Shown here piece after piece: positions 1 to 64,000 of a DNA stretch of 64,000 nt. The number at the start of each line of letters is the position of its first letter. Position 1 is the stretch's first letter. The stretch lies in the IMG/VR virus record IMGVR_UViG_3300032315_000774, positions 32,001 through 96,000 of that record, one strand, 5' to 3'. The position numbers were made by a program, and so were the translations under genes. Source of the DNA: a virus. The notes beneath the pieces are model-generated. The model saw only the letters and a list, made by a program, of their open reading frames with translations, did no database searches and was not told the DNA's origin.

Positions 1-53
1 TGTCCGGTCGCTTCGAGCTTCTGCAGATTCTTGATGAACTCGCTGAGCTTCAT
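1..53 (-). CDS. 5' end of a hypothetical protein running off the window (MKLSEFIKNLQKLEATG...)
   Basis: ATG at 53 preceded by AAGGAG and the 18-bp box at 65-82. Confidence 0.5.
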   Translation of the reverse strand, partial: MKLSEFIKNLQKLEATG

Positions 54-64
54 GAGATATACTC

Positions 65-82
65 CTTCACTTCGCGTGCCAA
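65..82 (-). promoter_or_regulatory. 18-bp box copy 1 (TTGGCACGCGAAGTGAAG), sigma54-like
   Basis: Exact repeat; 13 nt from its TGA to the next ATG. Confidence 0.7.
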
Positions 83-84
83 GA

Positions 85-966
85 TCAGGCGGCGACCGCC
101 TCGGGTTCGGTCTCGGGCTCGGCCTCGGCCTTGGTCTCAGCCTTGCCGAGGACGCAGTCGGCGGCCTTCTGGGCTGCGCTCGCGGCGCGCAAGAAGATTC
201 GGACGTCGTCGCTGATCCTCTTGCGCCAGCTCGCGAGGTAGCTGGCGCTGTTCGACTCGACGTCGGGCCGCAAGATGCCGGTCATCGCGCACAGCATCGA
301 GGCCGCGCACTCGGCTACCAGCTCCTCCTCTGCGTACGTGTGCGAGCCGTACACGATCGGGTCCATGACCCCCGACCGATCGAGGCGGCTCGCGTGCCCC
401 GTGGAGTGGGCCAGCTCGTGGTAGAAGGTCGAGTAGTAGTGCTCGACCGACGCGAACGCCACGCGGTGCGGCATGCGGATGACGTCGCTCGACGGGATGT
501 AGCAAGCTCGGTCTCCACCGACCTGCAGGCGCGGCCCCTTCGCGAGGTACGCGTCGACGACCGTCTTCGCGTCCTCCTGCTCGACGATCTCCGTCGTCGC
601 CTCGGGCTCGGCCGTCGTCTGCTCCGCGTTGAACACGACGGCGTATCGAAGCAGTGGGAACTTCTTCGGCTTCCCGTTCTTGTCGAACTGCGTCTTGGAC
701 TCGACCATACCGTACCAGGTGACCGGCCACCCCTTCTCGCCCTTCTTCACCGGCGAGTTCCGATCGAGCCACTGCTTGAAGCTCCCCCAACGGGGGTCAG
801 CGTAGCCCGCGCAGCCGAGCAGCATCGTGTTGCTGCCTCGGTACGCACGCCCGGTTACTACGTTGCGGGGCGTACTGGACTGCCATGGCTTCTGCCAGGG
901 CACGACGCCCTTGTCGAGGAGCGCCAGCAAGCGCTCGGTCACCATCGCGTAGATCTTCTCGCTCAT
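85..966 (-). CDS. ardC: ArdC-family antirestriction / ssDNA-binding protein with zincin-like C-terminal domain
   Basis: N-terminal IYxxVTxxLLxxLxxGVVPWQKPW, YRGSN, HELAHSTGH and YAxEELVAE, all typical of ArdC/DUF1738. Confidence 0.85.
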   Translation of the reverse strand: MSEKIYAMVTERLLALLDKGVVPWQKPWQSSTPRNVVTGRAYRGSNTMLLGCAGYADPRWGSFKQWLDRNSPVKKGEKGWPVTWYGMVESKTQFDKNGKPKKFPLLRYAVVFNAEQTTAEPEATTEIVEQEDAKTVVDAYLAKGPRLQVGGDRACYIPSSDVIRMPHRVAFASVEHYYSTFYHELAHSTGHASRLDRSGVMDPIVYGSHTYAEEELVAECAASMLCAMTGILRPDVESNSASYLASWRKRISDDVRIFLRAASAAQKAADCVLGKAETKAEAEPETEPEAVAA

Positions 967-979
967 GTGTGTCTTCTTG

Positions 980-997
980 CTTCACTTCGCATGCCAA
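980..997 (-). promoter_or_regulatory. 18-bp box copy 2 (TTGGCATGCGAAGTGAAG)
   Basis: One mismatch to consensus; 15 nt from its TGA to the ardC ATG. Confidence 0.7.
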
Positions 998-999
998 CT

Positions 1000-1271
1000 C
1001 CTCACTGCTCCTCACTTTTTCCTCACTTACTATAAGTACCTTATTTTATTAGAGAAAAAGCTAGTCTAGTGAGGAAGTGAGGAAAGTGAGGAGTATTTAG
1101 CGCTATGATACGAGATACAGAAAGAGAAACCCTTCTTTTGTGCAGAAAAGCACAGACAGCTTTTCTCCATGAGCACAATAGGAGCTACAGCTTGGGACCT
1201 CACCTTCCTCACTAAACGAGGAAAAGCTTAAGTAAACCGAAGGTTTACAGGTCAGTGAGGAGGAGGTGAGG
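1000..1271. repeat. AT-rich region with inverted arrays of CCTCAC(T) heptamers; candidate replication origin
   Basis: CCTCACT at 1000, 1010, 1021; AGTGAGG at 1068, 1076, 1085; CCTCAC at 1198, 1207; (A/G)GTGAGG at 1254, 1265; AT-rich spacers in a GC-rich genome. Confidence 0.6.
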
Positions 1272-1742
1272 AGACAGCCACGTCACTAGCATCGTCTGGT
1301 CTTCCAACAGACGGCTCGTGAACTGTCGAGAATCATCTGGGGTCAGCTCGACGAGTGTGTCCGACAGCACATGTAGGATGTGGTCGATCCGGGAAACCGA
1401 GCATCGCTCACGACGCATCGCGTCGCGCTTGGCGGCCAGCGCTCGCACTTGAGCCACAGCGGCGAGCGGTCCTGACGTCGGCATGACATCAGCCTCGTGT
1501 GGCGCTGTGCAGAGCCCTTCCAGGAAGCGCTCGGTGCTCGGGTGGAGCGACCAGCCTGCGGCAGCTTGGAGCGCATACGGACAGCTTGGCGTGAGCCCAA
1601 AGAGCAGCTGGTAGCCGAGCTGCGTAGCCGGGTCTGAAGTGAGAGACGCGGGTACACGCAGCTGTGGTCCGAGCACAGGCGCGACACCGAACGTTGCGAC
1701 GAACAGCTTGCGGAACTCGACGGTCTTCACGCAGCCCGCCAC
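1245..1742 (-). CDS. hypothetical protein
   Basis: 165-aa ORF overlapping the upstream 1727-1936 ORF. Confidence 0.5.
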   Translation of the reverse strand: MAGCVKTVEFRKLFVATFGVAPVLGPQLRVPASLTSDPATQLGYQLLFGLTPSCPYALQAAAGWSLHPSTERFLEGLCTAPHEADVMPTSGPLAAVAQVRALAAKRDAMRRERCSVSRIDHILHVLSDTLVELTPDDSRQFTSRLLEDQTMLVTWLSPHLLLTDL

Positions 1743-1977
1743 AGCTCGCGGTTGATGCTGCGCTCTCGAAGCAAGCGCAACATGAGCATGTCGGCTTGCT
1801 CGCTCGTGATGCCGAGCGTGTGTTCAAGACGTTGCGTAGGTAAGCCGACGGTCGGCAACAGCTCGACGACGATGTGCCATCCATCGTCGCGTTGTACGCG
1901 CGTCACCGCGCTGATTGAAATCGGCGTCTTCTGCACAACGCGAACACTAGCGTTTTCTGCAGAAGTGGTCTACTAGC

Positions 1978-2625
1978 TTGTTCATGCTTTCCATCGAGGA
2001 GCTGATCACCACCTTCAACACGATGCCCGAAGAGCAGCGTATGTCGGCGTTCAACGTCGTCTTGCGTTGGCTCGGGCCGGATGGCGCGGACATCGTCATC
2101 GCAGATGCGGATGGCGAGGCCCGACTCGCCGCGAAAGAGGAAGACAAGAAGACACCAACAGAGCGCAAGCCGCCAGCGACTGAGGTGATGGACGCGCTGA
2201 GCGCCATCGTGAGCTACCTGTACGGACGCGACGCGAGGACGGTGCCCGAGCTGGCGCAGGCGCTGAAGCTCGACAAGTCGCTCGTGATGAAGGCCCTGTA
2301 CCAGGGGAAGAAGCTCAACAAGCTGACCGAGCTGAGCCTGACGGCGCCGCGTGCGATGCCTGGCTCGCGCAAGCCCGCAAGCAAGGGCTACGTGCTGTTC
2401 GGCCAGCCCGAGTTCTGGCGCCCGTCTCCCAAGGTCAGTGGCCTGCTCGACGGCGAGGTCGTCGAAGACAGCTCGAAGTTCGAGTTGGTCAAGACGATGG
2501 TCGAGGAAGCGCCTACGGCTGACGCAGTCGTCAACGAGTTCGAGCGCGTCCTCGACTCGCTCGTGTCGCCTCCGACGTCGACGCCGGTCGTGCCGCCCAA
2601 GGTTCTGAGCCTCGACGATCTGTGA
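1978..2625 (+). CDS. hypothetical protein, possible winged-helix (RTVPELAQALKLDKSLVMKAL)
   Basis: GC3-rich coding pattern, HTH-like segment; first gene of the plus-strand block. Confidence 0.6.
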   Translation: MFMLSIEELITTFNTMPEEQRMSAFNVVLRWLGPDGADIVIADADGEARLAAKEEDKKTPTERKPPATEVMDALSAIVSYLYGRDARTVPELAQALKLDKSLVMKALYQGKKLNKLTELSLTAPRAMPGSRKPASKGYVLFGQPEFWRPSPKVSGLLDGEVVEDSSKFELVKTMVEEAPTADAVVNEFERVLDSLVSPPTSTPVVPPKVLSLDDL

Positions 2626-2802
2626 GCAAGCCACACGTCCTCACGCGTGTGCTCACCGAGTACGCTGCACTGCTCCCTGCGGAGCGTGCGGCGTACCGGG
2701 AGCGCCTTCTGGCTCTTGCGGAAAAGTACAAGCTCACGCGCGAAGAGGTTGAGCGTCGACTCGACGCGATCGACGCCGCGCGTGTCGTGAAGGTGGTTCC
2801 TC

Positions 2803-3159
2803 ATGGTGATTGATCTCAAGAAGGACCCTGTTCCGTGCATCTGGTTCTGCATGTGGTTTGGCCTGTTCTGGTACGGCCGCAGTCGACCAGGCACGCACAA
2901 GATCGCGCTGACCCTCAGAGGTCTCGTGACAGAAGCATGCGCCGACGAGCAGAAGCGCGCGTACGAATACTTCGACGTACACCTCGGATTCACGCCGGTG
3001 CCTGCCAGGTTCCTAGACAAGATGAAGATCGAGGTGCCGTACAACAAGCTGCCGAAGATCGACGACATGCTGTTGATCGTTCCGTTCATGTTTTCACCGA
3101 GCACGTTTGTCACCAAGTGGTGGACGCTGCGCGCCATGCAGAAGATGTGGGGAACCTGA
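2803..3159 (+). CDS. hypothetical protein
   Basis: Overlaps both neighbours in a tightly packed operon. Confidence 0.5.
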   Translation: MVIDLKKDPVPCIWFCMWFGLFWYGRSRPGTHKIALTLRGLVTEACADEQKRAYEYFDVHLGFTPVPARFLDKMKIEVPYNKLPKIDDMLLIVPFMFSPSTFVTKWWTLRAMQKMWGT

Positions 3160-3695
3160 TGAAACACGCAGTTCTGGCTGTGATGATCGCAGTCGTGATC
3201 GTCATCGTGTTGTTCTTCGCGGTGCGCGACCACAGCTCGCGCGGCGACTCGGGGTTCCTGGTGACCGCCGAGTGCCAGCGCTACGACCGCGTGTGGCGCA
3301 CGCTGCGCGTCGGAGGACCGAGCTTGACTGCAGCAAAGCGCGAGGCGCTGTCGATGGCCGCCGAGTGGTGGAACGAAGAGCTGAAGCTACACGCGTTCGA
3401 GTTCGTCGAGGACGACCGCGATCTCGACGTCATCGTCGACACCAGCGCGGCGAAGAGCTACACGCAGTTCGAGATGACGTCGTGCGAGTCCGTCATGCGC
3501 ACACGCGTGTATCTCTACGACGGAGAAGCGCCGTCGAAGTGGATCGGCGTCTTCTCGCACGAACTCGGGCACGCGCTGTTTCTCGCAGACGACAACGTCG
3601 CCGAGTCGATCATGTACCATCGCGCGGGCACGCAGTTCTTTGGCGACGTCACGGACCAAGACAAGGCGCGCGTCACTGCGCGCTTCGAGGAGTGA
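3159..3695 (+). CDS. membrane-anchored matrixin-like (metzincin) metallopeptidase
   Basis: N-terminal hydrophobic helix; HELGHALFLAD followed by Met-turn SIMY. Confidence 0.7.
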   Translation: MKHAVLAVMIAVVIVIVLFFAVRDHSSRGDSGFLVTAECQRYDRVWRTLRVGGPSLTAAKREALSMAAEWWNEELKLHAFEFVEDDRDLDVIVDTSAAKSYTQFEMTSCESVMRTRVYLYDGEAPSKWIGVFSHELGHALFLADDNVAESIMYHRAGTQFFGDVTDQDKARVTARFEE

Positions 3696-3699
3696 GCAC

Positions 3700-4638
3700 A
3701 TGTACCGAATCATCGGCCTCTGCGGCGCTGCAGGCGTCGGCAAGAGTTACATCGCGAACATGCTGGGCAAGAACGAGAACTTCGTCGAGCGCTCGTTCGC
3801 CAAGACACTGAAAGAAGCTGCAGCTGTCATCTTCGACTTCAGTCACGAGCAGCTGTACGGTCCGAGCGAGAAGCGCAACGAGCCCGATCCTCGATGGGCA
3901 CGCGAAGGACGCGAACCGCTGTCGCCGCGCGAAGCTCTGCAGGTGCTGGGGACGGAGATCGCGAGACAGCTGCACGACGATGTTTGGATTCGTGCAGGCA
4001 TGCGCGCGATGGACCCGAACACTCGGTACGTGTTTCCAGACGTTCGCTTCAACAACGAGGCCCGGGCGATCCGCGACATGGGTGGTGTCGTCGTGAAGGT
4101 GTGTCGTGAAGGTACGAAGTCTGTCCGCGCACACGCTTCGGAACAGGGCATCGACCCCGCACTGATCGACTTCGAACTCGACAACGTCCTCGGTGACAAC
4201 GGCTTTACGATGACCGCGCTCCAGTCGCTCGTGTCGATGTCGTTCACTCCGTACGTCTTCCCGAAGCGACTGTGGGTCGCTCCTGGCTTCTTGAAAAGAC
4301 CTGGTGGTGACGACTTCAAAGCGTACATGCGACCTGTCCCGCTGCTCTGGATGAGAGTCGGTGAAGCTGCGCTCAATGCCGGGTGGCAGTGGCGCGCAGG
4401 CACACTCGACCTTGACGGCAACCGGATGATTCGAGACCGCGCACCGTTCGAGGCGTTCAACGTCTTCACCGAAGCGCGGCGCTCGTCGCCCTCGATCGAC
4501 GTGATGACAGTACCGGACTTCCGCGACGACGCTACGTTCGGTTGTCTGCAGATCCAGGCGCATGATAAGCAGACGTCGTGCGGAGCCCTTTTGGAAGTTC
4601 TCCGCCAAGCCGAAAACAATCGACGGCTCTACTTGTAG
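3700..4638 (+). CDS. deoxynucleoside monophosphate kinase with C-terminal extension
   Basis: IIGLCGAAGVGKS P-loop, FAxxLK, PRExLQxLGTE, DVRFxNE (T4 gp1-like motifs). Confidence 0.85.
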   Translation: MYRIIGLCGAAGVGKSYIANMLGKNENFVERSFAKTLKEAAAVIFDFSHEQLYGPSEKRNEPDPRWAREGREPLSPREALQVLGTEIARQLHDDVWIRAGMRAMDPNTRYVFPDVRFNNEARAIRDMGGVVVKVCREGTKSVRAHASEQGIDPALIDFELDNVLGDNGFTMTALQSLVSMSFTPYVFPKRLWVAPGFLKRPGGDDFKAYMRPVPLLWMRVGEAALNAGWQWRAGTLDLDGNRMIRDRAPFEAFNVFTEARRSSPSIDVMTVPDFRDDATFGCLQIQAHDKQTSCGALLEVLRQAENNRRLYL

Positions 4639-4681
4639 CCGCAGCCGCCATCGACACCGAGTGGACCCATCTGGAGCACCT

Positions 4682-5311
4682 ATGAACGACAAATACAAGA
4701 ACTGGCCGAGACCACGAGCTGTCGAGCAGAAGCTGGCAAATGCGGACCTCGTCGTCTTTGGTGACGAGTGGTCTCTCATCCACGGCTCCGCGAAGATCTT
4801 CTCTCTTCAGTACGAAGACAAGATGAAGCGATGGGAAGAGGTCTCTTGGCAGATCTTCGAGCTGATGTCAAAGCCACGCTTCTTGACTGAAATGCCTGTG
4901 CCGCCTTCGTCGATGGACGACGTCGACCTGCTTGACGTCTACGTTCAAGACATGCGGGCGTTTGCATGGTATAAAAGCGATCCAATGCATCAAACAAAGT
5001 GTGAGCTGTATGAGCAAGGTGCGTCAGGAGATGCACTCGCGCGTCAACGGTACGTGGAGATCTTCGCTTACTGCAGCGAGCACGACCGACCGAACAAGTT
5101 CTTCTTGTTCAAGAAGTTCGAGGTGGTCGGCGAGTCATATACGCGCTCTGTTGACGACATCGAAGACACCAACACGCCTTGTACGAAGTGCGGCGGTCGG
5201 AAGTGGATCGAGCACGATTGCGGCGACTCGTCGTGCGGGCAAGAGTACGACGTGTGCTCTGCATGCAGCGCACCGACGAGCAACGAGCAGCTCAAGAAGT
5301 CTGAGGTGTAA
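4682..5311 (+). CDS. hypothetical protein with C-terminal Cys cluster
   Basis: GGAG RBS; CTKC...C...C...CSAC. Confidence 0.55.
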   Translation: MNDKYKNWPRPRAVEQKLANADLVVFGDEWSLIHGSAKIFSLQYEDKMKRWEEVSWQIFELMSKPRFLTEMPVPPSSMDDVDLLDVYVQDMRAFAWYKSDPMHQTKCELYEQGASGDALARQRYVEIFAYCSEHDRPNKFFLFKKFEVVGESYTRSVDDIEDTNTPCTKCGGRKWIEHDCGDSSCGQEYDVCSACSAPTSNEQLKKSEV

Positions 5312-5312
5312 C

Positions 5313-5630
5313 ATGGTGGGCAAGGCACTCACGCTCTCGAATCTGATGCCATGGCACAACATCGTGCAGACGTTCTGCGATGGTAAGCTGTTGCTGAGCG
5401 GCGATGACCGTCCTCACCGCAAAGAACTGCTCGTGCAGTACGCTTCTGACAAGTACGACACCGTCGGTCAGTCATCCGATCCGGAGCTGACAGTGAACAA
5501 GTTCGTGCGCGACCGCGTCCGCAAGCTCCTCGTGAAGCGCGAAAACGAGCGCGAACGCCTGCTCGAACGGCTGCAGATCGTCGAGGAAGAGCTGCGCATC
5601 TACAAGCAGTACGAAGCGGAGAACCCGTGA
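5313..5630 (+). CDS. hypothetical coiled-coil protein
   Basis: GAGG RBS, ATG, operon packing. Confidence 0.5.
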   Translation: MVGKALTLSNLMPWHNIVQTFCDGKLLLSGDDRPHRKELLVQYASDKYDTVGQSSDPELTVNKFVRDRVRKLLVKRENERERLLERLQIVEEELRIYKQYEAENP

Positions 5631-6007
5631 CCTTGCTCCTCAAGCTGTGCTTGTTCGTGCCGTGGCTGCTTCCGCTGTTTCGTCGCGCCGTCGCGAAGCG
5701 GGTCATGCAGCGCATCGCGATGCCTGGTGACTACGCCGAGGCACCGAAGGTGCCAGGCAGCATCGTCGTCGTTGTGGGCCGTCCGTCGACGAAGCGAGCG
5801 ATGATGTTCACGTTGAACACTTCGCTCGAAGTAGAGATGACAGGCGCTGACCTCGGCGTGTCTGGTGACTGCATCGACACTATCTCTGCAAGCTACGACC
5901 TTGCACGAGGCTCGTTCGACGAGCTGCTGGACGTGGTACAGTACGTCAGCTTCGGTATGCTGGTGAGGAACCCACGCGGCGCTGAGTCGAGGTCACCTTC
6001 TTCATGA
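5627..6007 (+). CDS. hypothetical protein
   Basis: GTGA overlap with the upstream stop. Confidence 0.5.
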   Translation: MTLLLKLCLFVPWLLPLFRRAVAKRVMQRIAMPGDYAEAPKVPGSIVVVVGRPSTKRAMMFTLNTSLEVEMTGADLGVSGDCIDTISASYDLARGSFDELLDVVQYVSFGMLVRNPRGAESRSPSS

Positions 6008-8228
6008 ACTACGACGACATCAAGAAGCGCTTTGAGCAGCGTCTGCACGATCTTCGGTCGAAGGCAGGAGAAGAGCGCGACAGAGAAGCGCTCGAACTGG
6101 TGTGGCGTGTCGTCGGCCGCGACTTGACTCGGGCGATGCGAGAGTACGAAGCAGAGCTTCATGACACGTCCAACACTGACCTCGACACGTCCATCGCTGA
6201 CCGACGAAGACGCAGCTGAGCTGCGCGCGCTGCGCGTCGCACGCGACCAGTCTTCCGCTCGCATCGAGAAGCTACGGGCGGAGAACTACGCGCTCAGGGC
6301 TTCGGTAGAGCAGGCGCAGACGGCGCTGCGTGATGACCGTGACGAACAGCTGAAGGCGCTGACGGAGCGTGTTCAACAGCTCGAACTCGACATGGACAGC
6401 ATCCGTCGGTGGGGTAGCCCGAGACCTCGTCAGCGGTAACCGCACTCGCATCCCCAGAGTACACGCCACACCTTCGCCCACCACGACTGTGGTCGGACTT
6501 CGATGACCCTGACCGTCGACAGCGTGCCCAAACGCGCACTCACGAGCGCCCGCTCTCGTGCGTCGAGCTGTGCCTCTTCACGTGTCTTGCGCAGCGGACC
6601 AGCTGTGCAAGGACAGCCTTCTTGGGCTCGGTATCCGATCGGTTGCATGGCGCGATGTTCGCACAGAGCTGCAGCGCCAACAAGTTGACGTCGGCAAGTC
6701 GACGCCGTACGTTGTGCGTGCAGAGCAAAGGCTCTGCTCTCTTCTTCTACTTGAGCCGTGGAGTGGCCTCGGCTGGCGTCGGGGCCACTCCATGAACCTA
6801 AGCCATCGTCTGCACAGCGAAGTTGTACGGGAGCTGCGCCAACAAGCTGCTGCTTCACGGCACAGGAACGCGCAGCACGAGGCTACGAAGCATCTTCTAC
6901 ACACGCTCGTTCGTGAGGCTCTACCGGACCTGGTGCAGCTCGCTGTGCAGCGCTTGCGTGTGCGCGCTTCGCGTTCGTGATAGAGAAGCGACATGGTCTT
7001 CGCGGCTTTGATCGGTGCAGCTGTCGTCAGCTGCGTGCTTGGTGAGATGGCGCTGCAGGCGTTCATCTGGCTCATCACGAACCGAGGTGGCGAGTGACGC
7101 TCGTGTACGTGTGGGCTTCTTGGAGCGAGCCGAGCACACGGTTTCGCGAAGACGCAGAAGCCTACGCGAAGCGACGCGGCTGGCGCTTCGAGCCCTGCAA
7201 CCTCGACCTCGATCTTCCTCCATGCACTGTCGTCGCTTTGCCGACGATCGCGGTGTTCGACGAAGGGGACGCGCTGGTTGACAAGCTCATCGGAGCTGGG
7301 CGACTGGAAGCACTATGTCCAAGCCAGAGAGACGCGTAACGCTCGTCGACCTCCGCTCGAAGAACGGAGGCATCATCAAGAAGGGCACGAACTGCTGCGC
7401 CATGCCGCGTGGAAGAGTCTTCACGATCGGTGACGACACGACCGGCGTCGTCATGACGCGCATCCAACCCGAGTGGCTGGGGCCGCGCCTGCGAGGTGCG
7501 CGATGAGCCCCGCGAGCGTCGCTGTGTACCTGAAGATGGCCGACGTTTTCTTCGCGCTTGCAGTTCTTGTCGCGGTCATCATGCTCGCGAACAGGTTCGA
7601 CCCGGCCACGTGCCCACACGCGAACGCGAAGACCGAGGCGCTGTTCGAGCGTTGTCTCAAGCAGCATCCACAGACGGCCGACGTCGTCCTTTGGGCACCC
7701 TCGCCCATCGATCGATGCCTCAACGTCGCGTGCGTGCTGACGTCCACGACCACACCATGAAGTACGACAAGGACACAGGCACGTTCGTAGTCAGCTTCGA
7801 AGAAGTCAAAGCTACGGTCTCTGCGCAGCTGGACGTCGACGAGAAGGGTAACGTCATCAAAGGCACCTGGTGTGATCGAGCTGGGCAGCATCACGTCATC
7901 GAGATCGTGGATGTGTTGAAGCTGACGTGGTGGCAGCGCCTGAAGCAGTGGTGGCGTCGGTTCACACGCCAAGGAGAATAACATGCTTATAACCCGGACT
8001 GACTCACGACTTCCAATGTTCAGATCAAGAATCTGGTCATCGAGTCGACCTTTCGCGACGATGGACACGTGAAGATCATGCTGGTCACTGAGACGTCAGG
8101 TCTTCCGCATCCGCTGTTTCGAGTCAGTGGCTGCTCGAACTTCGTCAGCACGTAGCTTCCGATGATCACCTCTCAGCTGCAGCGGTCGACGAGATCAACG
8201 CATTCTTCGACCGCGTGGAGAGCCTGTC

Positions 8229-8837
8229 ATGAACGACCAAGACATCATCTACGAACTCGTAAAGCAGACTGTTTCGCTCCGCCGTCGACTGCGGAACGCG
8301 CGCGCTGTCTACAACAAGACACGTACACGTGCAGACGAGCTTTCGGACGCCGTAGACCAAGCAAATATGAGAGAGTACGGCGCCACGAAACGTGTGGACG
8401 ACGCGTGCGCTCGTTTGCTGCGCGAGTTCGACATCCCAGCGAACTCCTTCTCCAACACCGACGCCTTTCAGATCGAGGGTGCGATCACGAAGGCGACGAA
8501 CAAGTTTCGCGAGGCCGCTCAAGAAGCGAAGGACGCGAAGACCTTCATCGTAGGTGCGACGAGGCGGTTGATCGAGGAGTTCGGGATTCAGAACCACCAA
8601 CAGCTTGGTCTTCTCGAAGTCGTCGAAGCATGCGTGCGCAAGGCGAAGCAGCCGAACGAAGAGTTGCAGCGAGTGACGCGACAGCTGGAGTCGTTGCAGA
8701 GCCGAGCTGCAGACATGTGCGGAGCGCTGGAAGCGCTGCCCTCGATCGCCGACGCGAACGTGCAGCGCGCATACGTCAGCCTGGCTTTGGAGCTGAAGCG
8801 ACCTGTCAAGTACGCTGTCGTCGACGTCGGTTGTTGA
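8229..8837 (+). CDS. hypothetical coiled-coil protein
   Basis: GGAG RBS, 202-aa ORF with coding bias. Confidence 0.6.
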   Translation: MNDQDIIYELVKQTVSLRRRLRNARAVYNKTRTRADELSDAVDQANMREYGATKRVDDACARLLREFDIPANSFSNTDAFQIEGAITKATNKFREAAQEAKDAKTFIVGATRRLIEEFGIQNHQQLGLLEVVEACVRKAKQPNEELQRVTRQLESLQSRAADMCGALEALPSIADANVQRAYVSLALELKRPVKYAVVDVGC

Positions 8838-9090
8838 CAGCTCGACTCGGCTTGGCCTAGCTCGAAGGTGTGGTCGACGAGCTGCATCACACCTTGCGCG
8901 ACCCGATCGAGGCCGCAGAGCTGACCTGGGGGCGCTTCGAGCTGCGCTTCGACCCGCCTGTGCCGGTCGTCACACGCCGCCAAACGCACAAGAGGGCACT
9001 CCTGGGCCGCGCAAATGCCGTGGTGGTCGTCGACTACCAGAACGAGACGATGACCTCTCTGAGGCTCGTCCGAGGGCCTTGGAGGCGGTC

Positions 9091-9660
9091 ATGAAGCTGC
9101 AGCGTAAGAGTCGAACCTGGTGGTGGCCCATCCTCGCGCGACTTGCGTGGTGGCACTCGGCCATGCTCACCCACGTCTGGACCACGATCGGCGACACCGT
9201 CTACGTACCAAGCTGTCACGACCGCGACACCGACTGGGGTGCTCCCAGCTGGCAGGCGCGGCATCGTCTGGTGCTGGTCCACGAGCGCGTGCACGTGCGG
9301 CAGTGGCGCGACCTCGGCGTGTTGTTCCCGGTGCTGTACTTCGGTCCTGCGCCGTTCTTCGCGCTCATCGGAGCGGCCTTCATGGTGATGGGCGCGTGGG
9401 GCGTCTGGCTGCCCTCGGCTGCGTTCTTCGCGCTGTCGCTGCTCACAGCACCGCTCAGCGTCGGCCTCGCGTACGGGCGGTGGTGGCTCGAACGAGAAGC
9501 GTACCTCGAAGAGTTCTGGGTCACGAAGCGCGAGCACTTGATCACGCGCACCGACCAGATCGTCGAAGCGCTGTGGCTCGACTATCTCTACACGTGGCCA
9601 CGCGCGTGGATGTTCCACTGGTTCTGGACTCAGTACCAGCGACGTGGAGTTCGCCCGTGA
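9091..9660 (+). CDS. membrane zincin-like protein (HExxH)
   Basis: LVHERVHVRQW, two hydrophobic helices, downstream ExEAY. Confidence 0.6.
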   Translation: MKLQRKSRTWWWPILARLAWWHSAMLTHVWTTIGDTVYVPSCHDRDTDWGAPSWQARHRLVLVHERVHVRQWRDLGVLFPVLYFGPAPFFALIGAAFMVMGAWGVWLPSAAFFALSLLTAPLSVGLAYGRWWLEREAYLEEFWVTKREHLITRTDQIVEALWLDYLYTWPRAWMFHWFWTQYQRRGVRP

Positions 9661-9920
9661 GGCGAGCGCCTGTTCAAGGCACGTGGCACCACGACCCTAC
9701 GAAGCGACGTGTCGACGGCTCGATCAGCTGGGAAGAGCACGAGCGCGCCTGGCAAGTATACGCGTCGAAGTTCGGGCACGACCAGAGCGCGCTCCGCATG
9801 GCAGCGCGAGCAGGCTTCGACTACGAAGAGCTGACCCGCTTGCTCGGGCACGAGCCGAAGACCTGGACCGCTGAAGGCTGGGGCGCAGCGCTGCGCGACG
9901 CACAGCTGCGCGAGCGCTGA

Positions 9921-10643
9921 CTACCTCTCCTTCGGATCTGCGGGCAGCGTTACGTACGAGTAGTCCTCAACCAGCGTTACGTACGGGTGCGAGTCTACGT
10001 ACTCGCGCAGTTTGTGCTGTAGGGGACGCACGGCGACAACCTTGCCGTCATGGAACGTGACGACAACCTGCTCACCGAGGCATGGTGGACGTGACACGCC
10101 TGGATAAAAAGAGGTGACCGAGAACTGACACACATCGGAGTTGCTGAAGCGGATGGTGCCGGTGAGAGACGGCGGGTTGTACGACTCCACGAAACCGACA
10201 AGCACACCTTCGCCCTTCACGGCGGGCTTTGACTCCGGTGCTGGCGTGCTTGGCGTGGTCTTCTCGACGAGGCCGACATACCGAATGTTCCGGAAGTTTC
10301 GGCTCAGCTCTCGGAGCTTGCGGCGCTCCTCATCGGCGGCGTCCTGCAGCATCTTGATGTTCCTGCAGATCTTCGCGTGCTCACGACCGCACGCGGACAG
10401 ACCGTCGTCGGCGATGACGCCCTGCTTGACGAGCTGATCGTGCTTGAGGAACACCTTGCCCGTTGCTGCGCACTCGAAGCCTTCGATCTCGCGGTTCGGG
10501 TCGCTGATGTGGCGCAGTGCGTACACCTTGTGGCCTTCCAAGCATTCGATGTCGCCGAAGCCCATCGTCTGCGCGAGCGCGAGCAGGAACGTCTTGATCG
10601 TAGCCTCAGATCGATCGGGAGCGTCGATCATCATCCTGTTCAT
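9921..10643 (-). CDS. hypothetical protein with C-terminal cold-shock/OB-like domain
   Basis: GFVESYNPPSLTGTIRF...F...LGEQVVVTF resembles a CSD; start uncertain. Confidence 0.45.
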   Translation of the reverse strand: MNRMMIDAPDRSEATIKTFLLALAQTMGFGDIECLEGHKVYALRHISDPNREIEGFECAATGKVFLKHDQLVKQGVIADDGLSACGREHAKICRNIKMLQDAADEERRKLRELSRNFRNIRYVGLVEKTTPSTPAPESKPAVKGEGVLVGFVESYNPPSLTGTIRFSNSDVCQFSVTSFYPGVSRPPCLGEQVVVTFHDGKVVAVRPLQHKLREYVDSHPYVTLVEDYSYVTLPADPKER

Positions 10644-11018
10644 GATGCCTCGGTACTGAGGCTCTGATGCGCGGAAACAGACGTATCCGAGCGTGGAAAG
10701 ATTGATCTGACCGAGAATGCGTGTGTAGTCCATGCTGCACGCTAACGCTGCGTGCAGATACAGGTCAACGGAGCACGGTCGTGAAGTGCGTGCCGTTGAG
10801 CGCTTCGACTTGCTCGCGACCCCAGAGCGCTGCACCCGCTGCCGACCACACACGTTCACAGCTCGCGAGCTTGACGTCGTCACGGAACACTTCGACCGCG
10901 AAGCGCACAGGACGCACTTCGATCGCGTCGAAGTGCTGGCGCGAGAGGACGCGGTGAAGATGTGGCCACGAACGAACGCGCACCGAGTATCGTCGCGTCA
11001 GCTTCACGACAGGGAACC

Positions 11019-11402
11019 TCACGCGAGCGCCCAGTGGTTGATGATCAGGTGCAGCGTGTTGTCGGCGATGATGAGCAGCCAGACCGCAAGCCACGGTGGC
11101 CGATCCTGGTCGTAGCCCGTCTGCTTGCAGCGCTCCCACGACGGCCACTGCGAACGCGGTGCGAGGAAGTTCTTCGCGAAGACCACGTACCGCGCGAGAC
11201 CGAAGTGGTCGATGACCACGTGACTCGCGACGACCACGACCCACGCCCACACAGACGTCGCCACGAACAGGAACGGCACCCCGTACGCCACGCCGTGCGC
11301 GACAGCTGCGAGCCAGCTCTGTCGCTTGTGGAGCGCCATCCAGTCACTCTGCAGAAGGTAGTCGCCGATGAGATGTGCCAGCAGCTCGTTCATCCAGTTC
11401 AT
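11019..11402 (-). CDS. DUF3307-like membrane protein
   Basis: AHLIGDYLLQ, HGVAY, SHVVIDH, DNTLH pattern. Confidence 0.75.
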   Translation of the reverse strand: MNWMNELLAHLIGDYLLQSDWMALHKRQSWLAAVAHGVAYGVPFLFVATSVWAWVVVVASHVVIDHFGLARYVVFAKNFLAPRSQWPSWERCKQTGYDQDRPPWLAVWLLIIADNTLHLIINHWALA

Positions 11403-12022
11403 GGTCTGACGGTGTAGTCGAGGCGGGCGCCCCTGGCAAAGATCTTCATCTGGTTCTGCTTCGGGATCGCCACCGTGATGAGCGGAGGTCCGCATTGATG
11501 TGCGAGCGCGCGCCTGAATGCTTCGCCCGCTTCGTCGTACCGAACGCCGAAGTTCCCGCAGCCCCACGCACCCGTCACGAGGTGCTCGAACCCTTGCGTG
11601 GCGACGACCGCGAAGAGCCCTGCGAGGTAGTCTTCGTACGAAGGCATCCAGCTCTTGGGCGCCGCACAGAACGCGAAGCCCAGGTCGTACTTTGGCACCG
11701 TCACGAGAAGGATGTTGCCGGTGCCGTTCTCGTCCGCACGAGCGCCTGCTTCGTAGAACGGCTTAGCGTCGTCACTCAGCAGCGTGTCGTAGAACGGGAA
11801 CTCGCGGAGCAGATCTTCTTCTTGGCCGACGGCTCCGTACTTGTAGCCGCCACCGATGCTGCGCTCGCTCGCGAAGACATGGATGCAGGTCTTCTTGTTC
11901 GACTCACGTGCAGCAGTCGCCGCGTCGATGACTCGCGCTTGCACACGTGACTCGCGTGCCGTGCTCGCCTTCGCGAGCACGTGCGCTTCCCGTCGCCTGA
12001 AGAACTGAACGGTTGTGGTCAC
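11399..12022 (-). CDS. bacterial-type PARG / TIGR02452-like macrodomain ADP-ribose glycohydrolase
   Basis: GGGYxxGAxGQEE catalytic signature and LVTGAWGCGNFG loop. Confidence 0.8.
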   Translation of the reverse strand: MTTTVQFFRRREAHVLAKASTARESRVQARVIDAATAARESNKKTCIHVFASERSIGGGYKYGAVGQEEDLLREFPFYDTLLSDDAKPFYEAGARADENGTGNILLVTVPKYDLGFAFCAAPKSWMPSYEDYLAGLFAVVATQGFEHLVTGAWGCGNFGVRYDEAGEAFRRALAHQCGPPLITVAIPKQNQMKIFARGARLDYTVRP

Positions 12023-12442
12023 AGGTCACCCCAGGTAGTAGTCGAGGTACACAACGTCGTCGCTCGCGACGACGTTGAACGGAGGTCCCTCGCCACGCTC
12101 GATCAGCGCCTGCAGCGTCGGCACCATGCTCAGGTCGACCTTGTTGACGCCATGCTCGCGCAAGTCGCCCGCGATCATCTGAACGAACACAGCCCAGCAG
12201 TCACGAGGCGGCCACTTCGCAATCTCTTCGTCGTCCCACGCACCGAAGTCGCCAAGCCACTCGCGAAGTGCGGCGAGCGGTGGCGGTTCGGAGACCAACC
12301 ACGAGCTGCGCTTCTTGGCGATGTCACGCGCGTGCTTGTACGTGATCTCTCCGGCCTTCTCGCCCAGCTCCATGACGGAAGCGGAGCAGACGCGCGGGTC
12401 GAACTGCGAGAACATCTTGGTGAGGTTGATTCGAATGTTCAC

Positions 12443-12514
12443 CAGGGCCGGAGAGATTCGAACTCTCGTCGTCGGTTTTGGAAACCGCTGCACTGACCGC
12501 TGTGCTACGACCCT
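12443..12514 (-). tRNA. tRNA-Trp(CCA)
   Basis: Cloverleaf; anticodon loop TTCCAAA; T loop TTCGAAT; G27.A43 mismatch. Confidence 0.9.
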
Positions 12515-12519
12515 ATCAT

Positions 12520-12590
12520 CAGGGGCTGAAGGACTCGAACCTTCTTACGCGGATTCAAAGTCCGCTGCTCAACCCATGAGCCAAACCCCT
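12520..12590 (-). tRNA. tRNA-Gln(TTG)
   Basis: GCGGA-CTTTGAA-TCCGC arm; T loop TTCGAGT. Confidence 0.85.
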
Positions 12591-12960
12591 GCGCTACGTG
12601 TACCACGTCAGCGACGCGGTGTCTTGCTTCCTGTGTAGCCCTGACGCGCCCACGCGAGGCCCGTCGGCGTCCACTGCCCTTCGGGCGTCAGCACACGGCG
12701 CTCGACGAGCACAGCGTGCACACGGTCGACCTCGCCATCGCCGAACAGTGCTCGCAGCTCGGCCTCGGTCTCGGTCTCGGTCTTGTCGTGCAGCGCCTTC
12801 GCCAGCCGCACTTGCGTGAGCTTGCCAAGAGGCTTCGGCTGCAGTCGCTTCCGTGCAGCAGTCACGAGCTGTACCTTGCAGCTCAGCAAGCGCGCGATCT
12901 CCACGTCGCTCTTCGTCGCGTTCGCACGCACGAACTCCTGCACTTCGTGCGGCTCCAGAT

Positions 12961-13662
12961 TCAACACTTCCAGTGCTCCTTTCCGAGACCCAAGAACGCC
13001 TTGACCTCGACGTTCAGTTGCTCGCGCATGTCGTCGCTCAGGCGACCGACACGGAACATGATGATCATGTGGTGCCGACGCACCTCGATCCAGTAGATGT
13101 AGTCGATGGGCAGAGGGTCCCACTCGATGACGACGTCACGACCTGGAGGCCCATTGTGCAGGATGTACTTGTAGTCGGTCAGCTCGTCGAACGTCTTGAT
13201 CTCTCCTAGACGAAACTCGGGGTGTCGTCTCCAGTACGCCGCGCTGCGGTTGCCTTCTCCGTGGTCGTGGTCCGCCAGCTCGTAGCGATAGTCGAGGCCG
13301 CGACTCATCATCAGCTCTGCGAACGTCTTCCCCTCGCGAGCCATCGTGGCGAGTCGAGGGTCGAAGGCGTGCTTCGGGAGCAGACCGTCGGCGACGAGGA
13401 CGTCCCGCTGCTTCGGCGCGCAGCCTCGCATCACCAGAGTGCTGTACATCGACTCGTAGCACTTCGACGACTTCAGCCCTGCGAAGACACCCTTGACCAA
13501 GGGGACACGACGCTCGCACATCGTGACCTCGGGCAGCTCTTCCTCCACCAGGTACTCGGGCTGTCGGTACACTTCGTACGGCAGCGACCGCTTCTTCGCT
13601 CGCGCTTCGATCGACGCCTTGCGCTCGGGGTTCGCGTGATCGAGCCAGTTGAACGTGATCAT
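12961..13662 (-). CDS. hypothetical protein
   Basis: AGGAG RBS, 233-aa ORF with coding bias. Confidence 0.65.
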   Translation of the reverse strand: MITFNWLDHANPERKASIEARAKKRSLPYEVYRQPEYLVEEELPEVTMCERRVPLVKGVFAGLKSSKCYESMYSTLVMRGCAPKQRDVLVADGLLPKHAFDPRLATMAREGKTFAELMMSRGLDYRYELADHDHGEGNRSAAYWRRHPEFRLGEIKTFDELTDYKYILHNGPPGRDVVIEWDPLPIDYIYWIEVRRHHMIIMFRVGRLSDDMREQLNVEVKAFLGLGKEHWKC

Positions 13663-13721
13663 GTTGATCTCCTGGGAAGTCGGTGCCGCCCGAACTCATC
13701 GAGCGGCACCGACTTACTCGT

Positions 13722-14717
13722 TCACTCTGCGTCGGTGCCCTCGACGATGTCGCGCCAGAGGCGCTTGGCCGACGGGTTCTTGATCTCCGTCCCGAGCGCC
13801 CAGCGCAGCACCTCGTTCATGCCACGCAGCATGGCCGCGTCCTCGCCCGAGTGATCGCGGATCGCCTGCTGGATGAGCGCCTGCACCTCCTCGATGCGCC
13901 GACGACCCGGGCGCTTGACCGGGACTTCGACCTCGTCGAGCCCCTTGCCGGTACGAGCCGCCTTGACGACGGCAGCGACCTCGTTCGTCGACGCCTTCGT
14001 CGGCGACATGCCCTTCGTCGGCTCGCGCACGGCGACGATCGCCGTGATGTCGCTGAGCGCCGACACTTGCTGCTCGCGGCTGAGCTTGGCGAGGTCGACA
14101 ATGCTGGTCGACGGAATCTTGCCCGTCTCGATCGCCTCCTGCAGAGCGGGCTCCAGGCTCATGAACAGCCACCACTTCTCACAGGTCATCCATGAGATCT
14201 TGGCCTCGCGCATGAGCGCGGCGCGCGCCGCCGCTTCATCGATGCCCTCGCGCTGCGCCTGGCGCACGTAGGACGCGTACTTGATCGCGGCCGAGCGGAA
14301 CGAGTCGTTGACTCGGTCCTCGTTCGCTACGATGGCGAGCCGCGTCAGGTCGAGCGTCGTGCCCTCGACCATCTTGTACTGGATCTTGAAGAGCCCTTCG
14401 GGCTTGGGCTCCTGACCCGGTCCCGGGACGTAGCCGGTGTTGATGAAGTTGATCGCCGCCCAGCGGTGGCGGCCGTTCACCACCAGCAGACGCGGAGCGC
14501 CATTCGGCAGCTCCCCGTCCTGGCAGACCTGGATCGGCGTCCGCTGACCCTCGCGCAGGAGCGACTGCACGAGGTCGCTGTCGACCTTCGTGTCGTCGTA
14601 GAGCGGGTGCCCCGGAGGGGGCAAGCTGATCGCGGCCGGGTCGATCGCGAGCAGGTCGCTGCGCGAGACCTCGAAGCCTGCCGCCTTGAGCTTGTTGATG
14701 TTCTTGGTGCCGCCCAT
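13722..14717 (-). CDS. ParB/Srx N-terminal domain protein
   Basis: LVQSLLREGQRTPIQV...LVVNGRHRWAA; helical C-terminus. Confidence 0.8.
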   Translation of the reverse strand: MGGTKNINKLKAAGFEVSRSDLLAIDPAAISLPPPGHPLYDDTKVDSDLVQSLLREGQRTPIQVCQDGELPNGAPRLLVVNGRHRWAAINFINTGYVPGPGQEPKPEGLFKIQYKMVEGTTLDLTRLAIVANEDRVNDSFRSAAIKYASYVRQAQREGIDEAAARAALMREAKISWMTCEKWWLFMSLEPALQEAIETGKIPSTSIVDLAKLSREQQVSALSDITAIVAVREPTKGMSPTKASTNEVAAVVKAARTGKGLDEVEVPVKRPGRRRIEEVQALIQQAIRDHSGEDAAMLRGMNEVLRWALGTEIKNPSAKRLWRDIVEGTDAE

Positions 14718-14760
14718 TGTTTTCTCCTCTTCTTCTTTCGTGTCGTGATGACGTCAGACT

Positions 14761-15036
14761 CTACTTCACTTCGCGTGCCAACCGCTGGCGTCGGTTGGCC
14801 TCGTCCACAGCCGCGATGCCGAGCGTGCTGTCTTCACGCGACGACGCCACCAGCTGCGCAAGCTGCGCGTCCGTCAGCTCCGCCCACAGCCGAGCGAGCT
14901 GCGCGCGCTGCTTGGTGAGCTGCGCCGCGCGATCTCGCGCGAGGTTCTTGTCGTGGTAGATGTACCAGTCGGCGCCGCTCGGCGCGGTGCCGACGTAGGT
15001 CGTGACGTCGGAGTCGTTGATGGCGAAGTCGCTCAC
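14761..15036 (-). CDS. small hypothetical protein, paralogue of 15033-15281
   Basis: GTG start after AAGGAG; shares YVGTxPS, W, TDAQ and LAREVK. Confidence 0.65.
   Translation of the reverse strand: MSDFAINDSDVTTYVGTAPSGADWYIYHDKNLARDRAAQLTKQRAQLARLWAELTDAQLAQLVASSREDSTLGIAAVDEANRRQRLAREVK
14764..14781 (-). promoter_or_regulatory. 18-bp box copy 3
   Basis: Exact repeat, upstream of the ParB-like gene. Confidence 0.7.
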
Positions 15037-15281
15037 GCTTGCTCCTTCTTCACTTCGCGTGCCAACGCCACGCGGCGACGCAGCTCTGCATCGGCCTCGA
15101 TGCGCAGCTCGGTGCCGATCGCGGCTCGTGACACGATGTACTGGACCTGCGCGTCGGTTTGACGCGCCCACATCGCGCGCAGCATGCGACGCTGCGCCTC
15201 GATCTTCTCGACGTTACCGTCGTAGACGGTCCAACGGACGTCGCTCGGTGAGGTTCCGACATACACAGGCTGGTTCTTCAT
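15033..15281 (-). CDS. small hypothetical protein, paralogue of 14761-15036
   Basis: Shared motifs as above. Confidence 0.65.
   Translation of the reverse strand: MKNQPVYVGTSPSDVRWTVYDGNVEKIEAQRRMLRAMWARQTDAQVQYIVSRAAIGTELRIEADAELRRRVALAREVKKEQA
15048..15065 (-). promoter_or_regulatory. 18-bp box copy 4
   Basis: Exact repeat; 13 nt to GTG. Confidence 0.7.
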
Positions 15282-15292
15282 GCCACTTCCTA

Positions 15293-15310
15293 CTTCACTT
15301 CGCGTGCCAA
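15293..15310 (-). promoter_or_regulatory. 18-bp box copy 5
   Basis: Exact repeat; 13 nt to ATG. Confidence 0.7.
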
Positions 15311-15527
15311 GCTCAGAGGGCCACGAGCCAGAACATCGACCCGTTGGTTCGGCGCTTGGCCAGCTTGCGCGCTTCGAGCGCTTCGCAGGTGCGGTGCCAG
15401 CTTCCGAGCGCCAAGCCGCTTCCCTTGTTGCCGCTGGTCTCTGGCTGCCGGACGCCTGTCGGTCCTGCAGCTCGGGCCGCTTCGAGCAGCTTCTTCTGAG
15501 CGGAGCTGAGCTTCATGCTGGTGTCTA

Positions 15528-15545
15528 CTTCAGATTGCATGCCAA
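15528..15545 (-). promoter_or_regulatory. 18-bp box copy 6, variant TTGGCATGCAATCTGAAG
   Basis: Keeps TTGGCA and TGAAG at the same spacing; 13 nt to ATG; no SD. Confidence 0.6.
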
Positions 15546-15850
15546 CGTCAGAAACAGTAGCGCCCACATCACTGTGATGAACTGCTCATCGCTGTCTGTA
15601 GCGAACGCTGACGCCGTCAGAACGGCAAGAGAAAAGAAGAGCATGCTTCACTTCCTTGCTTTTGACTGGAATCTCTGCTGCATGTCCTTGATCTGTCGGG
15701 CCGATAGTCCGAAGACCAGACCGTGAACCTTGATCAAGAAGCTCATCCAGCTGTGACGCTCGTCGTGTGACGCTTGCTGCTTCGCTTTGGGGCTCGGGGC
15801 AGGTCGGCCCTTGCGTCTGAGCCGCGCCAGGCGTCGTCGGCGGGGTCGCA

Positions 15851-16273
15851 TCAGTCTTCGTCCTTGAGGAGGAAGTCGTTGTTGAGCACCTTGAACGACA
15901 GGCGCCCGCCCAGCGTCCGCGATACACGGTCCACCAGCGGTCGCACCACGATCCCTTCGCGGCGGTTCTTGGTTCCCGCGTAGACGCCGTTGGCCATCGC
16001 CAGGTAGCGCTCCAGCGTGTGCTCGAAGCTCCGCGCTTCGTCGCCCCGCACTTCTCGCTCGATTGGCACCGTGGAAAGGCCCAGCGACGCGACGAAGGCG
16101 CGCATCTCGTCGAGCGAGAGATACGCCCCGCGCCGCGTGTCGAACACGCTGAAGTGTCCCAGCTTGGGCTGGACCGTACCGAACATCGGGCGCGAGGCCG
16201 CCCACAGCTCGTAGCCCTGCTCGTGCAGGACACGAAGCGCGTCGGGGAGTGCGGTGTCGAGGACATCGATCAT
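15851..16273 (-). CDS. C-terminal half of an ATP-dependent RNA ligase (Rnl2/DRB0094-like), lacking motif I
   Basis: FSVFD, REGIVVRP (motif IV), SFKVLNNDFLLK (motif V); no KxDG. Confidence 0.65.
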   Translation of the reverse strand: MIDVLDTALPDALRVLHEQGYELWAASRPMFGTVQPKLGHFSVFDTRRGAYLSLDEMRAFVASLGLSTVPIEREVRGDEARSFEHTLERYLAMANGVYAGTKNRREGIVVRPLVDRVSRTLGGRLSFKVLNNDFLLKDED

Positions 16274-16527
16274 GTCGTCTCCGTCTTCACTTCGCGTGCC
16301 AACCTCTGCACGGCGGTCTTGATCTTCTGACGCTGTGCGTCGGTCAGGTCGCTGCTCAGGTAGCTGACCGGACCGTCCGACAAGATCGACACGTAGTTCG
16401 GATACGCGATGACGCGCAGGTTGACCGTTGACTTCGGTTGCGAAGTGGTAGCTACGACCGTGCACAGGTACGTCTCCGGACGCACGACAGAGGTCTCCTT
16501 GACGACGAAGGTCTTGAACATGGCCAT
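16270..16527 (-). CDS. hypothetical protein
   Basis: GAGG RBS; ends LTDAQ...RLAREVK. Confidence 0.55.
   Translation of the reverse strand: MAMFKTFVVKETSVVRPETYLCTVVATTSQPKSTVNLRVIAYPNYVSILSDGPVSYLSSDLTDAQRQKIKTAVQRLAREVKTETT
16285..16302 (-). promoter_or_regulatory. 18-bp box copy 7
   Basis: Exact repeat; 13 nt to ATG. Confidence 0.7.
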
Positions 16528-18015
16528 GGCTACCTCTGCAGTGCGTCGAGCACAGCGCTTCGTGCCGCCTCGTAGCGCTCGACGTCGCCGGGCTCCGTGG
16601 GCCTCGACATCAGTGCGAAGATCCGGCCGAGCGCGAGGCGCACGGTGGCGTCTCGCGTCTCGATGTCGAAGCCGACGTGCGACGGCACGAACACCTCGCG
16701 TGCGCGCGGAGCTTCAGGCGCTTCGCGCGGTGCACCGAACAGCTCGCGTTCGATCGCACGTTGCGTGCGGCGTGACTGCTTGCGGGTCACTGGACGCGCC
16801 TCCGGAAGAAGTCTGCGGCGGCGAAGCGCATCTGTCCCGCAGAGCCGACCACGGTCCCGACGAGCACGTCACGCTCGTCGTAGACGTAGCCGTGCGTGCC
16901 TGCGACGAACAGCTCTTCGAACTCGGGAGACTCTTCGGTTATGCCTTGCGCGATCAGCTTGGCATCTCGGTAGATGTCGATCTTCACAGCTCGCTCCAGT
17001 CGACGAAGTACGCCGGGTCGTTCAGGCGGTCCATGTTCACTTCTCCGTCGTCTTGGCTTGGATGCAGATCCTGATTTGCTTGCCTGCGAACTTCTTGAAC
17101 AGCTCGTCGTTACGCGGCGGCAGGTATGACGGCACGACCAAACAGTCGTTCTTTTTGTCCTTCCAGGCGCTCGGGTCTTTGCGTGGGTCCCACCCACGAG
17201 GCGGTACATGGAAGTCTTCTGGTGAAGACGGGTCGATCCACGCCTTGAAGAAGACTGCGTTGCTGCTGACGAAGTCCCAAGTCACGCCGATGAGCGGGAT
17301 CCTCAGTGCGCGGACCGCGTCGTAATCGTAGTCGACGACGCCATGCACGAAGTCCGCGCTGAGCATGTGCGCTTGGAGGTCCACAGACCCAAGTTTCAGC
17401 CACGGCACGCGTGGCTTGTCGATCTCGACAGTCGTCTTGCCGAAGCGCACGTCGCAGATGTGCGTGAGGTCGAGCTGTTCGATGGTCATGTCAGTCCCTT
17501 TCGCGCTCGATGTCGGCGATGACGTGGATCGGCACGTCCGAGCGGTCCTCGAACCGCTCGACGCGATCGAACTTGTAGTCGCGACCGTAGGCCCACGCCT
17601 GAGCCTCACGCTCGGTCTCCGCGACGATGACGGCGAGAAGCGTCGGCCCTCGCATGATCTTCCAGATGCTTCGCATGGTCTCGTTCCTCCTAGGCGGTGA
17701 TCTCGACGATCGAGATCTTGTTCGTGCGCGTGTCCAGGACGCGCTGTGATGCGGTGTAGATCGTGAGGACGTCTCGCCACTGGTGTGGGCCGATTGGCGT
17801 CCACAGCGCGTTGTACGCGAGCAGGAACGGCAGGTCCGAGACCAGCGCGCGAGTCTTGCACTGCGGCATCAGCTCGCCTGTCAGGACGTGCCGACAGACG
17901 CCTTCTCCATTGTTCGCGTACACGCCTACGAAGCGGCTGGCGCTCTGCCAGACCGAGAACACGTTCTCGTACGCGTCAGGCGCCTCCAGACGCTGGAGCG
18001 TGGTCCGAAATCGGA

Positions 18016-18405
18016 TCATCGTATGAAGTCCTTTCCGTTGTTCCCGATGACTCGACACGAGTACGGGATCGTCTCGTTGAAGTAGTCCTCCTCGGGCCGC
18101 GACTGCGACCAGTTGTAGCGGTCGACGATCGCGCGGACGCGCTCGATCACCCAGATGACCTGAGCCGCGCTTGCACGCGTCAGCCAGGGGTAACGCAGCT
18201 CGGCGTCGCGCTGCGCAACCTCCTTCTCGTAAGAGACCTGCTCGATCGGGGCGTCGATCTTGACCGAGAAGGTCATCCACCCCGAACGCGGGTTCACGCG
18301 TACCGTGGCACGCAGACCGCTCGCCTTGATCGCGCGCAACACGTGCTGCGCACGACCGCGCAGGTCGAGGTGCTGGACCTCTGCGTAGCGGGGACCGGGC
18401 GACAT
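18016..18405 (-). CDS. hypothetical protein
   Basis: Follows box copy 8 and AAGGAG. Confidence 0.6.
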   Translation of the reverse strand: MSPGPRYAEVQHLDLRGRAQHVLRAIKASGLRATVRVNPRSGWMTFSVKIDAPIEQVSYEKEVAQRDAELRYPWLTRASAAQVIWVIERVRAIVDRYNWSQSRPEEDYFNETIPYSCRVIGNNGKDFIR

Positions 18406-18418
18406 GCGCTTGCTCCTT

Positions 18419-18436
18419 CTTCACTTCGCGTGCCAG
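18419..18436 (-). promoter_or_regulatory. 18-bp box copy 8 (CTGGCACGCGAAGTGAAG)
   Basis: One mismatch; 15 nt to ATG. Confidence 0.7.
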
Positions 18437-18541
18437 ACTTGGCCGTGTGGAAGCCGACTTTGTCAGCGACATCACACGTGTGCTCGACGACACAGACCTC
18501 GACGAGGTGCGCTACGAGTGGCGCGTGGGCCGCCCGAAGGT

Positions 18542-19138
18542 CTACGGCGTGCCTGAGCGCTGCGTGGAACGCCTGCGGGTGATCGGCTGGGACGTCTCGT
18601 CGGCCGACTTGCCTGCGCCTGCGTCCGCTACGCTCGTTGAGCTGAGATAAGGCAGCCACAGCGGGTCGGGGTCGGCGATCGACAAGTCGAACTCCAGCTC
18701 GTGGGGCTTGTGCGGCTGGCTCTTGAGACGCATGCCTGCTTGTGCAGGCGTTCGGCTCGACTTCCTCTGGTTACACGTGAAGCAAGCCGCCACCGTGTTC
18801 GTCCAGCTCGACGTGCCGCCTTGTGCACGCGGCACGACGTGGTCGACCGTCGCCTCGCTCTTCGCGAGCTTGGCCCCGCAGTACATGCACGTCGAACGGT
18901 CACGCACGACGACCGCACGCCGAGAGAAACGCGGCGCGCGTCGACGTCGTGCGTGGCCTCGACGCAGCAGGATGACCGCAGGTCGCTCGTAGAGCGTGCC
19001 GTTCGCACCAACGATCGGGTCGTCGTGCACTTCGAGCACGTCACCCTTCGTCGACGCCAGCATGATCATCGCGGCCTCCCACGACACGACCGACAGAGGC
19101 TGGTAGTCGGCGCCGAGGATGAGCGTGCGGTAGTTCAT
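18542..19138 (-). CDS. HNH endonuclease (McrA-like HNH_5 type)
   Basis: RDxxTCMYCG, TVDHVVPRAQGG, WTNTVAACFTCNQRK. Confidence 0.9.
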   Translation of the reverse strand: MNYRTLILGADYQPLSVVSWEAAMIMLASTKGDVLEVHDDPIVGANGTLYERPAVILLRRGHARRRRAPRFSRRAVVVRDRSTCMYCGAKLAKSEATVDHVVPRAQGGTSSWTNTVAACFTCNQRKSSRTPAQAGMRLKSQPHKPHELEFDLSIADPDPLWLPYLSSTSVADAGAGKSADETSQPITRRRSTQRSGTP

Positions 19139-20274
19139 GCGCGCACTCTACGCGTTGTCGCAAGAAGACACAACTACTTCCGGAGTGCTTCGCTCTGCGT
19201 CGCCGTGATGTGATTCGGCCACGTCCACGTGAAGTGGCGGACCTCCGCCGTGTGCAGCACACCGTCGACGTCCACCGACGCGAGTTCGGAGTAGCCTGCT
19301 GCTTCTTGCCAGCGCTCTTCGAAGCGCGAAAGCGACGACGTGTGACCAGAGACGAGGTGCGTCAGCGCTTCGTGCAGCGCTCTGTTGACGACGGCACCGC
19401 TCCCTGTTGCGGTGCGACTGCCGTCGTCGACCTCGACGAAGACTGAAGTGTGAGCGGTGTGCGTGATGAGGATGCGCATGTCACGAAGAGACAGCGCGAC
19501 GAGCTACGAGTCAAGCGAACGACCGCGCCAGAAGTCTGCGTTCAAGATCTTGTCGATCTTGTCGCCTTCGAACTCTTCGAAGCTGAAGTTTCCGCGACCT
19601 GTCCACATGACGAGATTGAAGTTGCCGCCTGGCAGTGCCACTACGCCAAGCTGACGCTCGACTTCGGTCGGAAGCTCCGTTACCGGCAGAGCCGTGAACA
19701 GATTGTAGTGCAGGCGCACGTGGCGCACGTACGTGTACTTCGCTGAGTTTTTCAGCTCGAACATGTCAGGAAGGACCATGTCGCCGTGCACAGCGAAACC
19801 GGCTCTGTAGAACGCCTTGTCGACTTCCGACGTCGGAATCTCGCTGTTTGCAGAGAACGTCACGTCGAGCGTGCAGCGATAGAAACGCGTGGTATCGGTC
19901 ATGTCTTGTCCTCTTTTCGTGCTGCTTCGGACTCCATCACTCGGTCGACTGCTTCGCACCACGCTTGAACGAGGTGCCAGTCCTGCACGCCGCGCCCGAC
20001 TCCGCGATCTGCGCGCTCCTCTTCGAGATAGAGGATGTACGCTCGATCTCTCAGATCGGATCCGTCGACGAATGGGATCAGCTGAGCTACCCACGCGATC
20101 CGCTTGCGCATCGCGGGCAGTTCGGTGCGTGCTTCTTCGACCGCTTCGAGGACCCGTTTCAGCGGTCTGCGCGCCGCCTCGGCCGTGTCTTCAAGAACAC
20201 GAAGCTGACGCACGAGGCTTTCGCACAGCTCCAGCGCGGCGCTCAGGTCTTCGTCGAGAGCCACAGTGCGGACC

Positions 20275-20625
20275 TCACTTCTGAAGGGCGCCGAGAACGC
20301 CTCGCTGCATGCGCTCGGCGACGCGCGCGGCGAGGAAGTCGCGTGCTAACTTGATGTAACCGACCGCGACGTCGTTCTCAGGGCAGGCGAACGGACCTGC
20401 TTGGAAGGTCTCCAGACGATCTTGGAGGATCGCGAGCAAGTCGTCTTCCATGAGGCCGAGCGTGCTCTGTTCCTCGCCTCGCGGCCCATGCTGGAACTGG
20501 ATCTTGATGACGCTTCGATCCGGCAGCTGCACGCCGTACAGGTGCGAAGCGCCACCTGCGCTCATGTCGCGCTTGTCGAGTGGGGCGACGTTGTTCGAAG
20601 TGTGCGTGGCGAGAGACTTCATCAT
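20275..20625 (-). CDS. tad1: Tad1-family anti-Thoeris / anti-CBASS signal sponge
   Basis: GGASHLY, IQFQHGPR.E, DLLAILQDRLETFQAGPF.C.EN, R..ER..RGVLG closely follow the Tad1 pattern. Confidence 0.85.
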   Translation of the reverse strand: MMKSLATHTSNNVAPLDKRDMSAGGASHLYGVQLPDRSVIKIQFQHGPRGEEQSTLGLMEDDLLAILQDRLETFQAGPFACPENDVAVGYIKLARDFLAARVAERMQRGVLGALQK

Positions 20626-20732
20626 GTGTTGTCCTTTCAGAGCTGGAGGAACCGCGCGATGTACGCGTCTTTGACGTCGGCAGGCGTTTGCTGCTTGAGG
20701 GGTGCTGCGCCGAAGATCGCGTCGCCCTGGTC

Positions 20733-21161
20733 TCAGGTCACCGATCGGTCGTCGCGCTGGAAGATCTGTGCGCGCTCGACGCGTAGCGCTTCACGGTCGA
20801 GGCGCTTGATGTCTGGATGGCTCAGCGAAGGAAGCCCGAAGCGCTTCGCGATGGCTTCTTCCATGCGGTGTTCGAGCGCTTTGTACTCGGGCAGAAGCTG
20901 CTTGAGAGGCGCGCTGACATCGCCAAGATACGCCTCGGCTGCGTCGTGGAGCAGCCCCAAGAGCTGCAGCTCTTTAGGCGCATGCTCGCTCACCCAGAGG
21001 CAGTGGCTCGCGACGCTGTAGAAGGGCGAGGTGTGGCCAGTGAATCGGCAGATGTGTGAGAGCGCGTGTGCGATGTCGATGATGTCGATCGACTCGACCT
21101 GCGGCTCCAGGAGGTGGACGTACTTGCCGGTGTAGGTGAGGATCGTTGGCTCCACACGCAC
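20733..21161 (-). CDS. HD-domain phosphohydrolase (YfbR-like)
   Basis: DIAHALSHICRFTGH, YSVASH, LLHDAAEAYLGD. Confidence 0.9.
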   Translation of the reverse strand: MRVEPTILTYTGKYVHLLEPQVESIDIIDIAHALSHICRFTGHTSPFYSVASHCLWVSEHAPKELQLLGLLHDAAEAYLGDVSAPLKQLLPEYKALEHRMEEAIAKRFGLPSLSHPDIKRLDREALRVERAQIFQRDDRSVT

Positions 21162-21180
21162 TCCTTGGATGCTCGCAGCA

Positions 21181-21218
21181 GGTACTGCAGACAGTGCTAT
21201 CCGACTGCCTGCAGTACC
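21181..21218 (-). other. 15-bp inverted repeat hairpin (terminator or processing stem)
   Basis: GGTACTGCAGGCAGT-8nt-ACTGTCTGCAGTACC, no U tract. Confidence 0.55.
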
Positions 21219-21241
21219 ATCGACGACGTCGTCGGCTTTCG

Positions 21242-21340
21242 TCGCTGCTGAGCGTGACGCAGATGCTCTACTGATTGAGCTACACCCCCATCGAAAGGGG
21301 GCGTTCCGTTCTGCCCGGAAGTCTTCTGCAATAACAGCGA
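21242..21340 (-). ncRNA. circularly permuted tRNA-like (YrlA-like) module B
   Basis: GCAGA / degenerate T arm / CGCCCCC-loop-GGGGGTG / TAGCTCAATCAGTAGAGC D arm / TCTGC, closed by TCGCTGTT...AGCAGCGA. Confidence 0.6.
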
Positions 21341-21360
21341 ACTAGGATACGAACGTCATC

Positions 21361-21516
21361 GTGCTGCGTGGGTTCAGGGTCCTTCGGAACAGTTTGATCG
21401 TCATGCGCTGACCGCCGCTCTACCAGTTGGCGTACCTCCCCACCGATTGAGGAGGGCTGGCATCGAACCAGCAACCACGAGTCAGACTTGCTGATCTTGA
21501 ACTTGAACTTCAGCAC
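21361..21516 (-). ncRNA. circularly permuted tRNA-like (YrlA / Y-RNA-like) module A
   Basis: CTGAC / GCTGG-TTCGATG-CCAGC T arm / CCTCCTC-loop-GGGGAGG / D-arm-like CGCCAACTGGTAGAGCG / GTCAG, inside a long bulged terminal stem. Confidence 0.7.
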
Positions 21517-21529
21517 CCCGAAGGGATGG

Positions 21530-22291
21530 TTACGCTCCGTTCAGGAACGTGAAGAGCTTGCTCGCGTCGAAGACACCCTCGACCTCGCGTGCGTTGGCCT
21601 CGGCGATGGCCGCCTTGGCCGCGTGCATCAGCTTCTCGATGCGTTCGATCAGCGCGGCCTTCTTGGCCTCGTCCCAAGCACCCGAGAGCTGGAACTCGGT
21701 CCAGCGGCCGATGCGCTTCTGCGTCTTGCGGACGGTGGTCTGCGCGGGGTGCTTGTCCGACGCCGGGACGACCACCACGACCTCGTCGATCGAGGTGAAC
21801 TTGTCGCGTGCGGTGGGTCCTGACGAGGCCACCGTCGCGACGGCGCCGCCGATCACCACGGTCTTCGTGGCGATGAAGTTGACCTGCGGGTTGCGCGTCG
21901 GGATGCGCTTCGCCTGCGCGTGGAGGTCGCGGAAGATCTTCTCCAGCGCGATCAGCGTCGTCGTGGGGAGCTTCACCGTCAGCGCCTGACCGTCGACGAC
22001 GATGGCCGCTGACGCGCTCTGGTTCGCCACGTCGCGCGTGGCCATCAGCTCGACGTGCTGTCGAGTCACGGTGAACGCGCGCTCCAAGATCAGGTCGACC
22101 GTCTGCTCGACCTGCTTCGACTCCGGAGGCAGCCGCTCGCCGTCGTCTTCCGTTGGCTGGTACGTGCGATCCAGCCCAGTGAACTTGTCGGGCTTGTCGA
22201 GCAGCTTGTAGCCGTCGCTGGTGACGCGGTTCGTGATCTCGGCCTGCGCCTTGACCTGGCCGACGAGCGCGGCGAGTTTGATCTTGTTCAT
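21530..22291 (-). CDS. conserved helical hypothetical protein (resembles the family I recall as DUF7873)
   Basis: AAGGAG RBS; FTGLDRTYQP...GERLPPE, A.KHPAQ, GRW....SGA, A..EAN motifs. Confidence 0.7.
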   Translation of the reverse strand: MNKIKLAALVGQVKAQAEITNRVTSDGYKLLDKPDKFTGLDRTYQPTEDDGERLPPESKQVEQTVDLILERAFTVTRQHVELMATRDVANQSASAAIVVDGQALTVKLPTTTLIALEKIFRDLHAQAKRIPTRNPQVNFIATKTVVIGGAVATVASSGPTARDKFTSIDEVVVVVPASDKHPAQTTVRKTQKRIGRWTEFQLSGAWDEAKKAALIERIEKLMHAAKAAIAEANAREVEGVFDASKLFTFLNGA

Positions 22292-22336
22292 GATGTCTCC
22301 TCTTTCGAGGGTAGGTTAGAGGTGGAAGAAGAAGTC

Positions 22337-22465
22337 GGAATGTGCGAGTGACGCGGCGTTTTTCACCTTGCGGCGAAGCGAAGGATTTGAACCTTCTACC
22401 CAATGCTTATCATGCATTTGCTCTACCGATGAGCTAGCTTGTAAGCCGACGTCGGAGCACATTCC
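22337..22465 (-). ncRNA. tRNA-Ile(GAT)-like domain embedded in a longer stem, in the leader of the 253-aa gene
   Basis: D, anticodon and T arms intact; acceptor only 4 bp; enclosed by GGAATGTGC/GCACATTCC. Confidence 0.65.
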
Positions 22466-22467
22466 TA

Positions 22468-22586
22468 CGGGGTGTGATGGATTCGAACCATCTGGCTTGT
22501 ATGGCCATCGCAGAGCCCTTTGCAGGACGAGAGCGCGACCAGTTTGCAACTTTACATAGTTGGTGAGGCCCAGCCTCAAACACCCC
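22468..22586 (-). ncRNA. tRNA-like RNA 1 with giant variable-arm insert
   Basis: GGGGTGT/ACACCCC acceptor, GATGG-TTCGAAT-CCATC T arm, 51-nt insert shared with RNA 2. Confidence 0.75.
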
Positions 22587-22603
22587 TTATTGTCAAAGAA
22601 CCA

Positions 22604-22724
22604 TGGACCTGTGTGGATTCGAACCACTTGCTTGTATGGCCGTCGCGGAACTCTTTGCGGAGCGAGAGCGCGACCAGTTTTCTGATGCCCAGTATCAGTG
22701 GGTTGCCATTACCCGTTCAGGTCC
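22604..22724 (-). ncRNA. tRNA-like RNA 2 with giant variable-arm insert
   Basis: GGACCTG/CAGGTCC acceptor, GTGG-TTCGAAT-CCAC T arm, insert 44/51 identical to RNA 1. Confidence 0.75.
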
Positions 22725-22787
22725 GTTGTCGCCTCGGACTCGCGTCGTCAGCGACGAGAGGATGTATCGCTCAGCTCGTTCGCGATG

Positions 22788-23378
22788 TCAACCGCCTCCG
22801 AACACGCCCGAGCGCAAGATCGTCGACGACGTCTTCTGGCCCGAGCGCAAGAACGTCTGCACTGCCAACGCCAAGGACGCCGCGCTCTGCATGATGAGCG
22901 GCAAGAACTCGCCGGTCTCGCACGTCACCGCGCCCGCTGCCGCCTCGTCGGGGACGAACTGCGGCGACCACCGCACGACGCCCATCTCTCCGTTCGGAGC
23001 GAGCGCGCCGTGCACCAGAGGCACACCGTTCGCCGTCGCGAAGCTGATGAGCGTGCGTCGGGCTTCGATGTTGTCCGTCGCGTCGACCAGCAACGTCGGG
23101 TTGTGAAGCGTGGTCTTGACGTTGTCAGACGTGATCTTGCCCGGGGCTGCCACGTACGATGCGCGCGTTCGACCGAAGTTGAAGTTGGCGCTTCGGACGA
23201 ACGCTTGCGCCTTGTTCACGCCCAACGTCTGGGTGCTGAAGGCTTGCGTGGTGAGGTTCTTGGCTTCGACGCGGTCGAAGTCGACCAGCGTGAACGTCGC
23301 GTCTTCGTTGCGCAGGAGCATGGCCGCATTCGAGCCAAGAGCCCCTACGCCGATGATGTAGATGTGTGGCTGCTTCAT
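22788..23378 (-). CDS. E1-like ThiF-family adenylyltransferase
   Basis: IIGVGALGS, DFDRVEAKNLTTQ, NKA, VDATDN; candidate Cys in TCE. Confidence 0.9.
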   Translation of the reverse strand: MKQPHIYIIGVGALGSNAAMLLRNEDATFTLVDFDRVEAKNLTTQAFSTQTLGVNKAQAFVRSANFNFGRTRASYVAAPGKITSDNVKTTLHNPTLLVDATDNIEARRTLISFATANGVPLVHGALAPNGEMGVVRWSPQFVPDEAAAGAVTCETGEFLPLIMQSAASLALAVQTFLRSGQKTSSTILRSGVFGGG

Positions 23379-23395
23379 CGTCGCAGCATGACACA

Positions 23396-24082
23396 CTACG
23401 CTTTCACATGGAAGACGTTGGTGAACGCTTGATCGAGCGTATCTGCCAGACCGTGAACGTCTGATACGTGCATCCAACGTCCATACACACCTCGAAAGTG
23501 CGGAGAGTCGTCTGTGGTGAGCTGGATTTGAAGTTCTGAGTTCTTCGGTGTCGCTCCTCGAAGGAACGTCGCGTAAAGCACAGCTTTCCGCTTGTTCTCA
23601 CCGTAAACGACGAAGATGTAGAGATGGAACAGACCGACGAGGTACATCGGCGAGAAGGTCCGAGCTGTCGAACGGGTCTCCTCGTGCACGGTCAAGTGCA
23701 CCTGACGCTCACGCTCGGCGAACACTTCGATGATCTTCTTCATCTCTCGGCGGCGCGCGCCGAACCCGGCCATGTCCTCGTCCGACGGCCGCGTCGTCAC
23801 GTTGTAGCCCCAGCCTCCCGCGTACAGTCGCGACGAAGTGTCTCCGAGCAGTCGCGTCGAGGTGTCGTCGACTGGGAGCTTCATCAGCTCAGGTTGAGCA
23901 GCTTCGGACAGATCGTAGAGCAGCGTCCACGTGGGCATCAGCAACGCGTGAGGTACGAACAAGCCGTCACCTGCGTCTTGACCGTCTCTCCACGCGTTGA
24001 GCGTGTACTCGTTCCACGTGTCGGTCGTGGGAGTGCGGTCGCGGAAATCCTTCAGAAGCTGTTGGAAGTGAGCGTTGGTCAT
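23396..24082 (-). CDS. hypothetical protein
   Basis: 228-aa ORF preceded by TCGACA-17-TAGTGT. Confidence 0.6.
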   Translation of the reverse strand: MTNAHFQQLLKDFRDRTPTTDTWNEYTLNAWRDGQDAGDGLFVPHALLMPTWTLLYDLSEAAQPELMKLPVDDTSTRLLGDTSSRLYAGGWGYNVTTRPSDEDMAGFGARRREMKKIIEVFAERERQVHLTVHEETRSTARTFSPMYLVGLFHLYIFVVYGENKRKAVLYATFLRGATPKNSELQIQLTTDDSPHFRGVYGRWMHVSDVHGLADTLDQAFTNVFHVKA

Positions 24083-24089
24083 GCCCAGA

Positions 24090-24118
24090 CACTAGCGCGA
24101 AGCATGCGCTGTGTCGAA
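24090..24118 (-). promoter_or_regulatory. sigma70-like promoter TCGACA-N17-TAGTGT
   Basis: Canonical spacing; TAGTGT also precedes genes at about 1945, 23395 and 29347. Confidence 0.45.
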
Positions 24119-24120
24119 CA

Positions 24121-24750
24121 TCAGCGCTTGTCGCCTGAGCCACCGAGCGCGTTGCGCGCCTGCCGATCGAGCAGCTTCTGCTTGTTGCGCGCTGCTACTT
24201 CATGCAGCGACACAGTACACGTCGACTGCACGAAGTAGAACGCGTGCTGCAGTAACTCGAACATCTGCATCCTTCGATCGCTGATGTCGCCACGCGCGTC
24301 GCGGATCGTCTTCTTGCTGAGCCCTGCGAGCTGCCTGGTGATCTTCCTCAGATCGAGGTGATCCTGCGTCGTGACGATGGTCTGCGTCAGTCTCGCGGCT
24401 TCTTCGATGTGCAGGAGCTGCACGAGCTGCGACATGTACCAGAGGCAGTCTCCTGCTTCTGCGATGACCGCATCGACAACTTCGTCCCAGCGACTACTGC
24501 GCACGTTCGCTTGAATGTGCACATCTTGAAGCTCGTGCAGCTCTTCGATGAGACCCAGCACCAGATACACCCACGAGGTGTCGACGTCACCCACCATCAC
24601 TTGCGGGTAGATGGCCGTCGTTGGCGTGAACTCGCGGTACGCCTTACCTTCAGGTGAGAGCCAGAACTGGTAGAACGATACACGTTTCGTCTCTACTAGT
24701 TGAGTTACGCTCATGTCTTCTGCTCCTTCGCGCATTTGCCTTTGAGGCAC
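24121..24750 (-). CDS. MazG-like NTP pyrophosphohydrolase
   Basis: GLIEE, EAGDCLWY, NxxKLxDRxxRxxLxGSGDxR. Confidence 0.85.
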   Translation of the reverse strand: MPQRQMREGAEDMSVTQLVETKRVSFYQFWLSPEGKAYREFTPTTAIYPQVMVGDVDTSWVYLVLGLIEELHELQDVHIQANVRSSRWDEVVDAVIAEAGDCLWYMSQLVQLLHIEEAARLTQTIVTTQDHLDLRKITRQLAGLSKKTIRDARGDISDRRMQMFELLQHAFYFVQSTCTVSLHEVAARNKQKLLDRQARNALGGSGDKR

Positions 24751-24954
24751 ACCCAGCGCCCATCAGCATCTTTCGTCCAGCCTGCACGTTGACCTGGCTT
24801 CTTGCTGCCGCCAGCTTCGCCACCTTGACCTGTAGACGGCTCGTAGAAGCGCCGAAGTTTCTTGCAGACCGGACAGCGGTGCCGCAGCGCCTTGTTGTTT
24901 CGCATGGCTGTAAAGCCGAAGGGCGCTCGGTTCTTCGCCGAACGCCCTTCAAGC

Positions 24955-25308
24955 TCACTCGTCTTCGTCGTCCGAGTCCTCGTCGTCCTCGTCGTCTTCG
25001 TCGTCCTCGTCTTCGTCGTCTTCGTCCTCGTCTTCGAAGTCGTCGTCATCGACGTCGAGATCGTCGAGGTCGTCCTCGTCGTCCTCGTCCTTGTCCTCGG
25101 GGTCCTTGCCGGAGCCGAAAGGGACCTTGGGGCGGAGCATCACGCTCTCGGGCGTGGTCTCCGTCGCGGCGAAGCGCTCGATGACGAACGACTCGGGGAT
25201 GTGCTGGCCCGTCGTCTCGGCCGCGATGGCGCGGATCTGCGCGTCGGTGGCGTCTGCTTCGATCGTGTGCTCGTAGAGACGCCCGTCGAGTGTGATGCTC
25301 AGTCTCAT
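24955..25308 (-). CDS. ubiquitin-like (beta-grasp) protein ending ...RPKVPFG plus a ~50-aa Asp/Glu tail
   Basis: AAGGAG RBS; beta-beta-alpha-beta pattern over ~65 aa; adjacent JAB and nearby E1. Confidence 0.6.
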   Translation of the reverse strand: MRLSITLDGRLYEHTIEADATDAQIRAIAAETTGQHIPESFVIERFAATETTPESVMLRPKVPFGSGKDPEDKDEDDEDDLDDLDVDDDDFEDEDEDDEDEDDEDDEDDEDSDDEDE

Positions 25309-25652
25309 GTGTGCTCCTTCTTCTTGCCACGTGCTCGAAGTTCATCGAGCCATGACGTAGGCAAGACGTCCCTTACGACAGAACTCCAGGCGTCGTCAAA
25401 CGTCACCACGTACTGCTCGATGTGGCGACCGAACGCGATGTCGAGTGCTTCGAACGTCTCCAGGTCGATGGAACTCGGCACCGCACGTCCAGACCACGGA
25501 TGCAGATGCGCGACCGCGATCGACTGGTCACGCCGCGCCCACAGCTCGTCGAAGAACGTGCGCGAGTCGGGGATGTACGTCGACGTCGCGTCCGCTGGCT
25601 CGTGCCAGTAGACGGGCGCTCCGTCGACGAGGATGACCGCCAGCTCTCTCAC
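25305..25652 (-). CDS. JAB/MPN+ isopeptidase
   Basis: N-terminal E; HLHP...PSSID (HxHx7SxxD JAMM motif). Confidence 0.85.
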   Translation of the reverse strand: MRELAVILVDGAPVYWHEPADATSTYIPDSRTFFDELWARRDQSIAVAHLHPWSGRAVPSSIDLETFEALDIAFGRHIEQYVVTFDDAWSSVVRDVLPTSWLDELRARGKKKEHT

Positions 25653-26320
25653 GTGAGCAGCTTCTTCAGCGCGGCGACCGCTGCCGTCAGCGCAGGGCTG
25701 GTCAGCGGAGTCTCACACGCGACCGACAGCGACACGAGGTGCGTACGAGGGAAGTTCGACAGCATCTCCCTCTTCGAGACCATGTGAACTTCCACCACGA
25801 ATACGCCCTGTGTCGACTTGAGGACGGAACTCTTGAGCGCCTTGAGTTCGCTGAAGTCCTTTTGCTGAAGGACGAGCATCGCCCCGAACTCGGAGCAGTA
25901 CACCCAGTTGTCCGGATCGACGAACACGTACAGCTGCTGCTGCTTCGGCTGCGTCGACCAGTGCGTGAAGACCGTGACCGAAGGGCCTGTGCCGTACGTG
26001 ACCTGCTGGAAGCCGCCACGCGGCCCGAACTGCACGTCGGAAGGAGCGCCGAACTTCTGCTCCAGCTCGAACGGCGTGACGAACTCGCGGACGAGCCCGA
26101 ACTGCATCTTGCCGCTCGGTAGCGTCGTGTGCATCGGCTCGACCTTGCCGAGGTGCATCAGCGACTCGTAGCCCTCCATCTCGACCAAGATCGGGTAGCC
26201 CCAGCCGACGACCACGCGCGCGTTCTTGTCTTCGACCACCGACTGCCACGGCCCGAGGATCTTCTTCTCCTGCAGCTCGTTGATCTCGTCGTGCTCTGCC
26301 TTCATGTCCCGCTTGCTCAT
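25649..26320 (-). CDS. hypothetical protein
   Basis: 223-aa ORF coupled to JAB by GTGA overlap. Confidence 0.6.
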   Translation of the reverse strand: MSKRDMKAEHDEINELQEKKILGPWQSVVEDKNARVVVGWGYPILVEMEGYESLMHLGKVEPMHTTLPSGKMQFGLVREFVTPFELEQKFGAPSDVQFGPRGGFQQVTYGTGPSVTVFTHWSTQPKQQQLYVFVDPDNWVYCSEFGAMLVLQQKDFSELKALKSSVLKSTQGVFVVEVHMVSKREMLSNFPRTHLVSLSVACETPLTSPALTAAVAALKKLLT

Positions 26321-26329
26321 GATATTGTC

Positions 26330-27229
26330 TCACCCGTGCCGATAGATGACCAGACGTCCAAGGCGCTCGGCTTCGCGCACGACGGACGGCAGCGACTCCA
26401 GCGTCAGCCAGGTGTCGCCCTTCGTTCCTTCGTCTCACTCCTCGGAGTGGTACTCCGCGCGCAGACAGATGCCAGAGTCGACGACTCGCAAGCGCTCGTC
26501 GACGACACATGCGAGGCGCTGCCCGTCGACGACGTAACGCACGTCGTACGTCTGCAGCTCGCGCTGACGCGTGATCGAGAGCAGCGACGATCGCGTCACG
26601 GCCAGCGCGAGGCGCGCACGACCTTCGACTGTCGTCGCGAGTCGAGCAGCCTCTTCTGCTGCACGACGGGCGCGTTCGCGTGCGTCTGCAGCTTCTTGCT
26701 CGCGACGCAAGCGCTCCTGGTACTCGCGCGCTGCACGCTCACGCGCTTCACACACGCGCGTCAGGTCAGCGTGTACGTCGCACAAGATCGGCCGCCCTGT
26801 GAACGCGCGCTGCTCCTCGTACGCTTGGCGTGCGATGTCTTCGTCGCCCACGAGCATCGCGGCGCCGAGGCACACGACGTCAGGTCCCCAGACCGTCAAC
26901 TGGACACGCGTGAACGGTAGAACGTCTTGCGCCAAGAACACGCGCGTCACGAACGACGAGCCGATCTTCTTCGATCGACGCGTCAGCGCATGCTCTGTGC
27001 GCACCGTGCTCCCGACGAGGTAGCCGTGACGTGTGCGAACTTTCGGAGTCTCCGCCTCGCCTTCGAGCACGGCACGACGAGCCGCCACCTTCCACGCGTA
27101 GAAGCCGTGTGTTGGTGGCGCGCGATCGACTGTAAACGCTGACGAGTCCGGCAAGAAGATGCTTGGGCCTCCGAACCACGGAGCGGTGACGATGCGAGGT
27201 TCAGTCGACAGTAGTTCTTGCCAGCTCAC
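26330..27229 (-). CDS. putative E2-like conjugating protein with in-frame TGA at 26435-26437
   Basis: VVDSGICL resembles the E2 GxICL catalytic motif; frame continues 34 sense codons past the TGA and ends 9 nt before the next ATG. Confidence 0.55.
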
Positions 27230-27530
27230 GACAGCCTCGTACCACAGATGCCAGGCCGACTCGAACATCTGCATCGAGCGGGAGGAGGTGCGCCCAGAAG
27301 GCGTCGATGATGGCGTCATCTGTCTGTTCCGAGTGTGCTTGAACGAAAGCCTTGAGACGAGGCATCAGCTCGCGCAATCGCCTGTAGAAGCTCGCACGCG
27401 AGATGTCGAGACGTGTTGCTGCCAACGAACGCACGTTCCCTGCGAGGGCCAACTGGACAAAGAACAAGTCCTCGTCCAGCTGGCCCCGAGAAGCGCGTGC
27501 GACAGCTTGCAGCGCTTCACCGTACGTCAT
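27201..27530 (-). CDS. Fis-type HTH protein
   Basis: GNVRSLAATRLDISRASFYRRL matches the HTH_8 pattern. Confidence 0.65.
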   Translation of the reverse strand: MTYGEALQAVARASRGQLDEDLFFVQLALAGNVRSLAATRLDISRASFYRRLRELMPRLKAFVQAHSEQTDDAIIDAFWAHLLPLDADVRVGLASVVRGCRELARTTVD

Positions 27531-29311
27531 GCGCGTGCCCACACCGGCAGCGGGAGCAGCTTCGTCGCGGCGATCTGCTGCGCGAGGTCTGCACGCACCG
27601 TGGTCGTGGTCGACGACATCGGCGCCGACTCCATGAGGCGAGCCAGCGTGCGAGGCAGCGCGTACGCGTCCTCGATCGATGCCTGCGTCAGCTCGAAGTA
27701 CGGCACACCCGTGACCTGCGCCGCGCTTCGCCAGTAGCTCGGAACGCCCTTCACGCGGACCACTGGCATGCACACCACCGGCACGCCCCACCGCGCCATC
27801 GCGCGCTCCCACTGATCACGCGAGAAGCCCTCTTCCTCGTCGCCGATGAGCATCATGACGACGTCACCGCTCGGTCGCGGCACGCCACAGAGCGCCCCGA
27901 AGATCGATGCGTGCGTCGTCCCACCGCTCACCGACAGACCCCGGAACGACAGCTCGATCTCCGCTGCGGACGGCCCGCGCAGCTCCACGATCCGCGCGGT
28001 CGTGTTGAACGCCACGACCGTCACCTTGTCGAGAGGCAACGCCGTCAGGATGCGCCGAAGCGTTTGCTTCGCGACCTCGATGGCGTTCTGCATGCTCGGC
28101 GAGATGTCGAGCACCATCACCACGTGGAGGTCGTGCAGCGCCTTCTCCGTCACCGTTCGAGCTGCCGCCGACGCAGCGGCCTCCAGCTTCGCCTGGACGT
28201 CGCTCCGCGTGACCCGCGTGGCGATGTTCGCCGCCCGCATGTCCTCCGATGCCTTCAGCGCCGCCTCCCATGCCGTCTTCACGACGGGCACGTCGAGCAC
28301 GCCCAGCTCTTCGAGCGTCGGCGTCAGGATGACCAGCTCCTTCGGCGAGACCCCGCCCGCCTGGACCGCCGCGACCATCACGGCACGCGTCAGCTGCTCG
28401 CTCTTGAGCGCACCCGTGAGCTGCCGCCACGACGGCCGCTCCGTCTGGATGCGCTCGCACACCTGGCGCTCGGTCAGGTCGTGCCACGACGCCAGCTTGT
28501 CCCAGGCGACGCCCACGGCCACCGTGCGCATGCCGACTGCATCGGGCGACTGCTTCCAGCGCAGCGCCTTGTAGAACGCCTCAGAGCCCTTGTAGCGGCT
28601 CAGCGACGCCAACCGCATGATCGAGCGGCGGAAGCCCGCGCGCACGAGCCCGGCCAGCATGCGCGGGTTGTCCGTCCGGTAGTCGAGCCAGCGGTGGATC
28701 GCCGCGTCCCAGCGCCCCTTGGTGCTGAACCCGGCACGCCGGTTGATCTCGCGCACCTTCGGCGTCATCAACAGCGCGTGCACCTGGAGGAGCATGCGCG
28801 GGTTGAAGTCGCGGTCCTTCGCGAGCGTCAGGATCATCGCCTCACCGACCGCACGGAAGTCGTCGTCTCGAACCTTCTCCCCTGCCAGCTCGATCGTCTG
28901 ACCGCTGCGCTCCTGCACCAGCATGAACGCCGCGAGCGCGATCTTGAGGTCGCGGTGCTCCTGCGCGAACGCCCACGAAGCCCACTTCGCGGCGAACAGC
29001 TGGTCGAGCTTGTAGACCTCGTAGATCTGCGTGTACACACGCTCGGCCGTCGCCTCGTGCACGCCAGGCTCGACGATTGACGCGACGCGGCGTGCACCCT
29101 GCACGACGTGCTTGCCATCGTCAGAGAGCTTCCCGAGGCTCACGTGGCGCTTCTTCTGCGAGATGTCGAATACCTCGCCGTCGGACTTGATCTTGATGGG
29201 CTTCCAGACGCCGCCCACGTCGACGCCAGGGCGCCCGTGGTACGTGTGTTGGGTGTCGGCGATGAGCGAGCGGATGATGCGATCCGCTGCGCTGAGTGCT
29301 GCGTTCTCCAT
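27527..29311 (-). CDS. large helical + vWA domain protein (possibly Ro60/TROVE-like)
   Basis: MIDAS DISPS, VVAFN, GGTT, IGDEE at the C-terminus; long alpha-helical N-terminal region. Confidence 0.75.
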   Translation of the reverse strand: MENAALSAADRIIRSLIADTQHTYHGRPGVDVGGVWKPIKIKSDGEVFDISQKKRHVSLGKLSDDGKHVVQGARRVASIVEPGVHEATAERVYTQIYEVYKLDQLFAAKWASWAFAQEHRDLKIALAAFMLVQERSGQTIELAGEKVRDDDFRAVGEAMILTLAKDRDFNPRMLLQVHALLMTPKVREINRRAGFSTKGRWDAAIHRWLDYRTDNPRMLAGLVRAGFRRSIMRLASLSRYKGSEAFYKALRWKQSPDAVGMRTVAVGVAWDKLASWHDLTERQVCERIQTERPSWRQLTGALKSEQLTRAVMVAAVQAGGVSPKELVILTPTLEELGVLDVPVVKTAWEAALKASEDMRAANIATRVTRSDVQAKLEAAASAAARTVTEKALHDLHVVMVLDISPSMQNAIEVAKQTLRRILTALPLDKVTVVAFNTTARIVELRGPSAAEIELSFRGLSVSGGTTHASIFGALCGVPRPSGDVVMMLIGDEEEGFSRDQWERAMARWGVPVVCMPVVRVKGVPSYWRSAAQVTGVPYFELTQASIEDAYALPRTLARLMESAPMSSTTTTVRADLAQQIAATKLLPLPVWARA

Positions 29312-30019
29312 GCCGCAGTCTCTACGTGAGACGCTTGCTGCCGTCAACACTACCGATACAAGAACATCATGCTTGATGTATCGGAATCGCCACCTCGGAC
29401 TCCCGTGCAGCTTCGTCCGCCCATGCCTTCATCGCTTCAACCGTTCGCTTGTCGAGGCCAGGAAATCCAACCTCCAGAATGACGCACGCCATGCCGCAGA
29501 AGAACATGTACGCTTCGGTCATGTCTTGCGACGCCATCGGGTCTTTGGGAGTCGCCTGAAGAGCCAGCCGCGCTGCTAACACGCGCCCCGCTGTGGCGTA
29601 GAACTCTTGCTCGATGTCCGTCGCCATGTGCCCGAGCTTCTGTCGGAGCGCGTCTCGCTCTTGTCGGAGCTGTTCAAGTTCGGTCCGAAGTTCTTGCTCG
29701 GTCATGTGCTTCTACTAGCACAGCTCGACAGCCATCCGCACCAGCAGTCGCTTGTCGTCTGCACGCAAGAACAGCTGCGCTGCTTCCAGCGGCAAGTTGC
29801 AGGCGATACACCGCATCTGACCAGAAGCCGCATCGGGCTCGTACACATAGAACGTGTACATGTACTTCGGCTTTGCGACTGACGGCTCCGACAGCAGAGA
29901 GGGGGACTTCGGCGCTGGTTTGCAGGCTTCGTCGAGAAGCTGACGATGCTTCTTGATCGCGTCCAGTATGTTCGGGTCGTCGTAAGCGACTTGCGCCTTG
30001 AACGCCCACGCTGGCTTGC

Positions 30020-30631
30020 TCATCGCGTTCGAACTCCTGACGCCACGATCTCCTGCTTGTACAGCGTACTATACTCAACGTGCATCGCGCCTGATTGAAA
30101 ATCAGTAAAGAGACCACAGGTGTGCACCAGCAGCCACCAGTTCTGGTCGCAGGCTTTGCTCCAGCGCTCTGTCATAGCTACCAGCTCTTCGTCGGTGAAG
30201 ATCCGATCGTCAATACGCCGGACTGTCGTTTCTTCCCAGTGCGCAAGGTTCACAACGACTGCTTGTCCTGCGAAAGCAGAACTGGTGCTGATGTGCTTGT
30301 ACCAAGGCTCGATCGTCTTCGTGACGTTGCGGACGTACGAAGTGTCGTTGTTGACCGTCGGATCGCGCATAGCCTCTAGCTTGCGTCGAGGAATCGGTGC
30401 GCCTCCGTATCGGATCGTCCACCCGCCGTAGTAGTACGGACAGTTCAGCTTCGCGGTATCAGCAGGAAGAACTGGAACCGGCGAAGGCATCGCGAGGTCA
30501 GGGATGTAGCGAGCGTACTCGTCGGCGAACGCTTGTGCGTTCGCCTGCAGCTCCAGCCACACACGGTGTGCCTCTTCTGCTCGGGCGAACACACCGAAGA
30601 ACTTTGCGTCAGGATCGATCTTGATCTGCAT
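30020..30631 (-). CDS. hypothetical protein
   Basis: 203-aa ORF heading a chain of overlapping ORFs (29715-30023, 29367-29705). Confidence 0.55.
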   Translation of the reverse strand: MQIKIDPDAKFFGVFARAEEAHRVWLELQANAQAFADEYARYIPDLAMPSPVPVLPADTAKLNCPYYYGGWTIRYGGAPIPRRKLEAMRDPTVNNDTSYVRNVTKTIEPWYKHISTSSAFAGQAVVVNLAHWEETTVRRIDDRIFTDEELVAMTERWSKACDQNWWLLVHTCGLFTDFQSGAMHVEYSTLYKQEIVASGVRTR

Positions 30632-30814
30632 GATCCGACTTTACCTTACCGACGAGGAAAAGTCTCACGCACTCGGATCAACATGCGAAGGCAGTCACAG
30701 CGTGCCACAAGAGAGACCCCTGCTCCTCGGAGCCGCACCCTGTGTCCATCAGTCTAGCCTTGTACACTCCTATGCTGGCTTCACAGGAGCAAGAACACGA
30801 AGACGGTCATTCTA

Positions 30815-30888
30815 TGCTCGGAGAGGGATTCGAACCCCCAACAACTAGATCCTGAATCTAGCGCGACTACCAGTTGCGCCACCCGAGC
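30815..30888 (-). tRNA. tRNA-Leu(CAG), short variable loop
   Basis: CTAGA-TTCAGGA-TCTAG. Confidence 0.9.
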
Positions 30889-30892
30889 GATG

Positions 30893-30966
30893 TGCTCACG
30901 AAGAGATTCGAACTCTTACAATGCGGTGTTTGAAGCCGCCACGTCTACCAGTTGCGTCACGTGAGC
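30893..30966 (-). tRNA. tRNA-Leu(CAA), short variable loop
   Basis: GCGGC-TTCAAAC-ACCGC. Confidence 0.85.
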
Positions 30967-30968
30967 GA

Positions 30969-31042
30969 TGCCTAGGAGAGGATTCGAACCTCCACGTTAC
31001 AGACCCTCAGTCTGCTGCGTCTACCAGTTGCGCCACCTAGGC
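30969..31042 (-). tRNA. tRNA-Leu(GAG), short variable loop
   Basis: GCAGA-CTGAGGG-TCTGT. Confidence 0.9.
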
Positions 31043-31189
31043 AACCTCACAGCGAGCGCTCGCTGTGAGTGACCGTGTGTGCAGTGTGCACTGCTCAGCG
31101 GCCAGGCGGTCTCCCCTGGCCTTGATGACGCGTCTCGAAGTACAGAGCTGGCGGACTGGATACCGCTCGGGTGTACTTGATCAACGTCA

Positions 31190-31236
31190 TCGGTAGACAC
31201 GATGTGTTTCGGCCTTCTGGCCATCTTCAGTACCGA
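31190..31236 (-). ncRNA. type I hammerhead ribozyme
   Basis: TCGGTA-CTGAAGA-T-GGCC(AGAA)GGCC-GAA-ACAC(ATC)GTGT-C-TACCGA: complete core, three stems, GUC site. Confidence 0.85.
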
Positions 31237-31237
31237 G

Positions 31238-31310
31238 TGGAGGTGACAGGGATCGAACCTGCGACATTCGGCTTGCAAAGCCGACGCTCTCCCAGCTGAG
31301 CTACACCCCC
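31238..31310 (-). tRNA. tRNA-Ala(TGC)
   Basis: Cloverleaf with G3.U70. Confidence 0.95.
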
Positions 31311-31315
31311 ATGTG

Positions 31316-31388
31316 TTACGAGGACAGGATTCGAACCTGCGACCCGAGTCTTGTAAGGACCCCGCTCTGCCAACTGAGCTACCCCGCA
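31316..31388 (-). tRNA. tRNA-Val(TAC)
   Basis: GGGTC-CTTACAA-GACTC. Confidence 0.9.
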
Positions 31389-31461
31389 TGACGAGAGCAG
31401 GCATCGAACCTGCGACCTCCGGCTTTTCAGACCAGCGCTCTACCAACTGAGCTATCTCGTC
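31389..31461 (-). tRNA. tRNA-Phe(GAA)
   Basis: CTGGT-CTGAAAA-GCCGG. Confidence 0.9.
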
Positions 31462-31467
31462 GATCTT

Positions 31468-31552
31468 CGGAACCAGGAGGGATCGAACCTCCGCACGCTT
31501 TCGCGTGGCTACGGTTTAGCAAACCGCCCTGTTACCTCTCCAGCATGGTTCC
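31468..31552 (-). tRNA. tRNA-Ser(GCT)
   Basis: Loop TTGCTAA, long variable arm. Confidence 0.9.
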
Positions 31553-31556
31553 ATGA

Positions 31557-31628
31557 CGCCGCGTAGGAGAATCGAACTCCTCTTAGTTCCGCAGACAACG
31601 GAGTGTACTCCCAGAGTACGAACGCGGC
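31557..31628 (-). tRNA. tRNA-Asp(GTC)
   Basis: Loop TTGTCTG. Confidence 0.85.
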
Positions 31629-31637
31629 AAGAGACAG

Positions 31638-31712
31638 GAGGTATGACGGGGCTCGAACCCGCTAAAGGCAGCTCCACAAGCTGCTGCTTCGACCGCTTCA
31701 GCTTCATACCTC
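31638..31712 (-). tRNA. tRNA-His(GTG)
   Basis: Loop TTGTGGA; encoded G-1:C73. Confidence 0.9.
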
Positions 31713-31716
31713 ACAC

Positions 31717-31788
31717 AGACGCCGACTGGACTTGAACCAGCATATACAAGGACTGCAGCCTTGCGCCTCACCATTCGGCCACAGCGTC
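31717..31788 (-). tRNA. tRNA-Cys(GCA)
   Basis: CAAGG-CTGCAGT-CCTTG; U73. Confidence 0.9.
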
Positions 31789-31799
31789 ATGAACCCTGA

Positions 31800-31872
31800 T
31801 CGAGGCGAGAGGATTCGAACCTCCGACCCTCTGCTCCCAAAGCAGATGCGCTACCAACTGCGCTACACCTCG
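31800..31872 (-). tRNA. tRNA-Pro(TGG)
   Basis: TCTGC-TTTGGGA-GCAGA. Confidence 0.95.
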
Positions 31873-31875
31873 AAG

Positions 31876-31949
31876 AACTCCTGACGGGATTCGAACCCGC
31901 GATTGCCGCCGTGAGAAGGCGGTGGCTTGAGCCGCTTGCCAACAGGAGC
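31876..31949 (-). tRNA. tRNA-Glu(CTC)
   Basis: CCGCC-TTCTCAC-GGCGG. Confidence 0.9.
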
Positions 31950-31957
31950 GAAGAACA

Positions 31958-32029
31958 CGGGCACATGAAGATTTGAACTCCAACTTCAGGGTTCGTAGCC
32001 CTGCGACCTATCCGTTAGTCGATGCGCCC
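31958..32029 (-). tRNA. tRNA-Arg(ACG)
   Basis: CAGGG-CTACGAA-CCCTG. Confidence 0.9.
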
Positions 32030-32033
32030 CATG

Positions 32034-32107
32034 TGTGACAAGCAGGAGTTGAACCTGCGACCTCATGCTTATCAGGCATGCGCTCTGACCACCTGAGCTA
32101 CTGTCAC
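32034..32107 (-). tRNA. tRNA-Ile(GAT)
   Basis: CATGC-CTGATAA-GCATG. Confidence 0.95.
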
Positions 32108-32115
32108 GTGCGAAC

Positions 32116-32188
32116 AGCGTGTGGCGAGGTTCGAACTCGCGACCTACGACTTGGAAGGACGTCGCTCTGCCAACTGAGCTACACACGC
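32116..32188 (-). tRNA. tRNA-Gly(TCC)
   Basis: Loop CTTCCAA; one mismatch in the anticodon stem. Confidence 0.85.
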
Positions 32189-32192
32189 GAAG

Positions 32193-32395
32193 CGCCTCTG
32201 ACGGGACTTGAACCCGCAAACGACTAGATGAGAGCAACCGTGAAGCCTCTCTCTTCTCTGCACCGCCTTGGAGAATGGCCTTCCCTAAGCTGAGCATGGA
32301 GACCCAGTTCGGTGAGCAATCGCAACCGTAGGGCAGTGCAGTTATGTCTCCACCTTCCGTTTTAGGTGAGCCTGTTCCATTTCGGCTTCAGAGGC
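32193..32395 (-). ncRNA. tRNA scaffold (acceptor, D and T arms) carrying a ~130-nt structured insert
   Basis: GCCTCTG/CAGAGGC, GCC-GAAATGGAACA-GGC, GCGGG-TTCAAGT-CCCGT; 152 nt between the D and T arms. Confidence 0.75.
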
Positions 32396-32397
32396 GA

Positions 32398-32464
32398 AAG
32401 CAGAGGATGGAATCGAACCATCGAGCAACGGCTTATGAGGCCGCGCAGCACCTTGCGCTCTGCT
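32398..32464 (-). tRNA. tRNA-Met/Ile2(CAT) with truncated D arm
   Basis: GCGGC-CTCATAA-GCCGT; only 67 nt. Confidence 0.75.
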
Positions 32465-32473
32465 ACGAGCACA

Positions 32474-32546
32474 CGCATGCGACAGGGATCGAACCTGCGA
32501 CCCTCGGCTTAGAAGGCCGACGCTCTTCCAGCTGAGCTACACATGC
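32474..32546 (-). tRNA. tRNA-Arg(TCT)
   Basis: TCGGC-CTTCTAA-GCCGA. Confidence 0.95.
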
Positions 32547-32549
32547 AAG

Positions 32550-32622
32550 AGCCTGCTACCGGAGTCGAACCGATGACCAGCTGTTTACAAAACAGCTGCT
32601 CTACCAACTGAGCTAAGCAGGC
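32550..32622 (-). tRNA. tRNA-Thr(TGT)
   Basis: GCTGT-TTTGTAA-ACAGC. Confidence 0.95.
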
Positions 32623-32628
32623 GAGAAG

Positions 32629-32701
32629 TACCCCCAAGGAGATTCGAACTCCTGTCGCCGGGGTGAAAACCCAGCATCCTTGGCCACTAGAAGATGGGGG
32701 C
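32629..32701 (-). tRNA. tRNA-Glu(TTC)
   Basis: CTGGG-TTTTCAC-CCCGG. Confidence 0.9.
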
Positions 32702-32706
32702 GCGCA

Positions 32707-32779
32707 TTGTCACACCAGGAGTCGAACCTGGAACCCGCAGATTCAGAATCTGCTGCTCTACCAGTTGAGCTATGTGACA
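32707..32779 (-). tRNA. tRNA-Gln(CTG)
   Basis: GCAGA-TTCTGAA-TCTGC. Confidence 0.9.
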
Positions 32780-32782
32780 TCA

Positions 32783-32867
32783 CGGAAGGTAAAGGGATCG
32801 AACCTCTGCAGACTTTCGCCTGTCACCGATTTTCAAGACCGGAGCCTTACCACTCGGCCAACCTTCC
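32783..32867 (-). tRNA. tRNA-Ser(TGA)
   Basis: Loop CTTGAAA, long variable arm. Confidence 0.9.
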
Positions 32868-32870
32868 AGA

Positions 32871-33120
32871 GCCGGAAAACGCACCGAGGCGTGAGCAAAA
32901 CGCTTCGATGCGTTTTCCGGCAGACACGAGAATCCTGTGAACACAACAGAGCTTTCAGCTGTCCACAATGATCCTCATCAACCGCTTCATGAAACGCGAA
33001 GTCTCGCTGTCGCACCACAACAGCGCCCAAGACACCAGTGGTGTCTTCTTGCTCCGTGCAGGAGCATGCTCCTTTGGGAGAGGAGCACGTTCAGAACTAC
33101 AACTATCTCGTTGCAGCCGT
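32871..33120 (-). ncRNA. hairpin-rich putative ncRNA within the tRNA cluster
   Basis: At least five short consecutive hairpins plus a ~21-bp stem at 32871-32921; no credible ORF. Confidence 0.5.
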
Positions 33121-33130
33121 CAAGTTTGCA

Positions 33131-33203
33131 TGGGAGCGATAGGAGTCGAACCTACAACCCGCAGTGTAAAAATCTGCTTCTCTACCAGTTGAGTTACGCT
33201 CCC
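33131..33203 (-). tRNA. tRNA-Lys(TTT)
   Basis: Loop TTTTTAC; A31.A39 mismatch. Confidence 0.85.
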
Positions 33204-33208
33204 GACAG

Positions 33209-33282
33209 TGGAGACGACAGGAATCGAACCTGCGTTTAGACGGGGTAAGAACCCGCTGCAACCCAGCTTTTGCTAAGTCTCC
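33209..33282 (-). tRNA. tRNA-Lys(CTT)
   Basis: GCGGG-TTCTTAC-CCCGT. Confidence 0.85.
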
Positions 33283-33285
33283 GAA

Positions 33286-33358
33286 CGAGGCGCACAGGAA
33301 TCGAACCTGCAACCCGCAGACTAACAATCTGCCGCTCTACCAGTTGAGCTAACGCCTC
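33286..33358 (-). tRNA. tRNA-Asn(GTT)
   Basis: GCAGA-TTGTTAG-TCTGC. Confidence 0.9.
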
Positions 33359-33387
33359 AAGAATGACTCGTCTTCGATTGTCAGAGA

Positions 33388-33473
33388 TGGAGCAGGAGGG
33401 AGTCGAACCCCAGCCTCGAAAGGCGGCCCGGTTTACAGCCGGGTTGAGCTACCAATGCCGCGTACCTTGCTCC
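33388..33473 (-). tRNA. tRNA-Tyr(GTA)
   Basis: CCCGG-CTGTAAA-CCGGG, variable arm. Confidence 0.85.
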
Positions 33474-33614
33474 AGAAACTCGAAGGGCCAGCCCACCGTC
33501 GTCCGGCGAGCTGGCCCTTCAAGGAAGGATCACACGCCGAACGCTACGACATCTGCTCGCCTGTGTCGCTCGCGTTCATGGGCCTGTTGTACCGAGGTCC
33601 GATGGCGCTGTCAA

Positions 33615-34577
33615 CTACTGCTGCATGAATCCGAAGATCTGCGGTCCGAAGCGGTCATTCGTCGGTGTGTGCGTCATGCTGGTCGCTGCACAGAACGTCA
33701 CGCCTCGCGGCGATGGACACGTCCACGTTCGACATCCTGCGTTCAGGCTTGGCGGTGTCACGACGCTTTCGCTCGCGCACCCGTACGCTGTGCGCAGCGA
33801 CTGCACGCGGCTCTCTGCCTGCGAGAACGACACCACCGTGTCCGCTGTCCCGTGGATCCATAGGACCGGCGTGTTGCATCCGCTCCATGTGCCGCTGCCA
33901 GGCACGTTCAAGACTGCTCCGCTCAAGATGCTCACGCTGCTGACATCAGCAGGCGCACCGCACGCATACCAGAGCGCAGCGCCTGCGCCACACGAACGCC
34001 CATACACAGCGATCGGCCCGGTCACGCACAGGTTGGTGCGAACGTCCGCGACGACCGCCGCCAAGAACGCCGTGTCCTCCGTCGACTGAGCCCAGCTCGT
34101 GGTCCCTGGACACGGTGTGCCACCAGAACGCGCGTCAGGGTAAACGAACACCCAGCTGTCGCTGACGCCTGCCGTGATCGACGCCTGCTCGACTTCAGGC
34201 GCGGCCCAGTCCTGCGGGCTGGACCAGGTCTGTGCGCGGAAGCTCGCGCCCGTCCAGCTGGCACCATGCAGGCCCAGTCCCACGCGTCGTGGGACGCTGT
34301 TCGTGGCGTCGTAGTCTGCGTCGACGCTGAGCACGTAGGAGCGCGTGACGCCACCGACCGTGAGCGATCGGCTGTAGGCGCGGCGGTCGCCTTCGAACGC
34401 GAACACCGTCCGTGGCGTGTAGCGTGGCGCCAGCGTGCGCCCACAGCCCGCTGGGAGCGTTCCAGCGTCGAGGGGCACCGTGGCGTCGAGAAGCGAACTT
34501 GTGGCGTCTGGACGCGGTACAGACGCGTCGCAGGGGCAGGTGCACAGCTGACCGAGGAGTAGGAGGGCGATGATCAT
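33615..34577 (-). CDS. secreted alpha/beta hydrolase (PHB-depolymerase / LpqC-like esterase)
   Basis: Signal-like N-terminus, LHG, VYPD, GRSCG elbow, WIHGTADTVV, C-terminal H. Confidence 0.8.
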   Translation of the reverse strand: MIIALLLLGQLCTCPCDASVPRPDATSSLLDATVPLDAGTLPAGCGRTLAPRYTPRTVFAFEGDRRAYSRSLTVGGVTRSYVLSVDADYDATNSVPRRVGLGLHGASWTGASFRAQTWSSPQDWAAPEVEQASITAGVSDSWVFVYPDARSGGTPCPGTTSWAQSTEDTAFLAAVVADVRTNLCVTGPIAVYGRSCGAGAALWYACGAPADVSSVSILSGAVLNVPGSGTWSGCNTPVLWIHGTADTVVSFSQAESRVQSLRTAYGCASESVVTPPSLNAGCRTWTCPSPRGVTFCAATSMTHTPTNDRFGPQIFGFMQQ

Positions 34578-35614
34578 GCCCGGACCCTATAGAGGGTCCG
34601 CAGTGCCGACAAGGGTGGTCTGCGTCGCGTACCGAAGCACCGCGACGCAGACCGTGGAGTTGCTAGCCCCAGAGCCAAGATGTGGCGTCTACGTGCTGAC
34701 GTCAAGCGTCCGCGACGAGGCGTGCAGTCCACATGAACGAGCCGCCTGCGACGAGGTAACGCGCAACAAGATCGATGTCCGATCCATGACCGTATATAGG
34801 TTCGCTCGCATACAGTATCTGTACAGCACTTAGAAGTCGCTGAAAGTTCGGTACAGACAGCTCGGCGATGTGAGCGCTTTGAGCTTCGATGCGCTTGATG
34901 ACGACGTCGCGGTCTTCGGAAGTGCGTGCGAGGATCTTCGTCGTCAAGCTCTTCACACGACGTGCCTTCTCGGCGTTCACGAGATCACGTAAACGCGGAA
35001 GCGCAGAGCGGTGCACGATCTTCGGCCCGCGTGGTGTCATATACACGTGCCCTCGACCTGCAAGTTGGTGGTACGACCACGTAAAGAGCTGTTTGACCTC
35101 TGCACGCGAGAAGACGACCAGCGCACCTGTGTCATCGGCCATCACTGCCGATTCGAGCTTGGTGATGTCCTCGCGCACACGGTGTTCGTGATGGTGAACA
35201 GAAGACACGAGTAAGCGTTGTTCGTAGTAGTCGCTGTTTTCGATCCAGTGCTTGAAGAGCTTGATACCGGGTCTGATTTCATCAGGTGTTGTGATCACAA
35301 GTCTTCCAAACGCGGGGCGCGAACGCCAGGCTTGAGCCTCACGTGGGAGATAGGCATCCCAGGCCGCAGACGTTCGACCTCGGCGAGGTTCGAGTCGTAC
35401 ATGGACCACGTGAACAGACGCTTGAGTCGATGCGTCGGCCATGTCTCCGTGCGACCGTTGAGACGCACCGTCGCCATCAGCATCGAGCCTTCGGTCCGCG
35501 TGATGTTCACGATCTCGACCACCGTCTCGTTCAGCGTCGTCATCCGTGTGTTGCCCATCTTCTGCTTGAAGCGACGGAAGAGACGGTGACCTGCGCGGAG
35601 CTTGTTGGGGTCGA

Positions 35615-36010
35615 TCATGACTTCCTTCTCTGACGACGCAGGAGCTGCGCGTACAGCATACGCCAGCGCGTGACACCTTGCTCGTCGTTCTGACGTCTCC
35701 GGGCCAAGCGGTCCACCAGCGATGCAAACTCGACGTTGTGCGTGCCGTCGAAGCAGCTGCTCAACACTTCAGGCAACGCACCGAGGTCGAACGAACAGCC
35801 GTGTTCGGACGCGAACTCGGCCATCGCTTCCGCGCACGCAGCGCACCCGCGCTCGTACTGTGCGTCCTTGGCGTCGAGCCAGAAGCTATGCTTGTAGCGG
35901 TCGCCAGGCTTGATCTTGGTCCCGCACCCCGCACACGTGTACGTCTTCCGCGCGACCTGCCAGCGCTCGCGTACAAAGCTCGAAGGGTTGTCGACGTCGA
36001 TGCTACACAT
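35615..36010 (-). CDS. Zn-finger hypothetical protein
   Basis: ARKxYxCxxCxxxIxPGDxY...CxxC. Confidence 0.6.
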   Translation of the reverse strand: MCSIDVDNPSSFVRERWQVARKTYTCAGCGTKIKPGDRYKHSFWLDAKDAQYERGCAACAEAMAEFASEHGCSFDLGALPEVLSSCFDGTHNVEFASLVDRLARRRQNDEQGVTRWRMLYAQLLRRQRRKS

Positions 36011-36620
36011 CGCTGAGATACCTCACGGACCTCACGAGCGTTTCGTCGTCTGCATGAAAGATGTTTTCAAGATGCAGTTCGTCGGACTGAGCCATGTTCA
36101 GCGGGCGCATCGGCACCCAGACATTGGCGGAAGGCTGCGCGCGCTTGAAGCTCAGAGCGACATCGGCGTAGTCGTCGATGAAGACGTCCGCTCGAATGAG
36201 CGACTTGATCGGAAGACCGCCTCGACCGACGTGCGTCGTGAAGATGAGACCCACTTCCGCGCGGAAGCCTTGCGTGTGCAGCCACTGTCGCTTGGCGTCG
36301 ACACACGCTCCGATCTTGCCGTTGATCGACCATGGCGACGTCACGACGACGATGTTGAGCTTGTCCTGCTTCGCGACGAGTGCAGACGCCAGCGGCAGCG
36401 GGTGAAGCTGCGTCCACGTAGAGGATGTGTTCCACAACTTGCGGATGAACCTGACCACTGGATCTGGTGTCGTCGGGTCATGCAAGAAGCCGTGCGAGCG
36501 GATCTGATCGAAGTCGAACGCGCGCACCACAGCATCATCGCTCAGCGCTGCTTGGCCACGTGTGTAGCCCATCAGGTCGGCAAGAACGCCGTCCATGTCG
36601 ACGGCAACAGTGATCTTCAT
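36003..36620 (-). CDS. HAD-family 5'(3')-deoxyribonucleotidase (NT5C-like)
   Basis: VDMDGVLAD, VTSP, KxxWL, FIDD. Confidence 0.85.
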   Translation of the reverse strand: MKITVAVDMDGVLADLMGYTRGQAALSDDAVVRAFDFDQIRSHGFLHDPTTPDPVVRFIRKLWNTSSTWTQLHPLPLASALVAKQDKLNIVVVTSPWSINGKIGACVDAKRQWLHTQGFRAEVGLIFTTHVGRGGLPIKSLIRADVFIDDYADVALSFKRAQPSANVWVPMRPLNMAQSDELHLENIFHADDETLVRSVRYLSDV

Positions 36621-38024
36621 GCGCCAGCTACACCTCAACCGAGGGCGCTTGGCAAGCGAACGACGTTCGACCAACGCGCCATCATCGACCACTGATCAAC
36701 ATGTGCGATGGATAGTTCTGGAAACTTGGAAATAGGTGGGAACCTCTGTTCGAGGAACGCTCCCCGCAAGCGTCTGGGCATACGCTCTACGAGCCGGACG
36801 CATTCACGATCAGAGAACGTCACAAAGCCCCGAAGCGCGAGTTGCTTCAGCGCGGCGAAACACCTCTCTTCGTACGACATGGCTCTTATTGTGGCTGACG
36901 TTCGAGGGCAGTCCAGCGGATGTTGCGGTGGCGCATGTTGCCGGAGAACACGTCGACCGAACCGTCGGTGTTGACGGCACGAACGAAGCCTTGGGCACCG
37001 TTGCGCAAGAAGTGGACGTGGTCGCCCACCTGCAGCGCCCGCTCGCTCGTGACGTCTGCATACTGCTGCTCCGTCAACAGCAAACCGCGTGCAGTGAGCT
37101 TCTGTGCCACTGCAGTCACCCACTTCGCACGTTGCGTCGGGTCCAAGGGACTGCTCGCGACGCGCTCCTGCAACGACTTCAAGGTCGTGTAGCCTTCTTC
37201 CAGAGTGCTTCCAAGATGGTCGGACATGCTTCGCACCAGGTCTCTCGTGTGAGGAGGTCTTCGTAGATCAGCCGCTCGATGGGGTGGAGCTTGCTGACGT
37301 TGGCTCCGACATCTCGAAGTCGCAGCGCGTGCAGTTCCACCGATCGCGGGTCGGCGTGATCTTGTCGACCATCATCGGCACGACCTTGCCTAGATGTCCT
37401 CGGTTCGTGATGCCGTTCGCTGTCTTGATCGCGCATCGCGCACAGCCTTTGGCGTTGTCAGGGACGTCCAGCATCAGCGGGACGCCTGATGCGTCGACGA
37501 GAAACGGATGTGGTACTCTCATTCTTCTCCTCTCGCCGGAGCAACATGTCGATGGCCCGGCGTGCTTCGTCCGTGGAGCGTCGTGCGGCGGTCAGCTCGT
37601 CGCTCGCCGTGAACACAGATCCCTGAAGGAACGGGTTCGCAGCGTCGAGACGCGCAAGCGCTTCACGTAGCGCGATCAAGGCGTCGATCGGCGATGACAC
37701 TCGTGACATTGTGGCAGTCCCTCAGAGATCCAGTAGCGAGTCGTGCGCCTTCCGCATGTGCAGGCCACGTACAGTGCGCTCTGTGCGTGACACTGACGGA
37801 TGAAGCTCAGCGCATCTCGCATCGGCTCTTGTAGCACGTCAGGCGCAAGCGGAGCCAGCTCTTCGAGCGGTTCGAGCTTGAGCGAGGCTTTCAGCTCGAC
37901 GGCGACAGCGACGCCACGCTCGGTCTTGATGCGCAGCTCCAGCACACGCCCTGTCGGCTCGTCGTAGTGCTCTTTGACGAAGTCGACCTCGCCCGGTCGC
38001 ACACGATCAGGCACGAAGCCACGT

Positions 38025-38912
38025 TCACGTAGACCTGCGAGGAGAACGGGCAGCATGCGCTTTTCTCTGCGCCGTTCGCATAGCATACACGCGACGTTCG
38101 GAGCAACCGAGCTGTTTGGCGACGTCAACAGCGCGCCCCTTGAAGATGTCGATGTTAGCGCGGGCAGCCGCAAGCGGCGTCCCTGCACGTGCTCTTGGCT
38201 TCGATCCGCGTTCCAAGCGTGCTCGTGCTGCCTTGATCTCCGACGGCTTCTTTCCCAGACGTACCGCCGCTTCTTCAGGCGTGCCTTCGAGGAGATCCGC
38301 GAGATACCGAGACTTGACGCTCGGATGATTCTGGATCTTCAGAAGTGCGCTCGCCACGAGCGTGTGTCCATCTTGACGTGTGATGGACATAGCCGCAGCA
38401 AGCTGCGCGTACGGAACCGTTCCGTAGAGCCACGCATACAGCATGCGAAACTCTCGTGATGTCAGAGTCACGCCATCATGCACGCGGCGCAACGCAGCTT
38501 CGACTTCTTGTTCTTTGAACTGGTCAGGGGCAGGTTCTGGCTCAGGGGCTGCTACGTCGTCTGCTTGGCTCAAAGGCACAAGGTTCTTTGCATATCTCTT
38601 TTCTGCGCGAATGTCGTTGGTGATGACTCCATTGTACCGAGAGAACAAGCGTGTCAGTGGGCTCATCTCATACGCAGGATCGAAGTCTCGAAGCGACTCG
38701 AAGATCAGCGAGTACAGGTGCTCTGGTGTCGTCGAGTTCGCACGCCGCTTCGTCAGCACCATTCGAATGATCATCTTCAGCTCAGGTAGAAGCACGCGCA
38801 AGATCTGCTCGACGTCCTCACCAAAGCGCACTCGACACGCAAGAAGATTCAGCTCGGTCCAGTTCGACCAGCATTGATTCTTGGCAGGACATGTCGAGCA
38901 ATCTTGTCTCAT
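38025..38912 (-). CDS. putative phage sigma-factor-like / HTH transcription regulator
   Basis: ESLRDFDP resembles sigma region 2; LTSRE...YAQLAAAMSITRQ resembles region 4; further HTH-like segments. Confidence 0.5.
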   Translation of the reverse strand: MRQDCSTCPAKNQCWSNWTELNLLACRVRFGEDVEQILRVLLPELKMIIRMVLTKRRANSTTPEHLYSLIFESLRDFDPAYEMSPLTRLFSRYNGVITNDIRAEKRYAKNLVPLSQADDVAAPEPEPAPDQFKEQEVEAALRRVHDGVTLTSREFRMLYAWLYGTVPYAQLAAAMSITRQDGHTLVASALLKIQNHPSVKSRYLADLLEGTPEEAAVRLGKKPSEIKAARARLERGSKPRARAGTPLAAARANIDIFKGRAVDVAKQLGCSERRVYAMRTAQRKAHAARSPRRST

Positions 38913-39322
38913 TCGGTCACTCCCAGGAGCTGGTACAACCGCACGACACCTTGCTCAAGGTCGTCGACAGGCAGGGTCGTCAACGAACACCCGACCGCCC
39001 GAAACGCAGCCTCGATCGCCTCCGAACTTGCCAGTCGGCGCCCTTCACGAACGACGTGCACACAGTGAGCGTCCGATCCGAGCAACCGCATGTCCGCGAG
39101 CCGCTGAACGTCTGCTACACTCGTCGGGTTCACATCGACGATTGTCGGCCTCGCCATCAGCACGACGAGTGCGGGCGATGTGATGACGTCGATAGGTGTA
39201 CGCGCACACTCTACACAGATCGACGCCAGCGTCGTCTTGCCGACTTTCGGTGCGCCGATGAGGACGGCACACTGCTCACCGCGTGTCCTCTTCGACTTCG
39301 GGAGCTTGCGAAGTGTGTACAT
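38909..39322 (-). CDS. small P-loop protein
   Basis: LIGAPKVGKTT. Confidence 0.5.
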   Translation of the reverse strand: MYTLRKLPKSKRTRGEQCAVLIGAPKVGKTTLASICVECARTPIDVITSPALVVLMARPTIVDVNPTSVADVQRLADMRLLGSDAHCVHVVREGRRLASSEAIEAAFRAVGCSLTTLPVDDLEQGVVRLYQLLGVTE

Positions 39323-39711
39323 CAAGCGAAGCTCCCCACTTCGATTTGATACTTCGGCTCGAACGGCTTGTTCGTGAGCTGGATGTCCTTCACGCGATCG
39401 AACCTGAATGCTTCGATCGCGTTGTCCTTGCGGCAGTAAGCGTAGAGCAGCGGCACGCCGCCTTTGCCTCGGTAGCGGAGTGAGTAGCACTCCATCTCGC
39501 GCCACGTCGGCGTCGTCGCATCTTCTGCCTGGTAGAGGACACGCACTAGGCGAGGCGGATTCGCGCTGACTGCTGTGCGAATGCGGAGCTTCATCTCCGC
39601 TTCGGAGTTCGGTGGACCTTGTTGTGAAGGCACGAGCCCAAGCTCCTGCTTCACACGTTGCTTGACGCGATCGATGAGTCCTTGAGACAACCCGCGAGGA
39701 ATGAGAGGCAT
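39322..39711 (-). CDS. stand-alone WYL-domain protein
   Basis: R.MECYSL...LLYAYC......AFRFDRV. Confidence 0.8.
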   Translation of the reverse strand: MPLIPRGLSQGLIDRVKQRVKQELGLVPSQQGPPNSEAEMKLRIRTAVSANPPRLVRVLYQAEDATTPTWREMECYSLRYRGKGGVPLLYAYCRKDNAIEAFRFDRVKDIQLTNKPFEPKYQIEVGSFA

Positions 39712-39807
39712 GCTATAGCTCCCGTCGTTTGACGACTTGACCCTGCTCTACGATGACGAGGCAAAGGTCGTTCAGCACCTTCCACTTCACGCGGAGCGCA
39801 AGAATGC

Positions 39808-40356
39808 TCAAGTCAGTAGAGTGCGAGTCGAGAGAGATGGCGCCGTCGAGGCGGACTTCCGCTCTGGGAGACCAGACGAAAGTGCCCTGATGCGCGATGC
39901 GCGAGAGCGAGCTGCGGTCGTGCACGGTCGACATTGTACGACGCGATCCTTCTCGGAAGGTCGAACGTACCGTATCCGACCGCACGCACACGTCAACTGG
40001 CATGTGAACTCGGACGTGTCGACACGCCGGTACTCGGCTATGCCATCTCGCCGCACACGCCACACCTCTGTCTGCTCACCGCCTGGCGCGTCTGACCACG
40101 TACCTTGGCGCTGCGCAGACGCAGGCAACGGCAAGCGCACCTTGAAGTGAGGCTTCAGCTTGCGGCCGTGAAGACGTGTCACGAAGAACCAGATCTCCTT
40201 CGCCTTCACGAAGGCATGGCCCTCGACATCTGCAGAAAACGGAAGCTCTGGACAGATCAACCGGATCTGCGTCTTCGTCCACTGCACTTCTTCGAGTGCA
40301 GTGGTGACTTCGTCGGCATGTGCTTGCACAGCACGTGTGAGCACCAGCGGATTCAT
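39808..40356 (-). CDS. hypothetical protein with C-terminal Zn ribbon
   Basis: CACG...CRPC; coupled to the endolysin stop. Confidence 0.55.
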   Translation of the reverse strand: MNPLVLTRAVQAHADEVTTALEEVQWTKTQIRLICPELPFSADVEGHAFVKAKEIWFFVTRLHGRKLKPHFKVRLPLPASAQRQGTWSDAPGGEQTEVWRVRRDGIAEYRRVDTSEFTCQLTCACGRIRYVRPSEKDRVVQCRPCTTAARSRASRIRALSSGLPERKSASTAPSLSTRTLLT

Positions 40357-40991
40357 ACGTACACGATCTGTGCAGTCACGTACGCGAGCATGCGCCGCGC
40401 TTCACTGTCCGACGTCGCACCCCACGCACGGGCGAAGGCATCGAGCCCTGACTTCGAACGTGGCCCGAAGATGCCGTCGATCGCACCACCGTAGAAGCCG
40501 ACCTTCTGCAGCGCGATCTGCGTGTCCGTATCGTTCAGCTTCAGCTGGTCACCGTACAGACGTTGGATGACGTTCTCTGCAGAGCGCTGCCCGTGCTCGT
40601 TCGACCAGTTGAAGTGCCAGTCCTCGAACCCACGTGTCGCGCGGCTGCGAAAGCAGCTCCAACCGGCGTCTTTCAGACGCTGCCACAGCTGCTGATAGGT
40701 CCACTTGTGCCGCGCGAGCGTTGCGTCCACCGCAACGTCGACCGACACGCCGAAGTTGTGACCGCTGTAGCCCGGCTTCTGCACGCCTGTCTTCAGTCGA
40801 CGTGCTTCGCGCGACTGCTCTGCAGTCCGGTAGATGTCCGAGTACACGAGCGGCGTCGAGTCTTCGATGACCTTGAGCGCCGCCCATGCTTCGGGGTGCA
40901 TCCGCAGGAACGACTCCGGCAAGCTGTCACGAACTCCCTTGACGGTGTAGATGCCCGTGAGCGGTGGAATGTGAGTGAGCTTGAGGATCAT
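40353..40991 (-). CDS. endolysin: M15-family peptidase + peptidoglycan-binding domain
   Basis: YRT.EQ, PGYSGHNFGVSVDV, EDWHF; LQKVGFYGGAIDGIFGP. Confidence 0.9.
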   Translation of the reverse strand: MILKLTHIPPLTGIYTVKGVRDSLPESFLRMHPEAWAALKVIEDSTPLVYSDIYRTAEQSREARRLKTGVQKPGYSGHNFGVSVDVAVDATLARHKWTYQQLWQRLKDAGWSCFRSRATRGFEDWHFNWSNEHGQRSAENVIQRLYGDQLKLNDTDTQIALQKVGFYGGAIDGIFGPRSKSGLDAFARAWGATSDSEARRMLAYVTAQIVYV

Positions 40992-43129
40992 GTGTACTCC
41001 TGTACGGTGTAGTTAATGGTCAGCGAGTATGCTTCCCACGCTTGACCGCCACCTGAAGATGAGAGGACCACGATGTAGCCGTAGATCGGGCTGATGACGT
41101 TCCGACCTGGAACGAATCCACCGCCTGTCAGGTTGTTGTCGCCGTTCGCGAATGATGTGTACGTACCCGTAAGGATCGACTCGGCACCACCTGAGCCGAT
41201 CGTTCGGTTCGTGCGATGAATGTTTGCTTGGCTCGATGATCCGCTGACGTTGGCCAAGCTCAGGATGACGCTCGTCAGCACTGCGCCTTGCGGCAGCAAG
41301 ATTGGGATGACCCACGTTCCGCCGTTGGCGTTGTCCTTCTCCACGAAGCCAGCTACTGGATCGACGTGGAACGAAGACCCGCTGCTCGGTACACCCACAC
41401 AGCACGGAACGACCATCGTCTGCGAGCGTCCGACTGCAGAGGTGATGGCGGGTGCCGTCAGCGTTCCGGTCGCCGAGAACATCGTGTACCACGCAGAGTC
41501 TGAGAACGGTGTGATGACCGGGCCACCTGGTGACGGATACACTTCTGCGACGAAGCCTGTGGTCCCGAGCCGCTGGCGTGTAGCGATCAGCGCGATGTTG
41601 TCGAGCACCCACTGAGAACCGTTCCAGTCAGCGTTCGTGACCGTTTCGACGCCGCCATCCGCCCGCATGTACATGCGCGTGCGCATCCCGCCACCGGATG
41701 GCACGCTCGTGTAGATGAGTGATCGCTGGTTGGCTGAGTTGTACGCGAACGTGATGCCTGCGAAGATCGAGTTCAGCTGCGTCAGCGCGAGCTGTGGTGA
41801 GCGCAAGCCGTCGCTCGTCGTCTGCAAGCGATACGACCACGAAGACTGCGCGAACGGGCTCAAGCCTGTGTACGTGCCGACGCCGAACGTGTTGGAGGGG
41901 TTGCTCGACGTGTACACGTACGTTGACTCGTTGCCACCGACATCCGCCTGCCACTGTCCGGAGAGGAGCCACCGCGCATTCACCGTGGTCTCTTCGAAGA
42001 TCTCGCCGCTGATGAGTGCGACGTAGCGACGGATGTACATGTTCGGCGTCTCGGTCTCGGTGACGCTGATCAGCTCACGGACGCTTGCGGTGCTCGCCGC
42101 GCGATAGATGTAGAAACGTGGCGACAGCGAACCTGCGTCACCTTCGAGCGTGGTCCCGACTTCGATGGCGCCACGCGCTCGCACGACGTTCTGCATCGAG
42201 TACAGGTCCGCACCGTGCGGGTTCAGGTCATTCGGTACGCCTGCGACGTTGTTGCCGCTCCGCAGACGGTGCTCGCGATCGACAGACCCTGCGATGCTCG
42301 GCTCTTCACCGTAGACGTCGCTGATCTGCACCGTAATCGCGAGCGGTGCGGCGACCTGCGGCAGAACTTGAGGATTCACGTAGACGGTCATCGTCTGCGC
42401 AGCTGTTCCGGACGGGAGCACGTACGTCCCGCGTGTCGTGATCGTCTGCGCGACGCCTGGAGAGTCAGTGGGTGCTTCGTACGTGAGCGTGGTGCCGTTC
42501 CATGTCAGGGTCGCATCACCGGACAGCGTGTTGCTCGTGATGTTCAGAACGCTGAGACCTGGGAGCAGGGTCAAGTCGTCGAGGCGAACGCCCAACGTGC
42601 TCAGCGGCGGACCGATCGTCTGGATGTTGCTGCTCGTGATCGGTGCACCTTGCCCAGGAGCCGTCACCGTGCCGAGCAAGATCATGCGGTCACGTGCGGG
42701 CGCCGTCATGTCCGACGATGACGTCGGCAAGAACGTGTACTCGGTCAGCGTCATGATCGCGAGGACACTGACGCCGAGTGCACGCGTAGGCTCTGGGTTG
42801 CCACCGACAGCCGACGCCCGGGGCACGAAGTCTTGCTCCGTGTACACGGCGTACACGTAGTTCACGAACCCTTCGGCGTAGTTCACGAGCGCCTTACCGC
42901 TCTGCGCAGGCAGCTCGATCAGTTCACCGTTCGGCGTGCGTCCACGACACGCCGAGACGTTGATCAGAGTCGGGTTCGTTGCGGGTGTGATGATGCCACC
43001 CGAGATGATGCCCGCGCTACCGATGTCGACGTAGACATCTTTGATCGCTTGTGACTTCGAGTCTTCTGTGAAGGTCAGCGTCTGTTCATCGACGACGACG
43101 TTGTTCGGGTAGAGTGAACGATCGACCAT
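40988..43129 (-). CDS. tail fibre / receptor-binding protein
   Basis: End of the baseplate module; Gly/Ser/Thr-rich; internal repeat TxNAxWxxxxQWxxD. Confidence 0.65.
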   Translation of the reverse strand: MVDRSLYPNNVVVDEQTLTFTEDSKSQAIKDVYVDIGSAGIISGGIITPATNPTLINVSACRGRTPNGELIELPAQSGKALVNYAEGFVNYVYAVYTEQDFVPRASAVGGNPEPTRALGVSVLAIMTLTEYTFLPTSSSDMTAPARDRMILLGTVTAPGQGAPITSSNIQTIGPPLSTLGVRLDDLTLLPGLSVLNITSNTLSGDATLTWNGTTLTYEAPTDSPGVAQTITTRGTYVLPSGTAAQTMTVYVNPQVLPQVAAPLAITVQISDVYGEEPSIAGSVDREHRLRSGNNVAGVPNDLNPHGADLYSMQNVVRARGAIEVGTTLEGDAGSLSPRFYIYRAASTASVRELISVTETETPNMYIRRYVALISGEIFEETTVNARWLLSGQWQADVGGNESTYVYTSSNPSNTFGVGTYTGLSPFAQSSWSYRLQTTSDGLRSPQLALTQLNSIFAGITFAYNSANQRSLIYTSVPSGGGMRTRMYMRADGGVETVTNADWNGSQWVLDNIALIATRQRLGTTGFVAEVYPSPGGPVITPFSDSAWYTMFSATGTLTAPAITSAVGRSQTMVVPCCVGVPSSGSSFHVDPVAGFVEKDNANGGTWVIPILLPQGAVLTSVILSLANVSGSSSQANIHRTNRTIGSGGAESILTGTYTSFANGDNNLTGGGFVPGRNVISPIYGYIVVLSSSGGGQAWEAYSLTINYTVQEYT

Positions 43130-43130
43130 T

Positions 43131-46100
43131 TCAAGCTCCTGGCAAGTTGTTGGGGTCGAAGCCCCGAAGACCGAGACCGTACACTGCAACGTCAAGAACG
43201 CGCTCGACGCCCCACAGCTGCAGCCGCATCTGGTGATAGCGATGCGCAGGGTTCGCGAACGCGTCCTGGTCGACGTCGCGCCACGCCGTCGTGACCGGCG
43301 AGACCGTATCCGATCTCACTTGCAAGCGCCACTGTACGGTTCGAGCGTACAGTGGATGACGCGCCGTGTACGACAGGGTGTACACCGCACCTGGAATCGG
43401 AGCGTCGATCTCCACGAACCCACTGGTCGCGAACCGCCACGTCCCCTGCAACACTTCACGCCGCTGCAGCCCGTCGTCTACATACAGCGTCGCAGGGCGC
43501 GTGACGTCTGCTGTCTGCGTCAGTGTCGCTCGGTTGCCAATGACCAGGAGCTGAGCCTCGGCTGCGTACGACCCCGCTTCAGGCGCGATACGCATCCACA
43601 TCGGCACATCGTACAGCCACACGTTCGACGCGAAGCTCACGCCCAAGTCGATGACCGGCGTCTCGATCTGCGTGAGCTGATCGTACGCGAAGACGTACGT
43701 GGCCGAAGGGTTGAAGATCGACTGGTTTGCTGGGTCACCTGCTGCTGTTGACGCCACCTGCAGCGTCGTCGCCGACAAGAAGCGGTACGGCAACACACCC
43801 CCTGGCACCGTCGGCGTCTGCGGCTGTGGCACCGTGTTCGCAGTCAAGATTTCGTCTGGGAACGCTTCTTCGAGCGGTCCTGTGTGGCGTGTCGGGAGTG
43901 CGAGGATCGCGTTCGACGGCGCACCGAACACCAAGGTCTGTACTACGCGAGAAGGCGACGCAGGGCGCGCGATGGACAACCTGTCTGGGACTTGAGGCTC
44001 GACCGAGATGTTCGTCAGCGTGCAGCTCAGGAGGTCTGTCGCCGTGAAGATGCCTGCGACAGGAGACAGCTGGTAGTCGTAGATCGGCGTGTGCGCCGCC
44101 GAGTAGCGATCAAGCCCAGACTCGATGAGCGCTTGCTCGTCTTCTTGCAGAGTCTCAGCGGCCCACCGATACAGCGTCGCGCCTGTCAGATACGCCGTGC
44201 CTTGACCGAGGTACATGCCCGAGTTCGGCACCGTGATCACGATCTGCTCGATGCTCGTTACGCCGAACGTCCCGCCTGTGAGTAGAAGACGAACAGTCAT
44301 CGTCGTGGCGTCGTACGGCACCAACACCTGCCCAAGCACCTGGCGCGGATCGAGCGTGCCGCCTGCACCAGGCGCGACGAGATGCGTGCCTGTGATGGCG
44401 ATCGGGTTCGTGAGCGGTGCGACCGCCGACATCGGTGCGAACGCTCCGCCGTCGAAGCTCACGTCGAGGCGATAGCTCGCAGTCGCGAAGTGCGGGCTCA
44501 CCCACATCGCTACACGCACAGGACGGGTCCTGTAGTCGCTCACGTCGACGTCCCGCTGCATGTACCACGCAGTGCCCGATGCCGTGCTCTGAAAGCGCGT
44601 AGGTGCCAGATACGCAGGCGAGTCGAATGTCGCCGCGCTCGCGCTGCTCACGATCCAGCCGTCGGGCAGCGTGGCAGGACCCGTTGTCACCGGGTCCGAG
44701 AACGGCCCCGCGCCCGGTGGAGCGTAGTCCGGGTTGACATCGACGACCAGCTCTGCAGGCCGACGTGGCGCTTCGTTCACGCGTTCGTCGACCTCCACCG
44801 CCGCGCCGATCGACCAGCTCCCCCGCAAGCCCGTCGGATACAGCCGCGCCACACCCGAACCTGCGTGGTCGATGACTCGAACGACCTCACCTGCCGACCA
44901 CACGTTCATCGCGACACCCGTCTCCGGGTAGAAGACCTTGTCCTCGTGCTGAATCACGAAGGCGATCCCAGGGAACGGAGGTGTCACACCTTGAAGTCTA
45001 TGCAGACCACGGTTCGCGTTGCTGGCGGCAGTGGCCGCTGCGATCGAGATGTAGTTGTCGAACAGGCCGACGTTCGCTGCACTCACGGCGGCGAACGCAG
45101 TCGAGTTCCCTGCAGTCGGCGTGTCCGTGAGCAAGTCCAGCGTCAACGCGCGTACGCTGTTCCGGCCAACACGCACCAAGAAGCCTTGCTGTTCGGCGCC
45201 TGTCACCATGACCGTCGCACGCACCGCACCTGCGACAGGCGCCAACCCTTGAACTGCGCTCGTCGTCGCGAACACACGGGTGCCTGTCACGACACGATCG
45301 CGACGAAGCTCCCACGTGTTACCGACCACCGTTGCGACTGTCGCTGTTAGGTCTGCATACGTCCCAAGCCCTGACGCAAATACATACCGAACGAAGGCGC
45401 CTGTGCCTGTCGTGACGTTGTAGAAGTAGTCACCGACTTGGATGTCGTTGACCACCTCGCCGAACAAGATCTCAGAGCCTGTGTTCGAAGCGCCTGCGCC
45501 TGTCGCGACTTCAGGGTCGGGGCGCGCGAAGTCTTCGGCGAGTGCGAGTCCGTTGACATCGGTGCCGACGACGCGGATGCCCCCTGCGAGCCAGTCAGCG
45601 GGAAAGAACACATCGAGCGTTGAAGCGTCATCGAGCGTCCAGACGACAGGCGTCGACGTGAAGCTCTGCTGCAGCTCGCCAAGCCACACACGGTTTGTCG
45701 TGACCGGAAGTCGGCCCGATGACACGAGCAGTGTTGACTGGTGGACGGCTCCAGACGCCGTAAGCGCGCCCGACAAGCGCGGTGTCCCGAGGATCGCCGT
45801 CTGCGCGTCTGCACCCACACCATACGTGTTGATGCGGTTGTCGTCGCTCGTGTACGGCACCTCCAAGAGGAGCGCGTTCCCGAACGTGCCCGACGACGCT
45901 GACGCTGGCGTCAGACCGCTGTTCGCGCCTCCGGTCATGTTCGTCGTCGTGAAGCCTGCCAACTGTGCGTTGGTTGTGAGCAAGATGCTCGTGTTGCCTT
46001 GTGTGCCGCCGTACTGGTTGCGCACGGTGACCACCGCACCGTTGGCCACGGCAGTCACGCGGATCGCGCCCGCTGATGCCGGTGCTGCGGTTCGCGCCGT

Positions 46101-47912
46101 GTTGTTCCATCCGTCGTTGATGGCAGCGGCAAGGTTCGTCGCGACCTGCGCTGCTGAATCACCTGCGGTGTATGGTACGAGGACGCGCCCCGCTGCTGCA
46201 GGCGAGCCTGTGTTCAGCTCGAAGATCAGCGGCGCGTTGACGCCATCGCTGATCTGCGCCGTCACGGAGCCGAGCGCGAACGCGTTGATCGCAGCGCCTG
46301 TGGGGCAGGTGATGGTGCCCGATGCGGCGACCGCGCCGAGGCCGATCGTGCGCTGTGCGTAGGTGTTGACCGACGAAACAACCTGCGCGAGTGACCTCGG
46401 GCTCGCGCCGCCGTTGAAGCCTGCGCCGCTGTAACGGTTGTTGCTGAGATCGACGAGCACCGTCTGGTCGTTGAAGCGGAGCGGCAAGTACCACGACGCA
46501 GAGGTCGTGAACGATGTGGCGTTCACGAGACCAAAGAAGCGTGTGCTCAGCGGTGCTGCGGTCAGCGTGTAGCGGTTCGGCGACGTCGTCTGGAGCAGGT
46601 TGCCTCCGTACGAGAGGCCGAACAAGCTGTAGGTCAGGTTGACGCCTGAAGCGCCCTGGCTCGACAGGGAGACGAGGTCGACGAAGAACGTGTTGAGGCC
46701 GATCGAGACAGTTGCTGCACCACCAGTCGCTGTCTTCTGGATGATGTCGAAGCTCCGCCACCGTGTCGTCGTGATGCGACGCTGAGCCGCTGGGCTCGCG
46801 GTGTATGCGACCGGTTCTGTCGTCGTGCGTCCGTTCTGGTCAACACCCGTGAAGATGATCGTTCCGCCGTTCCATCCCGCACCGAAGTTGACGACAGCTT
46901 CGAGCGGTCGCCACAAGATCACGTTTGCCGTGTCGGTCACGCCGTTCGCGTTGTCGACTTCCACAGTGAACGGCGACAGCACACGCACCACGCGGAACTC
47001 GCCGTTGTTCAGCCCTGATGAGCTGTTGATGCTCAGGACGCGGCCTACGTCCGACGGACCGAAGCGAGGGTCCGGGATCGTCACGCGCTGCACGCTCTCC
47101 AAGCTCACAGCGAGCGTCGCCGTCAGCGCGACGTGCACAGGCTGACCATACGGCGCCACGAACGTGTTCGGCCCGCTCGCAGCGGACGCTGCAAGCACCC
47201 ACGTGTCGTCGACGACGTTGAGCGTCGGGAGGTCACCGAACACACGGCTCGGAGGCGCCATGTTCGGCGAGTCGAGCAGCGTGCATCCGAGCGTCCAGCT
47301 CGCGCGCCATGCCATCGGCAAGATCCACGGCGTGACCGCTGCGATGCCGGTTATGAGCTGTCTGAACCCGGTCACGGTCGTCGCGAACGACCGCGCCACC
47401 TGACGCCACGCTTGAAGGAGCAAGCGGTACGCACCAAGGCTCCACACGCTCGGGCGTGGTGCTGCGACCTGGCGTCCGAAGGTCGCGTCGATGAGCGCGT
47501 CGTCGGCCGTCTCCAGAGCCAACGTGTCACGGATCGCCTGGATCTGCGCAGCGAGCGCATCGAGCGCTTCACCGTGTGCCCACAAGATCGACGCGCTTTG
47601 ACGGCACTCGATGTAGCTTGGGTAGCTCGGGTTGCCGTCGCCAATGTATGCCCGCGCCAACGGTGGTCGACGGTAGACAGCGGTCACGACGTGTGGACCC
47701 TGCGCAAGCTGCGCTTGTACTTCGAGTGAACCTTGCGCGTTGCTCGTGAACGACCCGACGTACACGTCGTTGTCGTAGACATCGAAGACTGCGCTCGTTT
47801 GCTGCACGCTCAGGACAAGCGTTGTCAGACCTGAGCGTACAGGCAACACCGTGCCTGACGCGCGGTAGAACGAGCCTTGAGGCATGAGAGCCAAGAGATC
47901 GAGGTACTTCAC
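43131..47912 (-). CDS. very large baseplate wedge / tail structural protein
   Basis: ~1590 aa, beta-rich; N-terminal P2 gpI-like segment (L...FG......YRLLL). Confidence 0.65.
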   Translation of the reverse strand: MKYLDLLALMPQGSFYRASGTVLPVRSGLTTLVLSVQQTSAVFDVYDNDVYVGSFTSNAQGSLEVQAQLAQGPHVVTAVYRRPPLARAYIGDGNPSYPSYIECRQSASILWAHGEALDALAAQIQAIRDTLALETADDALIDATFGRQVAAPRPSVWSLGAYRLLLQAWRQVARSFATTVTGFRQLITGIAAVTPWILPMAWRASWTLGCTLLDSPNMAPPSRVFGDLPTLNVVDDTWVLAASAASGPNTFVAPYGQPVHVALTATLAVSLESVQRVTIPDPRFGPSDVGRVLSINSSSGLNNGEFRVVRVLSPFTVEVDNANGVTDTANVILWRPLEAVVNFGAGWNGGTIIFTGVDQNGRTTTEPVAYTASPAAQRRITTTRWRSFDIIQKTATGGAATVSIGLNTFFVDLVSLSSQGASGVNLTYSLFGLSYGGNLLQTTSPNRYTLTAAPLSTRFFGLVNATSFTTSASWYLPLRFNDQTVLVDLSNNRYSGAGFNGGASPRSLAQVVSSVNTYAQRTIGLGAVAASGTITCPTGAAINAFALGSVTAQISDGVNAPLIFELNTGSPAAAGRVLVPYTAGDSAAQVATNLAAAINDGWNNTARTAAPASAGAIRVTAVANGAVVTVRNQYGGTQGNTSILLTTNAQLAGFTTTNMTGGANSGLTPASASSGTFGNALLLEVPYTSDDNRINTYGVGADAQTAILGTPRLSGALTASGAVHQSTLLVSSGRLPVTTNRVWLGELQQSFTSTPVVWTLDDASTLDVFFPADWLAGGIRVVGTDVNGLALAEDFARPDPEVATGAGASNTGSEILFGEVVNDIQVGDYFYNVTTGTGAFVRYVFASGLGTYADLTATVATVVGNTWELRRDRVVTGTRVFATTSAVQGLAPVAGAVRATVMVTGAEQQGFLVRVGRNSVRALTLDLLTDTPTAGNSTAFAAVSAANVGLFDNYISIAAATAASNANRGLHRLQGVTPPFPGIAFVIQHEDKVFYPETGVAMNVWSAGEVVRVIDHAGSGVARLYPTGLRGSWSIGAAVEVDERVNEAPRRPAELVVDVNPDYAPPGAGPFSDPVTTGPATLPDGWIVSSASAATFDSPAYLAPTRFQSTASGTAWYMQRDVDVSDYRTRPVRVAMWVSPHFATASYRLDVSFDGGAFAPMSAVAPLTNPIAITGTHLVAPGAGGTLDPRQVLGQVLVPYDATTMTVRLLLTGGTFGVTSIEQIVITVPNSGMYLGQGTAYLTGATLYRWAAETLQEDEQALIESGLDRYSAAHTPIYDYQLSPVAGIFTATDLLSCTLTNISVEPQVPDRLSIARPASPSRVVQTLVFGAPSNAILALPTRHTGPLEEAFPDEILTANTVPQPQTPTVPGGVLPYRFLSATTLQVASTAAGDPANQSIFNPSATYVFAYDQLTQIETPVIDLGVSFASNVWLYDVPMWMRIAPEAGSYAAEAQLLVIGNRATLTQTADVTRPATLYVDDGLQRREVLQGTWRFATSGFVEIDAPIPGAVYTLSYTARHPLYARTVQWRLQVRSDTVSPVTTAWRDVDQDAFANPAHRYHQMRLQLWGVERVLDVAVYGLGLRGFDPNNLPGA

Positions 47913-48517
47913 TGCGCAGTTCCTCCGCGAATGTCGACGCCTGTGGGCTCGAAGTAGAACGTGCCGAGAACGGCGCTGCCGCTGCAACCGTATCCTGTCA
48001 CCGTGACGGTTCCTGGCAGCTCGCTTGGCGGTGCGACGACCACAGCCGAACCTTGGTGCATCGTGACAAGACCAGGCACGTCACCGAACAAGATGATCGG
48101 ATGTCGCTCGACGCTGAAGACCTTGCCTTCTCCTGCGAGAGAGTAAGCTGAAGTCACGTCAGCGACATCGATCAAAGCGATGAGTCGCTGGTCCACGTAC
48201 ACATGCAGCATCGTGCCCCACTTCAAGAAGCGAAGTCGATGACGCGGACCTGGAATCGCTCGGCTCGCGTAGAAGATTCCATTCACCAACAAACCGTCGA
48301 GGTCGAGCACCAAACCGTTCCACCGAAGCTGAACCCCTTCCGAGCACACGACATCGACGTCGAAGTTCGCCACGGGTGTCGGCCACGTGAGGCTGCCACC
48401 TGGAAGGATGACCGCACCCTGTTCCCAGACAGCGTTGCTGACCGTCCACGCGGACAAGTTCGACGTGAAGAAGTCGCTGCACGCTGTCGTGTCGAGGATG
48501 GCGTTGCCGTAGATCAT
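47909..48517 (-). CDS. virion structural protein (lectin/Ig-like)
   Basis: Coupled ORF in the tail module. Confidence 0.55.
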   Translation of the reverse strand: MIYGNAILDTTACSDFFTSNLSAWTVSNAVWEQGAVILPGGSLTWPTPVANFDVDVVCSEGVQLRWNGLVLDLDGLLVNGIFYASRAIPGPRHRLRFLKWGTMLHVYVDQRLIALIDVADVTSAYSLAGEGKVFSVERHPIILFGDVPGLVTMHQGSAVVVAPPSELPGTVTVTGYGCSGSAVLGTFYFEPTGVDIRGGTAQ

Positions 48518-49608
48518 ACTGCTTCTCCGGATCGAATGAGGACACCGTCAGGCGCGAAGAGGTCGAACGTGTTCGTCGCGATGCCGCCGCTCCCGAACGC
48601 ACGAATCTCCCGCTCGCCGCGCTGCGAGACCGCCAGCGCAGGCAGCTCCGCCAAGAGCGCAGTCGGTCGTGCCCCTGTCACTGTCAGTGGTGCACCATCG
48701 AGCATGGCACCTGCGCGCAGCTCGAACCGCTTCACTTTGCCTTGCATGCGCTGTCCTTCGTTCCGAACACGCGCGAAGATGACAGCGGGTCCCTCGATGA
48801 AGGAGCTGGTCGACACCACGAGATCTCCATCGACGAACACGTGAACGAAGTTCGCAGATCTCTGGATGCGAAGTTGCCTCGCGCTGTCGAAACCAGGCGC
48901 ACGCGTGCGCGATGCGGAGTACGCGCGGATCGTCGAGCTGCCGACGACACACACGAACTCGACCGCGTCGCCTTCGACCTCCAGAGTCGCGTCGAAGTGC
49001 TCGTACGTCCCTGGGGCGCTGAGCGTCGCTTCACCACCGAGCGTGAGCCCAGAGTCGAGCACGACACCATCGTCTTCCACGCGCGTGACGCCCGTAGGTG
49101 TCCAGCCGTTGTACTGACCCGCGAACGAGACCGGCGTGCTCGGCTCGAAGACGAAGTCGCTGGCCAAGCGCACGAGCGTGTAGCCGAACGTCGAGGCGGA
49201 AGCCGGTTCGACGACAAGAAGCGCGCCGCTTCCTGGACCCGACGACAAGATCTGGATCGAGAACGGGTCTGCGTCGACGGCACCGAACGCGTCCGTGGCT
49301 TGAATGGTGACGGGGAACGTACCGACTGCCGTCGGTGTACCTGAGATGACCGCAGTCGGTGTCCCTTGTGTAAGCGCAAGTCCCGGAGGCAGCGCGCCTG
49401 CGATCACCGACCACACGTAGCTCGGTACGCCACCGGCAGCAGACACGTTTGCTGTGTACGGCTGGCCTACGACGCCGCTTGGCAGCGACAACGTCACGAT
49501 CCGGAAGATCGAGTTCAAGTCGATGAAGACGTTGACGTTGCGGATGACCGCCTGAACGAACGGTGTGACCGAAACGTTGCCGTTGATCGTGAAGCCGATG
49601 TCAGGCAC
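48514..49608 (-). CDS. virion protein with putative Ig domain
   Basis: LPxGxVGQPY...GGVPSYxWS..GALPPGLAL...ISGTPT. Confidence 0.7.
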   Translation of the reverse strand: MPDIGFTINGNVSVTPFVQAVIRNVNVFIDLNSIFRIVTLSLPSGVVGQPYTANVSAAGGVPSYVWSVIAGALPPGLALTQGTPTAVISGTPTAVGTFPVTIQATDAFGAVDADPFSIQILSSGPGSGALLVVEPASASTFGYTLVRLASDFVFEPSTPVSFAGQYNGWTPTGVTRVEDDGVVLDSGLTLGGEATLSAPGTYEHFDATLEVEGDAVEFVCVVGSSTIRAYSASRTRAPGFDSARQLRIQRSANFVHVFVDGDLVVSTSSFIEGPAVIFARVRNEGQRMQGKVKRFELRAGAMLDGAPLTVTGARPTALLAELPALAVSQRGEREIRAFGSGGIATNTFDLFAPDGVLIRSGEAV

Positions 49609-49611
49609 AGC

Positions 49612-50577
49612 TCACTCCAGCACCGTGCCGACAGGGCAAGGAAGCATGAGGCTGCCCATCGTCCGATAGCGCATCGTGCCTGTTTCTGCAGGGTCACCGT
49701 AGTTGAAGTTGGTAGGGTTGTTGCCGCCGATCGCGAGCACGTCCGTCAACGTGCCCAAAGGACGGCCACCAGAAACAGTTGCGACGTTGTTCGTGAAAGA
49801 GATCGGAAAGCCAGGCATCCGAGCTGTGTTGTCGATACCGTTCGTCAGCTGCGTCAAGCCTGTCGCGACAGAGATCAACGTTGTAGACGCCAACGAAGTC
49901 ATCGTCGTCGCCGTGTTTGCGACGAGTGGAGTCCAGCTGGTGATGTTGTTCGGTGTCGAGCTGCTGTTGAGGATGATGAAGCGGTTCGTCTGTGTCGACG
50001 TCGTCAGGTCGAACAAGCAGAAGCCACCCTGGTTGTTGGTGTCGACCAACAGCTTGTCCATCACGAAGATGTCGCCTGTCGCGTTCTTCCAGATGTTCAA
50101 ACGGAACGCACCGACTGTAGAGTTCGACCGCAAGGTGATCGAGACGCTACCGCTCTGACCCGTTGCTGTGGGCAGCACCGTCGTCGAACCACCTGTGAAC
50201 TGGTTCGGCGCGACGAAGATGACGAAGCCAAGTGGGTTCAGTGGTGTTGTCGACTCGGCGACCATCAGCCAGTAGAGGCGTCCTCCGCCGAACACGTTGC
50301 CGAAGCCTGCGGGCGCTGTCCCTGTGGCCCATGAACGCGCGTTGCCTGTCGAGTTGAAGACGACGGCACCCGCACCGACACCCGTGATGAGATCGCTGTC
50401 AGCGAAGCTGGTGCCGTTCGACGAGCGTGTGATGACCGATGCCCCTGAGCCTCCGACGTTCTGCACCATCCAATAGAGGATGCGGTAGAAGGTGTACTGC
50501 ATCGTGCCGAGGCCCGTTGTTGCGCCTCCACAGTCGTTGTTCAGATCGGTGTCGAAAGCGACGCTAGGAGTGACCAC
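49612..50577 (-). CDS. virion structural protein
   Basis: Thr/Gly/Asn-rich ORF in the tail module. Confidence 0.55.
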   Translation of the reverse strand: MVTPSVAFDTDLNNDCGGATTGLGTMQYTFYRILYWMVQNVGGSGASVITRSSNGTSFADSDLITGVGAGAVVFNSTGNARSWATGTAPAGFGNVFGGGRLYWLMVAESTTPLNPLGFVIFVAPNQFTGGSTTVLPTATGQSGSVSITLRSNSTVGAFRLNIWKNATGDIFVMDKLLVDTNNQGGFCLFDLTTSTQTNRFIILNSSSTPNNITSWTPLVANTATTMTSLASTTLISVATGLTQLTNGIDNTARMPGFPISFTNNVATVSGGRPLGTLTDVLAIGGNNPTNFNYGDPAETGTMRYRTMGSLMLPCPVGTVLE

Positions 50578-50580
50578 TGC

Positions 50581-51969
50581 TCACCTCGGAGTCACGACGA
50601 GCACACCGCCGTCGAAGGTTGGATGCTGATTCGGCGCGAAGGCGATGTCGGCGACACCTGCATCGACCGCGCGTGAAAACTGAATGAACGTCAGGTTGTT
50701 GACAGCCGAGACCGCATTCCGCACGGCATTGTTCACGTCGCTGACTTCCAACGGTTCGCCCTGTGGTGACGCGAGCACGAACGCCTGGATCGCCGCGAGA
50801 ACCGCTTGCTGTGTCGCGACCGGCGAGAAGCCTGAGCGTGTCGTGAAGTCAGCAACGACCGCGATTGGCACACCGACACCACGTCTGTAGAGGAGATCTT
50901 GTCCTACGACTGTGTCGTCTGGACTGGCGTTCGTAGCCTGCATCTGTCGAATGAGTGCGTCGTAGTCGTAGTCGATCGTCACGAGCCCACCGGGCGCAAG
51001 AGGAGCTGCAGGCGTCCGAAGGAAGCGGATGCCGTCGAGCGCGCGTGTCGAGCCCGACAGTGGACCGTCGTCGAACACGACCTCGTAGTCGGTCCCCTCG
51101 ACGTATGTCGTCGCGCCTGCGGTGACGCCGTTGACGCGAAGCATGGGTGGCAAGCTGACGCGAATGAGCTGTCCGACGCCGTAGTATACGTTCTGCTCGG
51201 TGCGCTGCACGCTCTGCCCGTTGCGCACGAAGACGTCCACAGCTCCAGGCTGTGCACGCTCTGGAAAGCGCTCCACGTACACAGAACCGGCTGCGTTGAA
51301 TCCTGTGAGCGCGTTACGCTTGATCCCTGATGGTGTCGCCAGCTGGCGCCCTTGCACAGACAGGAAGAACAAGTCCACCAGCTGTGCGTTCGAGGTCTCG
51401 CCGTCACCGCCGATCGCAGCTGCAGGGTTGGTCACGGCCGAGAAGCCATTCAGCGGGATCAACGGACGCGTGAGCCTGTTCGGGCCGACGCGACTCTCGA
51501 CGCCTGGGCTGACGGCAACAGCTTGCACGCGAAGACGCCACAAGCCGTTCTCCAGGGGAGCGCCGAACGGAAGTGACGCTGCTTCTGTCGTCACGAAGAC
51601 GATCGTCGAGGTCGCGTCACGGACGCCGATAGGCGTGCCACGTGCGACAGGCAGTCCTGCAAGCGGTGGCGCGACCGAGCTTTGGAACTCCAGCGTGACC
51701 GTCGCGTTGGTCCCCGGGCTTGCGATGATGCCCTCGTTCGAGACGATGGCACGGATCTCTTCCGTTGCATCGAGGTCGAGTGCTTCGACCAAGCTCTGGA
51801 CCTGCGAAAGGTCTGCGACGTCAGCACTGAGCTGACCAAGGACGATGGATTGAGGAAAGAGCGACGAGTCGTAGATGGGTCCGTACGTCGTGTCGAGCTG
51901 GTTGTTCGGAACGGTGGCTTGCATTCGAGCAAGCCACTGCGCAGCGGGTACGGCTTCGAATGGCATCAC
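50581..51969 (-). CDS. baseplate J-like protein
   Basis: AxVTLEF, FVTTE, AVSPG, VTNPAAAIGGxxE.SN..L. Confidence 0.8.
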   Translation of the reverse strand: MMPFEAVPAAQWLARMQATVPNNQLDTTYGPIYDSSLFPQSIVLGQLSADVADLSQVQSLVEALDLDATEEIRAIVSNEGIIASPGTNATVTLEFQSSVAPPLAGLPVARGTPIGVRDATSTIVFVTTEAASLPFGAPLENGLWRLRVQAVAVSPGVESRVGPNRLTRPLIPLNGFSAVTNPAAAIGGDGETSNAQLVDLFFLSVQGRQLATPSGIKRNALTGFNAAGSVYVERFPERAQPGAVDVFVRNGQSVQRTEQNVYYGVGQLIRVSLPPMLRVNGVTAGATTYVEGTDYEVVFDDGPLSGSTRALDGIRFLRTPAAPLAPGGLVTIDYDYDALIRQMQATNASPDDTVVGQDLLYRRGVGVPIAVVADFTTRSGFSPVATQQAVLAAIQAFVLASPQGEPLEVSDVNNAVRNAVSAVNNLTFIQFSRAVDAGVADIAFAPNQHPTFDGGVLVVTPR

Positions 51970-52376
51970 ACGCTCCCACTTCGCGTGACGGTCGCACGCG
52001 GGTCTTCACTGTTGATGGCGACCGAGAATGCGTAGTTCACCTTCTCGACCGGAGGTTGCACACGCAGCGTAGCGATGCCTGCGACACGTTCTCGAAGAGA
52101 CCGCACTGCACGTTGACGTTGCTGCAGAACTTGCCACCGTTGGATCGCAGAACGAATGCGGCTGTCGAGTGCTGCAGCGATCGTGGTCGGTACACCAACC
52201 GTTCCGATGACGCTCTCCAGCCCTGCTCCGAATCCGTTCGGCATCGGATTGATCGTCAGAAGTTCACTGAAGTCTTGACCGAGCTTCGGCAAGTCAGACA
52301 CCAGCTCGGTCGTGCCTGCCGGAGAGATGACCCAGTCACCGTTCACGATACGGAACGTCTGGCTCATGTTCGACAC
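51966..52376 (-). CDS. baseplate wedge subunit (gp25/gpW-like)
   Basis: NGD...KL.QD...FGAGL; position upstream of J. Confidence 0.6.
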   Translation of the reverse strand: MSNMSQTFRIVNGDWVISPAGTTELVSDLPKLGQDFSELLTINPMPNGFGAGLESVIGTVGVPTTIAAALDSRIRSAIQRWQVLQQRQRAVRSLRERVAGIATLRVQPPVEKVNYAFSVAINSEDPRATVTRSGSV

Positions 52377-52810
52377 TCCTGGAGAACGGTCTTCGCTCGT
52401 CGGATGCCAGATAGGCCGAGATCGAGTTCGAGGATGTCAGCTTGGAGCTTGTCTCGCCACGCGAGCTGTCGACGCAGACGTGTCTGCAGAGCTTGTAGAG
52501 CTTGCAGTGGTTCTGAGAACGACAGCGCCGTCTGTACGGCTTTCGAGAAGTCGCCCAGCTCTACGCAGCTGCGCGCGACGGACGAGTCGAACGGGACGAG
52601 GTTGCTGAACTGCGCGAGGCCGCCTGCGACTGCCGCCAAGGCAGACTCGGACACCTGAAGCGGGATCAACACGACATCCACGACCGCGAGCTGTGCCGCG
52701 ACCTGTGCGCGTGCGACTTCGATCGCACCTTCGAGTGTTGTCAGCACGCCGACGATCGCCGCCCGAACAGGGGCTGACAGCGCACAGAGTACGATCTGCG
52801 AACAATCCAT
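52364..52810 (-). CDS. hypothetical baseplate-module protein
   Basis: GGAG RBS, coupled ORF. Confidence 0.5.
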   Translation of the reverse strand: MDCSQIVLCALSAPVRAAIVGVLTTLEGAIEVARAQVAAQLAVVDVVLIPLQVSESALAAVAGGLAQFSNLVPFDSSVARSCVELGDFSKAVQTALSFSEPLQALQALQTRLRRQLAWRDKLQADILELDLGLSGIRRAKTVLQECRT

Positions 52811-52812
52811 GC

Positions 52813-53268
52813 TCAGCTCCAGGGAAGTTGGATTGGCGCACCGAACAACCCGGTGCGCATCCAGGGATCGACAACAGCTGCTATCGTCTGAGCGACGACT
52901 CGCGGATCGACCTGCGGTACGACTAGACCTAGCACGAGCGGACCCGCTGGCGGAAGCGCTGTCGGTGTCGCAGCCGCGAACGCCGCGACACCTGCCACGA
53001 TCGCAGGTTCCAGCGATGGGACAACCCCTGTTCCTACGAAGGCCCCTCGAAACGCGCTCAGAGCCGCTGGCGTCGCAGGGGGTAGGGCCGCCTGGCCCAA
53101 GTAGCGTTCGAAGGCTGTGGCCCAGTTCTGCGCTGCCAGGATGCGTGAGCTGATCGGGTCCACGACCCCATTGATCGACAAGATCGGCCACCCCACGAAG
53201 TCTGGCCGCGAGCTGTCGATGACCGCGAGCACCGCCTCGAACAAGGTCGCAGGGGTCAGCGGCATCAC
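52813..53268 (-). CDS. hypothetical baseplate-module protein
   Basis: Coupled ORF. Confidence 0.5.
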   Translation of the reverse strand: MMPLTPATLFEAVLAVIDSSRPDFVGWPILSINGVVDPISSRILAAQNWATAFERYLGQAALPPATPAALSAFRGAFVGTGVVPSLEPAIVAGVAAFAAATPTALPPAGPLVLGLVVPQVDPRVVAQTIAAVVDPWMRTGLFGAPIQLPWS

Positions 53269-54278
53269 CGGATCTCCAACGTCGCGGACAGCTCGACACC
53301 TTCACGCAGCGGCATCAGCGCAGGCCCACTCGGACCGAACGCCGTCGCGACGGACAACTGCGTGGTCAGCCACAAGCTCAGCGCGCGCCCTCGCACCGCC
53401 ACGTCGTCGGCAGGCCCACCGGCGTTGAGGATGATCCTCGGCGCGGTGTAGCTCTGTGACAAGATCGCGCTCTGCTCGAACGCGCCCGTGGTGTCGACCT
53501 GACGCGTGAAGACCTCGGCTCCAGCTGCGTTCCACGCTTGTTCACGCATGCGCGTGAAGCCTGCACCAGGACCTACGAGAGATGAGCCAAGCGCATCACG
53601 CAAGTCGCCTGCTTCGATCTTGTAAGCATCCTGTACGACGCCGGTCGGGAGCTGAGCACCAACACGCACGACCACGCGCTCAGGTGTGGACATCGACCCC
53701 ACGTTCGGGACGACGCCGCTTCGGTCGACACCGATCGCGCTCCCGTAGGTCTCGATCCGCACGACTTCAGCGCTCTCGACGACCACGCTCTGCGTGTTCG
53801 CGTCAAGCGTCACGGAGAGGTTCTGAGCTTCGATGATGCCTCGACCGTCGCGTGTGAAGTAGTAGCCTGCGCCGCCACTGCTTCGGAGGTCATGCTCTCC
53901 AAGCTGAAGCGGACGGAACGCGCGCAGCTTGCCTTCTGCCGCAAGCTGGTTCTTGAGCTGGTAGCCTCCGTCGAACACAGAGCGGTCGCTCGAACCTGGC
54001 AGCTCAAAGCCTACGACTTTGGGTCGGTTGTTCGGGTCGAACGCGACCTTCACGTACGTGAACGCTTCTGGCATGTACCGCGCCCACGACGACCGAACAC
54101 CGTTCGCCGAAAACTTGATCGGTACAGTGACCTCTACAGCCAGCGGGATGTCGTTCAACTGAACATTGAGCAGACCTGTGTTCGGGTCGACGTTCAGAAC
54201 CTGGCCGACCATGACGCGCGAGAACGCGTCGTAGCGGTCGACGTTGTTGCTGTGCTCGTTCGGGCTACGCCTTCTCAT
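53265..54278 (-). CDS. baseplate central spike (gpV/gp5-like)
   Basis: N-terminal OB-like (GQVLNVDP...RYMPE), beta-rich body, terminal T.FGPSGP. Confidence 0.65.
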   Translation of the reverse strand: MRRRSPNEHSNNVDRYDAFSRVMVGQVLNVDPNTGLLNVQLNDIPLAVEVTVPIKFSANGVRSSWARYMPEAFTYVKVAFDPNNRPKVVGFELPGSSDRSVFDGGYQLKNQLAAEGKLRAFRPLQLGEHDLRSSGGAGYYFTRDGRGIIEAQNLSVTLDANTQSVVVESAEVVRIETYGSAIGVDRSGVVPNVGSMSTPERVVVRVGAQLPTGVVQDAYKIEAGDLRDALGSSLVGPGAGFTRMREQAWNAAGAEVFTRQVDTTGAFEQSAILSQSYTAPRIILNAGGPADDVAVRGRALSLWLTTQLSVATAFGPSGPALMPLREGVELSATLEIR

Positions 54279-56356
54279 CGCGGTCTCCAGATGCCTTCGG
54301 CCAGCAGACCAATGCTTCCGTACACGGCTGACGTTCGACCTGGAACTTCTGCCTGCTCCAAGCGGCGAACGTAGTTCACGCCAACGGACATGCTCATCGC
54401 CTTGGCGTTCCAGTCGACCCGAAGTGTCGAGCTGCGAACCGTCGCCATGAAGTCTTCATCTTGAACGTGAATCGGACGGTTTGGCCCGATCGACAGCTCC
54501 GGCAGATACGTCACCTGCACGCTATCTGCGTCGGCGTTCGCTTGGTTCAAGCGTACGTTCAGGAACAGTTCTGCGGTCTCCGGAGAAGAGATCCATCCGA
54601 AAGGCTCAACAGCTTGATAGCGAACACCGTACATCAGAAACGACGAAGGTCGCGACAAGCTGATCGTGTTGACTTCATGCTTTCCGCTCTCTGCTAGACC
54701 GTCGATCCAGTAGAACTGAGTGGCGACTTGATTGACTACTTTGGAGTCGTCGATCGACGACTCGGTCGTGATCAATGCGTCTGTCGTAATCTCCCATGGC
54801 GCTCCGTAGTCGCCAAAGTCCGAAGGCTTCGTGTCATAGAACGGGAACTCGACACAGATGTCGCCTCGCCCGGTCGCGAAGATCGTGAAGTCCACGCGCT
54901 TCAAGATGTCGAAGAGGTAGTCGAGCCGAGTCGAGTATGCGCCGCCGAGTGCGAACGACTTGATGAGGTCTTTGAGCAGAATGCCCTGCTCGACTTGCGA
55001 CTGCGCGAAGAATGGAATCGTCAGGTACACACCACCGAAGTCGACAGGATACTTGTCGGGTCGAGAACCGATCGCTGTGATGACGTCGTCGATTGACACC
55101 AGGTCGAAAGCACCGAATCTTGTCGGATCGTCAGCGAAGTCGGGGTCCGTGTCCGGCAAGCGCATGTTCACGAGGTCACTGGTTTTGACCGCTGTGTCGA
55201 CGGTGCGCTGGTACGAGACCAAGTCTGTGTTCACGCGTGCAGGCACACCTTGCGCGCGACTAGGGATGTCGTTGAACGACGTCGGACCGAAGAAGAACTG
55301 CTCGGACTTCTTCGGGTCGAAGCTCCCGAGCACTGCTCCTACGTCCGCACGTTGCGTCGTGTCGCCGTTCACCGAGAATCGGCGGTATGCAGACGAGGTG
55401 CCCGTGATCGTCGAGATCGGCAAGATGGCTTGGTCTTGACTCCGAATCTGTACACCTGCTTGTGCTTGCCCGAAGAAGACGGTGTAGACGAGCTGCTCCA
55501 ACGACAAGTCGCTGAGCCCATCTTGCATCGCGCTCAGAACGGCCGCGTCGATCTGTGTCTGGAGCTGCACCTGGTTGAAGATACCAGGCGCGAAGCTCAT
55601 ACGTGCGCGTGCAGGAATGCGAAGCACGTCCTCGCAGAGGATCGTGACCGTCTGTTGATTGTTCTCGTCCGTTCGCTGCGTCGCACGTGTTACGAACCCT
55701 GAGAAGTCCCAGTACCACTCCTGCGTTGCCGGGTCTCGCACCGCTACACGCACGGGATCTTGAGCTGCCCACGTACACTGCCCGGGCTTCGGCTGATAGA
55801 TCGTGCTGTCGACGCTGTTCCCACCCGACTGTTGAATGTACGCACGCTGTCGGCGGCGCAGCGCCAGCACCGCCTCCTTCACAGGATCGCTCGCAGGCTC
55901 TGGTACTACTGTCGAGGAGTACAGACCTGTCGACGACTGACTCCACAGTTCTTCTTTCAAAGCATCTGTTGCTGCTTGAAGTTGTGCACGCTGCTCCGCA
56001 GACAGAGAAGATGGAACTGCTACAAGTTCTCCACGACGCGGAGCTGGACGTGGCTTACCAGCTTTTGCATCTTGTTGTGTTCGAGCTACTTGCTGAATCT
56101 GCTCACGTCGTACAGCAAAGAAGGACTGCGTTTCTGCAAACTCCGTGTTCAGCTCTTGATCAGCGAGACGAGCTTCGGTGAAGCGACGGAGGTCGTCGAC
56201 GGTGTAGACGTAGCGGTTGTTCGGGCTGGTGAGCGTCAGCTCGGCTGTCGACGGCGCGCGAGCGTCGTTACGGTTGCGCGTGTACGTCACGAAGTCGGGC
56301 GTCACCTCTTGCCCGAGCCAGAACACACGGATGCCTGGAAAGTAGTGCGTCTTCAT
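54275..56356 (-). CDS. baseplate hub (gp27/gp44-like)
   Basis: FSGFVT...VTILCED.L, PELxxxPNRPI; synteny. Confidence 0.65.
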   Translation of the reverse strand: MKTHYFPGIRVFWLGQEVTPDFVTYTRNRNDARAPSTAELTLTSPNNRYVYTVDDLRRFTEARLADQELNTEFAETQSFFAVRREQIQQVARTQQDAKAGKPRPAPRRGELVAVPSSLSAEQRAQLQAATDALKEELWSQSSTGLYSSTVVPEPASDPVKEAVLALRRRQRAYIQQSGGNSVDSTIYQPKPGQCTWAAQDPVRVAVRDPATQEWYWDFSGFVTRATQRTDENNQQTVTILCEDVLRIPARARMSFAPGIFNQVQLQTQIDAAVLSAMQDGLSDLSLEQLVYTVFFGQAQAGVQIRSQDQAILPISTITGTSSAYRRFSVNGDTTQRADVGAVLGSFDPKKSEQFFFGPTSFNDIPSRAQGVPARVNTDLVSYQRTVDTAVKTSDLVNMRLPDTDPDFADDPTRFGAFDLVSIDDVITAIGSRPDKYPVDFGGVYLTIPFFAQSQVEQGILLKDLIKSFALGGAYSTRLDYLFDILKRVDFTIFATGRGDICVEFPFYDTKPSDFGDYGAPWEITTDALITTESSIDDSKVVNQVATQFYWIDGLAESGKHEVNTISLSRPSSFLMYGVRYQAVEPFGWISSPETAELFLNVRLNQANADADSVQVTYLPELSIGPNRPIHVQDEDFMATVRSSTLRVDWNAKAMSMSVGVNYVRRLEQAEVPGRTSAVYGSIGLLAEGIWRPR

Positions 56357-56982
56357 CAGCGCGCCTGTTGAAGAAGTGTGAGCAGCTGGTCGACTTGGCT
56401 CGCTTCAGTTTCAGGTGCCACGACGAACGAGAAGGAGTACCGAGCCCGACTCGCGTCCTGTGCGTCTTCTGAGAACTCCATGACTGCTTCGTAGTGTCCT
56501 TGTACGCGGATCATAGAAGGGACTGTCAGTGACGTGAACTGGATGTACTGCCAGTTGAACGTGCCGTCAGGCAAACGCACAGGTTCACGCGTGAGCTGAT
56601 ACAAGTTCGTCCACAGCAACAGGCGCGCGTAGTTGTCGGGCGGCATCAACGGCTCGCTGGCCTGTACAGCAGGCGGACGGTCGAAGCCCAGGATCATCTC
56701 GCTGATCTTGCGCGAGATGTTGCCGGTCGACCCTTCGAAGCGCAGCGTGAGGATGTCTTGGTTGCGTCCTGCGCTGTCGGTCCAGTGAAAGAACTTCGCG
56801 CCTCCGCGTGTGTATACGGTCGTGATACGCTTCGGCTGTTGCCAGCTTACAGACCTCGGGTTCAACGACATCGAGACGACGGGCAGCAACGTCACGCCAG
56901 GCGTAGCGCCTGGATAGACGACAGGCAGAAGACTTGGCGTCTCGCGCAGCGTCGACGAGAACATGCACGGGATGCGGTCCAT
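56356..56982 (-). CDS. tail tube initiator-like protein
   Basis: LNP......K......TRGG...W, YSFSFVV; follows the tape measure. Confidence 0.55.
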   Translation of the reverse strand: MDRIPCMFSSTLRETPSLLPVVYPGATPGVTLLPVVSMSLNPRSVSWQQPKRITTVYTRGGAKFFHWTDSAGRNQDILTLRFEGSTGNISRKISEMILGFDRPPAVQASEPLMPPDNYARLLLWTNLYQLTREPVRLPDGTFNWQYIQFTSLTVPSMIRVQGHYEAVMEFSEDAQDASRARYSFSFVVAPETEASQVDQLLTLLQQAR

Positions 56983-58997
56983 CAGTTACCTCGCGTAGCA
57001 GGCGCCTTCGAGCCACTCGGAGACTTCGACACAGGCACAATCTCCACCTTGATGCCGAAAGCTGTACCTTCGTCGTCGACCACTTCGTACATCTGGCCCC
57101 ACGGTCCGGAGACCTGCTGACCGCGAAGTGCTTGTTTGATCTTACCTGTGTCGGTCACACCTTGCGAAAGTTGCCGCTCAATGAGCTGCTTGATCGAATC
57201 TTCTACTCCTCTTTGGTTGAACTCGCGCGAGCGCTGCGCGACCAGCGCTCGGTACACTTCGTCCGTGTGAGGTGTGCTGCTAGGATCTGCGACGTCATCC
57301 ATGAGCCCAGAGAACGGTTTGAGCGTGTCGCTTCCAAAGTTCGCAAGGCTCCTGCCAAGTTCGTCAACGCTTTTGATCCTCTTCATCGCGCGTTGTCCCG
57401 CGCGTTCTCGTGTCGCAGCGTTGGTCGAGAAAAGATCAGGAAGATCGACGAGAGTTCGGAAGCCGTCGACCATGACCTTGAGCGTCAGCGCGCCGATCTT
57501 CACGATGTCCTGTTGCAGGTTTAGCATCGCGCGCTCGTACTTGCCCGTCTCGTCTGCGCGACGCTCGGATGCAGTCTGGAAGTCGAGCAGCGCCTTGCCT
57601 GAGACGTCCGTGCGCCCAGACATGAAGTCCCGATCGCGCATCAGCTTGACCGCTTGCCCTGATCCTTCGAGACCGAAACCAAGCGTTGACTCCAAGAACT
57701 TGCGAATGCGGCTCTCGTCTCCGCCGATGCGTGTCTGTGCGTCGTTCAAGATCTGGCGGAGGTTGGTGCTGAAGTTCTTGCCGTCGCGTGTGTTGAGACC
57801 GTCGCGCATCATGTATGCAGCGGCCAGCGGGTCCATGTTCGGATTCAGCTGACGCCCCAACACGCTGGCGTAGCCTTCGGGGAGGTTCGCGAGGCCACCT
57901 GCGATGCCTGCCATACCACGCAGCGCGAGCTGCGAGTTGGCTTCCGTCGAACCGCCACGTTCGCGCTGGTTGACGTCACGAAGACGCTCGTACACAGCGG
58001 TCAAGTCTTCGACGCTCTGACGCTGGATCTTCATCGTTGACGTCATCGACATCAGCGACCCCATCGTCGCGACTGTGTTGACGCCTGTGCCTTCGAGTGC
58101 ACGTGCGACTTTGTAGACACTGTTCGCTGCAGAGTCTGCAGCACGACCTGTTGTCGCGAACTCCTGTGCGATGAGGTCGCCGAACTGACCGGAACCCGCC
58201 TTGAAGTACGTGTCGAGCGCGACGCCCATGTCGGCGACGTTGGCGCCAGGCATCATCGTTGCGAGACCTGCACCTTCACCACTGATGCCGACCTTGGCCA
58301 ACGCAGAAAACGTCGGCACCAGCTCGCGAATCGCTGTAGGCACATCGACGCCCCATGTTCGCGCGAGGTTCTGCCCGCGCGCGTTCACGCGGTCGATGGT
58401 GGCTTGGCTCGTCTGCGCGACAGCATCGAACGTACGTGCAGCTTCGAACGCACGCGCGCGCCATGTCTCTTCGCCGCCCACGCCGTGCAGGAACAAGCCC
58501 AGCAACCCGCCTGCAGGAAGCACGCTGGTCAGCGAAGACGCTTGGCGTGCGAGGAACGCGCCCACGCCTTGATTGCCTGTAAGGCCAAGGACGTCGTTGC
58601 CGAGGAAGCGCTGCTTGGTGGTGTCGGTCAGGACACCGCCTTCGACATACGCGTCTCGGATGCCGCGCTTGATCGACGCGATACGCGCATCGAGCTTGGT
58701 GAAGTGAAGACCCATCGTGTCGAAGGTCTTCGAGACTTGACTGAGGTAGCGGTCGAGGTCCGTCAGAATCGGACCTGATGAGCGAAGCTCTCGGTTCAGG
58801 TCGACGGCTGTCTTGACGATAGCTCGTCCTTTGCTCGCCGCACGATCGAACTTCTGATCCATGTCCGTCACGCGGCGCGCGACGTCTGTCGCTCCCGCCA
58901 CGAACTTCGCACGCAACGCGTCGACGTTCTCAGCCATCATCTTGACGGCTTCGACCGCTTCCCGGATCTCGTCCGGTCGGATCATCTCATTCGCCAT
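56982..58997 (-). CDS. tape measure protein
   Basis: Long Ala/Gly-rich helical ORF downstream of the chaperone pair. Confidence 0.7.
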   Translation of the reverse strand: MANEMIRPDEIREAVEAVKMMAENVDALRAKFVAGATDVARRVTDMDQKFDRAASKGRAIVKTAVDLNRELRSSGPILTDLDRYLSQVSKTFDTMGLHFTKLDARIASIKRGIRDAYVEGGVLTDTTKQRFLGNDVLGLTGNQGVGAFLARQASSLTSVLPAGGLLGLFLHGVGGEETWRARAFEAARTFDAVAQTSQATIDRVNARGQNLARTWGVDVPTAIRELVPTFSALAKVGISGEGAGLATMMPGANVADMGVALDTYFKAGSGQFGDLIAQEFATTGRAADSAANSVYKVARALEGTGVNTVATMGSLMSMTSTMKIQRQSVEDLTAVYERLRDVNQRERGGSTEANSQLALRGMAGIAGGLANLPEGYASVLGRQLNPNMDPLAAAYMMRDGLNTRDGKNFSTNLRQILNDAQTRIGGDESRIRKFLESTLGFGLEGSGQAVKLMRDRDFMSGRTDVSGKALLDFQTASERRADETGKYERAMLNLQQDIVKIGALTLKVMVDGFRTLVDLPDLFSTNAATRERAGQRAMKRIKSVDELGRSLANFGSDTLKPFSGLMDDVADPSSTPHTDEVYRALVAQRSREFNQRGVEDSIKQLIERQLSQGVTDTGKIKQALRGQQVSGPWGQMYEVVDDEGTAFGIKVEIVPVSKSPSGSKAPATRGN

Positions 58998-59460
58998 CGA
59001 GCTTGACCTCTCGGACCGGGAAAAGCGCAAGCGCCTCTTCGTGCTTGCGCTGAGCTTCGGTGATCAAGGGCTGCATGTCGTCGCGATCGTCGTCGCTCGC
59101 GAGTTCTGCGCCTTCCGCCAACATCTTCGACATCTTCTCGAAGCTGTCTTCCTCTTCGATCGACCTCGCGACGACTGCCGTGTCGTTCCAGCGCTGCATG
59201 AGCTTCAACGTCTCGGGTTGCGCGAGCAAGATGCTCAGCGGAACGAACGGCACGTTGTCATCCGGACGGATGTTGAGCCCAAGGACTTTGATCAGCGTCT
59301 GCTCTAGCGTCTTCTGATCTTGTTCTTCGCGCATGCGCAGCGCGTGGTACTCGACATGCCACTGCTCTTCGGTCATGCGCCGAGCACTGGGGTCTGACAT
59401 GAGCACGCCCTTTCGAGCGAGGACATACGCGACGACGCCCCAGTGATCGTCGCTCGTCAA
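58987..59460 (-). CDS. tail assembly chaperone, second ORF (T-like)
   Basis: In the -1 frame relative to the upstream ORF; only a TTG start at the overlap. Confidence 0.55.
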   Translation of the reverse strand: MTSDDHWGVVAYVLARKGVLMSDPSARRMTEEQWHVEYHALRMREEQDQKTLEQTLIKVLGLNIRPDDNVPFVPLSILLAQPETLKLMQRWNDTAVVARSIEEEDSFEKMSKMLAEGAELASDDDRDDMQPLITEAQRKHEEALALFPVREVKLDGE

Positions 59461-59897
59461 AAAGACTTGATGTCTCTGAGCGCGACCTTCTTCTCGTTCA
59501 CGAGCGCCTTGTAGCTCTCGTACATCGCCGTCACGACTTCCGTGTCCTGTTCACCGAGCCACACGAACAGCTCGCGACGCGCCCAGCGCTCACGCGTCTT
59601 CGAGTCCGAGAGTGCGGTCGCCTCCATCGAGTTGGTGTCCGACGGCTCGAACAGCTCTGTCACCTTCTTCTCGTCCATCTCGACGATCGACATCGCCAAG
59701 CGCCCGCGCACCAGACGCTCGCTTGACTCCATCATCGACTCGGCGACGCCGACCATCGCGTTCGCTTCGTCTTCGTCAGCTTGGCTTAGCGTACGAAGAA
59801 GGATCTTCATCCCGAAGATCGTGCTCTCTCGCGTGAGAGCACCTGCGCTCATGACCTTCGAAAACTGCTTCAGTCTGTCGTGGACGATCGTCTTCAT
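59457..59897 (-). CDS. tail assembly chaperone (G-like)
   Basis: LRTLS..DE pattern; between tube and tape measure. Confidence 0.65.
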   Translation of the reverse strand: MKTIVHDRLKQFSKVMSAGALTRESTIFGMKILLRTLSQADEDEANAMVGVAESMMESSERLVRGRLAMSIVEMDEKKVTELFEPSDTNSMEATALSDSKTRERWARRELFVWLGEQDTEVVTAMYESYKALVNEKKVALRDIKSF

Positions 59898-60475
59898 AGT
59901 TCGATCCTGTCTGTATACCGAATCGATACCTCTGCGCTAGACACACGGTCGGTCACCGACAACGAGCGGTTGATGCTCGTGATCCAGCACCCCGTGTACA
60001 TGTACCGCTTCGGCTGATTTCCTAGCGATTCGAGCGAAGTCAACACGTCCGTTGGCGACGGCAGACGAGCAGGCGCGCGACCTGTAACTGTGTCACCCAG
60101 CGACACGCCGACGACCGAAGCTCCGAACAGGTTCGCCAGAGCTTGTGGTGGAATCCAGAACTCCTGAAGGGAGAACGGGATGCGCTGATCGCTGAGCTGC
60201 ACGATCGAATCGGTGCCGAGAACTTCTTCCGCGATGCTGCGCCACAGGTCGAAGCGTCCGAGACGAAGCTCTCGGCCTGTCGTGTTGCCTGGGACGATGT
60301 GATTCGGCATGCCCTGCGCGCCTGCGAGTTCGAACTCGTCGGAGACGTCCATGCTCTGCGAGGGTGCGAACGAGAAGGCCGCGCCTACTGTCCGACCGCG
60401 CGCTCGGATGCGAAGCCCGAAGGTGGTGCGGACTTTTGTAGCAGGCGGCCCGAAGTTCAGGCCGATGCTTGTCAT
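59894..60475 (-). CDS. second tail tube-like protein
   Basis: Paralogue of 60475-60960 (VP.N, RF/YDL, Y.GCW.T). Confidence 0.65.
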   Translation of the reverse strand: MTSIGLNFGPPATKVRTTFGLRIRARGRTVGAAFSFAPSQSMDVSDEFELAGAQGMPNHIVPGNTTGRELRLGRFDLWRSIAEEVLGTDSIVQLSDQRIPFSLQEFWIPPQALANLFGASVVGVSLGDTVTGRAPARLPSPTDVLTSLESLGNQPKRYMYTGCWITSINRSLSVTDRVSSAEVSIRYTDRIEL

Positions 60476-60960
60476 CAGCCACTGACCTCTTCGACGTACA
60501 GGTACATGAGCGTCGCGCTGGTCATCACTGTGCGGTTCTGATCAGCGGAGAAGGTCTGTCCCATCTGCGTGAACCAGCATCCCTTGTAGACGCGCCTGTA
60601 GTTGTTCTGACCGTCTGGCGACTTCCACACTTCTTCTACGTCGAAGGGCTCGTTCTGGTTGCAGAGCATGGTGAGGTCTGCTGTCCCGAACGCGGTCTTC
60701 ATGCGATTGGTGTAGAGATCGTACCGCGTGATCTGAACCTGTTGACCGCTCTGGTTTTGCGGCACGAGGTCGAAGGGGGCGCCGTTGCCTCCTTGACCGC
60801 CTGTCGACTCGCCAGGACCGCCTTGGAACTCGTACACGAACTGCGCATCGCGGCTCTGTGTCGGGTTCCAGCCGTTGATCGCACCGATGACCGCTCCGTT
60901 GCGACGGATGGTCAGCGCATGCGAGGTTTGGACTTTGGTGACGGGAGGTGTGAGTGCCAT
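60475..60960 (-). CDS. tail tube protein
   Basis: Directly after the sheath; IGAI, RYDLY, PFD, YKGCWF. Confidence 0.75.
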   Translation of the reverse strand: MALTPPVTKVQTSHALTIRRNGAVIGAINGWNPTQSRDAQFVYEFQGGPGESTGGQGGNGAPFDLVPQNQSGQQVQITRYDLYTNRMKTAFGTADLTMLCNQNEPFDVEEVWKSPDGQNNYRRVYKGCWFTQMGQTFSADQNRTVMTSATLMYLYVEEVSG

Positions 60961-60968
60961 GTGTCAGA

Positions 60969-63932
60969 TCACCCCTGGAAGAACGGGTTGTCGACCGAGT
61001 ACCGCCCGGAGAGGCGCAGCGCTGGGTATCGGAGGTTGTACCAGTAGTCGAAGAGGAACTGCGTCGGGTCGTTCGGGTCGCGCGACGTCTGAATGTCTTC
61101 GCTGATGTTCAGCGCGCGTGTGACGCCGTTGCGGTCCGTGTACGGTCCGATCGTGCCGCTGGAGATCTCCGCGTTCAGCACGCTCGCGATGACGATCTTG
61201 ATGTCGAGCAGGAAGTCTGCAGGCGACACCGGTACGATACCGACGAGCGATGCATCGAGCGCTAGCTCGACCTTGCGCGTGATGTTGTCCTTCTGCGTGC
61301 TCGTCGACTCGTACTTGAACGCGGGTGCACCTGCGCCACCTGCCTCTGTCGTCACTGGATCGAGCACGCGGAACAGGCCCGCGTCGAACGACGTCACGAA
61401 CGTGCCCTGCGACGCCAAGAGGTTGCTCTCGGTCTGCGTCCAGACCAAGGCGTCGTTGATGTCGTCGAGGTTGAAGCCTGCGACCGTACGTCGCGCGAGC
61501 GACAACGCTGGGTTCGTCAGCGACGAGCGCAGCGCAGCCCACGCCACGGCGAGGTACGTGCTGTCGAGGTTGACGGGGATCGACTCGCCCGACACCCCAT
61601 CCACGTAGCTGTAGCTCACGCCTGTCAGCTGTGGAGGCGCGACCAAGATCGCGCGCCCGCGTGCAGGGCTTGTCGGCGCGAACGCCAACGTACGCGTCGC
61701 CATGTACACGTACGAGCCTGCATCGTCGCGGCTGCCGACGGGTGTCGAGCGCGCCATGCCGAACCAGCCGCGACGGTAGCGCTTCGTGGTCGAGCTGTTC
61801 GCCGTCTCCAGAAGCGCGCGGAAGTCCGTCTGAACCGCGAGCGATGTCGACAGCACGACGAGGTCTGTGATGACGTCCGTCTTCAGCGTGGCGTTCATCG
61901 CCGCTGCGAACTCGGCACGCGTCGGTGACCCAGGCAGCGAGGTGTCGTCGACCTGCACGACCACCACCGAAGGCGGGCGCTGCAGGAAGGCAATCTCCAC
62001 CGCCAGCATCAGCGTGTTCGACGCGGACGTCGGGCCGAGGTCTGCGCGCGCAGCTTCGACCGAGAAGAAGCGCTTCTGCGCGTTGTACTCGTTCGCTGGG
62101 CGCGTGATCGTGAACGTCGCGTAGTAGACGCTCGCCACCGTCGGACGACGCCCTGCACCTGTCACCGTCAGCGGAAGCACCAGCGCTCCGAACAGCGCAG
62201 TCGCCGTCGCCGAAGCGCTCACGGTGATCGATGCGCTCTCGCCTTCCGTTGGCGACGTTAGCACGATCTGGTTGACGCCCGACGGCACGCTGGCCACCGC
62301 ACGGAACGACGGACCGAGCTGCGCTGCGAGCACCGCGTTGATGTTCGCGACGATGTCTGCGAGCGATGCCGTCGCAGGCGTGAACGTGCGGTAGTTCAGC
62401 GGAGGGCTCGCGAGCGCTGACACCTGCACGCTGACCGTCGTGCCGTTGATCGTCATCGAGAACGTGTTGTTCACGCTGACGTCCACCGTGCTCGATCCAA
62501 GCACCGCACCTGCGAACACAGCGGGCGTGTCGGGCGGTGCTGATGGACCGCCCCACGCGATCGAGTTGCCGCTGAGCAAGCAGTCGACGCCGACCGTGAA
62601 GTTGTCCGCGCTCGGCTGGCTCCCGACGCTCGACAGCTCGGTCACGCCCGTGAAGCCTGTCGCGTCGCTGTCCGTCGAGACCGACACGTACGACGCGAGG
62701 TAGACAGCGGTCGTCGAGTACACAGAGCGCGCGACCTGGATGACCGTGCGAGCCAGACGGTTGTCTGCGCCCGCTGCACCGAGCAAGAGCACGGCACCGT
62801 CGTTCGCGATGGCTGTTCCCACCTCGATGTCGCTCGTCGGTGTCGTCGACGGCGAGCGGAGGATGAGACCCGCTGTCGCTGCGTACGCGAAGGCGCTGTA
62901 CGCAGCGCCGAAGCCGAGGCTGCTTGCGCCTGCCAGCGCTGTGTTGATCGCGGTCGCGATTTCACCTCGCGTCGCAGCGGTCGGCGTGCCGTACGTCGTC
63001 GCCACGCGGATCTCGCGACCCAAGATCTGCACCGTACCTGCCGCGACGCCGGTCCCGCTCGTGTGCTGCAGACGCAGCGTCACGGGCGCGATGCCGTCGA
63101 TCGTGAGCGCCAGAGCTGTGCCGTTCACGCTGTACGTGAAGCCTGCACCCGCGTCCGCTGCGCCTGCCGCGTTCACGTACGTCAACGTGGTCGCGCTCGG
63201 CACGCTCGTAATGCGGAACGTGCCGTTGTTCCCAGGCGTCGCCGAACCGGAGACGACGACGAGCGCGCCGACGAGTGCCGCCGTGAACGATGCACCGGCA
63301 TCGGTCAGCGTCTGAACTTGCGAAACAGGCGCAGACACCGAGCCTGCACCCGCGCCCGACTCGACGGCCAGCTGCAAGTTGTAGGGTCCTGCTGCGTTGC
63401 CGATGATGATGCCTGGCACGTAGCGCAGGTACTGGTCAGGAATCGGGGCTCCGTTGCGCAGGTAGTCGCTGTCCTGCAAGCGACGGTTGCCTCGGTTCAC
63501 GAGCACGGCGTTCGGCACGACCTGCCAGGTGAACGCGCTGGTCTCCGTCACGCCTGCTGCGTTCGCGAAGATCACGCTGGTGGCGCTGACGACCTCGACG
63601 ATCGTGAACGTGCCGTTGTTCGCGGGGTTGGTCGCGCCGCTGATGGAGATCTGCGCGCCGACTCGCGTCGCTCCGAACACAGCGCCCGCATCGAGCAGCG
63701 TCACGAGGCCGCCCGCGAACGTGAGCGAGTCGCCTGTGCCTGTCGGAGCCACCAGCGTCAGCGTCTCGTCTTCCACGAGCCCACGTTGCAGCTGCAGGTT
63801 GGTGACCGTTCGTGTCCGGTCCGCCACACCGATGACGCCGATCTGCAGCGGCACGCCCGTGACGCCAGCGGCGTTCGGGACGACGACTTCCTCGATCGTG
63901 ACTCCAGGCGGCGTGTATCCGGTCATGCTCAA
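60969..63932 (-). CDS. contractile tail sheath protein with inserted domains
   Basis: YTPPGVTIEE N-terminus; C-terminal DPNDPTQ...Y...YP. Confidence 0.85.
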   Translation of the reverse strand: MSMTGYTPPGVTIEEVVVPNAAGVTGVPLQIGVIGVADRTRTVTNLQLQRGLVEDETLTLVAPTGTGDSLTFAGGLVTLLDAGAVFGATRVGAQISISGATNPANNGTFTIVEVVSATSVIFANAAGVTETSAFTWQVVPNAVLVNRGNRRLQDSDYLRNGAPIPDQYLRYVPGIIIGNAAGPYNLQLAVESGAGAGSVSAPVSQVQTLTDAGASFTAALVGALVVVSGSATPGNNGTFRITSVPSATTLTYVNAAGAADAGAGFTYSVNGTALALTIDGIAPVTLRLQHTSGTGVAAGTVQILGREIRVATTYGTPTAATRGEIATAINTALAGASSLGFGAAYSAFAYAATAGLILRSPSTTPTSDIEVGTAIANDGAVLLLGAAGADNRLARTVIQVARSVYSTTAVYLASYVSVSTDSDATGFTGVTELSSVGSQPSADNFTVGVDCLLSGNSIAWGGPSAPPDTPAVFAGAVLGSSTVDVSVNNTFSMTINGTTVSVQVSALASPPLNYRTFTPATASLADIVANINAVLAAQLGPSFRAVASVPSGVNQIVLTSPTEGESASITVSASATATALFGALVLPLTVTGAGRRPTVASVYYATFTITRPANEYNAQKRFFSVEAARADLGPTSASNTLMLAVEIAFLQRPPSVVVVQVDDTSLPGSPTRAEFAAAMNATLKTDVITDLVVLSTSLAVQTDFRALLETANSSTTKRYRRGWFGMARSTPVGSRDDAGSYVYMATRTLAFAPTSPARGRAILVAPPQLTGVSYSYVDGVSGESIPVNLDSTYLAVAWAALRSSLTNPALSLARRTVAGFNLDDINDALVWTQTESNLLASQGTFVTSFDAGLFRVLDPVTTEAGGAGAPAFKYESTSTQKDNITRKVELALDASLVGIVPVSPADFLLDIKIVIASVLNAEISSGTIGPYTDRNGVTRALNISEDIQTSRDPNDPTQFLFDYWYNLRYPALRLSGRYSVDNPFFQG

Positions 63933-64000
63933 GACTCACAAGCCAGGCCAGTTGTCAGTGTCGTTAGGAAGGACGCGGAAGCGGTGAGCGGTTCGCGAAT

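Follow-up and report, generated by a model that had tools for sequence, protein, structure and literature searches.

The window, by which we mean the whole 64,000 nt stretch of viral DNA that was analysed, contains on its minus strand an element of approximately 129 nt (22465-22337) in which two helices enclose a tRNA-Ile(GAU)-like body. A gene on the same strand that codes for a 607-aa protein with a predicted Ro60-like fold is situated 5.06 kb upstream of the element, with other genes in between, and the outer helix of the element ends 45 nt upstream of the ATG of a 253-aa DUF7873 gene, the spacing given in an initial annotation of this DNA. The features of the locus, together with the phage's own tRNA-Ile, are as follows:

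32033-32107, minus strand: the phage's own normal tRNA-Ile(GAU), called by ARAGORN
27527-29350, minus strand: presumed partner gene, 607 aa; the true start may be at about 29311
22788-23477, minus strand: ThiF/E1-like gene (Pfam ThiF, 8.3e-22); likely start at Met34, about 23378
22465-22457, minus strand: 5' strand of P1, the outer handle helix, GGAAUGUGC, paired in the MFE fold with 22345-22337
22454-22456, minus strand: J1, 5' side of the internal loop, UCC (fold and family rows)
22453-22445, minus strand: 5' strand of P2, the inner handle helix, GACGUCGGC, with U22449 bulged (MFE fold)
22437-22443, minus strand: UACAAGC, with the family motif ACA-N-GC; its final bases open the residual acceptor
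22376-22440, minus strand: tRNA-Ile(GAU)-like body (match to RF00005)
22440-22437 with 22379-22376, minus strand: residual acceptor of 4 bp, AAGC with GCUU (sequence)
22434-22420, minus strand: D arm (sequence and RF00005 alignment)
22418-22402, minus strand: anticodon arm, with loop AUGAUAA and anticodon GAU at 22411-22409
22401-22397, minus strand: variable loop (alignment)
22396-22380, minus strand: T arm (sequence and RF00005 alignment)
22375-22364, minus strand: GNRA-capped hairpin CGCC-GCAA-GGUG, abutting the acceptor 3' strand without a linker (MFE fold)
22358-22363, minus strand: single-stranded A/C-rich linker AAAAAC; the J3 linkers of the family rows are A/C-rich as read by eye, uncounted
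22357-22350, minus strand: 3' strand of P2, GCCGCGUC (MFE fold and family covariation)
22346-22349, minus strand: J4, 3' side of the internal loop, ACUC, containing the family CUC ahead of G
22345-22337, minus strand: 3' strand of P1, GCACAUUCC (MFE fold and family covariation)
ATG at 22291, minus strand: 253-aa DUF7873 gene, with a GAGGAG ribosome-binding site between the end of P1 and the ATG

In a local search the Rfam tRNA model RF00005 matches 22376-22440 on the minus strand with a score of 47.2 bits (E 1.7e-8; gathering score 29), and the D, anticodon (GAU), and T arms, which the initial annotation had described as near-perfect, are all aligned and present. The alignment is limited to model positions 4-67 of 71, and the outer acceptor pairs are therefore missing from the element; tRNA positions 1-3 and 70-72 are unable to pair, and ARAGORN, which reports 27 tRNAs across the window, makes no call at 22337-22465. 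The description of a 4 bp acceptor lacking a normal end is thus borne out. The anticodon loop is canonical, with U33, GAU, and A37, the D and T loops conform to the tRNA consensus, and the arms follow in the native order, D, anticodon, and T, with the RNA ends exiting from the acceptor. The normal tRNA-Ile(GAU) at 32033-32107, whose presence elsewhere had also been pointed out, shares with the element the D stem and the core of the anticodon stem (in an alignment with the phage's tRNAs), as well as the anticodon loop and the UUCAA T loop, but the element differs from it in having just four acceptor pairs, no free ends, a hairpin insertion, and 17 extra pairs.

The MFE fold of 22470-22330 (minus strand) has an energy of -51.5 kcal/mol and recovers all of the helices of the element, including the two enclosing helices with one bulge and the hairpin after the acceptor that were initially noted; 200 shuffles of this segment have a mean of -36.8 kcal/mol (sd 3.7; z -4.0) and none of the 200 is as stable. 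P1 is 9 bp long and P2 is 8 bp with one bulge, so that together they form a handle of 17 base pairs around the tRNA body, and P1, the loop, and P2 have the length of about two helical turns in the fold. With both ends buried in the conserved handle duplex, the RNA is predicted to be unchargeable as tRNA-Ile.

Sequencing reads of three strains (X2, X11, and X14) cover the element, and those of run X19 do not. X2 has one change within it, 22448 C to U in the RNA, which keeps the P2 pair as G.U, X11 has zero changes, and X14, the most distant strain, has 88 differences, 18 of which are listed; with so few changes, the close strains constitute almost no test of covariation. X14 is an RNA library, and the contig over the site is 8989 nt long, spans several genes, and may be DNA, so it does not prove transcription. 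No promoter-like or terminator-like sites were found in a search of 21000-23600.

Related RNAs occur in other large phages as well as in contigs from bacteria or MAGs, and we collected a family of 44 members with a common architecture: P1, an internal loop, P2, ACA-N-GC, a tRNA body, an A/C-rich linker, and CUC. Model R2, built from one relative and without the element, has full-length matches at eight other phage loci and scores the element at 29.6 bits, versus 29.4 bits for an ordinary tRNA-Pro region. Model R3 defines the family as a P1 of 8-10 bp and a P2 of about 8 bp, covarying, around a tRNA-type body, and its seed consists of 13 full members, the element included, plus one partial tRNA row. 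Across 92 sources (734 kb) members score at least 83.9 bits with R3 and all else at most 52.4 bits, the score of the element itself (83.9 bits) being circular because it sits in the seed. Beyond the seed, R3 has 11 matches in 22 whole phage records (65.6-104.7 bits) and 25 matches in 17 of 77 bacterial/MAG loci holding the 607-aa protein (70.5-105.6 bits; next best 46.6 bits).

Conservation of the outer helix in relatives had been chosen beforehand as the question on which the initial annotation should stand or fall, and both P1 and P2 are found to covary in every pair. In the seed set (14 rows) 95.3% of cells are paired versus 70.7% in shuffled sets, with none of 500 shuffles reaching the observed value, in alignments that are model-guided and biased towards structure; model-guided alignments were used because MAFFT, applied to five members, misplaced P1 and P2. 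The non-seed set (31 rows), aligned in the same structure-biased manner, has 94.7% of cells paired versus 67.8% (again 0/500 shuffles), and pairing falls to only 30-44% of cells when the partners are slid by 1-3 columns. In each set, changes on both sides are seen in 10/10 P1 pairs and 8/8 P2 pairs. The single-stranded segments are also conserved, with ACA-N-G[CG] in 44/44 members, CUC in 43/44, and CUCG in 40/44, the element having ACUC-G at 22349-22345; J1 is 3 nt in the element and mostly 5 nt elsewhere in the family. Hairpins comparable to CGCC-GCAA-GGUG are an optional insertion, seen in 4/44 members and capped by a GNRA loop in three of these. We considered whether the 4 bp acceptor stacks on the GCAA hairpin as a mock capped 8 bp acceptor, and rejected this as a family rule on the same count.

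The pairing of the flanks was also compared with that of 267 ARAGORN tRNAs. The flank duplex energy of the element is -30.2 kcal/mol versus a mean of -16.1 kcal/mol (sd 5.3), and 2/267 are as low. Both family motifs, which the element also has, coincide with a flank energy of -22 kcal/mol or below in 9/267 tRNAs, and eight of these nine rows lie within family members, three rows being one element in overlapping loci. This test supersedes a regular-expression signature scan, which finds 32/44 members, misses the element, and gives 0-7 chance matches per resampled window. Megablast and blastn searches of 22250-22800 against GenBank phages give matches at the tRNA level only, and searches of IMG/VR with three DNA patterns yield only chance matches for a 15-mer and none for two longer patterns. 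We found no description of a family of handle-plus-tRNA-body RNAs in the literature, on which the supplementary phage hits of Chen et al. 2014 could bear, and the family is apparently undescribed.

The family is linked to the gene for the 607-aa protein. Homologues of this protein are present in 19/24 records with an E1-like gene and in 0/39 records chosen for DUF7873 alone. R3 matches of at least 65 bits are found in 14/16 searched phage records with the protein, in all 14 on the strand of the protein gene, and in 1/5 records without it. In the bacterial/MAG loci, 25/25 R3 matches are on the strand of the protein gene, and 60/77 of the loci with the protein have no R3 match of at least 70 bits within 6 kb. 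The RNA cluster starts directly after the E1-like gene here and in 11/24 related loci; a homologue in L201 is 40% identical to the E1-like protein of the window. The positions of members vary, in that some immediately precede the Ro60-like gene, others follow the E1-like gene or form tandem arrays, and units sit in or adjoin tRNA arrays.

By sequence, the 607-aa protein is recognised through its C-terminal part, with Pfam reporting vWA only; Pfam TROVE has no match in it or anywhere else in the record, and searches of PHROGs and PDB sequences with the 607-aa and 253-aa proteins returned nothing useful. The predicted structure has an N-terminal Ro60/TROVE-like helical-repeat domain in addition to the vWA domain. 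When it is compared with the PDB using Foldseek, Ro60 structures take all of the first 11 places (E 1.3e-7 to 8.4e-6), with alignments of about 540 columns and TM up to 0.52; 9L5Y and 9KOP, from work on the Ro60 of Thermus phage phiLo, are among the fold matches of the whole protein and of its N-terminal domain. A VIA search with the whole model gave vWA domains only in its top 50, and the N-terminal domain was therefore folded alone. Compared with 48,161 chains, these 390 aa match D. radiodurans Rsr (Z 9.4), the Thermus phage Ro60 (Z 7.8), and Xenopus Ro (Z 7.4), with every chain beyond the top three at Z 6.7 or below, although according to the caveat of the search tool a Z below about 13 may for helical repeats reflect a common arrangement. 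The quality of the predicted structures is moderate (pTM 0.53-0.63) and the best Ro60 alignments have an rmsd of 7.7-8.6 Å; on these predictions the protein is best read as a divergent Ro60, a distant look-alike.

Ro60 and its Y RNAs are known in animals, in about 5% of bacteria, and in a few phages. In the passages available from the relevant papers, YrlA (RF02553) is a tRNA-mimicking Y RNA of bacteria and mycobacteriophages (PMC4201824; bioRxiv 10.1101/312249), and phage-encoded Ro60 with nearby Y-like RNAs is established (PMC4201824; PMC12135203). The element resembles YrlA in having a terminal stem made from the two ends of the RNA and a tRNA-like module with D and T arms, in lacking a free CCA end, in the occurrence of several such RNAs per locus, and in having its gene near a Ro60-type gene and on the same strand. 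It differs in that YrlA is permuted (T arm, closed acceptor-like hairpin, D arm) with its ends at the anticodon-stem position, whereas the element is in native order with a complete anticodon arm, its ends exiting at the acceptor, and in that the presumed partner protein escapes Pfam TROVE. A search of 21800-23600 with the YrlA model gives no match even when E values up to 10 are allowed, and its only match in the window is weak (21411-21480, 20.3 bits). The motif by which bacterial and phage Y RNAs are recognised, GNCGAAN0-1G ('CGAA') near the 5' end in the accounts excerpted from PMC4201824 and PMC12135203, is absent from the element, which has UCCGACG instead, and is found in the J1 and P2 region of 1/44 members. 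One relative does carry a circularly permuted YrlA-type unit with the same P1/loop/P2/UACAAGC handle, as a weak R2 match; together with the position of the family beside the Ro60-like gene, this supports the third Y-like topology that was among the readings first put forward. In the broad sense the element is also like Y RNAs in its long stem of 5' and 3' ends with a loop, in which 18/18 pairs covary, but its distance of 5.06 kb exceeds the 4 kb from the Ro60 gene given in the available part of Chen et al. (PMC4201824).

We read the topology of the element as matching that of D. radiodurans Yrn1, going by its published description (passages of PMC4201824), to which the comparison is confined. 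There, the orientation of the T and D arms relative to the ends is unlike that in YrlA, and the intervening stem-loop can be depicted as resembling an anticodon arm with a 5 bp stem; Yrn1 is further portrayed in these passages as lacking both a clear D arm and a variable arm, and as having a 6 nt loop and a metazoan-like Ro-binding helix. The element differs in that its tRNA body is nearly complete and its handle motifs are unlike those of Yrn1. In Thermus phage phiLo, Ro60 has the partner RNAs Yrl1 and Yrl2 beside its gene, selected by the CGAA motif, and hijacking of the host PNPase is proposed (passages of PMC12135203). This parallels the combination here of a phage-encoded Ro60-like protein with phage-encoded RNAs adjoining its gene, but the Yrl1 and Yrl2 passages of that paper are without a tRNA body inside a handle.

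We consider it probable, at roughly 0.65, that the element is a Y-RNA-type partner of the divergent Ro60, in which a common handle is joined to a tRNA body. From the structure, conservation, and covariation of the element, its family, the same-strand linkage, and the Ro60-like fold prediction, we infer the following course of transcription, processing, protein binding, and tRNA-body action. The RNA is most likely part of a long minus-strand transcript, from which it would be excised. The Ro60-like ring protein (27527-29350) would then bind the handle, as Ro60 does the terminal stem of Y RNAs, and the non-aminoacylatable body would be displayed as a tRNA mimic that recruits, occupies, or diverts a tRNA-binding factor. 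Candidates for this factor are a nuclease, a modification enzyme, or the host PNPase, as in known Ro60/Y-RNA particles.

An alternative that we regard as rather unlikely is that P1, the loop, and P2 are a processing cassette, an RNase III-type site that frees the tRNA or tRNA-like body, with the handle discarded and the Ro60-like protein not involved. In its favour are the two-turn length of the handle, the location of units in or beside tRNA arrays, and an acceptor strand of 7 nt in 10/44 bodies, some of which are called by ARAGORN (for example tRNA-Met at L215 3855-3927 and tRNA-Ile at L214 5215-5290). However, the acceptor strand is only 2-3 nt in 24/44 members, the element among these, which could not yield working tRNAs, and the 27 ordinary tRNAs of the window are without the handle (R3 at most 50.2 bits versus 83.9 for the element). 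The family follows the Ro60-like gene and not tRNA arrays generally, with no match of at least 65 bits in the searched tRNA-array DUF7873 loci that are without the protein, and the single-stranded ACA and CUC are conserved beyond the needs of a generic double-strand site.

We find it improbable that the element is instead a free-standing tRNA-Ile decoy or sponge for a host anticodon nuclease or a tRNA-Ile-specific enzyme, with its closed ends only protecting it from charging and decay; an anticodon-nuclease decoy or sensor was among the readings of the initial annotation. The canonical AUGAUAA loop, the consensus D and T loops, and the likeness of the body to the phage's own tRNA-Ile(GAU) fit such a role, and the 36 different anticodon loops among the 44 members could be taken for a decoy panel. 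But these differences between members mean that Ile identity is no family trait, some of the loops are 6 or 8 nt or lack U33, the family is tied to no nuclease, and the invariant handle motifs and same-strand linkage to the Ro60-like gene are left unexplained. A decoy is moreover compatible with the Y-RNA-type reading as the role of the body, and so is no true alternative to it.

The initial annotation also offered a cis-acting leader of the 253-aa DUF7873 gene, controlling translation or stability, perhaps through a tRNA-recognising protein, and proposed a search for the same element upstream of homologous genes. The 45 nt spacing, the GAGGAG site within it, and the lack of a promoter-like or terminator-like site between element and gene would suit a leader. 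Nonetheless, among the DUF7873 loci to which R3 was applied, none has a member immediately preceding the DUF7873 homologue, and only one (L160, whose record has the protein) contains members (at least 65 bits); these lie 3.3-3.7 kb upstream of the homologue, behind a tRNA array, and the unit equivalent to the element in the phage of L215/L160 is 3.7 kb from the homologue. With other members placed ahead of the Ro60-like gene, behind the E1-like gene, or in tandem, the cis-regulatory proposal is not supported: a leader role is unlikely because the family is not linked to the 253-aa gene, and we attach very little weight to it. Pfam TROVE matches are present in 6/40 DUF7873 records. No close relatives of the DUF7873 protein were found in IMG/VR or the JGI metagenomes. 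Proteins 92% and 53% identical turned up in the search for close relatives.

That the element is a decayed tRNA-Ile pseudogene with flanks pairing by chance, as its truncated acceptor, the missing ARAGORN call, and its similarity to the phage's tRNA-Ile could indicate, is barely credible and is rejected because conservation with covariation extends to every pair of P1 and P2, with both-side changes across phages and bacterial contigs of differing handle sequences, flank pairing far stronger than that of ordinary tRNAs, and two family motifs at the expected places.

A wider, and doubtful, proposal is that the Ro60-like ring, the handle-sharing RNAs with their different uncharged tRNA bodies, and the ubiquitin-like genes that accompany them (E1-like, E2-like, JAB, and Ubl) constitute one machine, an RNP that would read or imitate the tRNA pool, for example sensing or blunting tRNA-cleaving host defences. 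Each body would be directed at its own tRNA-specific factor, and the machine would couple this activity to the tagging of proteins.

If the element is the Y-RNA-type partner of a divergent Ro60, it belongs to a hidden branch of these systems, in which neither partner is picked up by the usual models, since Pfam TROVE misses the protein and Rfam YrlA misses the RNA. The RNAs have a modular design, one conserved handle with exchangeable tRNA bodies that carry many anticodon-like loops and range from complete tRNAs to bodies with a 3 bp acceptor, and the handle (helix, ACA-N-GC, and CUC-G) is a simple practical signature for finding them. The family ties a Ro60 system to phage tRNA arrays and E1-like genes, and its natural series of variants opens the question of recruitment by tRNA mimics to experiment.

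The element at 22337–22465 on the minus strand lies in a 137-kb IMG/VR virus record that is an estimated 61% complete, has ~62% G+C and carries 27 tRNA genes. Every helix named in the initial annotation is present on this strand, both as read from the sequence and in the minimum-energy fold (-51.5 kcal/mol, against -36.8 ± 3.7 for 200 shuffles; z -4.0), which reproduces all of them. The Rfam tRNA model matches 22376–22440(-) with 47.2 bits, covering only positions 4–67 of 71, the acceptor has 4 bp, and ARAGORN, run over the window, makes no tRNA call at the element, bearing out the description of a tRNA-Ile-like domain without a normal acceptor end. The D stem, anticodon-stem core and UUCAA T loop are common to the body and the phage tRNA-Ile(GAU) at 32033–32107. 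The distance from the end of the outer helix, P1, to the start codon of the 253-aa DUF7873 gene (21530–22291) is 45 nt, much as first estimated. The parts of the element, as read from the sequence, and the units upstream of it are:

22465–22457 with 22345–22337, minus strand: P1, outer helix, 9 bp
22453–22445 with 22357–22350, minus strand: P2, inner helix, 8 bp with one bulged U
within the element, minus strand: acceptor remnant, 4 bp
within the element, minus strand: D, anticodon (loop AUGAUAA, anticodon GAU) and T arms, all complete
immediately 3' of the acceptor 3' strand, minus strand: hairpin CGCC-GCAA-GGUG
22604–22724, minus strand: tRNA-shaped unit upstream of the element, ~120 nt
about 22470–22586, minus strand: second such unit, ~120 nt

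These are the three tRNA-shaped units, the element being the third, of a 496-nt gap between a ThiF/E1-like gene (22788–23477) and the DUF7873 gene. Neither ARAGORN nor Rfam calls the first two, each of which combines an acceptor stem of 7 perfect pairs with a D-like hairpin, an anticodon loop of irregular form, a UUCGAAU T arm and, at the variable-arm position, a conserved ~50-nt insert (85% identity over the 54 nt compared) made up of a helix followed by UACAAGC, the motif also found in the handle of the element (P1, an internal loop with CUC, P2 and ACA-N-GC). A homologue of these units precedes a C-type unit in the related locus L201 (2856–2976), and a 145-nt tRNA match of the same kind is present in L250 (5356–5500). 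The same two clusters contain mini tRNA-like units (L201 2640–2710, L250 5658–5716) with an acceptor stem, D-like hairpin and T arm and no anticodon arm, resembling the tRNA-like domain of tmRNA (26.7 bits in L250 with the Rfam tmRNA model). L201 comes from the phage that also contains L160 and L215. No promoter-like or terminator-like sites were found in 21000–23600, which fits co-transcription of the region.

Two circularly permuted tRNA-like units lie downstream of the DUF7873 gene, one of which (21411–21480) has a weak Rfam YrlA match (20.3 bits, model positions 23–86). YrlA-like permuted tRNA mimics, consisting of a T arm, a closed 7-bp hairpin and a D arm, often with AUCGAC-type motifs, occur immediately 3' of DUF7873 genes in the window (21242–21516(-)) and, just past position 4700, in L121–L200; with coordinates read by eye, roughly 20 phage records out of 40 show the arrangement. 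Pfam TROVE matches in only 6 of the 40 DUF7873 records, and DUF7873 may be a second, Ro-independent partner of YrlA-like permuted RNAs.

GenBank phages contain no near DNA match to the element region, a pattern search of IMG/VR for the element gave nothing above chance, and no close relatives of the DUF7873 protein were found in IMG/VR or JGI metagenomes. Contigs from four public sequencing runs aligned to the window provide three strains covering the element: one (X11) has no listed difference inside it, another (X2) has one, at 22448, changing a P2 G-C pair to G.U, and the most distant (X14) has 88 differences, 18 of them listed. These differences are compatible with the structure, although the test is a weak one.

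Relatives were found with covariance models. A model of the window's own tRNAs (R1), run over 80 loci with DUF7873 homologues, gave a single match cut to model positions 5–68, at 267–328 of L160. Folded together with its flanks, the match shows the design of the window's element: P1 of 10 bp, then an internal loop, P2 of 8 bp, UACAAGC, a tRNA body whose acceptor has 3 bp, and a linker rich in A and C. The unit directly follows a ThiF/E1-like gene (40% identity to that of the window), and is preceded by tRNA-like units of the same kinds as those in the window, one of them a permuted YrlA-type unit carrying the same P1/loop/P2/UACAAGC handle. It lies 3.7 kb upstream of the DUF7873 gene of that phage. 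A search with these two E1-like proteins as bait yielded 24 IMG/VR loci, the majority belonging to phages of 100–600 kb, and in these loci R1 found more tRNA cores limited to positions 5–68, with similar folds.

A model from the L215 copy alone (R2) gave full-length matches of 40.6–85.5 bits in L203, L204, L210, L213, L214 (three), L215 (second copy), L216 and L217 (two). The element itself scores 29.6 bits, against 29.4 for an ordinary tRNA-Pro region, so its membership required other evidence. In a model-guided alignment of 13 full members and one partial tRNA row (A9), standard pairs make up 95.3%, against 70.7% when shuffled and 33–45% with partners slid by 1–3 columns; changes on both sides occur in 10/10 P1 and 8/8 P2 pairs, and none of 500 shuffles attains any of five measures. 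A second model (R3), built from A9 and including the element in its seed, separates members (at least 83.9 bits) from all else (at most 52.4) over 92 sources (734 kb). It found 11 additional non-seed copies in 22 whole phage records (65.6–104.7 bits), and 25 copies in 17 of 77 bacterial or MAG loci encoding a Ro60-like protein (70.5–105.6 bits; next 46.6). Aligned on their own (A12), 31 copies outside the seed pair at 94.7%, against 67.8% shuffled and 30–44% slid, again with changes on both sides of all ten P1 and all eight P2 pairs and values reached by 0/500 shuffles. Both alignments are fitted to a model and thus biased towards pairing; the low slid controls and the large number of double changes nevertheless point to genuine covariation.

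All 44 members have ACA-N-G[C/G] ahead of the body, and 43 have CUC separating the 3' strand of P2 from that of P1 (CUCG in 40), the exception being an alignment shift. Before U8, 24 members retain 2–3 nt of the acceptor strand, 10 retain 5–6 nt and another 10 retain 7 nt, and Rfam recognises members only as truncated tRNAs (model positions 5–66 in L250, for example). Since there are 36 distinct anticodon-type loops, and a 3'-linker hairpin like that of the window's copy in just four members (three with a GNRA loop), the GAU anticodon and GCAA hairpin are individual rather than family traits. Four members with full acceptors have one A.C mismatch each, by inspection at 4:69 (L215 3855–3927), 6:67 (L203 3396–3468) and 5:68 (L210 3403–3476 and L214 5215–5290); that such a mismatch recurs in stems without any other fault may be deliberate.

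Whether the window's copy belongs to the family was examined independently of any model containing it, by pairing the 32-nt 5' flank with the 45-nt 3' flank and comparing with 267 tRNAs that ARAGORN calls in the window and in 105 loci. The flank duplex has -30.2 kcal/mol, against a tRNA mean of -16.1 (sd 5.3), and only two tRNAs are as low, one itself a family member. The element carries both family motifs at the expected places. Nine of the 267 rows have both motifs and also a flank energy no higher than -22; eight fall inside R3 family members (three being one element in overlapping loci), and the remaining one matches R3 at a borderline score. We regard membership in the handle-plus-tRNA-body family as well supported.

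A 607-aa ORF, 27527–29350(-), heads the minus-strand gene run that closes with the E1-like gene. Pfam identifies only a C-terminal vWA domain, TROVE has no match anywhere in the record, and hundreds of full-length homologues at 40% identity are annotated at most as vWA proteins. In a Foldseek search of the PDB with an AlphaFold model (42 sequences; mean pLDDT 83, pTM 0.53), the top 11 matches are all Ro60 (E 1.3e-7 to 8.4e-6, ~540 columns, target-normalised TM up to 0.52), including Xenopus, human, D. radiodurans and Thermus phage phiLo structures. Because vWA domains dominated VIA-align comparison of the whole model, residues 1–390 were folded alone (pLDDT 84.5, pTM 0.63); among 48,161 representative chains the best is D. 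radiodurans Rsr (Z 9.4, 248 aligned, rmsd 8.6), followed by phiLo Ro60 (Z 7.8) and Xenopus Ro (Z 7.4), with remaining chains at most 6.7. The scores of the Ro60 matches are moderate for a helical-repeat protein. As the fold ranking agrees with the TROVE-like-plus-vWA architecture, we call the protein Ro60-like; on these models it is probably a divergent Ro60. A six-stranded beta segment (residues ~42–93) is predicted to open its N-terminal domain.

Homologues of this protein are present in 19 of 24 records with the E1-like gene and in none of 39 picked for DUF7873 alone (the window's own record aside). Among 16 whole-searched phage records with the protein, 14 have an R3 match of at least 65 bits, which in every case shares its strand with the Ro60-like gene; the remaining two records are fragments (28 and 16 kb); of five records without the protein, one, an 18%-complete fragment, has a match. 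The RNA follows the E1-like gene in some phages, and in others lies 94 nt to ~1.5 kb before the Ro60-like gene. In bacterial/MAG loci each of the 25 matches has the orientation of the Ro60-like gene and lies up to ~830 nt upstream, directly downstream or 2–4 kb downstream; 60 of the 77 loci have no match. One member (L259 10130–10251, 73.4 bits), 2.3 kb downstream of a Ro60-like gene, is on a 799-kb scaffold of the isolate Paraliomyxa miuraensis SMH-27-4, so the system extends beyond phage contigs and MAG bins.

The Ro60-like and ThiF/E1-like genes travel together (window 22788–29350(-), loci L202–L221), the latter 2–8 kb downstream on the same strand in phages whose positions were compared. 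Genes first listed between them were HTH, E2-like, JAB, Ubl and MazG; Pfam confirms only ThiF, a weak MazG and vWA.

The main rival explanation, that the handle is merely a processing site, is weakened: the window's ordinary tRNAs lack handles, the acceptor is truncated in most bodies, and it is the Ro60-like gene, not tRNA arrays, that the family tracks. The element as a leader, and hence the proposed cis-regulator of the downstream DUF7873 gene, fails on the gene contexts of family members, which do not fit that role. A tRNA pseudogene fails as well: conservation of the outer helix in relatives had been named beforehand as the test of a decayed tRNA, and P1 and P2 covary at every pair in both alignments.

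According to Chen et al. 2014 (PMC4201824), YrlA RNAs are found near Ro60 in > 250 bacteria and phages, and Yrn1 of D. radiodurans is oriented oppositely to YrlA and has an anticodon-like arm. A 2025 paper (PMC12135203) shows a phage Ro60 that binds two phage-encoded Y-like RNAs and host PNPase, and a jumbo-phage survey notes that a few phages have TROVE proteins accompanied by 'a tRNA-like partner'. We found no description of the handle-plus-tRNA-body family in the literature searched (supplementary tables of Chen et al. 2014 aside) or in Rfam 15. Like Y RNAs, its members combine a stem formed from both RNA ends, with a conserved loop, and a tRNA-like module, and lie, several per locus, next to a Ro60-type gene and on its strand. 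They differ in having native tRNA order with an anticodon arm, other handle motifs (CGAA in only 1/44) and exchangeable tRNA bodies, and in that the protein branch is undetected by TROVE. The third Y-like topology proposed in the initial annotation is in keeping with this order, stem and same-strand Ro60-like gene. From the Y-RNA-like design, the Ro60-type neighbour and these four differences we read it as a Y-RNA-type partner of a divergent Ro60, for which we infer binding, processing and a function of the body: the handle would be the part bound by the Ro60-like protein, and the uncharged tRNA-Ile-like body would be a mimic put on display.

What the first reader, a model, noticed from the sequence alone, without database searches (positions are those of the whole stretch)
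22468..22724. Twin tRNA-like RNAs whose most conserved part is a 51-nt insert in the variable arm
Seen: two tandem ~120-nt cloverleaves with unrelated but fully paired acceptor stems and non-canonical anticodon loops (ATGTAA, 6 nt; ACTGGGC, no U33). They share AAACTGGTCGCGCTCTCG..GCAAAG..GCGA(T/C)GGCCATACAAGC, 44/51 identical. The insert folds as a bulged helix (TGGTCGCG / YGCGAYGGCCA), a pyrimidine-rich internal loop and a GCAA-capped hairpin; most differences keep pairing. Inference: these are not decoding tRNAs but a tRNA chassis displaying a protein-binding domain. The CUGGUC bulged stem and pyrimidine loop recall the Ro-binding part of Y RNAs, but in the inverse topology to YrlA.
Basis: partly seen in the sequence, partly recalled or inferred. 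Interest (0 to 1): 0.88.

Follow-up and report, generated by a model that had tools for sequence, protein, structure and literature searches.

The report
tRNA-shaped phage RNAs with docking arm
The two odd tRNA-like genes are real members of a large, apparently undescribed family of phage small RNAs that keep a tRNA body but carry a conserved extra arm, and that travel with a gene for a distant relative of the RNA-binding ring protein Ro60, so they are most likely its partner RNAs rather than working tRNAs.

Summary
Two minus-strand cloverleaves (22724..22604, 121 nt; 22586..22468, 119 nt) have unrelated 7-bp acceptor stems and odd anticodon loops. They share a 51-nt insert (44/51 identical) between the anticodon and T arms.

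They are not a local oddity. Covariance models built from them found 132 distinct relatives (107-163 nt) in uncultured jumbo-phage contigs, in arrays of 1-6 copies. All six main helices covary.

The family invariants are an NCUC internal loop in the extra arm, a YACAAG linker before the T arm, and the T loop.

Only 33 of 132 members have a canonical anticodon loop. One relative is a natural circular permutant with a capped acceptor stem.

The RNAs travel with an operon:
- It is headed by a 607-aa helical+vWA protein whose model matches Ro60 best, although no sequence profile detects TROVE.
- It continues with JAB-like and E1-like genes.
- 50 of 67 loci fetched by that protein alone hold the RNA, against 2 of 80 control loci.

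No Rfam family matches, and six literature searches found no description. Binding and expression are untested. This scan has noted comparable Ro60-like/tRNA-mimic RNA sets on other DNA.

The parts
22604..22724 (-). RNA_A: tRNA-shaped RNA, 121 nt including the discriminator A. The anticodon-like loop is ACUGGGC (C33). No CCA is encoded.
   Evidence: Sequence. Cloverleaf-plus-arm minimum-free-energy fold. Family model R3 scores it 80.3 bits, E 1.8e-19.
22468..22586 (-). RNA_B: tRNA-shaped RNA, 119 nt including the discriminator G. It has a short D arm and a 6-nt anticodon-like loop AUGUAA. No CCA is encoded.
   Evidence: Sequence. Fold z -4.18. R3 scores it 106.2 bits, E 1.5e-26.
22630..22680 (-). 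Extra-arm module of RNA_A. It runs: outer stem, UCUC internal loop, hairpin, UCC, outer stem, then the UACAAGC linker.
   Evidence: 44/51 identical to the RNA_B module. Segments fitted to the family model.
22495..22545 (-). Extra-arm module of RNA_B. It has a UCUC loop, a GCAA-capped 5-bp hairpin, UCU, and the UACAAGCC linker.
22376..22440 (-). Third tRNA-like element in the row. It has tRNA-Ile(GAU)-like D, anticodon and T arms, but the acceptor is 4 bp plus an internal loop plus 4 bp.
   Evidence: Rfam tRNA 47.2 bits over model positions 4-67 only. Not called by ARAGORN. The acceptor was read from the sequence.
22788..23477 (-). E1-like (ThiF family) adenylyltransferase gene. It ends 63 nt before RNA_A.
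   Evidence: Pfam ThiF 8.3e-22. NCBIfam and PADLOC E1 hits fall below the curated cut-offs. A homolog is present in 64 of 74 related loci on the same strand.
25305..25652 (-). Small JAB-like gene of the operon. The assignment is weak.
   Evidence: Pfam Prok-JAB E 0.042, below the cut-off. A homolog is present in 66 of 74 related loci.
27527..29350 (-). Head gene of the operon: 607 aa, a helical N-domain plus vWA. It is a distant Ro60-like protein.
   Evidence: Pfam VWA_2 and VWA_CoxE only. The top 10 full-length Foldseek hits are all Ro60/TROVE structures. For the N-domain alone, the best 3 of 48,161 chains are Rsr, phage phiLo Ro60 and Xenopus Ro (Z 9.5, 9.1, 8.2; next 6.3).
21530..22291 (-). 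DUF7873 gene directly after the RNA row. It is a neighbour here, not a core part of the module.
   Evidence: Pfam PF25283 3.4e-50. Present in only 4 of 74 related loci.
21411..21480 (-). Permuted tRNA-like (YrlA-type) module downstream of DUF7873.
   Evidence: Rfam YrlA 20.3 bits (gathering score 69), E 0.093 in a 501-base search. Fold z -3.0.

Best explanation
RNA_A and RNA_B are two members of a conserved family of phage non-coding RNAs. Each is a tRNA body (acceptor, D arm, T arm and usually an anticodon-like hairpin). A roughly 50-nt module sits where the variable arm would be.

The module consists of:
- an outer stem of free sequence;
- an internal loop with invariant NCUC;
- a capped hairpin;
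- a single-stranded YACAAG linker leading into the T arm.

Shown:
- The family exists.
- Its structure is under selection.
- It is genetically coupled to an operon made of a Ro60-like helical+vWA protein, a JAB-like protein and an E1-like enzyme.

Inferred:
- The RNAs are transcribed with the operon or the neighbouring tRNA genes, and cut out by the host tRNA-processing enzymes (RNase P, RNase Z, CCA-adding enzyme).
- The conserved module docks the Ro60-like protein, as Y RNAs dock Ro60.
- The tRNA body acts as a tRNA mimic that recruits or occupies a tRNA-binding partner.
- The particle would serve RNA surveillance or tRNA handling during infection.
For: Family and structure:
- Model R2, built from 6 sequences, found full-length hits of 113-153 nt in contigs fetched by a bare RNA motif.
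- Model R3 gave 134 hits (132 distinct) at E<=1e-9.
- On these, 90.9% of cells pair against 55.9% in shuffles and 36-54% with slid partners. 34 of 35 pairs show double changes.
- The 27 highest mutual-information column pairs are all model pairs.

Invariants (132 sequences):
- CUC in the arm loop: 99, 100 and 98%.
- A, C, A and G of ACAAG: 100% each.
- T loop GGUUCGAnUCC.

Coupling to the Ro60-like gene:
- The nine other records tested whose loci hold a hit of at least 50 bits under model R3 (or the same RNAs under R2), reached by RNA motif or through the DUF7873 search, all carry a full-length homolog of the 607-aa protein. A tenth record, L149's, holds an R2 hit of 37.5 bits and carries only a weak, partial relative (491-aa frame, E 5.6e-22). 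Two records with doubtful RNA hits lack the protein.
- Conversely, 50 of 67 non-duplicate loci fetched by that protein alone hold at least one RNA. By my hand count this is 56 of all 74 loci.
- Of the 126 hits in those 50 loci, 124 lie on the gene's strand and 2 (both in L223) on the other.
- In 39 loci the array starts a median 147 nt after the E1 gene. In 12 loci it lies upstream of the Ro60-like gene.
- Control: of 80 tRNA-rich phage loci chosen by DUF7873 (906 kb), only L041 and L076 have hits of at least 50 bits. Both belong to records that carry the protein.

Ro60 likeness:
-, plus language-model features pointing to TROVE clusters at score 0.85, which is a lead only.

Not decoders:
- Anticodon-loop statistics.
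- A natural permutant with a capped acceptor stem.

tRNA-like maturation:
- Family members are interleaved with ordinary tRNA genes.
- C follows the discriminator in most copies, and CCA is encoded in 35 of 132.
- No promoter-like or terminator-like site was found in 21100-23600.

Precedent:
- Phage phiLo Ro60 binds two phage-encoded Y-like RNAs and host PNPase (PMC12135203, abstract and passages).
Against: Binding and expression:
- No binding, expression or processing data exist.
- The only RNA-library signal is a 391-nt Logan contig at depth 3.9 over 22241-22630. A DNA run of the same sample also covers that stretch, so it does not show transcription.

Weaknesses in the Ro60 assignment:
- The TROVE Pfam model finds nothing in the 137-kb record.
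- A 31-sequence profile of the protein family hits only vWA domains among PDB sequences.
- Foldseek on the N-domain alone is not significant: best E 0.032, with Ro60 at ranks 6 and 13.
- The VIA matches have rmsd 10.8-14.2 A. Their Z of 8-9.5 lies within the range that helical repeats can reach by arrangement alone, according to the tool's own note.

Other points against:
- The conserved RNA motifs do not resemble the published Ro-binding motifs.
- The tightest spacing is to the E1 gene, so another operon protein could be the partner.
- In three records the RNAs lie 16 to about 230 kb from the Ro60-like gene.
- The one GenBank phage with the protein (KX853510) has no family member within 11 kb.
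- Encoded or near-encoded CCA ends, and 33 canonical anticodon loops, leave room for charging of some members.
Confidence: 0.58

Rival explanations
1. The RNAs work with the E1-like / JAB-like enzymes of the operon rather than with the Ro60-like protein. They could be substrates of an E1-type modification or sulfur-relay step. They could also be guides or acceptors for a ubiquitin-like conjugation reaction.
For: - In 39 loci the array begins a median 147 nt after the E1 gene. In the window the gap is 63 nt.
- The E1-like gene is in 64 of 74 loci and the JAB-like gene in 66 of 74, co-conserved on the same strand.
- From general knowledge, some E1-family enzymes act on tRNA: TcdA on t6A37, and the Urm1/TtuB sulfur relays. 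NCBIfam lists TcdA (1.6e-9) and SAMP-activating E1 (4e-10) among the weaker matches.
- CCA-like 3' flanks are enriched.
Against: - The E1 hits are generic and all fall far below the curated cut-offs.
- E2 and Ubl genes were not confirmed by any profile.
- In 12 loci the arrays sit upstream of the Ro60-like gene, not after E1.
- The permutant with a capped acceptor argues against chemistry at the 3' end being essential.
- This rival is compatible with the RNAs also binding the Ro60-like protein, so it is not fully exclusive.
Confidence: 0.2
2. They are genuine decoding tRNAs, or suppressor or recoding tRNAs. The giant variable arm would be an identity or protection element.
For: - The cloverleaf is complete, with a canonical T loop and a D-loop G.
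- They are interleaved with normal tRNA genes.
- C follows the discriminator in most copies, and CCA is encoded in 35 of 132.
- 33 of 132 have a 7-nt loop with U33 and a purine at 37.
Against: - 99 of 132 lack a canonical anticodon loop, and 7 lack the arm altogether.
- The window's two copies have a 6-nt loop and C33.
- Sequence conservation lies in the arm, not in any anticodon or identity position.
- A permuted member has no free acceptor end.
- Neither ARAGORN nor the Rfam tRNA model accepts them.
Confidence: 0.07
3. They are decoys that soak up host tRNA-targeting defence nucleases or toxins, independently of the Ro60-like protein.
For: - They lie in phage tRNA arrays.
- The tRNA bodies and anticodon-like loops are varied, and some resemble real anticodon loops such as CUUCCAC and AUUUGGA.
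- A fully conserved single-stranded ACA sits in the linker.
Against: - The part under sequence constraint is the extra arm, which no tRNA has.
- Anticodon-like arms are short, variable or absent.
- This rival does not explain the strict coupling to the Ro60-like operon.
Confidence: 0.08
4. The 51-nt block is an intron or a small mobile insertion in tRNA genes and is removed from the transcript.
For: - It sits at one fixed place in two otherwise unrelated tRNA-like genes and is nearly identical in both.
- One related locus carries a group I intron in its tRNA array, Rfam 76.6 bits, L103:1948-2178.
Against: - The module's stems covary across 132 copies with free sequence. That is selection on the RNA fold, not recent insertion.
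- Removing the module would still leave non-canonical anticodon loops in most copies.
- No RtcB gene is in the record.
- The module persists in a permuted RNA in which it forms the ends.
- No joint that skips the block appears in the contigs laid, though contigs cannot exclude one.
Confidence: 0.03

Closest known systems
YrlA-type bacterial and phage Y RNAs with Ro60/Rsr (Rfam RF02553; Chen et al. 2014, PMC4201824, abstract and passages read)
   Same: - A small RNA that mimics tRNA (T arm, D arm, acceptor-like stem).
- Encoded next to a Ro60-type gene, often in several copies.
- A protein-docking stem joined to a tRNA-like module.
- The window also holds a weak YrlA-like module at 21411-21480.
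   Different: - Topology: here the acceptor stem is open and the docking arm is a closed hairpin at the variable-arm position. YrlA is the reverse, and its closing stem takes the anticodon-stem position.
- Neither RNA matches RF02553 at E<=10.
- The motifs differ: NCUC and YACAAG here, against GNCGAA(N)G in YrlA.
- The partner protein has no detectable TROVE sequence signature.
- The partner sits in an operon with E1-like and JAB-like genes, not with RtcB.
Deinococcus radiodurans Yrn1 (as described in Chen et al. 2014, passages read)
   Same: - Unpermuted order of the D-like and T arms.
- A 5-bp 'anticodon arm' with a 6-nt loop, as in RNA_B.
   Different: In Yrn1 the Ro-binding stem is formed by the RNA ends and there is no variable arm. 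Here the ends form a normal 7-bp acceptor stem and the module is internal.
Thermus phage phiLo Ro60 with Yrl1/Yrl2 (PMC12135203, abstract and passages read; PDB 9KOP, 9L5Y)
   Same: - A phage-encoded Ro60 with phage-encoded partner RNAs next to the gene.
- 9L5Y is the second-best structural match of the N-domain (Z 9.1).
   Different: - The phiLo RNAs are stem-bulge-stem Y RNAs with a CGAA motif and no tRNA body.
- phiLo Ro60 is a recognisable Ro60, whereas the protein here is far more diverged.
Class II tRNAs (Leu, Ser, bacterial Tyr) and other long-variable-arm tRNAs (general knowledge; review listings seen only)
   Same: A stem-loop at the variable-arm position on a normal cloverleaf.
   Different: - The arm here is about 40-50 nt with an internal loop, and is followed by an 8-10-nt single-stranded linker.
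- Anticodon loops are mostly non-canonical.
- ARAGORN and the Rfam tRNA model reject the RNAs.

Membership tests
tRNA (Rfam RF00005 / ARAGORN) | Scores at or above the Rfam gathering score (29 bits), or is called by ARAGORN. | tested here: not met
   No RF00005 hit on 22468-22724 even at E<=10. ARAGORN lists 27 tRNAs in the window but neither of these.
tRNA (functional decoder) | 7-nt anticodon loop with U33 and a purine at position 37. | tested here: not met
   RNA_A has ACUGGGC (C33). RNA_B has a 6-nt loop, AUGUAA. Across the family, 33 of 132 are canonical.
tRNA (functional decoder) | Aminoacylation and use on the ribosome. | not testable with these tools
   Needs charged-tRNA assays.
YrlA (Rfam RF02553) | Matches the covariance model at the gathering score (69 bits). 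| tested here: not met
   No hit on the two RNAs at E<=10. The neighbouring element at 21411-21480 reaches only 20.3 bits.
YrlA (Rfam RF02553) | Permuted order: closing stem, T arm, capped acceptor, D arm, closing stem. | tested here: not met
   The order here is acceptor, D, anticodon-like arm, module, T, acceptor. A relative, L041:1958-2103, does have a permuted order, but its closing stem is at the variable-arm position.
Y RNA in the broad sense (Ro60-bound small RNA) | Encoded beside a Ro60 (TROVE+vWA) gene. | tested here: inconclusive
   Beside a helical+vWA gene in 50 of 67 loci. The fold matches Ro60 best. TROVE is not detected by sequence, and Foldseek on the N-domain alone is not significant.
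Y RNA in the broad sense (Ro60-bound small RNA) | Carries the Ro-binding motif (GGUCCGA in vertebrates, GNCGAA(N)G in bacteria, as quoted in Chen et al. 2014). | tested here: not met
   The window RNAs have GGUCGCG in the outer stem, but this is not conserved. The family invariants are NCUC and YACAAG.
Y RNA in the broad sense (Ro60-bound small RNA) | Physically bound by the Ro60-type protein. | not testable with these tools
   Needs pull-down, gel shift or a structure.
The tRNA-body / NCUC-YACAAG-arm family defined here (models R2, R3) | Full-length match to the family covariance model, with the NCUC loop and the YACAAG linker. | tested here: met
   R3 scores 106.2 and 80.3 bits. The loop is UCUC, and the linkers are UACAAGCC and UACAAGCA. 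Both RNAs were among the 27 training sequences, so these scores are partly by construction. Independent members score 50-92 bits.
The tRNA-body / NCUC-YACAAG-arm family defined here (models R2, R3) | Lies in the Ro60-like / JAB-like / E1-like operon, typically just after the E1 gene. | tested here: met
   RNA_A starts 63 nt after the ThiF-family gene. The family median is 147 nt.

The most novel reading that the evidence does not exclude
The RNAs are the specificity subunits of a phage RNA-guided particle that joins RNA surveillance to ubiquitin-like chemistry. The constant arm docks the Ro60-like ring. The variable tRNA bodies, several different ones per phage, each mimic a different tRNA to capture a particular host tRNA-binding enzyme or defence nuclease. 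The co-encoded E1-like and JAB-like enzymes then tag or untag the captured protein. A still bolder version is that the E1-activated small protein is transferred to the RNA's own CCA end.
Probability: 0.07. Interest if true: 0.95.

Novelty: new variant of a known kind. Interest (0 to 1): 0.78.

Why it matters
**An uncatalogued RNA family**
- If the reading holds, jumbo phages carry a large, uncatalogued class of tRNA-mimicking small RNAs. I found 132 distinct copies in about 50 contigs from partial scans.
- Current tRNA finders and Rfam miss them.

**The Ro60/Y-RNA partnership would reach further**
- It would extend to protein relatives too diverged for sequence profiles.
- It would also reach a new genetic setting, an operon with E1-like and JAB-like enzymes.

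**Directly testable material**
- The family offers a defined 50-nt module with two invariant motifs.
- It includes a natural circular permutant.
- A conserved protein partner is at hand, suited to gel shifts and cryo-EM.

**Open question**
- What the tRNA-like half of bacterial Y RNAs is for has been open since 2014. Here the tRNA half varies within one array while the docking half stays constant. That pattern is what one would expect of an adaptor.

**Annotation**
- Gaps in phage tRNA arrays may hold such genes.

Tried and rejected
**Searches that found nothing**
- An exact search of viral contigs for the window's own arm sequence found nothing. The stem sequence is not conserved.
- Near and distant DNA searches of GenBank phages found no relative of the region. 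Only ordinary tRNA matches to the third element appeared.
- Pfam TROVE and RtcB gave no match in the 137-kb record, which is 61% complete.
- BLASTP of the 607-aa protein against two phage Ro60 proteins gave nothing with L083 (best E 2.1). With L005 it gave only the vWA metal-site stretch (E 1e-4).

**DUF7873**
- I first suspected DUF7873 as the partner. It is widespread in phage tRNA arrays (331 viral stretches), and 10 of 50 of its records carry TROVE.
- It occurs in only 4 of 74 loci of the module, so I dropped it as a core part.
- A single-protein search for its loci found none.

**Structure searches**
- The VIA second look at the full-length model listed only vWA matches and says nothing on the N-domain.
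- Foldseek on the N-domain alone gave no significant match.

**Other operon genes**

**Sequencing runs**
- Two RNA libraries hold parts of a 91-95% relative. One RNA-library contig of 8,989 nt equals the DNA contig of the same sample. The other library has short contigs at depth about 4.
- This shows neither transcription, nor ends, nor habitat.

**Other tests**
- I looked for a pseudoknot or tertiary pair involving NCUC or ACAAG by mutual information. None stood out, because invariant columns cannot covary.
- I considered hammerhead-type and K-turn motifs by eye. The core sequences are absent, so I rejected them. This rests on my reading, not on a tool.

**Literature**
- Six full-text searches found no description of such RNAs or of this operon.
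- Burroughs and Aravind 2016 (NAR), which I recall as surveying TROVE-centred RNA-repair systems, is not held and may bear on novelty.
- Supplements of Chen et al. 2014, which list the phage Y RNAs, were not opened.

**Dropped rows**
- I left seven duplicate loci out: L209, L233, L273, L274, L276, L277, L278.
- I left L023 out of the training set as doubtful.
Full report
**What is there**

The window is bases 32001-96000 of a 137-kb uncultured-virus contig. The contig is estimated 61% complete, has about 62% G+C and carries 27 ordinary tRNA genes.

On the minus strand three tRNA-like elements stand in a row. They lie between the stop of a ThiF-family (E1-like) gene at 22788 and the start of a DUF7873 gene at 22291.

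The first two are the finding:
- RNA_A is 22724..22604 (121 nt).
- RNA_B is 22586..22468 (119 nt).
- Each has a perfect 7-bp acceptor stem (GGACCUG/CAGGUCC; GGGGUGU/ACACCCC), a D arm with GG in the loop, a 5-bp anticodon-like stem and a canonical T arm (UUCGAAU loop).
- Their anticodon-like loops are ACUGGGC (C at position 33) and AUGUAA (6 nt).

Between the anticodon-like arm and the T arm both carry the same block. It is 51 positions long with 44 identical, while the 5' halves and acceptor strands are unrelated.

Minimum-free-energy folding gives the cloverleaf plus one extra arm in both RNAs, with z -2.66 and -4.18 against dinucleotide shuffles.

ARAGORN does not call them. Rfam 15 gives nothing on them even at E<=10.

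**A family, not a pair**

How the family was found:
- A covariance model of RNA_B alone found RNA_A. It also found four full-length relatives in two jumbo-phage contigs that had been fetched for an unrelated reason: they encode DUF7873.
- Those relatives shared the architecture and a UACAAG just before the T arm.
- I searched these stretches with a six-sequence model. Strong full-length hits of 113-153 nt came up in tandem arrays, for example five copies in L103.
- A third model, built from 27 sequences, gave 134 hits (132 distinct) at E<=1e-9 in the loci described below. Lengths run from 107 to 163 nt, mean 132.

Evidence that the structure is under selection:
- On these 132 sequences, 90.9% of cells form standard pairs. 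Column shuffles give 55.9%, and sliding the 3' partner by 1-3 columns gives 36-54%.
- 34 of 35 pairs show changes on both sides.
- In my own mutual-information scan, the 27 best column pairs are all pairs of the model.
- Caveat: the alignment was fitted to the model, which favours it.
- The acceptor, D, anticodon-like and T helices, the outer stem of the arm (84.7% paired) and the distal hairpin (97.6%) are supported.
- The three inner pairs of the arm (CGC/GCG in the window) are not a family feature (48.5% paired).

**What is conserved**

Sequence invariants across the 132:
- G1.
- A D-loop G.
- A C before the arm.
- CUC in the 5' side of the arm's internal loop (99, 100 and 98%). It appears as CCUC, ACUC or UCUC.
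- A G opening the distal hairpin (89%).
- ACAAG in the linker. A, C, A and G are at 100%, the fourth A at 81%, and it is preceded by U or C.
- The T loop.

The outer stem has no conserved sequence. So is the bulged A.

The first contigs were picked with a TACAAG pattern, which biases that motif. The 50 loci that supply most of the alignment were picked by protein only, though the model itself rewards ACAAG.

**Not decoders, but tRNA-like in maturation**

The anticodon-like loop across the 132:

| Loop | Number of sequences |
|---|---|
| 7 nt | 65 (33 with U33 and a purine at 37) |
| 6 nt | 32 |
| 5 nt | 20 |
| 8 nt | 5 |
| longer | 3 |
| arm missing or at most 4 nt | 7 |

Signs of tRNA-like maturation:
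- The copies sit among ordinary tRNA genes.
- The base after the discriminator is C in most copies, and CCA is fully encoded in 35 of 132.
- No promoter-like or terminator-like site lies in 21100-23600.

This fits release by the host's tRNA-processing enzymes. That is an inference.

A telling relative is L041:1958-2103, in the same array as two standard members (z -3.17):
- Its ends pair to form the distal part of the arm.
- It then runs ACUA, outer stem, UACAAGCAAU, T arm, an acceptor stem closed by UUCG, a D-like arm, a 5-bp/7-nt hairpin, CC, outer stem and ACUC.
- It is an exact circular permutation of the design, so a free acceptor end is not essential to whatever the family does.

**The company it keeps**

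tblastn with the window's neighbouring genes showed two homologs travelling with the RNAs: the 607-aa vWA protein (29350..27527) and the E1-like gene.

Three tests of the link followed.

1. From RNA to protein.
   - The nine other records tested whose loci hold a strong family member all encode a full-length homolog. "Strong" means at least 50 bits under R3, or the same RNAs under R2.
   - L149's record has an R2 hit of 37.5 bits and was not searched with R3. It holds only a weak partial relative.
   - Two records with doubtful RNA hits lack the protein.
2. From protein to RNA.
   - 74 viral loci were fetched with the protein family alone, with 10 kb on each side.
   - By hand count, 56 hold at least one hit of 50 bits or more.
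   - By script on the 67 non-duplicates, 50 hold at least one hit at E<=1e-9.
   - Of those 126 hits, 124 are on the protein's strand. The two exceptions are both in L223.
   - Arrays have 1-6 copies.
   - In 39 loci the array lies downstream, starting a median 147 nt after the E1 match. In 12 loci it lies upstream of the vWA gene, and in five of these within about 500 nt.
3. Control.
   - In 80 tRNA-rich phage loci chosen by DUF7873 (906 kb), only L041 and L076 have such hits. Both belong to records with the protein.

Operon core by tblastn on the 74 loci:

| Gene | Loci of 74 |
|---|---|
| vWA protein | 74 |
| 115-aa JAB-like gene | 66 |
| E1-like gene | 64 |
| 294-aa gene | 39 |
| 117-aa gene | 12 |
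| DUF7873 | 4 |

Exceptions count against a strict rule:
- In three records the RNAs lie 16 to about 230 kb from the gene.
- Fifteen loci have no hit. Several of these are truncated.
- The only GenBank phage record with the protein (1 of 50,697) has no member within 11 kb.

In MAG and genome contigs:
- 19 of the 30 loci with the closer homologs (37-43% identity) hold the RNA.
- None of the 45 loci with the 30-35% homologs hold it. These include complete Corallococcus chromosomes.
- The RNA therefore goes with the phage-type clade.

**What the protein is**

By sequence:
- Pfam sees only vWA (VWA_2 at 26.8 bits, VWA_CoxE at 23.8 bits, both just below their cut-offs).
- The TROVE model finds nothing in the record.
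- The family is large: 681 hits, mostly about 620 aa at about 40% identity, none annotated TROVE.
- A 31-sequence profile finds only vWA domains among PDB sequences.

By structure:
- The AlphaFold model has mean pLDDT 82.4. Its ten best Foldseek matches are full-length alignments of 536-569 columns to Ro60 structures only. These are Xenopus and human Ro60, Deinococcus Rsr and the Thermus phage phiLo Ro60 (9KOP). E runs from 3.5e-7 to 4.7e-5, and TM normalised by target from 0.29 to 0.52. A further phiLo Ro60 entry (9L5Y, E 7.5e-5, 530 columns) stands at rank 13. All other listed matches cover about 160-265 columns and are vWA domains or larger proteins that contain one.
- I folded the N-terminal 395 residues alone (pLDDT 86.2). 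Foldseek found nothing significant: best E 0.032, with Ro60 at ranks 6 and 13.
- The Foldseek-independent aligner ranked Rsr (Z 9.5, 253 residues), phiLo Ro60 (Z 9.1) and Xenopus Ro (Z 8.2) as the top three of 48,161 chains. The next Z was 6.3. The rmsd is high (10.8-14.2 A).
- The tool warns that helical repeats reach such Z values by arrangement alone.
- Language-model features of residues 1-400 point to TROVE and DUF2828 clusters at 0.85, which is a lead only.

I take the protein to be a remote Ro60 relative, or at least a Ro60-shaped protein, with moderate confidence.

**How it most likely works**

Shown:
- The family exists.
- Its fold is selected.
- It has a constant module on a variable tRNA body.
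- It is linked to the Ro60-like / JAB-like / E1-like operon.

Inferred:
- The module (outer stem, NCUC loop, YACAAG linker, perhaps with the T-arm elbow) is the docking site for the Ro60-like protein, as the conserved stem of Y RNAs is for Ro60.
- The tRNA body mimics tRNA toward host enzymes, as YrlA does. According to Chen et al. [quoted passage not shown]

A phage precedent exists. phiLo Ro60 binds two phage Y-like RNAs and host PNPase (PMC12135203).

Several different tRNA bodies sit on one constant module within one array. That looks like an adaptor set.

The main rival is that the E1-like or JAB-like enzymes are the true partners, since the arrays hug the E1 gene. The two readings are not exclusive.

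True decoding, decoy and intron readings fit the loop statistics, the permutant and the covariation poorly.

**Novelty**

- Rfam 15 has no family for these RNAs. There was no hit on the window pair or on 16 members in three other loci at E<=0.05.
- Six full-text searches found no description.
- One likely relevant survey (Burroughs and Aravind 2016) and the supplements of Chen et al. 2014 could not be read.
- The closest known things are YrlA/Yrn1-type Y RNAs with Ro60. This is a new variant of that kind: another topology, other motifs, a much more diverged protein and another operon.
- Earlier notes of this same scan describe comparable Ro60-like genes with tRNA-mimic RNA sets on other DNA, some with an ACAGCA-type motif after a stem. 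I did not test those. They are leads, not support.

**Verdict**

- Binding and expression remain to be shown.

Noticed in passing
window 22376-22440 (-): The third element of the row is a tRNA-Ile(GAU)-like RNA. Its acceptor is 4 bp plus an asymmetric internal loop plus 4 bp. Rfam matches only model positions 4-67 (47.2 bits) and ARAGORN skips it. A normal tRNA-Ile(GAU) exists at 32033-32107.
   Followed up: partly
window 21240-21500 (-): Two further structured RNAs lie after the DUF7873 gene. The first has the permuted T arm / capped acceptor / D arm order of YrlA (Rfam 20.3 bits against a gathering score of 69). Both fold with z about -3.
   Followed up: partly
window 21530-22291 (-); loci L002-L081: DUF7873 (PF25283) is encoded in at least 331 viral stretches and often sits inside tRNA gene arrays. 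10 of 50 of its records also carry a TROVE-domain gene. Its function is unknown, and it is not a core part of the operon studied here (4 of 74 loci).
   Followed up: partly
L005 2397-6823: An AT-rich phage has a recognisable Ro60 (vWA_Ro60 1.8e-12, weak TROVE). It is followed by long tRNA-shaped RNAs of another design (4467-4592, 6708-6823) on either side of a DUF7873 gene. ARAGORN also calls a tRNA with a 4-base anticodon at 5686-5776.
   Followed up: no
L041 1958-2103 (also L076 about 1560-1710): A natural circular permutant of the RNA family lies in the same array as standard members. Its acceptor is capped by UUCG and its ends lie in the distal hairpin of the arm.
   Followed up: yes
L310-L353 (for example complete Corallococcus chromosomes): Myxococcota chromosomes encode homologs of the Ro60-like vWA protein at 30-35% identity, without any hit to the RNA model within 10 kb. 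Their partner RNAs, if any, are unknown. The phage's host may be a myxobacterium, but this is a guess from homolog distribution and G+C.
   Followed up: no
L103 1948-2178: A group I intron (Rfam RF00028, 76.6 bits) lies within the tRNA array of a 436-kb phage contig that also holds five copies of the RNA family.
   Followed up: no
window 32398-32464 (-): A 67-nt tRNA-Met call has its anticodon at position 28 and scores only 31.3 bits in Rfam. It is an unusually short or defective tRNA within the main array.
   Followed up: no
window 20733-21161 (-), 24121-24750 (-), 18542-19138 (-): Other genes near the RNA locus are an HD-type deoxyribonucleoside 5'-monophosphate phosphatase (PHROG 318, 3.6e-59), a MazG-like pyrophosphatase and an HNH endonuclease. 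The MazG-like gene lies inside the operon only in this phage (0 of 74 related loci).
   Followed up: partly

Follow-up and report, generated by a model that had tools for sequence, protein, structure and literature searches.

The window analysed here, 64,000 nucleotides of phage DNA corresponding to bases 32001-96000 of a 137,165-base record (62% G+C, estimated to be 61% complete), encompasses a cluster of minus-strand genes, one of which is interrupted by an in-frame stop codon. The interrupted gene encodes a conserved protein with an invariant cysteine (hereafter, the Cys protein) in a frame of 329 codons from the ATG at 27319 (26333..27319, minus strand), and no second copy of it was found in the 137-kb record. 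Read from this ATG, the frame proceeds through ...DSGICLRAEYHSEE to a TGA at codon 295 (26437..26435), continues for 34 sense codons, DEGTKGDTWLTLESLPSVVREAERLGRLVIYRHG (26434..26333), and closes at a second TGA (26332..26330), with the ATG of the next gene, at 26320, ten bases beyond. The sequence-only reading of this stretch had described the same arrangement of an interrupted frame, 34 further codons and a closing TGA, which our reading of the open frames confirmed on the minus strand. Upstream of the internal TGA lies the codon of the invariant Cys285 (26465..26467), embedded in a D-S/A-G-I/V-C-L motif evident in family alignments, and the second TGA is the proper stop of the gene, at the same place where the homologues end (...RHG/RHV). 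At the other end, the likely true start is not the ATG but a GTG at 27229 (27227-27229, minus strand), which is preceded by GAGG with a 5-nt spacer and yields MSWQELL..., resembling the homologue N-termini MSWQ/MGWxDLL; starting at ATG 27319 adds 30 residues that are absent from every homologue and disordered in the structural model.

The upstream neighbour of the Cys protein gene (27527..29350) encodes a 607-aa vWA-domain protein. Downstream, also on the minus strand, are genes for a 115-aa JAB/MPN-like protein (25305..25652), recognized by a weak Pfam match and, by eye, an HLH...SSID motif; a 117-aa ubiquitin-like (Ubl) small protein (24955..25308), in which an N-terminal part ending in ...RPKVPFG is followed by an acidic tail; and a 229-aa ThiF/E1-like adenylyltransferase (22788..23477). 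The entire set spans 22788-29350, with the small ...PFG protein between the JAB protein and the ThiF-type E1. We searched for the window neighbours by tblastn in 63 related loci, 62 of which came from a pattern scan of IMG/VR with the family alignment and one (L002) from a metagenome scan. Across these loci (L002-L064), the order vWA protein, Cys protein, JAB, ThiF is fixed, with the vWA and JAB genes syntenic in 61 of the 63 loci each and the ThiF gene in 58, and a relative of the small protein, queried with its first 70 residues, is present in 46.

The relatives of the small protein share a distinctive C-terminal motif, ...K(T/V)PFG, in 45 of 46 cases (the remaining one, in L059, reads RPKTEYG), and in most of them the chain terminates with the motif Gly or a few residues later. 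The window's own copy continues past ...RPKVPFG for about 50 residues of almost pure Asp/Glu. Judging by the protein sequences, such features are those of a ubiquitin-like protein that has a C-terminal Gly and is sometimes made as a precursor, and the acidic tail looks like a segment that would be removed by the neighbouring JAB protein; a Ubl precursor of this kind fits the adjacent JAB peptidase and ThiF-type E1. The proposal that the TGA-bearing gene belongs to the neighbourhood of a conjugation system is thus borne out, in that the ThiF, JAB and ...PFG proteins encoded nearby look like a Ubl/E1/JAB set. Taken together, the vWA protein, Cys protein, JAB, Ubl and E1 apparently form a conserved phage module, so far undescribed, which by its predicted gene content resembles a system for ubiquitin-like activation or conjugation. 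Operons of the E1/E2/JAB/Ubl type in bacteria and the Ubl-JAB pair of lambda-type tails have been described (Iyer, Burroughs & Aravind 2006, PMC1779556), and the portions of that article covered here do not mention vWA; for jumbo phages, the covered portions of a later survey mention only a MoxR-vWA pair and a Ter-system vWA (Iyer et al. 2021, PMC7824862). A search of the literature, covering article passages and abstracts, found no description of the vWA/Cys protein/JAB/Ubl/E1 phage module.

Three additional minus-strand genes are interspersed within the module in this phage, encoding a 223-aa protein (25649-26320), a MazG-like pyrophosphatase (24121-24750) and a 228-aa protein (23396-24082). 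By tblastn, none of them has a counterpart in any of the 63 loci, which makes them lineage-specific insertions. A gene for a DUF7873 protein (21530-22291, minus strand; Pfam E 3.4e-50) adjoins the ThiF gene and is found near the module in 3 of the 63 loci. An array of 25 tRNAs lies just upstream of the module (30815-33473, minus strand), with further tRNAs at 12442-12591 on the same strand, and in Virus Rctr197k (L065, 1-3260), a tRNA array occupies the same place relative to the presumed vWA homologue.

To delineate the family of the Cys protein, we searched with the read-through sequence and obtained 45 proteins at E ≤ 0.001, producing an alignment of 46 sequences. The contigs that carry these genes are mostly 100-600 kb in length, which places the family in large, uncultured phages. 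A scan of viral contigs with the single protein yielded no close relative, and a scan of metagenomes yielded one distant locus, L002; among deposited phages, only one distant match was found, to Virus Rctr197k, with 26% of the query covered at E 1e-6. In the deposited record of the latter (L065, KX853510.1; 3344-6240), the Cys protein homologue is unannotated, with an opposite-strand ORF called over it, and an upstream 1950-bp misc_feature, 'similar to conserved hypothetical protein', is located at the position of the window's vWA gene.

The 34 codons beyond the TGA had been taken to belong to the protein, and conservation across the family corroborates this assignment. All aligned homologues (45 of the 45 matches) run on through ...TLESLPxVIxEAxxxGxLVVxRH(V/G), and in each of the 63 loci the C-terminal domain is free of stops and reaches the same end. 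Of the 12 columns that are invariant in the 46-sequence alignment, 6 lie in the post-TGA segment (26333..26434, minus strand; GDTWLTLESLP...LVIYRHG), namely, L307, E308, L310, A317, L323 and R327. Cys285, for its part, is invariant both in this alignment and in a set of 57 sequences. In one locus (L030, 8001-8912 and 9574-9726), a second open stretch of 78 codons, downstream of the full gene, repeats the C-terminal segment with the Cys loop and LESLP, and may be a partial duplicate.

The Cys protein has no match to any Pfam, NCBIfam or PHROGs family; a profile search against PDB sequences gave only RNase P, at E 0.07, and a search of the ESM Atlas gave nothing useful. An AlphaFold2 model built on the family alignment (mean pLDDT 84.4, pTM 0.62) consists of two beta-barrels (approximately residues 40-161), a helix of about 50 residues (177-227) and a C-terminal domain (230-329) with a helix, a four-strand meander, the Cys285 loop, a low-confidence loop that contains the TGA site, and a final helix (310-320). 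Cys285 sits four residues past the strand 278-281, and the 34 post-TGA residues form the last helix and strand of the domain, which when folded alone reached a pLDDT of 79.7. Foldseek searches with the whole model and with the C-terminal domain returned no match at E ≤ 0.001. With VIA-align, the N-terminal barrels gave a middling match, with a Z of 6.1 and an rmsd of 3.5 across 106 residues, to the inter-domain (OB-type) of the proteasomal ATPase Mpa, and every match of the C-terminal domain had a Z below 5. The latter included RWD/UBC-like chains, namely, Ctf19-Mcm21, the FANCL central domain and Spc24-Spc25 (Z 3.3-4.0), as well as Ubc9 (4y1l_C; Z 3.6, rmsd 4.7 over 83 residues), with unrelated folds scoring equally high or higher.

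The designation of Cys285 as a putative E2 catalytic residue is an interpretation and not something seen in the sequence. The cysteine is invariant, but an E2 match was found in neither the sequence nor the fold searches: at E ≤ 1, 0 of the 46 family members match the UBC or Prok-E2 Pfam models. The models do show a UBC-like order of elements (helix, four-strand meander, Cys loop, helix), with weak fold matches. That the Cys protein is an E2 is a reasonable hypothesis, suggested by this topology, the invariant cysteine and the gene context, and short of demonstrated membership.

We then examined the base underlying the TGA in close relatives. Evidence at this level comes from a protein cluster and from the contigs of four sequencing runs, and the locus scans may omit records very near the window. 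Logan contigs of the four runs (X1, X2, X8 and X10) were compared with window positions 26100-26800. The contig from X1, the possible source run of this record, shows no differences over 701 bases, including the T at plus-strand position 26435, at a word depth of 12.8. The contigs from X2, X8 and X10, three studies other than the probable source, represent 98%-identical phages and have a C at this position, which gives TGG (Trp) on the coding strand, at word depths of 112.3, 30.8 and 4.4, respectively. Thus, only one of the four runs compared has the TGA. The X2 and X8 contigs differ from the window at 13 of the 701 positions, and that from X10, likewise, at 13 positions in a 582-nt piece. Sorted by codon, the 12 differences located within the compared part of the gene comprise 8 synonymous ones, 3 nonsynonymous ones (C190R, S245T and H291D) and the stop/Trp difference itself. 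The H/D difference, at 26449, is 14 bases from 26435 and is linked to the TGA allele, and the sole difference past the stop is a synonymous CTG/CTT in a Leu codon.

The same dichotomy is apparent at the protein level. A cluster at 90% identity includes four members, of which two, 294 and 279 aa long, match the window exactly and are truncated, and two are full length (one of 314 aa, the other of 329 aa and found on six contigs), reading ...SEEW-DEGTKGD or ...SDEW-DEGTKGD; members P0001 and P0048 have W in the TGA column. The truncated 294-aa ORF is recorded in JGI/IMG, Logan and ENA, with a longest contig of 154,698 bases, and for the 279-aa ORF the longest contig is 23,989 bases. Across the broader family, the TGA falls within a local insert between the Cys motif and GT(K/R)GD that is present in 14 of the 63 loci, all 14 of which have Phe in the W/TGA column; the remaining 49 loci have a gap there. 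No Cys was found in this column, either in the close relatives, which have Trp, or in the 14 insert-bearing loci. Given Trp in the close relatives and Phe in every insert-bearing locus, an aromatic residue is ancestral, and the TGA is derived by a single transition.

Accordingly, the idea that programmed readthrough or selenocysteine (Sec) insertion at this TGA gates the conjugation system can be set aside: the close relatives (X2, X8, X10; P0001, P0048) carry TGG or W. The position is a sense codon in these relatives, which refutes recoding, and no homologue ends there. The fallback offered in the sequence-only reading, a nonsense mutation from TGG, is instead supported by the TGG in 98%-identical phages from three other studies. 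We conclude that the TGA is, with high probability, a recent, strain-specific TGG>TGA nonsense allele.

Among the competing explanations, functional leaky readthrough, in which the UGA would be decoded by a host or phage tRNA-Trp and tolerated or selected as a means to tune the amount of the Cys protein, fares best, and is nonetheless unlikely. Several observations are compatible with it. The 34 downstream codons are intact, with the single synonymous difference from the TGG strains; the TGA allele is seen at a depth of 12.8 and in contigs of several sizes; the decoding of UGA as Trp has a precedent in phage Qbeta; and the phage encodes a tRNA-Trp with the anticodon CCA (12442..12515, minus strand), the only tRNA here able to misread UGA as Trp. 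However, the stop is not conserved, with TGG in 3 of 3 independent close relatives and a stop in 0 of 63 loci, and a recent mutation predicts the intact downstream region equally well.

The properties of the hairpin downstream of the TGA also count against readthrough. This element (26391..26419, minus strand) starts 15 nt past the TGA, overlaps the codons for G-D-T-W-L-T-L-E-S-L and pairs GGCGAC.CC.GGC with GCC.GG.GUCGCU around a UGAC loop. Folded alone, it has an energy of -14.1 kcal/mol and a z of -1.82, with 8 of 200 shuffles folding as well, for a stretch that was chosen because it is foldable; in a 101-nt context, the z rises to +0.65 and equally good folding is seen in 145 of 200 shuffles, so that the hairpin is no better than chance there. 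Its sequence is unchanged in the TGG strains, none of the 13 differences falling inside it, and in the 58 distinct sequences of the family that were compared, 6.9 of the 11 pairs can form on average, with at least 10 pairs in only 6 of the 58. Rfam gave no match beyond a chance miRNA hit at E 8.4. The hairpin, then, is a by-product of conserved codons in a GC-rich genome and not a conserved RNA element. The earlier description of a hairpin about 15 nt past the TGA was correct, but its lack of conservation, its identity in the TGG strains and the context z of +0.65 speak against the SECIS-like recoding role ascribed to it.

A sequencing or assembly error, with C (TGG) as the true base in this phage, is improbable. 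It gains some plausibility from the fact that the TGA appears in only one of the four runs compared, which is the possible source run, and that all assemblies of that sample share reads. Against this, the independent Logan assembly of X1 has the same base at a depth of 12.8 with no differences in 701 bases; contigs of two further sizes, drawn from three sources and possibly from shared samples, also carry the truncated ORF; and the linked H/D difference at 26449 marks a distinct haplotype rather than a lone miscall. The sequence-only reading had rated such an error on a par with a nonsense mutation. The nonsense mutation stands, and the error is the less likely of the two in view of the independent assembly and its depth.

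Insertion of Sec, with the downstream hairpin serving as a bacterial SECIS, has a negligible probability. The position of the hairpin, starting 15 nt past the UGA, is what speaks for it. The residue aligned with the TGA, however, is Trp or Phe (14 of 14 insert-bearing loci) and never Cys; the hairpin derives from conserved codons, its structure is not conserved and it has no Rfam match; the TGA site falls in a low-confidence loop of the model and does not coincide with the invariant Cys; and neither a tRNA-Sec nor a UCA anticodon is present among the 27 tRNAs, including one tRNA-Trp(CCA), that ARAGORN detected in the whole phage record. Genome-wide reassignment of TGA to sense (code 4/25-like) can be dismissed with equal assurance despite the fact that some large phages recode stop codons, because, of 183 open stretches that are 100 codons or longer and have GC3 ≥ 0.72, 119 end in TGA (TAG, 54; TAA, 10; a rough tally that includes some non-genes), the terminal TGA of the Cys protein gene itself falls exactly at the end of the homologues, and 0 of the 27 tRNAs have a UCA anticodon. 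TGA is, in fact, the commonest stop of this phage. The tally of stops alone was used for this purpose; a GC3-based scan for other interrupted genes was undiscriminating, flagging adjacent and antisense frames.

Returning to the nonsense allele, the coding strand would have undergone a G>A transition (plus-strand 26435, C>T) that converted the Trp codon TGG to TGA in one phage population. Translation would end 34 residues early, with the loss of the best-conserved part of a protein of approximately 300-330 aa, including the invariant LESLP motif as well as the last helix and strand, which are predicted to pack onto the Cys-bearing beta-meander. Because these elements are removed, the truncated product is most likely inactive, as judged from the model. 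Most likely, then, the allele as a whole has lost its function, or at most retains a little as a leaky hypomorph. No stop codon is leakier than UGA, which tRNA-Trp misreads at a low level; any residual function would come only from such ordinary misreading, by which the ancestral residue would be regained. The intact appearance of the downstream codons reflects how recent the change is and not maintenance by recoding.

Two observations sit less comfortably with a null allele. The TGA is present at a depth of 12.8 in X1 and the truncated ORF on contigs of 154,698 and 23,989 bases, which indicates that phages with this allele reached appreciable abundance; for a gene that 63 of 63 related loci retain, this is slightly unexpected of a null allele. 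In addition, the 34 downstream codons have incurred no further damage. A leaky hypomorph, in which misreading by the tRNA-Trp of the phage or the host would provide a small, tunable dose of the invariant-Cys protein, nevertheless appears quite improbable. If it did exist, strains would differ in how strongly the conjugation-like system is on.

The nonsense-allele reading has several practical consequences. The TGA is an event of an ordinary kind, not programmed readthrough, selenocysteine incorporation or an alternative code, and should not be counted as a case of any of these. In annotation, 26333..27319 should be treated as one gene, broken in this strain. More generally, where sister strains diverge by only 2%, an intact, codon-biased extension past a stop does not amount to evidence for recoding. 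The strain is a natural knockout of one component of the module, which could be useful if such phages are ever cultured. The gene context is more interesting than the TGA itself, inasmuch as the broken gene belongs to the core of a set conserved in large uncultured phages (58-61 of 63 loci).

In comparison with known systems, the module resembles the prokaryotic Ubl/E1/E2/JAB operons (PMC1779556, as far as covered here; Bil/Bub-type) in combining a ThiF-type E1, a JAB protein, a small protein that ends in Gly and another in which a Cys is invariant. It differs from these operons in being phage-borne and always accompanied by the 600-aa vWA protein, and in the architecture of the Cys protein, which has two N-terminal beta-barrels and a long helix, lacks a UBC/Prok-E2 sequence match (0 of 46) and is only weakly similar in fold (Z 3.3-4.0).

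With respect to the stop codon, the closest formal parallels are with two recoding systems. In bacterial SECIS-directed Sec insertion, exemplified by E. coli fdhF, as in the window, a UGA is followed by a hairpin at a short distance; unlike fdhF, however, the site described here has no Cys in the corresponding column, no tRNA-Sec in the record and a hairpin that is unconserved and at the level of chance in its context. In phage Qbeta, the UGA between the coat protein and its A1 extension is read through by tRNA-Trp; this stop is a conserved one, and the phage requires both products. Like it, the Cys protein gene is a phage gene in which an in-frame extension follows a UGA whose misreading would insert Trp, but none of the 3 close relatives and none of the 63 related loci has the stop, and the short product lacks the most conserved segment of the family. 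The best match is to ordinary opal alleles, from which the present case differs in being known from metagenome assemblies alone, and with which it shares the essential features: a single TGG->TGA transition in a conserved gene, an intact downstream region and the wild-type codon in sister strains.
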